64,000 bases of DNA. It comes from Harriotta raleighana (lineage: Eukaryota). A model generated the notes under the pieces. It searched no databases. It was not told the origin of the DNA and saw only the letters and a list, made by a program, of their open reading frames with translations. A program made the position numbers and the translations under genes. The stretch covers positions 14,809,560-14,873,559 of the forward strand of contig JBNZDD010013730.1 of the NCBI GenBank assembly GCA_050575255.1, written 5' to 3'. Below, in pieces: positions 1-64,000 of this stretch (position 1 is the stretch's first letter; each line of letters begins with the position of its first letter).

Positions 1-21
1 TGTTTAGTACTGTAACAAAGG

Positions 22-215
22 CAGAAATCGCTGGGAACACTCAGCAGGTTGGGCAGCATCTTTGGAGAAAGGAAAGTGAGTCAACGTTTCAGGTCCATGA
101 CCCTTCACTTTCTCCATGGCTTTCTCCATGGATGCTGCCTGACCTGCTGAGTGATCCCCGCGATTTCTGTTTTTGCTACAGATTTCCAGCACTTGCAATA
201 TTTTGTGTTTCTGTT
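22..215. mobile_element. Penelope-like palindromic terminal repeat (hammerhead-bearing family)
   Basis: cactcagcagg..ggcagcatc..ggagaaagg..tcaacgtttc arm followed by the inverted ctccatggatgctgcctgacctgctgagtg arm; related copies at ~6150-6380, 7923-8066, 22517-22610, 28120-28305 and 52595-52705. Confidence 0.7.
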
Positions 216-399
216 TAGTACTGTGATTGCTTTTGTTTTGTACTTTCTGTACATCGTCATCTTGGGCAGGATAGGGGCGAGTGGCGGCTTTTTAAAAAAA
301 ATAAACAAGACATTGCAAAGGTTTGGTTTCAGTGTCATTGATTCTAAGTACCCTGACCACAAAGTTCTAGTGAATGAATTTTTTTTTAAAAAAGCATCA

Positions 400-405
400 T
401 TTATT
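400..405 (-). terminator. Candidate SAP30BP poly(A) signal (a second one at 622-627)
   Basis: TTTATT on + = AATAAA on -, about 600 nt downstream of the SAP30BP stop. Confidence 0.45.
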
Positions 406-828
406 TCTGCTTCCAAGCCTTAGTGGTTAAATTATTGGTTCAGTATTAAACTGCTTCTGGGCTGTGTATGTGTGACAACACACTGACAGGAGACAAATCA
501 CAATTAGATTGATGAGAACAGACAAACAGAAATCCCCGTTCACACAAACATGGATCCAGTTTTTACAGCTCAGTAACCCCCCACCCGACAATGAGCCCCT
601 CCCTGTCGAAACCACCTCAGATTTATTGTGTTTCCTCTTCAAAAATGTCAGCTCAGAGCAGGACCTGGTGATGTGCTGGAAACCCCCTCAAAAACCACCA
701 CAATTCTTTTCCTTTCACAAGTAACATTTCCATCGGTTCAGTATATTTCTTGATCCAGGCAATATACAGTGTTCAGAAGCAGCCTCAGTCCCTTTGCCTT
801 TCCTGTGCATAGATCTGCGAGGATCGGG

Positions 829-831
<3 letters not shown>

Positions 832-903
<72 letters not shown>

Positions 904-919
904 TGTGGTGTGTGTGTGT
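832..919. repeat. (TG)n/(CA)n microsatellite in SAP30BP 3'UTR
   Basis: About 34 perfect TG units plus a degenerate extension; it explains the poly-HT ORFs in the track. Confidence 0.97.
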
Positions 920-999
920 TTATGTATGCGTGAAGTTGGAAATGGCTGAAGATGAAAAGTGCTCCTGAAGTTTGAAGAGTTCTGTCCATTCCTCACCGC

Positions 1000-3900
1000 T
1001 CACTGCTTGGCTTTCTTCACTATGGTACCGACGGCAGAGATGACTGTTGTTTTGGCCCCCGTTGCGCTGGTAGTTACCGTGACTACCCCCGGCAGTGTGG
1101 CTGTGGTGGTGATGATTGTTGGTTGTGCGATTGTGGTGACGGGCACCGCTGAGTCCCATTTGCTCTTCCTTTTTTGATTATCTGCAGAACAGAAAGAGAG
1201 AGAGTGAGGGGGAGATCAAGGAGGACTCCTGTTACTGGATCTCACATAGACGACATCTTCTTTCCAGAGAGAAAAACAAGGGCAGCCCCTCTCCCTCAAT
1301 TCTGTACAGCCCCTTCCCCGAGATAGGACTAAAGCCCCAGCCAGCTACCCCCGCAAACAAATGCAAAACAACCCCACTTCTACACTCCCCACCCTAACAG
1401 TGGGTGACGCCTTCAATCAGGGTGAAACCTTGAGCAAGCTTCCTTACTCCACACTCCTAATAATAATCAAAAAAAAGCAATAAGAAATCGGTCATTTCAA
1501 TCCATGACTGATTGTGGGAACGCTGCTGTGCGCAATTGGCTGCTGTATTTCACCCACAAAATATACAGTCAATTCACTTTACAGTCTATTCTGTGAAGCG
1601 CTTTGAAACGTCTAGAAGACTTGAAAAGTGCTACATCAAATGCAAGGATTTTTAGTATTATTAATCTTGAAGACAATTCCTTCCTTAAAGACACACTAAA
1701 CCCCCACCTGCCTGGGGTAGTGGGCACCCCCTAATCTCTGGGCGGGCGGGCAGGTTTTGTGGGTGTTACCTGTGGCTGTGCTGCTCGCTGTGTTAGTGGT
1801 CCCGGTGGCAGCATTGGTGCTGGTGCCAGTTTTTGTTCTCGTCACAAATTCAATCTAGAAAATACAACATAATAAATAATAGAAACGCAAAAGAATTCAT
1901 CACAAACCACCTCCTGCTCACACACTTTTCAGACACATAGATGTCTGAAATGTCCTCACACACATTTTTGACGCATACACATCTTCACTTACTATCCTCT
2001 TCACTTATTTTTATACAAACACATATGTCACACACCTTTCTTTCATGGGAGGATGAAGCAGGCAATCTCAAAGTGCTATCGCAGGTACAGAGTGGAACAT
2101 TAATCAATATTTATTTTAAACATTTACAATTGGTGTTAAACCTGACCAGGGTGTGTCGAGCAGGTTTTATTGTTGCGCTGAATGATTTTACCCACCTTCG
2201 TTCTCTCCTTCTTGGCCTTCTCAATCTTGTCCATTTCTACCTTTTGTGCCTTGGCTGCAAACCGATAAGATATCAACAATTTACAAGAGAGAAAGAGGAC
2301 TGAAAACTGAATATCAAGAGACAGACAGACAAACAGACAGACAGGCAGGCAGGCAGGCAGAGAGAGACCCTGTTCAGCGTGGAGGGCACAAAATAAATCC
2401 AAGTTGTTGTTGACAGACAGACAGAAACTGATAGAAAGCCTCACTCCATGGCTATTTGTGGGGCTTTGCTGCGTGCAAATTGTCTGCCACGTCCACCCAA
2501 CAAAATGAATAGGCAATCCACTTTACAGTGTATCATTACTTATAATTATCATATATTTATTATTATATGAGGCACGTTGAGACGTTGTGATAAGGCGCTA
2601 TATCAAATGCAAGGATTTTTGTTCTTGAAACCAAACTGGGATGTGCAGGTCAGTATGCTCTGCTGCTGTATGAACTGTTCAAAGAAGTTTACCTAATGCT
2701 TCATAGTAGGAATCCTCTGACCAGCCATGGGGGTCGAACATATCCTGCAGAGAAATCCAAAGACATAAGATATCTGAACAATAAAATTACACTCGTAACT
2801 TGCGTCTTTCACATCGGGAGGTCGTCCCAAGGCGCCGGACAGTCAATATTTCAGACCTGAGCTTGGGTCGGCATCGGGGAGGGTGGAAAGAAAGGAGGGT
2901 ATTTGGGGTGGCAAATGTCGAAGAGGAGGATCTTGAGGCAGAACTTGAAAGAGGTCTGGTAGGGGGTGAGGCAGAAGGACTTCAGGATAGAATTCCAGAG
3001 GTTAGGGGAGATGGGGTGAGTGGTTTGGGGGACATGGAGCAGGATGGAGCCCGCTGATCGAGGGAGCGGGCAGGTTGGTAGGGGGTTAGGAGGTTGCAAA
3101 TGTAGGGTGGGGCAAGGCTGTGGAAAGCTTTGAATGTGAGGCCCAGGAACTTTAATTGAATCCTCTGGGTGATGGGGAGCCAATGGAGTTGGGTGAGAAC
3201 GAGGGAGATGGGTCATGGAGCTTGGACATGGGCCGCAGAGTTCTGGATTATCTACAGCCTATGGAGGGAGGAATTGGAAAGATCGACAAGCAGGGCATTG
3301 GTGTAGTCAAGCCTCAATGTGATGAAGGCATGAATGAGAGTTTCAGCAGCCTGAGGGGTGAGGTAGAGCCAGAGTCGAGCAATATTGCGGAGGTGAGGGA
3401 AGGCAGAACAGGGCATGGCTTGGATGTGGGGGACAAGAGACAGTTGAGGATCGAACAAGACACCTAGGTTCCTGACTGGCTTGGTGAGGTGGAGTATGAT
3501 GAAGGTTGATGCTGCCAGTGCCTGATGTGTGAGGGCGCTGGCGCGAGCCAATCAGGAGGGCCGCGGTCTTGTTAACATTCAACTGTAGAAAGTTAGCTCT
3601 CATCCAGGACTTAATGTCTGACAGGCAGTTTGTCAGGACAGCAGCAGTCCTAGAATCAAGGGTAGAGGCAGAGAGATAAGTGTTATAGATATAGAGGTGA
3701 ACTGTGCAACAAACGTGTTGCATCCCCTTAGAGCTGCCGAAAGTAGGACAGGATTTATCATAAATGTTGCTACAGGAATAGTTGGATACATTTCCTTAAC
3801 CAACCGTGAAGGATATGATATTTTCTATATAAAGCAGTTTTACTGGAGGGCAGTCTTTAATATTTTACCCACTCTGAGATTTTTGAGTGAATCCTGCATA

Positions 3901-6900
3901 ATCAGATCTATGCTAAAGCCTCCACTTTGTTGGCTACAAGGTGAGCCAGAGTTGCAGCACCTCATTAGTGCATTCCACTGAAAAGGAGGAGATTGAAGTG
4001 CACACTTACCTTGGGGTAATTGGTACCAAGTTCATCAATGCCACAAAACTGGATCAGCTTTTCATATATGCTGAAAGAAAGAATATTGAGCTGTTAAACC
4101 TTACACCTTGGCATGCGTTAGCTTATACAAATCACACCACACTATCAACAACAGACCCATCCACCTCCCAACAACCAAACAGTTAGTCTTAAAGACTCCT
4201 ACAGAAAGTACANCCACCACCCAACACACCCATCCACCTCCCAACAACCAAACAGTTAGTCTTAAAGACTCCTACAGAAAGTACAGACCTGGGATTACGG
4301 AATTCCTTTTTGCGCTGAATGATATTATTCATGTCAAGTCCTTCGTGCAGTTTTCGGTCATACAGCTTCTGAATTTTCTCCTACAGAGACAGAGGACAGA
4401 CTTGGATGCGCATGCAAAGGGAACTAATAATATCGGTGGATGACAAAACACAAGGCAGGGAATCCTAAAATCTGTGTCATTCTGCAGGTATGTGTGCCTC
4501 ACAGTTGGTATGCATTTTCTATCCTTTTCAGGGATCACACGTGCATTTTCTGATGGGGCCACTGGATCGGAGACAGAAATCCTGACTGATAACTCTCTCC
4601 TTAGCTCAGACACGAAAGCCAATTGCAGGACTTCTGCTCTAACTCAGACCGGGATCAGTTAGCTGGTCAAAGATCTGGAATCAAATCTGGACTTTTCTTG
4701 GTCTGTGCGATCCTGTCAGAGCCACATACTAGTGAGGAACAGTTTTTTCTTTTTTAAAAAGAAATTGAATATGGGAAGAAAAACAAAGTAGAAATTGCTC
4801 AACACTAAAGAAGGTTTAATCACAGGAAATCCTGGAGTATGCCTTTAATTTTTGCAATAGAGGCTACACCCCAGAGCCTTGTCAACCTCTAAGTTAGCTG
4901 AGTTGGCAAAGAACCAATTTTGAAGGTGGGTCTGTATTTGGTAATCCCACATAATCAACATATACATTCCCTGCAGTTCTGCAGGTGAATCTCTCACCTC
5001 ACCACAGAGGATAAGAGCTGAGATAGGTTGGGGGGTTAATGAGAGAGGTTGGGGGCTGGAAAGTGGGGAAGTGGTTGAGAGAAGTAATCACTCTGTATTT
5101 CCTTCTGCTTTGGGATACATGAAGGTTGGGTGTGTGTTGTGAGCAGGGATGTGTCTGTACAGTCTATAGCAGTATGAGCAAGTCACACCTGGCTAAAAAA
5201 TTCCTCACCAGTGCCCAATCCATTACTCACAATAAATAATGCAGCCTCAGGCACTGGATGTGTTATTGCAGGAGAAGCAGACAACTAGACTTGTTAGAGC
5301 AGCATCAATCACTCCATAATAAGCAGAGTTCTACTTGGTAGAGTGGGGACTATTCACACCTACATTGTAAACACCCAGCATATAAAATCAATGTAAGAAT
5401 TTTTCTAATGATCAAGTTTTTCATTTCTGTGAAGTTGGTTTTAACATAAGTGTTTTAATTTAGTTTTAGGCACTTTGCCCTTTGTCTCAAGATCCAAATT
5501 CATATGTTGCTTTTGCTACTGAACTGCACAGAGTTAACTCTAGTTTATGCTGAGTTATCTGAACTCGACTGTCCAATGATGTCAGTTCTCTGGAAGTACT
5601 TCTACGGGTGATGGAAAAATCAGTCATGATTCCCATTCCCAACCGTTCTCCAGTGATTGCTGCATACAGCTAACTTACATCTAACTTAAACAATTTACAT
5701 TTACACAGAGTAACATCTTGGTGCACTTTAAAGAGACGGTAGATACTGAGTAGGGTGCGGGAATGCAGTTCTGAAGAGTCAGATTTAAGGGAAGCTTTTG
5801 TATACAGATGGAGATTGGCATGACATGGACAGTTGATTCAGGGAGTTCTAGAGGGTGGGGCTCAGTGGCTGAATGTGTGGCCATCCATGATGGGGCAGAG
5901 GAGGCAAGGAAGATGCAGGAGGTCCATGTGTACTGAGCGGAGAGGAGAGCAAGAAAATATGGCTGGAGAAGATAACAGGGTCAGAGAGGAGCAAAGCCTT
6001 AATTTGTAATGGAGGATGAGAATCATGCAGTCGATCCGCTGGAGAAAAGGGAGCCAGTGAATGCAAAGGGCATGTGAGGCTAAAACCGAGGCTGAGGTTT
6101 AGTTGAGCTGTAGCTTGTGGATTTACAGAAGCCTGAAAGAAGGTCACCTGAACAAAAACAGAAGTCGCTGGGAAAATTCAGCAGGTCAGGTAGCCTCTGT
6201 GGAGAAAGGAACAGGAGGTCAACGTTTTGGGTCATCTCAGTTCTGATGAAGGGTCATGGACCTGAAACATTGACTCACTTTTCCTTTCTCCATAAATGCT
6301 GCCTGACATGCTGAGTGTTCCCAGCGACTTCTGTTTTAGTTTCCGATTTCCAGCATCTGCAGTATTTTGCGTTTTGGTATTTGAACAGTCAAGTTGGGAG
6401 GTAATGCAGGCTTATTAGGAAGAGGCAATGGTTAGATTAATGCCCAGACTGCCTTCAAATATCTGATAATGCAAACAAACAGTAAAAGGAGAGAAAGCGT
6501 TGGAGAAGTATGTATTATCAGATATTTGAAGGTAGTCTGGCCCATGGACTGGGCAAAGTGACTTGTACCTGCAAATGGTTGGAGCATCTACCCGGAGGCT
6601 CTGGAGGGATTTTAATGTCGTCTGGAGACATGTTTCTTACTTTCTCCGAAAAAGAAGCTACATAAGAGAAGATGTACATCAGCACAATGGGGGCACACAG
6701 CGGAGAAACAAACCCAGCATCCTGTGTATTGACCCATCCTAGAGCAACCCTGGGACTTACGCTCGTTCGATCACTGTCCCCCCCCAATGTGAAATGCTCT
6801 ATATAAATGTAATTAAAAAAATTATTATAATAATAATCCATGCATTTGTTGTAGAGCTAGACATCCCAAACACATCACAGAATACACTGTCAGGTGAACT

Positions 6901-9900
6901 GACTGTATATTTTGTGGATGAAATGCGGTAGTCAGTTGTGCACAGCAGTGTCCCACAAACAGTCGTGGATTGAGATGACCAATTTGTTATTATTGTTTTT
7001 TTGAGGGATTACTGAATCTTCATTTCGCCCGCAAAAATACAGAACTGCACTTTGCAGAATATTCTCGGAATTGCTTTGAGATGTCTAGAAGAGGTGATCA
7101 CAATATCAAATACAGATTATTATTTTTTGCTTCTCCTGCTCCAAGTATAAAAACCCAACACACACCCAGATCTGATCTTTTTAAATGAATCCCACATTCC
7201 TTAGATGGTCCCACTCTCGTGTCCCCCACCCGCTGAGTGAGTCACTACAGACATCCGCCTGGAACAAGGACCATCTTTGGTCATGGAAGTAATTACTGGA
7301 GCCACACTGGGCAATTATGGGATTTGAATGAAAATAGTGAATGAATTGCTGACACCCTTGGGAGAAATCGCTGGGCAATTAAACAATTTTTCGAAAGACT
7401 ACCCATAATTTACTGATATGCGTAAACCATTGGCATTTTTGTATCAGTCTAGGATCAGAAGAAGCACTTTTAATTCTCCTCTTGTACTTCTACCCAGCAT
7501 TTCCTGGGGAATAAGTAATTAATGTGAATCATTTCCAATGTGTAATCAATCCAATGATGTTGTTTGGCTTGCCTAAGGATTGTGGTAAATTTTGAGCCCT
7601 TCCTATTTTTGTGGAATACATATGGAAGAAATGCGAATGAAGAGGGGATAGAAGGGAGAATTTTCAATGAATTCCACTGGCGAACAAAACAACAACAAAA
7701 TTACATTTGTATATGGCCTTTCACGTCAGGAGGACGTCCCAAGGCGCTGGACAGTCACTGCTCCAGACCCAACCTGAAGACAGGGTTGGGGGGCGAGGAG
7801 TTGCCGATGGGTCCATTAAAGAATAGTCTTGAGGCGAGACCTGAAGGAGGCCAGGGAGGGGGCGAGGTGGAGAGATCTCGGGGTAGAGTTCCAGAGGTTG
7901 GGGGCAGAGTGACCGAAGGCTNTCAGTTCTGATGAAGGGTCATGGACCTGAAACATTGACTCACTTTTCCTTTCTCCATAAATGCTGCCTGACATGCTGA
8001 GTGTTCCCAGCGACTTCTGTTTTAGTTTCCGATTTCCAGCATCTGCAGTATTTTGCGTTTTGGTATTTGAACAGTCAAGTTGGGAGGTAATGCAGGCTTA
8101 TTAGGAAGAGGCAATGGTTAGATTAATGCCCAGACTGCCTTCAAATATCTGATAATGCAAACAAACAGTAAAAGGAGAGAAAGCGTTGGAGAAGTATGTA
8201 TTATCAGATATTTGAAGGTAGTCTGGCCCATGGACTGGGCAAAGTGACTTGTACCTGCAAATGGTTGGAGCATCTCCCCGGAGGCTCTGGAGGGATTTTA
8301 ATGTCGTCTGGAGACATGTTTCTTACTTTCTCCGAAAAAGAAGCTACATAAGAGAAGATGTACATCAGCACAATGGGGGCACACAGCGGAGAAACAAACC
8401 CAGCATCCTGTGTATTGACCCATCCTAGAGCAACCCTGGGACTTACGCTCGTTCGATCACTGTCCCCCCCCAATGTGAAATGCTCTATATAAATGTAATT
8501 AAAAAAATTATTATAATAATAATCCATGCATTTGTTGTAGAGCTAGACATCCCAAACACATCACAGAATACACTGTCAGGTGAACTGACTGTATATTTTG
8601 TGGATGAAATGCGGTAGTCAGTTGTGCACAGCAGTGTCCCACAAACAGTCGTGGATTGAGATGACCAATTTGTTATTATTGTTTTTTTGAGGGATTACTG
8701 AATCTTCATTTCGCCCGCAAAAATACAGAACTGCACTTTGCAGAATATTCTCGGAATTGCTTTGAGATGTCTAGAAGAGGTGATCACAATATCAAATACA
8801 GATTATTATTTTTTGCTTCTCCTGCTCCAAGTATAAAAACCCAACACACACCCAGATCTGATCTTTTTAAATGAATCCCACATTCCTTAGATGGTCCCAC
8901 TCTCGTGTCCCCCACCCGCCGAGTGAGTCACTACAGACATCCGCCTGGAACAAGGACCATCTTTGGTCATGGAAGTAATTACTGGAGCCACACTGGGCAA
9001 TTATGGGATTTGAATGAAAATAGTGAATGAATTGCTGACACCCTTGGGAGAAATCGCTGGGCAATTAAACAATTTTTCGAAAGACTACCCATAATTTACT
9101 GATATGCGTAAACCATTGGCATTTTTGTATCAGTCTAGGATCAGAAGAAGCACTTTTAATTCTCCTCTTGTACTTCTACCCAGCATTTCCTGGGGAATAA
9201 GTAATTAATGTGAATCATTTCCAATGTGTAATCAATCCAATGATGTTGTTTGGCTTGCCTAAGGATTGTGGTAAATTTTGAGCCCTTCCTATTTTTGTGG
9301 AATACATATGGAAGAAATGCGAATGAAGAGGGGATAGAAGGGAGAATTTTCAATGAATTCCACTGGCGAACAAAACAACAACAAAATTACATTTGTATAT
9401 GGCCTTTCACGTCAGGAGGGCGTCCCAAGGCGCTGGACAGTCACTGCTCCAGACCCAACCTGAAGACAGGGTTGGGGGGCGAGGAGTTGCCGATGGGTCC
9501 ATTAAAGAATAGTCTTGAGGCGAGACCTGAAGGAGGCCAGGGAGGGGGCGAGGTGGAGAGATCTCGGGGTAGAGTTCCAGAGGTTGGGGGCAGAGTGACC
9601 GAAGGCTTGCCCGCCAATGGTTGGGCGGGTGGGTCAGGGGACATGGAGCAGGCCAGAGCCTGCTGAACGGAGAGGGTGGGCAATGGGATAGGAGGTCACA
9701 GATGTAGGGTGGGGCGTGCTTGTGGAGGAATTTAAATGTGAGGACCAGGATCTTAAAACGATTAATAAGTTAGTAATCAGCCATCTACAAAAGTAATATC
9801 TTGAGAAATAAATAGACATTATCAACAATTTACAATCTAGCAAAAATAAAGCGTTCTTCATATTGACTAACATCTCAGAATACTATTGTGTGCAAAGGGC

Positions 9901-12900
9901 ACTATATTAATGCAAGTGGCTGTAAATTAGCTGAGCGTTAGCACTGATCTACACCAGTCATTTTTGCAAGGTAACTTTACATCTTGAAACTCAATAGGTA
10001 TAGCTTTGTACCTCAAATTATTTCAACAGACCACACATTAAGCTACAACTTTAAACACAATTCTTGAATCTGAAGGTCATGTCAATGTGCTGAATCAGAT
10101 CTGTAAATTACATGAACTTATCTGAGCATTCTGAAAAGGTTGTGTGTGGGTGTCTCTCAAATCCTTTATGACTGTGGTGAAATTGAGTCCCAGGGCTCTC
10201 CAATTCTACACATCTTTATGATCAGTGAAAGTAAGCTAAATCTCATAAACTACCCGTGTTTTACACGTCTGTATTGTTTATGACTTCCTGGTGATTAAGG
10301 TTTGATTCAAAGGTTTTGTTATTTCACTTCGTTTCAACGCATATTTCCGAGATAAAAGTTTTCTCTAGAGTAGGACATTGGATTGTTCAGTCTCACAGCC
10401 TGCACCAGATCTCGGATCTACAATGATTCCTCTATTTAGACTGTAGATTCCACAGAAGAGGTCTTGCATGAAATGCCATCAACGATGGCCCCCTTGCGTG
10501 CTAAATTTTTTGAGGTAAGCAGGTAACACAACACACAGGAAGCCAACTAGAGATTGCCTGTCGTCATCCCTCAGTGATTCACTCAACATAGTACAATGCT
10601 GATCAAAGTCACATTACCAGCCTTGATATTACTGTGGGCTGGATAGAGCACATAGCTCAGCCTGCCTTGTCTCAATGTAAATGGAATATTTCCAGCAGAA
10701 GGCCGAAATGTTGAGTTTCAGTGTGGTTTAGGCAACAAAGAAGCAGTGTCTGAGCTTCTGCACAATACACTTCATCTCGCCCCAGGGGCATGTTTTGAAC
10801 AGTGGGGCGTGACCTGGTAAAGATGAAGAAAAGGCAGATTAAATAGAGAATTCTGAGAGAGCCAGGCTGAAAACTCTATCCAAATATGCTGCAAAATCAA
10901 ACCTAAATCATCAACATATTTCGGGAAAGGGCAAAGAACAATGGAAGCTTCTGTGCGTTGGCCTGAAGTACTTGATCCTGCTGAATGCTCGGACCTTGCA
11001 GTCACACTCTACACTGTAAATAATAACTGAATCAGCAATCAGTGCGCACTTGGAACACTGAAATGCTCACACACCAGTCATGCGATTGATCTCTAATCAA
11101 CCGGAACACTTTCCTTTGCTCATCTTAGTGTGGGCCGGAGACAGGACTCCACTGGTTTGCTGTGTGTCAGGTATTCTGGTTAGTGCCACTCCCCGATGCA
11201 CTGCACATAAACTCAGGACACATCCAAACCCAGAAATACTCTCATCTCCCCTCCAACAACCCCCACTCCACCGTATAATAAGAACACCTCAGTGAGTGAG
11301 CGGAAGGCACAGTATTCACTAGACTGTGGGAATTAGCTGTACTAACTCTACACTGCGATTGGATCTCTGCCAGGAACAGTGACTGGCTGAATAGAGGAAA
11401 CCCTGAAAGGAACCAAATAAAAATCAGCAGCAGTTGCAGACAAAAGCCTGGCATTTATATTGCCATGACAACATGGATAAAGAGCTGTTCCCTGCTCGGA
11501 GGGAGCATCAATGCTTCGAGTTCTTACAGTTATATATATGCACACACATAGCAACAGATTCCAGCAGAGCTTGCAGCCTTCACCCACAGCAATAACACCA
11601 ATAAACAAGAGTGCAATCCGTTTAGGCGGCCAAGTCACAGATAGCAGAAATTTCTGGAAGCTCAAAAACTCACATCTCCAGCAGAATGGTTGGGGGCTGG
11701 CTGTACATCCACATATTTGGAACCCTGTGACGCCTCCACTCAGTTAGAGCAACTTTAGAAGTTTGGGAAAGGCAGCAAAGTTAGGCATCAATAGGAAGGT
11801 TGAAGACGAGATAAGAGACAGACGAGAAATCAGCGAGAAGCAGTCAGCACTGCTTTTCTGGCTCCAGATCACTGTTACAAAACTGTGTACCACAGGATGA
11901 ATGTGTTTGAGCACTCATTTATCCAAGCATGATCTCAAACATTCTGACCACATGTAGCTTTTATTCACTTACTTGTGCCCCCAAAGACTCGGGTGACCTT
12001 TAATCAAAAAAAATTGACCTTGGGTAAGGTAAGGGCCTTTCTCTGGCCTGTGTTCAGTTAGCCGCAGTAGATCCACTACAAATGGCTTTACAAGAGGAAG
12101 CCATTAGTCATGACTTTTGCCCTCCCTTGTTAACCAGTAATCTTCACTGGAAAGTTCCTGTTCACATCTATGTTAACTAGAAATCGGATCGAACTTAAAT
12201 GCAATGTCATTGTCTAGCCTGATATAAAGACCAATGGTACAATATTTCGACAAGAGCTCTAGCTTTTGGGAAAGGCTGCTCATAATCTGTTAGTACTTTG
12301 CCAATGACACTGACTTTTATTGGACTAAAGGGTTGCTGAAGTTATCATTAAGGACCACACTCCCAAAGCTCAGTGTCTGTAGGCCATGTTCACACCCCAC
12401 TTAGACAGGATGCTCAGATGTGTTGTGGAGGGACTAAAATGCAACCCTCTTGTAGCTGGCATGGATAAGCAGGTTTCTTGCGCTCTGCACTGCCATGTTC
12501 CGGGTTAGTTGGGATATTTGGTTCAAGCTTTTTAAACACGAATACCATTTTAAAAAGCATATGTCACACTGGCCATTAGGCTCCAGCTTCCAGTTTTTAC
12601 AGGAACATGTGCTTGACATTTCCATGTGGATGCCCGTCAAACACTGGGCTCTCTGTCTCACCCACTACATTCATACCAACAATACCAGACTGCCGAGCCC
12701 TTTTCTTTGTGGAATCCTTCTTGGCTACGTCTATCGGAGCAAGAATCTGTTTGTAAACAACATACCGCGTGCTAGTTGCTTCACACAGACTGTGAGCATT
12801 CTACTCGATTTAAAATGGGGTTCTCTCGAGTCAAATACAACGAGATTGCTAAGGTATAACTTATTCACAATGTAGCAACATCAGAAAATGAAGGAACTCA

Positions 12901-15900
12901 CAAGTCCATAGCACTTTATGTTGAAAATACTTTATAGCAAATAAATGACAATCTGTGAACAGAATATTATGGATCTCTAAATTTGATATAGCCGTGAAAA
13001 AGCATGGCGCAGCTAATTTGGTGGAATAGTTTTTTGTAGGTGAGTGAACCACTTGGCTAGAGAACTGGGAGAAACTCCCTTCTCTATTCCAAATATATCT
13101 TTAACATCTACTTGAGGAACAACAGACAGGATCTTTGTGTAACATCTCAGCTAAAGATCTGACAATGCAGCACTCCCAGACTGGAGTTTCATCCAAGAAC
13201 CTTGTCCCTCCTGCCCCCTTTCTGATTTCCAGAATGACAACGTGTCAAGCCGATGTCAAAGATGGAATGCATCAGTACCAAGTCCTATATTCAGTTACTA
13301 TGTTCAGCTTCTTTTCCCTACTATAGACTGTCGGAATGTAATTTTATTATATTAATAACCGTAATTTTGTAAAATATTGTTCTCTGCACTAGATGGTTGT
13401 TCTACAAACCAACATGTTCTTAGATTGCACTTTCAGTTGATGTAGCCTTTTCCTTATTTTGCTTTAGGCAAACCTGACTCCTAACCCCTCCACCGCTTTA
13501 ACTTCTTTACTTCTGAGCAATAGCCAGATCACTTGAACATCATTTTAATACTATTGCAATAATCATATAACTATTACCTGACTCTACAGTGTATAGTTTG
13601 GGACACAACATGTTAAGCGACTGTCAGAATGGTGGAAGGTGAATTAGATGGACTTTGGTCTTCTGTCACCTCGCAAATTCTTATGTTCTTACAATAATTA
13701 TAATAAGTTCAATTGTTGATTACATCTAGATAGTATTTGGGTTGTTTTAATCAAGACTTCAAGAAACAAGTCCATTACCTGTGGTTCAGTCATTGCAGGA
13801 GCCAATGCTCACACCAGGCCATCAACACTAAGTGGGTAAATCATGCAGCTAAAAACATTTAATTAGAGAAGTAAATGTGTGCAGTCAGAGAGTAAATCAT
13901 CAACCTTAAGTCACTTGAGGTTGAATTCCCGGGTGTGCAAGTGACTGCTTGTAGGTTTTGCAATACTTTCCTCAGACAGTTTAACCCTTTAAAAACTTTA
14001 TATTCTAGAGGATTGGTGCCAATGCAAAAACGGACAGTGTACATACCCAGAGGCAAATTCCTCAAAGTAAATAACTGTATATGGGCAGATTAAACTTGCC
14101 TTTCATAACTGGTTGCTAGAGCAACATTGTGTGCTTTGCACTCCTTTCTACAGTGCACTAACACTATTACAGGCACTCTCCCTCTACCCCTGGCATTGTC
14201 CCAACATTCAATCTTGCCGATTTCAACCTCAAACAGCTCTGAGGTATCATAAGGCTGAGTAATTCATTTATCTGGTGACAGAGCAGATTAGCAACTTCCT
14301 GCCATCAGCATATCTAACACAACACACACAACAAAACCACAGAGGAGGGAGCTGCCACACCCATGTAAAGAAGTGGAACCCCAGGTAATGTTTTCACCGA
14401 GGGTCCCCACCCTGACTGACTGACATAGAAGTCTGAATCATCGACAGGCAGCTACACAGCACCATGTTACAAGAATGTGAAGCTTCGAGGTACAAATTTG
14501 ACAGTGTAACATAACAGAAAATTCTGCCGATAGACTCCATGTGTTTCAGGAAACAGGCTCAGGAAAAAAACAAATCTGTACAAATCATAGAAGGTTACGG
14601 CACAGAAGGAGTCTGTGCTGGCTCTTTGACATAGCAATGTCACTTTCATTAACCCCAATCACCAGCTTTCTCCCCATAATGAAGTCTGGAAAAAAAATTA
14701 GGGGTCAGGTGAGCAAGAAGAGCCCCCCGAGAGCGGGTTGTGGGCTGCTGCTGGAGTTTAATCATTTAAAACTCTGTAGCTTCCCATTATGAATACTGTC
14801 TGGCACACTGTTTGGCAAACAGAACACTGGGCTAGATTGCCAAATCGGTTGTGTTCAGGTTACAAAATGTAGCAGTGAGGTACTGTAATGCTCAAGTCAG
14901 GCTGCACCTGGAGTATAGCACAGTTCTAATGGTTGCAACATAAGGGCCCTAGAAGAGGTGCAGAGGAGCCAAACACGTCTGATCGTCAGTATTAGAACAA
15001 CAAACTAAGAGAGCAACAATTAAGACGAGTCGTGCAGCTCAGCGATTAGAACAATTGCCCACAAGCGAGAGACCTGGGTTCAATTCCTGGCAGGGCAAAT
15101 CCTTGGGGAACTTTCCTTGCTCCACATACCTGATAATAATCCATCAAGAAAAAACCCCACAAATAATAACTTGGTCACTTCAATCTATGACTGTTTGTGG
15201 GACACTGCTATGTGCAATTGGCTGCTGCGGTTCGCCCACAAATATTCACTCAATTTACTTTACAGTATATTCTGTGAAGCGCTTTAGGACATCTAGAGAA
15301 CGTTATATCAAAGCACTATATCAAATGCAAGGTTTGTTATTATAATGAGAGAACGTGTCTCAGAGGGGATCTTCTAGAGGCGGATCAAATTTTACATGAA
15401 ATTAAAAAAGTAAAACCAGAACAATACAGTTAATCCTCGTTGAAGGAAGTTTTATCGATTGCGAATTCAAGTAAACCAGAGTTTTTTGTGCAGCGCGCGT
15501 AAAACTTGTGTATACACACTGGCTGGCCCCCATATGCAAGCACACGGGTGAAGACGCCGATAGCTCCCGACTAAATCCGATGATTCCTTGGCTGGCTGGT
15601 CCCACGCGCATGCGCATTTTTCACGAGGCCGGCAGATCCCGACTAAACCGATGATTCCTTGGCTGGCTGGCCCCGCGTGCAATGCATTCCGTGATAAATA
15701 CAATAATGCTTCCCTATTGCATTGCATGATAAACAGAAGAGACAGAGAGACAGGATCCTACAATAATGTAGCCTAATCTACCCTGTTGTTTTATTGCTTT
15801 ACTGCTTAGTTATCACTTTATTACAGCAATGAAGCGACAACAAAGCTGCTGTAAGCTTTCTGTCTCCTGTCCCAACCACCTGCAGCGTTCTGCCCACCGC

Positions 15901-17755
15901 TCGCCTCCGAGCGGTTCTCTGCCCCCCACCTCCACGAATCCCCCCGCCACCGATCGACTCTCTGTCCCTCACCTCCCCGCCCCCGATCAACTCACTGCCC
16001 CCCACCTCCCCGAATCCCCCCCACATCCGAGCAGCTCTCTGTTCCCTCCCCCCCCACCTGCCTGCCGCTCTCCCCGATTTCTCTCTGCCTCCCTCCCAGG
16101 CTGCCCTGATTTTGCCCCTGATTCGCCCTGGGTAGTAGGAGAGGCGAGAGCAGGAAGTGTGGGGGGAGGTGGGAGAGCAACAAGAGCGGGGAGAGGCGGG
16201 AGGAACAAGGAATGGGCCAGCCAGCTATAGCCTGCCTCAGTAGGTACCTTGCATCAGATGTGCTGGTGGCTTGAGATGGATAGCCTGCGACTGGATTCCC
16301 CTAACCTTTCCTTTTCCCATTACTTCTTAAGCTTCTCCAACGTGATTTCGTTGAGTGCGTAGTTTCCCAGGAGCGTAACCCCCGCAATCGGTGAGGGTTA
16401 ACTGTACTTAAAAGAATGCACCAAAATTGTAGAACAAGTTGACAAAAGTCCAATCTTGGTCTCACCAAGAAGTTTTTCTTTACTCAGAGGATAATTACCA
16501 ACTAAAACAGGTTGCAAGAACGGATAGTCGAGGATAACATGCTGAATATATATTTTTTAAAAACATTTGAAGCTGTGATCGGAGGAAGATATAAGGTGAC
16601 ACCTCCCTGGTCATGCAAGTTTAGGGCAGAGCTTAAATGTACAAAGGAAAGATACAGAGTGCTGTATAGTCTCACACTAACACACCCTCAAAAGCAGAAA
16701 TATCGCAAAGAACAGTCTGAGGTTTTGGAGAGATTGGAAACATTTGACTAGTTTGGAACTTTAGTTAAGTCTGTTTATGATATATGCAGAATACAAGAAT
16801 CAGATTTTGCACACTAGTCCGTGGCCAATTGCCATAAACTCTTCATCCACAAATTATTTTAAAAAAACTATAATAAAAAATTGGTCATTTCAATCCACAA
16901 CTGTTTGTGGAACACTGTTGTGCTCAATTGGCTGCTGCGTTTCACCCACAAATATACAGTCAATTCACTTTACTGTATATTCTGTGAAGCGCTTTGAGAT
17001 GTCCAGAAGACGTGAAAAGCGCTATATCAAAATGCAAGGATTATTATTAGTATTATAAGCGCAGATTATACAAGTGTAGAATGGGAAATTCTCTTCCTGA
17101 AATAAGAAAGATTTTCCCTTTGATTTGGGAACAAATATGTTGACTCTGTGTACAGAATGAAAACTGAACTTGCTTTTTGCAGCCATACTCCCCCCCCCCC
17201 ACCCACCCCCTTTTCCCCGCCATTTTTTACGTACCAACTAGCTCCTGGGGATTCTTCTTTTCCACATCAACAATTTCCTGAAAGAAAAGAAAACACTTCA
17301 GTCAGTGGACAGACTGGATGGAGTCCATTCATCCAACATTGCTACATAACACAGTAGGGAAGAGATACATCCAGCAGAGTGTGTGACTGAGATGACAGTA
17401 TTGGTACTGTACTGTAATAGACTGTATCCAGTACTTGAGTGAAAATGGAACAGACCAAAATCATGTTTTCTGGCACACTAAGTAATATTTTAATAACCCA
17501 TAGTAGCAGGGCTTTTGATGTGAAGTCTGGTCTTGGGAAAGGAGAGAGAGAAGAAAGAGTATGTATGTCCATGAATTAGGTAAGTCCATGAGGCTACTTA
17601 TAGATGGAAATAATTATGACAAAGACTTTTCTGGCACAGAATGGTTTGAGATTCTGGAAAACAACAACTATAACCACACGAATAAATGGACACAAGTGTT
17701 TATCCAGTCACAAAACAGTAGAGGAATTCATTCTGAAACCACAGCACCTGAGCTT

Positions 17756-17786
<31 letters not shown>

Positions 17787-20700
17787 GGGGGGGGGGNGAG
17801 GGGCGAAGAGAGAGAGAGAGGATTCAGGTTTGAAACAGGTACTTGTGCCAATAGATCATTGGAACTTGAAAACAAGTTTGCGGCATATTACACAACCTAC
17901 TGTTATCTATATTGTCCACCAAACAAGATTTACTACTGCAGGTTTGTGAAAAAGTTTTAGCCTCTTTCACCTGGCAGCCCATTTATTAACTTTCCTCTCT
18001 AAATAACACTCTTCCCTCATTCATCAAGCTCCTGAACTCCACGCACTTGCTACTCCAGTCATTTCAAAGGAGAGGGCTCAGATTCCTCCAGCCTGGGGCT
18101 TCTTCACAGTGCGTCAGAGGTCAACACTCTCACTGAGAAACACATCAAACAAACATCACAACGGGTTGTAGTATACAGGGTTACACAGATATTCTGTAGT
18201 TTGGCACCATTTATATTTGAGGGCAAGAGAATTTTTAGTTTCCTCGGGAGATGAAATGGTTTGGGTGGGGTCTATGGTGGGTAGGATTACATTCTGGCAA
18301 TTGTGCTCGATAAGGTTTTCTCGTTTTTTTAAAGCTTTTCTATAATCTGACCCGTTGAAAGATTGTGAGACGTTAGAACCCTAGTGCTTTTTCTGCTTCC
18401 TTCCAAAAACTTTCCTCTCCCTAAATTCCTCTATCATGCACCCTCCTTCTCTGCTTCTGTCACTTCCCACTCCCACCTTCAATCCTGTTTGGGATTTGTC
18501 TCATGAGATTTGTAGATGTTTTCCTGTGTGAAAGGCTCTATACAAGTACAAGTTTTTGCATACATCATTATGCAAAATCATTATGAATTTTGAAACTGAA
18601 GGCTTTCAGAGGAGAGGATGAAAGAGCAGCAAAGCTCCGACACTGAACAGCTATGTAGAAACAGGTAATGAGTCACACAATAATATAATAATCCTTGCAT
18701 TTGATATAGCACCTTTTCACACCTTTGAGACGAGGCTCTCAATGTCCCACAGTCATGGATTGAACTGATCAATTTATTGTTATTATCATTGTTTAGGCTA
18801 TGTATGACCAGAACAAATTTGCATTTCTATAACGCCTTTCATTTCAGGAGAATGTATCAAGGCACTGCTGAGGGTTTGCACTGTATAAAGTGATGATCCA
18901 CCATGTCCACCTCCTCCAAGCTCATTTTGTTTAAAGAGTGCGTGTCTTATACTTTACTGAAATAGCTTTTGTAAACATTGAGTAATTTCAGCAGACATGC
19001 CTTTCATTCCCCTTCTGACAACTGTATAGTGAATTAATTACTGCTAATTGCCTAATGTTTGCCTCTGCGGGGAATTGAGGAGATTGGCAAAGGATGCAAT
19101 TAGATAATGCTAACATATAAATTGTACAGGGCAACCAAAAAGTCAAGATACCATTACAACGTCAAATAAGTCTTAAAGAAATGATGAAGAAATAAAGTTA
19201 TGTTTTGAGCACCCTGAACTTGTGAAATTGGGTAGACACCAAATTACCATTTGTGTGTGTGTGTCTGATGATTGATGGGTTGAACACCCTGACTAAATTC
19301 TGCACAGGCTTGCAGTACAAAAAACATATACAGGCAGTCCTCTAGTTACGACGTTTCGAGGTACGACAATTCAAAGTTACGGCACTTAAAATCAGTAAAA
19401 TTACGTCCGAGTTACATCCAAGTTCTCGAAGTTACGACACTACTATGTAAATACTTTAGTTGCCCCACGCGCGATAGAAAACTGGAGTCGCCGCTCTCAA
19501 CACTTACGGGACCACGATACGCGTTCAGGANNGAGGATGATGGTGGTGCCACCCCATGTTGGAACTGTGACTGATATCACCTGGTGGGTTGTCATTTGAC
19601 ATCAGTTAATACAACCCTGTATGACTATTATCAGTTATATAATCTGGAATTGTATACTTTTCCTTTATTTGTCTTTTGATTCATTGTTTCCATGGTTTAT
19701 GCATGGCTTATTACCCATTATAAACAACAACAAAATTACATTTATATAGCTCCTTTCACATCGGGAGGACGTCCCAAGGCACTGAACAGGAATACTGATG
19801 GGCAGAAAAAGGAAACATCCTCTCTACTTCACAGGCTCAATGTATATATTTTTGCAGATCTGGTGATATTTCTAAATGTTAGAAGTTCTGGCTTTCAGCT
19901 AGCTGGTTTGTAGCCCTAACCTAAGTGTCACAAATCATTCTATTGAATTTGCAATTGACTGAACTAGATTTACTTCAATCAATCAATCAAAACTTACATT
20001 TATACAGCACCTTTCACGTCAGGAGGACATCCCAAGGTGCTGAACAGTTAGGTAGGGACCAGTACATACATTTCATTCACACCAATGTAAACTTTATTTC
20101 TGTATACCAAGTGTGATGAAAATGTGGAATGCATTGCCTCAAAAGACTGTAGAGGGAGAATCAATCATGGCATGTATAAAGATTTATTTAGATGATGAGG
20201 GGCTTGGACTAAAGTCAGGAAAATGTATTAAAAGATCTGTTAAGGTGTGATAAGCTGGTGAACTAGGGTCACTAAGCTCAACCCTTCAAGTTCTTATAAC
20301 AGTGAAACAGGAAATTCAATCCATCAGCAGAACCCTATCTAGTGGCATTTTGTCAAATATAGGAATGGATGAAAGCAGCCAAAATAGTGTTGCTAATTAT
20401 GAAGTTCCTCAAATTAATACTGTGACAGAAATAAAACAAAATCTCTCAATTTTTATAGTGCTCTTCGTTTGGATAATAAAGGGTGGGTCAGGGATAAGGT
20501 GGAGGGACTTCAGAGTGCAGGGGCAAAATAAGACAGTGGAGGAAATTGAACGTCAATCACTTATCTGCAGCCAAAAATTTTTTTGCAAAAAACAACATCA
20601 TATGGAGACTTGACCTGAAGTGCCAGTAGCTAAGTGCCAATCGGTAGAGCTATAGGAGCAGGCGTTCGTAGGAGATGGATGTTGTACTACATGNATTATT

Positions 20701-23700
20701 TGCAAAAAACATCATATGGAGACTTGACCTGAAGTGCCAGTAGCTAAGTGCCAATCAGTAGAGCTATAGGAGCAGGCGTTCGTAGGAGATGGATGTTGTA
20801 CTACATGGGTTTTACGGGCAAACCCAGACATGATACTGTCTAATCGGATTGTAAGACACGTTCCTGCTCGATCAGCACAGGAGACTTCACTCCACTTTTG
20901 AGCACTTTGAGATGAGCCTGCATTCACTTGCAGGTCAATACATGCACTTCAGTACGTTAGCACGGGAATGACTGAACAACTTCAACACTGAACAGCATCT
21001 CATCGATTGCAGTGTTCAATCTAGCTACAGCCCCATGTACCACACAGCTGCCTTATGGTTCAGCCATGGGGTTGTGCTGTCTGGTTACTTCCATTTCCTG
21101 TCTGACAATTTTGGAGACATTTTGTTGATAAAATCAAAATGCTTGAATCTTTTCCGAAAAGAATGTTGCAACAGTCCATTTTGGAATGAATGATGCGTCC
21201 CGTATGGTCAGATGGCAAGAGATTTAATTCAGATGGGACTAGATAGAAAAAGCTGCAGCTTTGAGGGAGTATGTGAGCACTTACTAGCAACAAGAGTTGG
21301 TGGAATCTGACCACATGCCCAATCAAAAAAGCTCTTTAAGTAGGAAACGATTGGGAGGAGAGTGAGTACCGCTTGGAGATCAACTCCCACCCCAACAATC
21401 CTTGAATTTTATATAGCTCCTGTAGCCCCCACCACCAACATTAAAGGTACAAAGGTTCCATGGTTTCCTGTAGCTCAATGGTTAGAGCCTTGCAAGCGAA
21501 AGACTTGGGTTAATTTCCAGGCAGGATGAATCCTTGGGCAAGTTACCTTACTCAACACGCCTGATAATGATCCCCCAAGAAAAAAAGAAAAAATTTGGTC
21601 ATTTCCATCCATGACTGTTTGTGGGACACTACTGTGCACAATTGGCTGCTGTGTTTCATCCACAAAATATACAGTCAATTTACTTTACAGTATATTCTAT
21701 GAAGCGCTTTGAGACGTCTAGAAGACAAGGTCTATATCGAATGCAAGGATTATTATTATTACATTATCAAGCTCAAGGATTGCTAGTAAAAGAAGTTGAC
21801 ACCATAAAGTAGAAGAACCATGAATTTGAAGTAGGAGCACAAATGGTATTCATAAAAATGGGCTGCTCTCATTGCTTCTCAGACCTCTGCTGGAAGGAGG
21901 ATCCATTGAAAGCAAAGAGAATCCAGGACCTGGCACTCACTCCATTCAGCTACAAAATAATCAGCCATAAGACTTTACAATAAATACAGTGAAGCACTCA
22001 AGAGCGGTCATCCAAAGTGAAAGGTTGCTAACTACATCAAATGCAAGGATTAATCAGCAGTTAAGAACTGATTTCTAGGAAGAGTGGTTGACACAGGGAT
22101 AATGGAGTTAATTAAGAAACAGCTTGATATTGAAAAATAGTGTTGGCATTCTGGAGAAATTACATCAAATTGGCTATATTCATCTGAACCTCTCTGGTCT
22201 TGTGAGATAAAGATTAACCTAACCTCGGGACCCAGTGCGTGACTGACCGAAGAACAAACTAGCCTTTTCTGATAATCCTGAATCGTTTGCTTTTTCAATC
22301 ATACTGTGCTGAGTTAGGCCCTAACATACATTGTCCAGTAAGTTACTGCAGCTGTTACCAGCCACACCTACAGCAACTATTCTCCAGCATTTTCCAGTAC
22401 ATAGCTGCTGGCAATGAGGTTTGTTTCAGCTTGTATAGGTCGGGCAGGCAAGGAGAGGCTCACAGGTAATCATACTCTGTACTTTTTAGGGATAAACACA
22501 TATAGACACAAACAATTGAGTTCTGACGAAGGGTTGTGGACCCGAAATGTTGACTCATCCAACTTCTGTGTGTTTTTCAGATTCCCAGCATTTGTAGTAT
22601 TTTGTATTTTGTTTAGACACAAACAACATTCACTGAAGAAAGTTCCCTACAAAATACTTATGTGCATTTTGTTCATGCACTAGATGCCATGGAAAGAGAT
22701 TTTCCAGTAAATCTTGTGTAGCTCAAGACATTTGAAAAAAAAATTTCAAGACATTCTCCAGATTTTTTTTTGACATGAAAGGTACTACAGTATTATCAAA
22801 AGCAAGGATTGTTATTAAAGAAGTTTACATAGGTTCTGTACAGTATAGGAACTGTGAATTTGAACTAAATGACTATTGTCCTGTGGGGAGGGATTTTAAT
22901 GCGCAGTTACATCCACTAATTGAAGATTCATTGTTTGTCAAAGATACTTTACACTTTATTTCAAATTTACATTATATTCTGTGAAGCGCTTGAGACGCCT
23001 AGAAGACGTGAAAAGTGCTACATCAAATGCAAGGATTATTAATATTATTATATCTATCTTTCCTGATGACTTACTATCTATGCTGTTAAATAACATTGCT
23101 GGTTCTAGAGGTTGCGAAACCAACATAAGAAAGTAGTTTCCTCACAGCCTCCAGAGAAGCACAATGAACACTGACTCCCACAGAGCAATTGCTATTTCTC
23201 CCGAGTCACGGGTGAAGCTGCAGAGATCAACGTGGGATGTTTGAATCACAAATTTTTATTGACTTCACCAATCCTTTCAGAAGGTTCAGCTGTCATAAGA
23301 ATCTGGCCCAAGTTATCCAGAGAGGAGTGAGGTTGCAGAAGACCAGAGAAATGGGGAGGTGCTAGGAGGGTTTATAGGTGAGGGTGATTACTTCTAAAGC
23401 TCAAAGAGCACAACAATAAAATCTCCTACAATACAATCAATGCTATTAATAAATTATTAACCTACTTAGATCAATTTCCGGTATTAACCCTGCAGGTCAT
23501 TCTTAATCACCTCAATTTCTTCCCACCATAACATCCCAGTGTTCCAAGCGGTATTTCTCTCTCACGAGCTTCTCCACACACACTCCTCTGTTTACCTAGC
23601 AGTAATTAGGAAGCTGGTTGTTAATTGATTCAGGGTTTGCTTTCCCTGAATCAATTAATAAACCCTCTAAAAACAGTAATAATTTGGTCACTCAATCCAC

Positions 23701-26700
23701 AACTGGCTGCCGTGTTTCACCCACACAAATATAGTCAATTCACTTTGCAGTATATTCTGTGAAGCACTTTGAAATGTCTCGATGGTGATAAGGCGCTGTA
23801 GCAAATGCAAGATTATATAACTTTACAAGTGGCCACTGTATGAGAATGTCTCATACTTTACTGATATCTATTGAGGAGTGTGCGATTGAGTAGTTTGCTG
23901 GTGACTCACTTTATGGCTGTTTGTGGGATTTTGCGCAATTGGCTGCCTCATTTGTCTACCCAATACACAGACACTATTCTTCACAGGAAAATCCAACAAA
24001 GCTTTGAGACATAACGATAAGGTGACCATGACCTAAATCAAAATACAAGGATTATCAATATATTCAGACTTTGTACAATGTATTGTACCATAAAAAATAG
24101 ACTGTGGAAAACATTCACTCCCTGTTTCTGGAACATGATTGAGCACGAATCAGCTGCTGCATTCACCCACAAAATACAGTCTCTACCCTTTACTGAACTT
24201 AGTGAAGCAGTTTGTGACACTCCTGAGTTTAAAGGTGCAAGATGTTTATTGTAATTCAAACTAGCGAGAGTGTGAAAAGTCCTAGATAAGATTGTGGGAG
24301 CTGCTACTATCAACAGTAGAATGACAGACGAGTTCTGCTCCCAGAATCTATAAAGATTTGCCAATCCATTTCACACAGAAGGACTGTATGAAGCCCAGAC
24401 ACTGCCATCTACTGGAACAAACTGTTGAAATAGAGTCCACTAGCATACAAACAGGAGTTCAACACGGTACAATAATTAAGTCCACAAAATCCCAACCAGT
24501 CATAAATTAGCACAGTTGCTGGTCAGTGTTTCTGCATTCACTGCATGTAGTCATGTGCCATTACCTCTTTCTGCACACTATACAACCTTCTTTTTACTGT
24601 TCAAGACTTTCCCAATCAACAAAATAACATAAGAAAAGCTAGGCTCAAAAGGATCACTTCACCCATTCAATTTCACCCCTTCAGTAACAGCCTGTAAATA
24701 GGTTTTGAACTGTTTTGTCTCTTCCATTGCTAATTATTCCAAATATTAATTCATTCTGAGTAAAGTAAATTTCAAGTCTGCACTAGTCAGATGTTTAATG
24801 GTCAATTAATGTCTATCCTGGGGGGGGCGGGGCAGGGGAAGGAAATCATGCTCTTTGGGATTGAGCTAGCTTCAAGGTGACACACCTGGCAATGGAATAT
24901 CAGAATCAAATCGATCCTCTGTTGTAGCCTTGGTAGTCTGACCATAGTAAGGCAGGTCCACACTATTGCAGGACACTATTGATGAAGGACCAGTCAGCCT
25001 GATTTGTCAACAGTTCATATAGCTGGCCAGTGTCTGCAGGCTAGGATTGTGTGCTTTCAGTGATTGTCTAAATAAAACTTTCTCATAGTTCAAAGTATAT
25101 TTGTGCAGTTAATAATCAATGTAAAAAGTGTAGCCTCAGAAAGACAGTAATCCAAAATCTGAAGCACCTGAAGATAATACTCAGTTGAAAAATTATGCAT
25201 TTTCTAAAGATTGACACAGCTTCTAAACCTCAGTCCCTTTACCAATACCTAAGAAGGAACACCAAATGTTTGCAAAACACAAATAAATCAAGAGAATGAA
25301 TCAATCTCTGCAGGACGTTGAAATATTGAAATATTGCCCAGATTCTCAATAAACAGCTGAACAATTCTGGGATTCTTGTTAAATGCGGGGATGTGATGTA
25401 AGAGACTAAATGAATCAAATCTTACGCATGTCCAATCTATAGGAAAACACATTGTGCTGATGATATTAGTGCAAGAAAATGCAAGGATTATTAGTAAGAA
25501 TCCTGATTACTTGCTTCCTGTTTGTTCTTCCTGTGGTTCCATTATATGCTATATGTTACACATAAGCTGCACAAAAGATCAAATACTGAACTCATTTGGA
25601 ATGAAGTTATCAGGACAGTGTTGTACTGTGTGATCAAGTACTGCCTCAGATGCCGGTCAAAATTCTCTCTCAAGATCTACTAGCCTGCTTTATGAACAGA
25701 AAGAGTACATTTTCAAAATTTACAACGCACTGCTTCCCATTCGTTTCCACTGCAATTGTAAAAAGAACAGGAAAGGGTATAGGAAAATTGATTGTAACTG
25801 CCCACTTTGCATGCAATATGTGTGTATTATGCACTTTCAGAGTTTGTGTGGCTCATTGGTTCCATGCTTGTTCCTGTAGTTTTGTTTTCAACAAAAAAGT
25901 CTTTGTCTGGGATGTCTTTTCAATGTGAAGGGTGTTAAGTGTAACTATGTTGCTGTTGTTATCATACTCTGTTAGATTTAAATAGTACCTTTACACCATC
26001 CATTTCCAGCAGCTCAGTTTCTGAATCTTCACCTTCCTACAAGACAAGAGTTTTTATAAGGTTACATTATGTTGATGGCCTGACTGCTGCACTCTGCAGA
26101 TCAGAACTACTCTCTTCAGACAAATGACAGATAGCATGAGACTGTTTCACACTGTCTACTAAATAATGCACATGCTCAAGTTTCCAGTTTTATCACACCA
26201 TTCTATTCCCTCACATATCACTTACCAGTTGGCTGCTGCTGTCGTCATCCTCGTCTTCATCCACCTCGTCCGTCTCCTCCAGCCGGCTGATATCATCCTC
26301 TCCATATCCGGCTGACACCAGCCCTCCTTTCTCTTCTGCAAAAGAAAAAACAGAACTATTCACTGCTCTCCAGACTCATCTGGTCCGTGCAAAATTCTTA
26401 TCTAATCTCAGAATAATAATAAGAATTTGATTACTGCATTTGGATATTGCGTTTTTTATATCTTCTAGACGTCTCAAAGCTCTTCACAGAATGTACTGTA
26501 AAGTAAATTAACTGTACATTTGTGGTCGAAACGTGGCACCCAATTGCGCACAGCAGAGTCCCAAAAACAGCAGCTTCCCAAAAACAGCAGAGTCCCAAAA
26601 ACAGCAGCTTCCCAAAAACAGCAGAGTCCCAAAAACAGCAGCGTCCCAAAAACAGCAGAGTCCCAAAAACAGAGGCGTCCCAAAACGGCCGTGGGTTGAA

Positions 26701-27191
26701 GTGATTAAATTATTATTGTTTTGTTTTTGAGGGATTATTAGTATTCTTCTGCTCATCACTGGAACAAGTAATTTATAATGAGAATCTGGAGTTTATCCTT
26801 TGTTATGTGAGGTTCCCATTTTATGGACCCCGACTGTACATAGCACCGCAAACGTCGGTTCCTACTTTTACATCCTATATGCAGTACCTTGTAGTTATTC
26901 TATTGTATCTGTATTGAACTTCATTTTACAGCAGCAGTCAACCAGATACACAACTAGTCAAACTCGAAACTTCCAGCAGAGCCTCAACCCACTCCTTGCC
27001 GCCCAAGGGAGCCGAGTGCAGGCCCGAAAAGCCGCGAGGTGATTATTTTCGCCCACCCCAAATCACGCCACCTAACACACAGCACCTCACCTCACCCCAC
27101 CCCGGTCCCTACCTGGTTCGACGTCCGAGTCGGGCTCCGAATCGCCCGCATACGCGGCGAGGGACGACAAGACATTCCGCTTCGCCGCCAT
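1000..27191 (-). CDS. SAP30BP: SAP30-binding protein, complete 11-exon CDS (900 nt, 299 aa)
   Basis: Exons with GT-AG boundaries and consistent phases: 27191-27113 ([26 protein letters not shown]), 26335-26226 ([20 protein letters not shown]..), 26036-25989 ([16 protein letters not shown]), 17277-17235 ([14 protein letters not shown]), 8343-8255 (duplicate at 6657-6569; [29 protein letters not shown]), 4380-4289 ([19 protein letters not shown]), 4070-4010 ([20 protein letters not shown]), 2744-2693 ([17 protein letters not shown]), 2254-2196 ([19 protein letters not shown]), 1854-1770 (IEFVTRTK..), 1181-1000 ([27 protein letters not shown]). Peptides closely match vertebrate SAP30BP as recalled. 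Confidence 0.97.
2798..3720 (-). mobile_element. Degenerate L2-clade LINE, 3' part of ORF2 (RT C-terminus) plus 3' tail
   Basis: Frameshifted peptides [39 protein letters not shown] and [18 protein letters not shown] are typical of L2 ORF2; ends in the gcgccttgggacg..gatgtgaaag tail. Confidence 0.85.
6150..6380. mobile_element. Penelope-like repeat with minimal hammerhead ribozyme core on + strand (6235-6277)
   Basis: cagtt CTGATGA a gggtc atg gacct GAAA catt gactca, embedded in the inverted-repeat element. Confidence 0.7.
6237..9607. repeat. 1686-bp near-perfect tandem duplication including SAP30BP exon 5
   Basis: 6237-7921 equals 7923-9607 apart from a few substitutions; a single n sits at the junction (7922). 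Confidence 0.95.
9372..9757 (-). mobile_element. L2 LINE 3' fragment (partly duplicated at 7686-7921)
   Basis: Reverse complement of cagcgccttgggacg..cctgacgtgaaagg..atacaaatgtaattttgttgttg tail plus upstream L2 3' sequence. Confidence 0.8.
15427..16404. mobile_element. Non-autonomous Tigger/pogo-like (Tc1-mariner) DNA transposon
   Basis: TA|CAGTTAATCCTC ... GAGGGTTAACTG|TA terminal inverted repeats with TA duplication; a related copy starts at 47290 and runs into the N gap. Confidence 0.8.
19331..19530 (+). mobile_element. Tigger-like transposon end fragment
   Basis: TA|CAGGCAGTCCTC.AGTTACGAC start with repeated GTTACG subterminal motifs; ends at an nn break. Confidence 0.55.
22517..22557 (+). 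ncRNA. Minimal type I hammerhead ribozyme motif (Penelope-type, decayed copy)
   Basis: tgagtt CTGACGA a gggtt gtg gaccc GAAA tgtt gactca. Helix I UGAGUU/GACUCA, core CUGANGA..GAAA, helix II GGGUU/GACCC, palindromic helix III (family consensus ACGU). Confidence 0.65.
26551..26685. repeat. 17-bp minisatellite (8 units, alternating variants) expanded inside a SINE
   Basis: cagcagagtcccaaaaa alternates with cagcagcttcccaaaaa / cagcagcgtcccaaaaa. Confidence 0.9.
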
Positions 27192-27355
27192 CTTCCCACC
27201 GTCGCACACTGATGGCGTCAGAGGCGTCGAACACGCGTGCGCCGGGTGCCGTCACGTGCGCGCCACTTGGCCCCGGTGAGAGAGGCTGAGGCACCGGTGA
27301 GAGAGGCTGAGGCCCGGGCCTCGGAGCGGCGGTCGCTCCCTCCCTCCCGGTCGGT

Positions 27356-47808
<20,453 letters not shown>

Positions 47809-48097
47809 CCCCCAAGTGTTTGGAAGCTTGTTAGTTGTATTTTGTGTTAATGGTCTGAATGTTAAACTAATGCCTTCATTAATAAGCATTAATGCTTATT
47901 CTCAGGTACTGACAATTGGGATCAAGGTTGATCTGTGCAGTCCATCTAAAGCCATTTAATTGCTCTTTAACTACTCTCCACATATTCTCTTTAGAGGGCT
48001 CTCCTCCGATCTATTAGTGGACATACTTCCTGTAAGTCTAATGTTATTCTTATTGTTATTACTATTATTTGGTAATGAGGCTGCTAAGATGTACCAA

Positions 48098-48110
48098 AAT
48101 AAAGTTTATT
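48098..48110. terminator. Poly(A) signal of RECQL5 (AATAAA), part of palindrome AATAAA-G-TTTATT
   Basis: AATAAA about 290 nt after the RECQL5 stop, followed by T-rich sequence; the reverse strand also reads AATAAA. Confidence 0.6.
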
Positions 48111-48199
48111 TTTGAACAGCTTGGTTGGATAAAATCTTGAGTAAGGTGTTCTTCAGGAAGATTAGAAAACTTCAAGAAATTGTGTGACCCTTTCCTGGT

Positions 48200-48745
48200 T
48201 CATAAGAAGATAAAAAAGAGGAGCAGGAGTAGGCCATTCAGCCCCTTGAGCCTTCCCTGCCATTTAGTAAGATTGTGGCTGATCTTCTTACCTAATTCCA
48301 TTTATTCGCCTTATTCCCAATTCCTTTAATCCCTCTATTCTTTAGAAATCTATCAATCTTGAATATGTTCAAGGACTGAGAATCTACAGCCTTCTGTGGT
48401 AGAGAATTCACTACCCTCTGAGTGAAGAAATGTTTCAACTCTGTTCGAAAAGGCTGACCCTAAATCTTGAGATTGTGACCCCTAGTTTTAGATTCTCCAA
48501 TCAGATTTGTTATCAGATATGATTTCCCTTTTCTTAAAACAGTATTGACTGTAATCATGCTATGATTTTCTAAGTACTCCACAAAAATGTCTTTGATTTC
48601 AAATGATAAGAATTTTCCCTGCCACTGATGTCAGACTAACTGGTCTATAGTCCCCATTTTTTCTCTCCCACCCTTCTTAAATAGTGAGGTTACCTTTGCT
48701 GACCTTCCAATCAACGGGAACCGTTCCAGAATCCAAGGAATTTTG
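48200..48745 (-). mobile_element. CR1-clade LINE 3' fragment
   Basis: ggagcaggagtaggccattcagccccttgagcc 3' end and actgatgtcagactaactggtctatagt (reverse of the NYRPVSLTS motif); other CR1-type tails at ~31550-31745, 42240-42375, 56460-56540 and 57840-57985. Confidence 0.75.
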
Positions 48746-50261
48746 GAAGACCAAGCTCTGTGCTGTAACTATTGTCCAGTCAAAATGCTTTCTACTCCTT
48801 GGAAAGACCTTTCTAAGGCTGCTGGACAAAAGCGTATTTGCCTTCTCAGAGGTTTGTGCGTTGACATTAAGGTCTTGGGATCTGTTTTATGTTTCCCAAT
48901 ATTGCTGGCAAGTGTGGGTAAGTGCTTCCTGCCAATAATCATTGCAATTTCACCAGCATTTGTAAGGGCGCATGTAAAGAAGATTTACAGCCAGCCTGTG
49001 ACGAACTGGAATCTGCCACTAATCTTTCACTTTCTCTTGAAATAGTTGTTTTGAAATCTGATTAAATCACTGGTTCGTGTCTTAAATGTGAGGGAATTAT
49101 GAGCCATACATCAGGAATAGGTGTATGGCATCGGCTTGTCCTGCTAAACCTGCTGTAAATGCAGAACTTTACACTCGGCCGGTACATTAGAAAATAAGGA
49201 TGTGCAATGTTCAGAATTCTATAAAGGCCAAACTGGATATTGAAGATTGGTGCAAAACATTCCCAGTGATATACACACACACACACACACACAAACTTTT
49301 AGGAAACTTTTTTGTCCAAGAAAGTAATTTAGGCAAAGCTGGTAAGTGAAATTGAAGGGATGTTCCCAGAACCAGAGATGGAAATTATGGTGAGACTTGC
49401 TTTACCATAATTATCGGCAGGATGCAATCTGAAAGTCACATTTGACCACCACGAACCTGTTCCAAAATAGATGTTGACTGTGTATAACTTCTAGCAATCA
49501 AATTCAAGACTTCACACTGTTCAGCTTTAGCTGCTACTTTTATTAATAACTTGGTTTATTTTACAGTGGAGTTTGTCATAGCTGTTGTTCACAGCTCAAT
49601 ATTCCAGTAGATTCCCATTACAACAACAAATTACTTTTGTATAGTGCCATTCACGTCAGGAGGATGTCCCAAGGCGCTGGACATACAGGCATCAGCACCC
49701 AAGCAGGTGGTTGGGATTAGGAAGGATGGAAGGCGGGGAGGCATGGTCAAAGAGGAGATTCTTGAGATGGGTCTCAAAGGAGGCAAAGAAGGGGGTGAGG
49801 GGGAGGGATTATGACATGGAGTTCCAGAGTCTACAATGATGTAGATGCCTATCTTATTCACAAATGAGAACCTCCTTAACTATCTCACGTCTTACCATTG
49901 ATTGAAGTCACTGAATGAAACTGAGAAGATACAGGTAACATTTGTTGGAACAGTGTCTTGGGTTTTCTTGCTGCTATAATTCATTGAAAACTTTTAATAA
50001 CTAATATCTTTCAAACACAGTTTTTAGGAATAAACTGGTATTTTTAAAAAAGACTTGAGTGGCTTATATTTTAGAAATGTACATATAGACTGATATCAAG
50101 CCAGACTTGTGCAGTACTGGACAGTGTAACTACATGATTGCATGTTGATTTGAGCAAAGCAAGGATCAATCAATCAAATCAAAATTTTATATTATAAGGA
50201 TCAATCGGTTCAGCAACAGCTTTGAGACTCCCCATGTTTTCAAGCTGTGCGTCGAATGTGG

Positions 50262-53200
50262 TCACATGGTTGGGTGAGATGTAGTCATGTCCAGGATCAT
50301 CCCAACTGTGTGACACATCTCTCTGGCCTGAATGAAGAAAGTAAAATGATAGTTGTCACATCAAGGACATAATTGCCTTCCCCCAGTTTTTCCCGTCTGC
50401 ATTGCCAATGTGCTAGTGCACGCTGGGATACACTTCCACAAGTGCTGCCTCTTATCACAACCGAACCCAATCTTGTCTTTCATGGCAAGTAGCTTTTCCA
50501 ATTGGAGATTGGTTTAAAAGTCCAGAAATGCTATAATCAATTGTTGTATTCTATCCTTGTTCTTATTGAGACATTCAAACTGAGCAAAGTCCTGAGGATT
50601 GAGCTCAGGGCCAGTCTGGACTGGTCAGCTCGGTGGAGTGCCACAGGATATTGGTGAGGGGCAGTGGGGGGGAATTGGCAAACATTCTTTAAAATCACTG
50701 ACTGCTTTAGTCACCTACTGAGTGATTTGAAGTTGATAATTAAAGACCATGAACAACGGACGTTCTTGCCCGGTTTAACTTCACTGTCAACAGCAGTTCC
50801 CTAAAACCACAGTGATTCTGAGTTAAGCAAGTTTTCCTTATAACTTGATAAAGTAACATATCCATTCATCTTACACCCATGCCCTAAAATTCTCAGAATA
50901 TTATTAATACAGAAAAATCTCAGGTTAATACATGTTTCCCGTAACGCAAGTCATTTTTGCTACAAACCCAGTTCCTACCTTTCTCAGTTCAAAGGAAAGT
51001 GCCTGGGAAACGCTGAAATTAATTTCCACCCCAGGCAATTTTGAGGCATCCGATGGGCGTAAAGTACGCATTCTCATGATTTCTTTCAGTGGGATTGTGA
51101 TGATCTGGTCCTGTAAAACATTGTGCAGATCTGTGTAAATGCGTTTCACAATACCAACATCAATAAAACTCTTAAAAATTCTGGATTCACTCTATATAAT
51201 AGGCAGTACAGGAATTTGGCCATAATCTGTCGTTGTGTGTCGTGACTGCCTTTGCACTGCTTGTGATCACAGCCAGCACTACTGCAGTATATGTTATGTA
51301 ATTTCCATCTTACTACCCACACCCCCCCACCCCTGATGTATAGGAAAGGCTTTAATAAAGACAGATGGCTGAGATGCTGGTCATGTTAATGTTACTGTAC
51401 CTTGGTATCCTTGTTTATGACTTTTAGATATTGGTCATTGATGGCCACGATGCAGGGCGCTGGAAATTCAGGGTTACTGGTCTTCTTCACTGAGAAAATA
51501 TTGTAACCAAACAGGTTCATGCTGCTCACTGCGGCTGAGTGGGTGAAAAGGAAAAGGTAAGTCTTGATGCCTATCCAGAACACTACGACGAATGTTGTGT
51601 GGAGTCTCCTTACACTGCAATGACTGTCCCAACTATTGATTGTGTTGGGATTGCCTATCCTTTGGGCACCATCTGGACTGCCTCAGCCATTGTGTTAGGC
51701 CTAGTCCACCTGATCTGTGAGGCTGTAAATTATATTTAATCTCGAGGTTCTCCACTTCGTCTGACCTCCCACACTCCCTAATCCCAATCCCCCCACCCTT
51801 GCACGGGTGCAAATCATTGACTGTCCAGCGCCTCGGGGGCGTCCTGACATGAAAGGCACAATATAAATGTAATTTTGTATTGTGTATAATTTAGCTTATA
51901 ATTGAATATGAAATACTGTCTGCCTGAAAGATATGTCCTTTTGTCATTCAGTCCTGGTATATCCTACAAACCCAATTTAAGTAGGCCATTCTACCTCTTA
52001 GCCCATGATTCTACAAGGACTGCCAGACGATGAAAAAGTATTATTAGCTGTAACCTATAGATTTTATGTTCAATATCAATGGGCTTTCATACTATCTTTG
52101 ACTCGGCACATCCAGCGTGGAGAGCGCTATATAAATCAAAGTTGTTGTTGTTCTTGTAAGATCCCATTCCCAAGAGCAAGGAGACTTGCCATTTGGTGAC
52201 TGANATCCGGCGTGGAGAGCGCTATATAAATCAAAGTTGTTGTTGTTGTAAGATCCCATTCCCAAGAGCAAGGAGACTTGCCATTTGGTGACTGAGATGA
52301 CGGACATGGTATTTTCCCAGTCTGATGAAACGTATTGGGTGGNAGATGACGGACATGGTGTTTTCCCAGTCTGATGAAACGTATTGGGTGGATGCCAAAA
52401 GCTTTCCACACTGGAGAGAAAACAGTAGTCATTCATATCAGTCTCCTGGGCATCCTTGAGAGGTCATTTACAGAACAACATTGTCAGTCCTAAGAGCAGG
52501 TCACACGCTCATTCACTGAGGCTGTAACGAGGAAAATGTATGAAAAACCTCGGAAATGGAAATACGAATTGCAGCATTTAATTTATGGCAGCATCTATGG
52601 AGAAAGGAGAGGGATGCATAGATGCTGCCTGACCTGCTGAGTGTACCCAGACAAAAACAATCTGTTTTTGTTTAGATTTCCAGCATTTGCTGTATTTTGC
52701 ATTTTGTTAGCATTTAATTCATTAATGTATTGAAACCATCAATGTGTAGCTGTGACCGTGTAGTTGATTCACAGTGCATTGAATTTTGTGTCAAATTCAT
52801 AGTAATCATCCTTNTTGCTGACCGTGTAGTTGATTCACAGTGCATTGAATTTTGTGTCAAATTCATAGTAATCATCCTTGTGTTTGGTTTAGCGCCTTAT
52901 ATCGTTGGGACACGTCAAAGTGCTTCATAGCATATACTGACTATTGACGGTATATTTTAAGGGAGAAATGTGAAATTAAATTGCACAATTAAATTAAGCT
53001 TTATTGGATCATCTTATTGAGCCAAACAATGGCAATGAGAGGTTCAAGACACATTACAGACATTGTACACAAACTGCAATACCATAAGATACAACAGCTG
53101 AGTCAGTCGATCTTTCCCAGATCCAAACAGACATGACATAAAGAGAATTAAACTTCTATCTAACTATACCCTTACCACATAAACCATGGTTAGCATTGGT

Positions 53201-56200
53201 AAGTAAGAAATAACTTCATTTTGTTTTACATAGCACCTTATTTATCATATTAAGACATTTTCAAATTCTTGAGGAAATAGTTTTAAGTGACTGAGTGATT
53301 CTGTTTGCAACAACAATCACATTTGTGTAACACCTTTCACTTCAGGAGGACGTCCCAAGGCTTTGAAATTTCCAGCCATTATACTCGAGAGAACTTTCAA
53401 CAAACAACAAAATCAGTAGCCAATTTTTTTGTAATTGGATGAATTTGGATGAGGGGGATAACAGAAAATTAGCTTCAAAATAAAGCATTCCATCAAATTC
53501 TGAAAGGCTATAACAGAGTAATTGTAGAGTAGAGGATTTCCTCCTCTTAAATGTTAAAATTCAAACATAATTCACATACAGATTCTGTTATACAAAATAA
53601 GTTGTGTTATCCAACAAATTGTTTAAATTGAAGCTAATATAAACCAATATGCCAGAAAACAGAAGATGAAAGAGCTATTATTTGTTACACCAAGCAAGGG
53701 GTTAACAAATAGTAGCTCTTTCAGGACTGAAAGACCAGAGGAAAAGCCTTCTCAAGAGATTCAGACCTGATGTTATGCTGTACTGTAGAGGAATTGGAGG
53801 CAATAGTAAGCAGAATATTGTCAAGAGATTTGAAGATATTGGTGAGTGTTACCCGATTGGTGGAGGATTCGATGAAGCAAAGTGTTAATGTGCATAGCAT
53901 TACACTGGGTAGCATTCTCACATAACAGTGTCAACGACATAACATTTTTCTTGCTTCTTCATTCCAGAAGCACTTACTTAGGAAGTGGACCTTGGCTTCA
54001 GTGGGGGTAAGCCTCTGCATTGTGTTGAGTTGATGGACGACCTGATTCTGAATTGATTGTACATCCAACTTTGTTGCTACAATTTTAGGGAGATATTCCT
54101 TAATCGACTGCCTGCAGAATAAAATAACCACATTATAATTCAGCCTTTAAACTACCTGAACTCACTACCTGTGGATGGTATAAGCGGTTTTATCAAGCGC
54201 TAATCTCTAACCTAGCAGTAAGCAGGATTGTTAGTTGTAGAAGTCCCATAGCTCATTGGTTAGATCCCTCACCTCACAAGCAAGAGACCTGAATATGATT
54301 CTTGGCAGGGCGAAACCTTGGGAAAGTTTCCTTACACTTGACGGCCTTGCCCTTTCCTATCACTCTGATCTGCTGCCTTGCTATGAAACTATCCGCCCTC
54401 GCCGTTCAACGGGCTCCAGTCTGCTCCATGTTCCTGCCCAACCAGTGGTGGATGGGCTTTCAGCCTCTCTGCCCACATGCTCTGGAACTCCATACCATGG
54501 TCCCTTCGCCTCGTTTCCTCTCTTGCCTCCTTCAAGACCGATCTCAAGATCCTCCTCTTTGATTGTGCCTTTGTTGCCCTCCCAACTTTCTCCCTCCCCT
54601 CCCCACTACCCTGCCCCTCTCCCTGATCAGGTGCCAACTTGAATGTTCAGCAACTTAGGACATCTTCCCGAAGTGAATGGCACTCTATAAATGTAATTTT
54701 GTTGTTGTTGATGATAATCCTTCAAGAAAGAAAACAGTACAGTAAAACCTCATTTATCCGTGACTCAAATAATCGGAAAACCCGTTCAACCGCCATCTCA
54801 AAAAAAAAGTCCCAATTCAATTAACCGGAAGTTATCTGGGGAATAGTGATGACACATTTAATGTCGGGTCTAAACGCGTTCCTGCTCCTTTTAAAAATCA
54901 CGTTGTTTTTTTACCTCGTTTGGATGAGTGCCCGTCGTTGCAAAGTTAAGTATACAGTACCTAATAAATACTGCTGCAGGTAGTGGCCAAGGAGAGAGGG
55001 AGAGAGGGAGCGGGGGGAGGCTGTGGGGGGGAATGGAGAAATGGAGGATGAGGGGGGGGGGGAGATGGAGAGATGAGGAAATGGGAGAGAGATGGAGGAA
55101 AGCATAATGGAGCGAGAGAGAGATGGCAGGTAGGTTGATGCAGAGAGAGAGAGGAAAGCGAGGGTGGTAAGGTTTGTGGACAGAATTTATATGATGGATT
55201 TAGACTGAATATCTTTGAGGGTGTGTGTCTGTGTGTGTGCCGGCCGCTACTCAGGTCTAAACTCGCTGCTGTTCCTTCTAAAAGTCGCTTTTTTTTACCT
55301 CTGTCGAATCAGTGCTGCGATTGCGAAGTTAAGTATAAATAATAAAGTATTAATACAATATTCTGTTATTATTTAGTCTATTATTAATATGGTTTGTATT
55401 AAAAAAACACATTTTTTAAAACCCCGTTCAACCAGAAATCCATTTAACCGCCACTGGCCAGGTCCCATGGGTGCCGGATAAACTGGGTTTTACTGTAATA
55501 AAATTAGTCACTTTAATCCAGTGGGACATTGCTGTGCACAATTGGCTGCCACATTTCGCCCACAAATACACATTCAATTCACTTTACAGTGAAGTGCTTT
55601 GAGACATGTAGAAGATATGAAAAGCTTATCAAATGCAAGGATTATTATGTCTTCTCGCAGAAATCTATAGCATTTATTCTCGACACAAATAATGCTTTCT
55701 GTTTCCACTGTCCCTAGGGGGCCGGTCCATAAATTTACTGTTCGTTCATTGAAGTCTTCACTGATTTGTTCTCAATTTACCCCCTTCAATCACAGGCCAT
55801 GTTCTCTGGTTCTACTGTAGTAAAAAATAACACAGCTTATCATGGTCTACATTATCTAGTTGCCCCACCCTATCTCTGCAACCTCCTAACCCCCTACCAA
55901 CCTGCTCGCCTCCTCTGCTCAGCAGGCTCCGGCCTGCTCCACGTCCCCCGACCCACTCACCCCACCATTGCCGGGTGAGCCACTCTGGAACTTCATCCCG
56001 CAGTCCCTCCGACTCGCCCCCTCCCTAGCTTCCTTCAGTCCTGCCTCAAGACCCTCCTATTCAATGGTCCCATTGGTCACCCCAAATCCCCTCCTTTACC
56101 TCCACCCTTCCCGTTCCCAACCCCAGCTCGGGACGGAATCACTGACTGTCCAGCACCTTGGGATGTCCTCTTGAGGTGAAAGGAGCTATACAAGTGTAAT

Positions 56201-59200
56201 TTTGCTGCTGTTGTTGTTCATCTGTCAGAATCATTTTTGCCCTGCATCCTTTAGTTACTTGCTACTGTTATGAATTGTTTCTTCTGATGCTGGACTTTTC
56301 CCTCTTCGTCTATTCTACCTTTTCAATTTAATCTATGCAAATTGACTTAATTTAAAATTAAATTAGACAAATTAAAATAAAGTAAAAATTAATTTAAATT
56401 TTGTTTAATTTGAATTTAAAAGACTAATCATCTGTGTAAATTGATTTCATTTAAATTGGAGATGAGGTACAGATCAGCCATGATTTAATAGAATGGCGAA
56501 ACAGGCTCAAGAGGCAGAATGGTCTATTCGTGTTCTTCTATTTACACAAAAGCATTTCTAAAATTTAAATACCTTACCAACACTCACTGTCACCAAAAAA
56601 AAACCCTTCATCTTTTTAGAGTGAACTAAGGAATTTGGAGCAGAATAAATGGCAGTGGTTTTGTGAGGAGTTTGGCAAATAATTTGTGTTCACATCTGCA
56701 GGTAACAGATGACAACAAGCAGGAATTACAGTAATGGGTTACAGCACAGCAGGTGGATGTAAACAAAGGAGATGAAGGTTTGCTTCAAATAAAGAATGAA
56801 CACCTGAAAATGCATTGTCTTACAAATACAGGTAGATATTTGAAATAGTTACATCAACATCATCGCCTTGACTAAAACTTGGGTTATCCTAGGTGACACC
56901 TTCCCCTCGATCGAGGCCATACCTCCCAATTCAAGATCCTGGTCCTCACATTCAAAGCCCTCCACAGCCTCGCCCCACCCAACATCCGTGACCTCCTAAC
57001 CCCCTAACAACCTACCTGCCCCTTCCGCTCAGCAGGCTCTGGCCTGCTCCACGAATGACAGAAGAGCCTTCAGCCACTCTGTACCAGTGTAATTTTGTTG
57101 TTGTTGTTGTTACAACTCAGATCGAGTAATAAAAATGATCATTGTATTTGATACAGTGCTTGAAACATCACAGAGCTTTTAACAGATCATTTCTGTCTAA
57201 TGAAGCCATCAAGCCATAATGGGCAAAAGATTTGTAATGTTCCGCCCACAAAACATAGTCAATTGAATTTACAGTAAACTCTATTCTGTGAAGTGCTTTG
57301 AGACATTTTAAAGATGTGATAAGGCACTATATTAAATGCAAGGATTATTATTAGTGTATTGCAGAAAAAAAATCCTTTATTAGAGATCCTACAGAAGACA
57401 TCATTATAAATCAATGCACTGGCTTTGTGTTTACAGCACTCACATGGATGGGTTGGGTCCTGCTCCCATCAATTTGTGCTGACAGGCTGCAAGAGTGACA
57501 ATCAACTCTTCCATCTCATTGGTGTTGTTTGGCAATATAAAGTTACCTTCGAGGTATGTAGGAAGCAACTAAAAAGCAATAAGAGCACCAGGTTAGGTTA
57601 CAGAAAGCAAATGCGCAAGTCATTAAGGAGGTGCAGGTACAAAGTTCTCGACTTACCTGATTATAATGCACATCAATATACAGGTTATTGTAAAAATGGA
57701 AAGGCTCTTTCCACGTTATTCGGCGAAAGAATATATTGACTGAATTGTCATCCACCATGAAATCAAAGAGATATTCCTCCATTCTTATCGGTCTCACAAT
57801 ATGCCCTGTAAAGAGAAAAGGTGGACAGCTGTGATATTTATTTACTAGATAGATATTTGGGGACAAAAATTTGCAGGGCTATGTGGAGAGAGCGGGTTGC
57901 GGGATTAATCCCAAAGAGCCAGCACAGACACAATGGGAGATAGAATGGCCTGCTTCTTTTCTGTATAATAGTATGATTCTATGATGTGGAGCTCCTGTGG
58001 CTCAGTGGTTAGAGCACTCGCCTTACAAGCATTTCAATCCACGATTGTTTGTGGGACGCTGCTGTGCTCAATTGGCTGCCACGTTCCGCTCACAAATACA
58101 CAGTCAACTCACTTTACAGTATATTGTGAAGCGCTTTGGGACGTCGATAAGATGTGAAAAGCGCTATATCAAATGCAAGGATTATTATGATTATGTGAAA
58201 GCTATCCTATTTCTGCATAGGGAAGATGATCGTAAGATGAACCACACTCCGTTCTTCACCTGCTCTTTTTCGTCAATGAACAGATCTCTGTTGGGGCTTC
58301 TTGATCGGTCACATACCTTTCTTCTTCTCAGCAAAAATAGAAAACTCCTTGGATTCCTCAAAGTCGTGAATCCCTAGCGTAGAACAAATCTCTAGCACAA
58401 CCTCACTCGCTACCTAGAACCAAACGCAAACACATTAAGCTGATTTATCTGCTCCAAACCAGGTTCCCAACAGCTCTGTGACAATTATTCTCTTCCGGGT
58501 TAAGCGACATGTTCATTTTCTGGTAACATACAAAATTTCAGTGGCCTTTCTTTTAGTGTCAAATATCAATTTGCAATTATATAGCATCTTTCATGCCAAG
58601 AGGACATCCCTAACCTCTTCAGATCTTAGTTCCCGTAGCAGATCTCACAATGGAACTTCCAGTTAGAATTCAAAAGCACCAATTAGTTGGGGCTGAGCTG
58701 AGTCATCCATTTCCATGCTGTACCTTCTTGGTAAATCCCACCAGAGTATTACACTCTTTAACACATATATCCCCTTTAAGGGTTTAACACTCAATTATAC
58801 AACTGATAAAAGAGATAGAAAACTCTTAACGTCCTTTGATTAGTTTGCCACATTGATTGTGGTACGGCTATTCCCTGCTATTCTCCCTGCACAGCCAAAG
58901 CTATAATGGAACATTTTTACCTACAAAACACAGTCAATTCACTTTACAGTATATTCTGTGAAGGACTTTGAGACCTCTCAATGATAAGATAAGCAAGTGC
59001 AAGTTTTATTATTAATAAATAATAATTATTAAATCATTAATAAAATTATTACCATTTATTATTAATAAGTGCTGCAAGGGGCCGTATGATGTCAAGTTCA
59101 CCATAAAAGTGCAATTCATTGTTATTACAGTGGAGTCCTTTAGCTCGGTGGTTAGAGCACTCGCCTTAAAGCGAGAGACCTGGGTTTAATTCTGGGCAGG

Positions 59201-62200
59201 GTGAAACCTTGGGCAAGTTTCCTTATTCCACACATCTGATAATAATCCGTGAAAAAATTTTTGGGGGGTTATTTCAATTCACAACTGTCTGTGGGACACT
59301 GCTGTGCACAATTGGTTGCCACTTTTCGCACACAAATATAGTCAATTCACGTTACAGTATATTCTATGATGTACTTTGCGACGTCTAGAAAATGTGAAAA
59401 GCACTATATCAAATGCAAGGATTATGATTATTATGCATTGGAGTGGCTTGCTCACAGGAAGAAAGAAGTATCCATGCCTGAATCCCAACAACAACAACAA
59501 AATTTTATTTATAGTGCACTTTTCACATCAGGAGGACATCCCAAGGCGCTGAAAAAAAAACTCTCCAGCCCTAGTTATGTAAACGTACCGAGAAGGATTT
59601 GATCTTGGCAGTGTGCTTCAACCCCCCAGGCAGTTCAATCACAACCCGCCGTGAACTTCGTCCTTTCTGTTGGACAAAAAGAGCACAATGGTTTAAAATG
59701 TGCACAACATTCAATGCTGACATGTAGTCAATGGTGAGCTCCGTGCCAGATAATCCGTAGCCTGATAATCCATCAAATGATGAAACTCCATCAGGAATAT
59801 TCAATGATCAAAACCCTGTGTAACTGATGAGCAACTAAATGTCAATGTTAAGTCTCTGATTCTCTGTACTTAATATCAGCGTTCCGTCCCTCGCTTTGCC
59901 TGCATTGGCCATTTTCCCTTTTCTCCGTGTCAGAGTGGTCAGTCACAGTGCTGCTTGGCACTTTCACTCACCATAATGGCATCCAGCTCCAGGTTGGATG
60001 GGAAGGTTCTGCGGCCTCCAAACTGTATTGTGCGGTGCAGGTTTTCCTCCGAGGCCTTGGCTACCTCTGTAAGAGGAAAGACACTTGGTATTTAGTAGCA
60101 GGAATGGAGCAGCATCTCTTGATGTCACCTCTGCAATATTATCCTTTTACCTTCCCCATGGAATGCAATGCTTTAACCATCCCATGTAAATGCTTCAAAT
60201 AAAGTGAGGGAATCCTCATCCTCCGCACTGTACCTTGGAAATTATGGGTAGGGTTGGAATTGATTTCCTGCAGGTATTTCAGGACAAAGGGTTTCAGGTT
60301 GATGGATATGCTGTGGAAGCCCAAGAATATGTAGAGTATCCGCCAGCCTCGGGTGCAGCTTTCTCTGTACAAAGAAATGAGTCACATCACATGAAAGACA
60401 GTGAATCAGAAAGGTACTGATCTGAAAGTTTTGTCATGTTGACTGTTTACAATAAAACCCCGTTTATCCATGACTCGAATAATCGGAAAACCCGTTCAAC
60501 AGCCATCTCAAAAAAAAGTCCCGATTCGATGAACCAGAAGTTATCCAGCAGAATGGTAAAGACCCATTTAATGAATGGATTTCCGCACGCGAGTACTGAT
60601 GCAGTTATATCGGTGGCCGCTAGTTGAGCCTAAAGTCGGGCTATTGACGTTTTTTTTAAAACTCACAATACTACCGTTTTTTTTAAAAATGCCGTTTTCC
60701 CGATTTTATTTTTCCTCCTTTGGCAGCCATTGTAGAAGTTAAGTATAAACAATAAAGTACTAATATAATATTCTGTTAGTATAGTATCTGTTGTTAGTGT
60801 ATTTAGTCTATTATTTATATAGTATTGTTCAACATTTACATGTGTATGTGTGTGTGAATACACTCACTCTCTCTCTCTCTGCAAGTCCAGTCTATTTGAT
60901 CAATTCAAAATACCTCGTAAGAAGGCTTCACAGTAATCGACCGCGCCTTCCCCCCGCTGAGGGTTAGCAGCGTGCGGATGGCAGCTTCCTTCAAAAAAAA
61001 ATTTTTAGCCAGAAAACCGTTTAACCGCCATTGGCCAGGTCCCATGGGTGCCGGATAAAAAGGGGTTTTACTGTACACTGTTGAAACTAAATAATAATAA
61101 TAATCCTTGCATTTGATATAGCACTTTTCATATCTTATCGACATCTCAAAGTACTTCACAGAATATACTGTAAAGTGAATTGACTGTATATTTGTGGGCG
61201 AAACGCAGCAGCCCTTCCACTCACATTTAAAGCCCAGTTCTGATCAAATTAATGTGCAGAGTTGACCGCACCCGAGGAGATGTATCAGTCAAAATTTGTG
61301 TGGAAAGTAGATTGTGTGGATCCTCCCGTGTGTAATGAATGGGTCTTTAGACTTTTTTTCTGTCTTTCCTATCTATGTACGCGATGCACGGTCCTGATTG
61401 TACATTCCAACACATCACTCCCTTCCACACTTGTCATTATAAAAAAAAATCCTTACATTCGATATAGTGCCTTATCATGCATTCGACACATCTCACCTAT
61501 AGTAGTAATCACCTTTAAAATCTTCCATGGCCTTGCCCCACCCTACCTTTGCAACCTCCTAACCCCCTACCAACCTGTCCGCTCCCTCTGCTCAGTGGGC
61601 TCCGGCCTGGTCCATGTCCTCCAAACCACCCACCCCACCACTGGCGTGCAAGCCTTTAGCCACTCTGCCCCCAATCTATTTAATTCCATCCCGCAATCCC
61701 TCCACTTCACCCCCTCTCTGACCTCCTTCAAGTCCTGCATAAGTCCTTCAAGTCCTCTTCGACGGTGCCATTGGCTACCTGCCTTCCCCTTCTGTCCCTC
61801 CACCCTCCCCGATGCCGACCCCTGCTCAGGCCTGAAACACTGACTTGGGACGTCCTCCAACATGACAGGCGCTATACAAATGTAATTTTGTTGTTGTTGT
61901 CTCAAAGCACTTCACAGGATTTGCTTTGTGGGCAAAACGCGGCAGCCAATTGCGCCCCACAAACAATCGTGGATTCAGTGACCAAATTATTATTATTCTT
62001 TAAGGGAATATTATCCCCGGAAAGTGATCCACCAATCAACTAACAACTGGGATCCTACCATGGCTTTCACAAGATCTATTCTCCAACTTTGTACAGCTCC
62101 TGTATTGTGTGGCATTTGTTAATCGGAGTCTGGCTCCCCAGGTTCTTCTCAACAGTCCCCAGGAGGAATACAAGAACCAAGATTAATTCTCTTCACTCAA

Positions 62201-63238
62201 ACACCGTCTGATTGAGATCAGGAACCCAGGGGAGACCTTGTGTGACTGGTTGCTACACTGAACTCAGACTCAGAGAGTGGATCAGCCTCAGTATTAAGAG
62301 AGCCATGGTGAAGCAAGCATGAGTCAATTACCTGCTGGCAATCTATTTTCAAGACCGAATGATTGATTAATTATGAAATTAATTTGCATAATTTATACGA
62401 TGAATCAGAGCCACTGAAACAGTGCATGAAATGCAGAGAGATACGCCTACCTTGAAGGGTTATCTGTGATCTGCTTAATGAGTTGACAGCAAACCTCATC
62501 CTGAAGGTTCTCCTTCTCCTTACACAGCTACAAGGGAGCAGAAAGAGGACATGAGTTACCCAACAATTGAAACCCAACGTCAGTTAAGAGGAAATGATTC
62601 CAGAGACTTTCTATTCTCTTCACTCCTCTACAGAAAAGGGCAACTGGTGATGTATTATGGTTCAACAGGTCACCCAATAGTACCTCCTCCCCAAAGTTGC
62701 TTTTCTTCATGTGAAATGGGTACTCCAGTGTAAGGAACACAGTCCAGCCTAATCCCGATCTTTTTTGGCAAATGCGGAAACCCATTACTGTGCATTAAGA
62801 GTTATCCAAATCAAACCAGGAATTCCATGCATCCCACTTACACATGGAAATCCCAGAGATGTTTATTGGAATGGAATGCATGCTCTCTTCCTGGAGGGAT
62901 GCAGCCTTCTTACCTAATCCCAGAGAGTATTAGGTTTAGGATCCCAGAATGTGCGTTGGGGTAACTGCTGGACTCTAACCAGCAAAAACTGTATAGCTTG
63001 CCATTGATATTGCTGTCCTGACTTTCACAAAGGGCCAAGGGGGGAAGGAAACACAGTCAGGGAACAGAGATGGAAATTCACAGAAAGGGTTGGTGGTGGG
63101 GGGCAAATGAGCAATGAGTTCACCTGGACATGTAATCAATTTTTACAATATGGAGACTTACCTGCAGCATTTTTCGCACAAAGTCTTTTTCAGGTTGTTC
63201 ATTCTGAGAGTGCTGGTCACCCATAAACCTCATCAGAT
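50262..63238 (-). CDS. MYO15B: Unconventional myosin XV-like (MYO15B) 3' part: MyTH4-FERM tail, 12 exons; gene continues beyond the window end
   Basis: Exons 63238-63162 (LMRFMGDQ..), 62527-62451 (LCKEKENLQDEVCCQLIKQITDNPS), 60364-60234 (ESCTRGWRILYIFLGF), 60066-59972 (ENLHRTIQFGGRRTFPSNLELDAIM), 59666-59589 (KGRSSRRVVIELPGG), 58413-58317, 57805-57657 (VRPIRMEEYLFDF..LYIDVHYNQ), 57568-57444 (LLPTYLEG), 54111-53978, 51534-51401 (MNLFGYNIF), 51110-50979, 50327-50262 (stop TGA). All phases are compatible. The MYO15B paralog call rests on tail-to-tail synteny with RECQL5. Confidence 0.9.
54740..55495. mobile_element. Tigger/pogo-like MITE family 2
   Basis: TA|CAGTAAAACCTCATTTATCCG ... CGGATAAACTGGGTTTTACTG|TA. 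Confidence 0.85.
55840..56217 (+). mobile_element. L2 LINE 3' fragment
   Basis: [21 protein letters not shown] end of ORF2 and (TTG)n tail; similar fragments at ~32870-33257, 35050-35340, 46200-46467, 49620-49830(-), 54340-54710, 56930-57110 and 61510-61900. Confidence 0.8.
59132..59434 (+). mobile_element. tRNA-derived SINE
   Basis: tagctcggtggttagagcactcgcc head through gcaaggattatgattatt tail. Confidence 0.85.
60450..61073. mobile_element. Tigger/pogo-like MITE family 2, second copy
   Basis: TA|CAATAAAACCCCGTTTATCC ... GGATAAAAAGGGGTTTTACTG|TA; ends are near-identical to those of 54740-55495. Confidence 0.85.
61510..61900 (+). mobile_element. L2 LINE 3' fragment
   Basis: [43 protein letters not shown] peptide and L2 tail ending in ttgttgttg. 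Confidence 0.8.
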
Positions 63239-64000
63239 CTGTAGAAGCAAAACCAAGTGAATAATTAAAACCTGATAGAAGTATTTTAGTGAAAGGATTT
63301 CATTAAGATACCACATAACATCAAGGTTGGTAATCAAACATATCAACCGCTTTGCTTCAATATACTGCTGGGCTCAAAGACGGTGTAAAAATAGGCTCAG
63401 GAGGTTAGACATTTGCTATTTTTGTGTATATGTGTTAATGATCGTTTGTTTGAGTATGTTTCGGGAAATGAACATCAAAGGCCTGTGCTACTCTGCACCC
63501 TCAGACAGGCTGGCATCGGATCCCATAGGCTTAGGATAGATAAAGGGTTAAATCAATTAAGAGGACACAGTGCAACATCTCAAATATTGGTGGGAAGAAT
63601 ATCAAAGACCAGGAATACAAGAAGGGAATATCAGGGAAGCAGGGTATCTCTGACTTTCACCTCCCTTTTAACAGCACATCTGATAAAGAGTGACTTCTCA
63701 GGATAACACTTCGAAGACTAGATATATTGTGGGGAAAAGTTCAAGGACAAGGGAATGAAAGATCAAAGAAAGCGAATATAGTATCAGGGAAGCAGGAATA
63801 CCTCTGTTCTGTCACTTGCCCCTTATCCCATAGATGCTGATAAGAGCGCACTTCTAAGGACAGTAAACTTATAGACCTTAGGATGTGAGGGCAGTTAGTT
63901 GCAACAGTTGAGAAAGACCTCGAGGTGGAAGCCGAGATCTCCAGTCTGAGGCTGTTGTCCGGATCACCAGAACTGGTAGTATACTTTTTATCTGATCCGT

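Follow-up and report, generated by a model that had tools for sequence, protein, structure and literature searches.

The window analysed here is a stretch of 64,000 nucleotides from the genome of Harriotta raleighana (contig JBNZDD010013730.1). The initial annotation placed a minimal type I hammerhead ribozyme at 22517-22557, and this assignment holds: the letters and coordinates of the motif agree with the sequence, every invariant hammerhead core base is present, and the motif matches a structural descriptor. The motif opens a 98-bp insert (22516-22613) that lies between exact 13-bp target-site duplications (TSDs). Specifically, the locus contains the following features:

22503..22515, + strand: left TSD, 13 bp, with an exact copy at 22614-22626
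22516..22518, + strand: junction bases TTG, found in neither the read-through sequence of the element nor the TSD
22517-22522, + strand: TGAGTT, the 5' side of helix I in this copy
22519..22522, + strand: AGTT, the 5' strand of the 4-bp helix I of the family; A22519 is the putative transcription start
22523..22530, + strand: CUGACGA core (C3-A9; 22523-22529) and an extra A (22530) before G10.1, read from the sequence
22531..22543, + strand: helix II, 5 bp with a GUG loop; C10.5 is decayed to U, giving a U-G wobble
22544..22551, + strand: GAAA (G12-A15.1; 22544-22547), then UGUU (22548-22551); predicted cut after 22551
22552..22557, + strand: GACUCA, helix I on its 3' side; the next ~44 nt of intact copies are missing here (BLAST against natural copies)
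22558..22613, + strand: remaining pLTR end, with a ~36-nt Penelope-like element (PLE) 'tail' at about 22577-22613
22614..22626, + strand: right TSD

The type I minimal-hammerhead descriptor has three matches in the window, at 6243, 7929 and 22523, the first two of which lie inside one near-identical duplicate; 100 dinucleotide-resampled windows gave none (mean 0, maximum 0). An Rfam scan returned no hammerhead family at E<=10. The copy at 22517 has the core positions of PLE minimal hammerheads (C3-A9, G12-A15.1, U16.1 and H17), a helix II that begins with the G10.1-C11.1 pair, and the extra nucleotide after A9. In the predicted ensemble, pair probabilities are 0.54-1.0 for helix I and 0.8-1.0 for helix II.

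In this ribozyme both C10.5 and C15.2 have become U, two changes of the CpG type. Through the change at C15.2, the self-complementary ACGU now reads AUGU, and the computed duplex energy goes from -1.7 to +2.6 kcal/mol. The copy has lost the palindrome at 15.2-16.2 and is a decayed member of its family. Its lowest-energy monomer is predicted to pair G5-A6-C7-G8 with positions 15.2-17, an inactive fold, and the same fold is predicted for an intact natural copy.

Compared with intact copies by BLAST, the 98-bp insert lacks ~44 nt after the motif. It derives from the terminal repeat (pLTR) of a Penelope-like element, truncated at the 5' end and with an internal deletion. The junction bases TTG lengthen helix I from the 4 bp of the family to 6 bp at this locus. 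No retrozyme array is seen here; the locus is a solo insertion with a TSD, rather than a series of tandem hammerhead-bearing units. Taken together, the motif is very probably the minimal type I hammerhead of an endonuclease-bearing (EN+) PLE, carried in a stub that has a target duplication, an internal deletion and CpG decay and is probably inactive.

Other members of the family are present in the window:

9..209, no strand assigned: insertion with two inverted pLTR ends and no CUGA core; 11-bp TSD at 3 and 214
6147..6373, no strand assigned: insertion, inverted pair; the plus arm has the full core CUGAUGA, with ACAU replacing ACGU
7923..8059, + strand: nearly identical second copy of the 6237 arm, preceded by a single N at 7922
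28115..28300, no strand assigned: insertion, inverted pair with a truncated core
52587..52702, no strand assigned: insertion, short inverted pair without a hammerhead; 10-bp TSD at 52574 and 52710

The two sister copies cited in the initial annotation both exist. Near 77-106, the minus-strand copy retains GAAACGTTGACTCA and has no CTGA core; at 6236-6277, CTGATGA is retained, but the six bases before it are TCAGTT in place of TGAGTT. The arm at 7923..8059 is likely an assembly duplicate, which would make the same-strand pair 6243/7929 only apparent. The region 6237-9600 as a whole contains a tandem duplicate of 1,686 bp whose copies are nearly identical and meet at the single N (7922), likely an assembly artefact.

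The high copy number proposed earlier is borne out across the genome by exact counts and by a profile search. A 34-nt core pattern has 618 matches (control, 0), a loose core pattern 2,594 (control, 41), and a 32-mer downstream of the motif 2,851. Of the 2,594 loose-core matches, the first 100 belong almost entirely to one family and differ by scattered changes. In 600 kb outside the window, a profile search found 22 matches, ~17 insertions, which extrapolates to ~30,000 insertions from a non-random sample (200 kb beside the window plus eight chosen 50-kb blocks).

The family consensus is CCAGUU-CUGACGA-A-GGGUC-GUG, not the previously proposed UGAGUU-CUGAUGA-A-GGGUC-AUG. Upstream of the core, CCAGTT has 973 genome matches and TGAGTT 193; these counts rule out UGAGUU as the consensus and set helix I of the family at 4 bp, AGUU/GACU, with one U-G pair. 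For a sample of the family, 90 arms were chosen by the downstream pattern, with one that was too short dropped and duplicates merged. Position 7 is C in 37 of 48 arms and the first loop base is G in 37 of 59; the UGA (core) and AUG (loop) variants are products of CpG decay. The palindrome at 15.2-16.2 is present at the level of the family (C in 51/75 arms, G in 54/75), and the earlier claim that ACGU has decayed at its CpG is supported.

Forty-two of the 90 arms span the motif. The core is kept in 18 of these, helix II as well in 10, and ACGU in addition in 8. The catalytic CpG bases are mutated at rates near those of other CpG bases, G8 in 12/48 arms and G12 in 15/67. The catalytic G's together are mutated in 27 of 115 cases versus 21 of 58 for the loop G, a non-significant difference (p=0.10), and they may be under weak constraint.

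The suspected Penelope-like origin is supported by a master element with reverse transcriptase (RT) and GIY-YIG domains. The translation of a ~1.3-kb region that two copies share upstream of the motif contains RT motifs, a CX4CxxC linker and a nuclease of the GIY-YIG type, which has the pattern VYC..CSRC..YIG and internal cysteines. The RT is followed by a C-terminal GIY-YIG, as in EN+ PLEs, and the translations show one feature that defines the Neptune/Nematis clade. In Pfam, RVT_1 (E 0.016) and GIY-YIG (E 0.0025) are both below cut-off in these broken copies; in one scan of five pieces, three gave no match and one an unrelated DUF below cut-off. The RT piece had no match in another Pfam scan and none in a PDB sequence search. 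For the RT piece, 292 homologues reach E<=1e-10. Among the 120 of these that were listed, most carry PF00078 and 16 carry PF01541, and the best named homologues are shark proteins (64-67%).

The motif lies downstream on the same strand at 15 of 20 RT loci. [quoted passage not shown] Both terminal repeats of long copies contain the motif, ~150 nt upstream of the first ATG of the ORF and downstream of RT/GIY-YIG. The arrangement of a hammerhead-bearing pLTR on both sides of the ORF is assembled across loci, not seen within one intact copy, and the ORF is broken in every copy seen. Insertions have the inverted 5'-truncated partner, one-sided tail and TSD of EN+ PLEs; among 34 arms with an inverted partner, the tail is on one arm only in 22 and on both in none. 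At one inverted PLE pair, an adjoining ORF piece (L061:4952-5500) is unrelated and resembles a LINE ORF1 esterase.

At 7 distinct loci, two pLTR ends lie on the same strand at a distance of about 370-750 nt. At L217, L218, L224, L226, L231-L233, L234 and L237, ~200-600 nt of the ORF front end lies between the two ends, and several of the junctions cluster at CCCAG-like microhomology, consistent with template jumps or internal deletions. An amplified two-hammerhead derivative with one common junction was rejected, with only one genome match.

For the 90 arms, 33 of the 5' ends fall within -8..0 of C3, 15 lie further upstream, 3 are at the cut site, 38 are scattered inside the motif and 4 are at the anchor. 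The candidate rule that stubs start at the cut site is ruled out by the 3/90 count. Among 546 copies in which AGTT is not preceded by C, 287 have G at that position (background, 26%), and that G is preceded by T in 193 of the 287 (background, 37%). One position further out, T is again favoured (81 T versus 19 G in the first 100 of 120 copies listed). The same count disfavours a fold-back origin, in which TG is copied from the helix I partner and G is expected next. The bases TTG at 22516 are likely a cap-templated G and untemplated T's, judging from these junction sequences.

In 52 read-through copies examined, 29 have a CTTAAA motif; in 25 of these, TTAAA is placed 29-30 nt before the A (-30/-29). 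The sequence around this A agrees with the initiator consensus and with TATA spacing. The left edge of the stub at 22517 likely marks the start of the capped RNA of the element, as read from the DNA. Some junction additions look copied from the flank, possibly including TTG at 22516, the reverse complement of the final CAA of the TSD. At L319, L322 and L325, the junction is filled by short stretches copied from the flanking target in inverted or direct orientation, with an extra G after them. In one presumed-RNA contig set, members of the family were matched and no piece spanned the 22517 locus; such contigs cannot show RNA ends.

These ends suggest the following mechanism. The mRNA of the element would start at the A of AGUU, as inferred from the DNA junctions, which would make the hammerhead the first ~38 nt of the mRNA. 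Reverse transcription would have two alternative internal starts (the 'tail' ends), some 105-140 nt downstream, and from either it would proceed over uncleaved RNA to the cap, and add C opposite the cap and often untemplated A's. Once joined to the target, the short cDNA would give the stub at 22517, including the TTG junction and the fortuitous 6-bp helix I. Cleavage after GUU in an active element would require a ribozyme dimer or help from protein, and the making of stubs would not depend on it. Parts of this scheme have precedent: full-length L1 copies are reported to have an extra 5' G from capping (PMC11702581), and a lizard PLE to have an internal RT start, a tail, dispensable cleavage and an uncleaved RNA template (PMC11167929).

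On balance we favour, with somewhat better than even confidence, the proposal that the capped mRNA begins at the first base of helix I, that self-cleavage would remove the cap, and that the tens of thousands of stubs are run-off cDNAs extending from the internal RT start to the cap, with the cap-copied G and untemplated T's sometimes lengthening helix I, as at 22517. Several observations weigh against a capped start. About half of the non-C copies have no G, the pile-up of 5' ends covers 9 positions instead of one, with 38 of 90 arms ending inside the motif, and the upstream stretch also resembles a 3' splice site; the flank-copied additions count against it as well.

The same element could also produce such ends if the folded hammerhead hairpin were a strong RT stop and the junction bases were generic untemplated additions. 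The spread of ends over -8..0, with many within the motif, and the stable extended hairpin predicted for the monomer are consistent with this. However, a hairpin should halt RT at its 3' foot (+29..+33), where just 3 of 90 arms end, and not once it has been read through, and an intact copy with 60 nt upstream is predicted to be without the motif fold (pair probabilities <=0.04). The excess of G (287/546) and the TATA-like spacing (25/29) are also left unexplained, and we regard an RT stop as unlikely.

The 5' edge of the motif may instead be a 3' splice site, with TTGAG as a short spliced leader exon that completes the 6-bp helix I. An intron of this kind is known from Penelope of Drosophila virilis, whose end was mapped to helix I in the portion available of PMC4209133. 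Read-through copies have CCCCAG followed by TTCTGA, a branch-like CTAAT ~35-40 nt upstream, and pyrimidines, and TTG is the commonest addition (the 81 T versus 19 G above, in the first 100 of 120 listed). The copies viewed have no common sequence upstream of TTG. Moreover, in the parts of five long copies that lie outside the opening ~300 nt of the ORF, the sole TGAG-GT site (3/5 copies) is preceded by C rather than T and lies deep in the ORF. A spliced leader is accordingly an improbable source of the junction.

It is highly improbable that a ribozyme system that is active or retained by the host (a retrozyme or a domesticated hammerhead) operates at the 22517 locus, or across the dispersed family, and gives cleaved or circular RNA: the invariant core is intact and helix I has 6 bp at 22517, core, helix II and ACGU are kept in 8/42 unselected spanning arms, and 7 distinct loci have two same-strand pLTR ends, but 22517 is a single copy with a TSD and no partner nearby, its AUGU duplex is unfavourable (+2.6 kcal/mol), its predicted monomer mispairs G5-G8 with 15.2-17, G8 and G12 are mutated in 12/48 and 15/67 arms, the one shared two-motif junction has a single genome match, and single min-HHRs were uncleaved in vitro in the portion available of PMC4209133.

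A 2017 paper is said to describe dimeric PLE-associated hammerheads. A literature search of main texts, partial in coverage, listed no paper that deals with hammerheads of shark PLEs or with a cap signature in PLEs. Min-HHRs occur in the pLTRs of metazoan PLEs in thousands of copies per genome, with weakly active dimers and inactive monomers (Cervera and De la Pena 2014, PMC4209133, in part). The family resembles them in its CUGANGA/GAAA core, extra nucleotide before G10.1, G10.1-C11.1 pair and 4-bp helix I, and also in its loopless helix III, palindromic 15.2-16.2, thousands of dispersed truncated copies and opposite-strand pairs. It differs in its 5-bp helix II and in the decay of the 22517 copy. 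In the accessible text of that paper, cartilaginous fish are not named among the hosts. The motif is ordinary, and adds one genome to the class described in 2014.

As far as the available parts of the sources go, the inverted truncated partners, one-sided tails and TSDs match those of EN+ PLEs of the Neptune/Nematis type (Craig et al. 2021, PMC8557442; Arkhipova et al. 2013, PMC3846280), whereas stubs of about 100-240 bp make up most of the insertions here. The two internal RT starts that give the tail, the uncleaved template and the lack of cut-site ends are shared with Anolis Poseidon (Frangieh et al. 2024, PMC11167929, in part), whose ORF begins within the hammerhead itself; in our family the ORF begins ~150 nt downstream. 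The linker sequence suggests that the clade differs from that of Poseidon. Non-LTR retrozymes, reported in one chondrichthyan genome, have a type I hammerhead related to PLE pLTRs, as in our family, but consist of tandem hammerhead units (PMC7229834; bioRxiv 10.64898/2026.07.22.740005; both in part), unlike the solo stub with a TSD at 22517.

The junction record bears on what PLE hammerheads do. If the ribozyme is indeed the first ~38 nt of the capped mRNA and uncleaved RNA is copied, its likely role would be control of the cap and of translation, and not making the template for insertion.

Repeats of other kinds are also found in the window. Two very abundant short repeats end in simple repeats (e.g. 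1537-1654, 16877-17045 and 29970-30138). tRNA-like heads at 21464-21529 and 59134-59204, both weak tRNA matches, lie near short repeats that are likely tRNA-derived SINEs, and a 17-bp minisatellite is contained within a repeat copy at 26516-26702.
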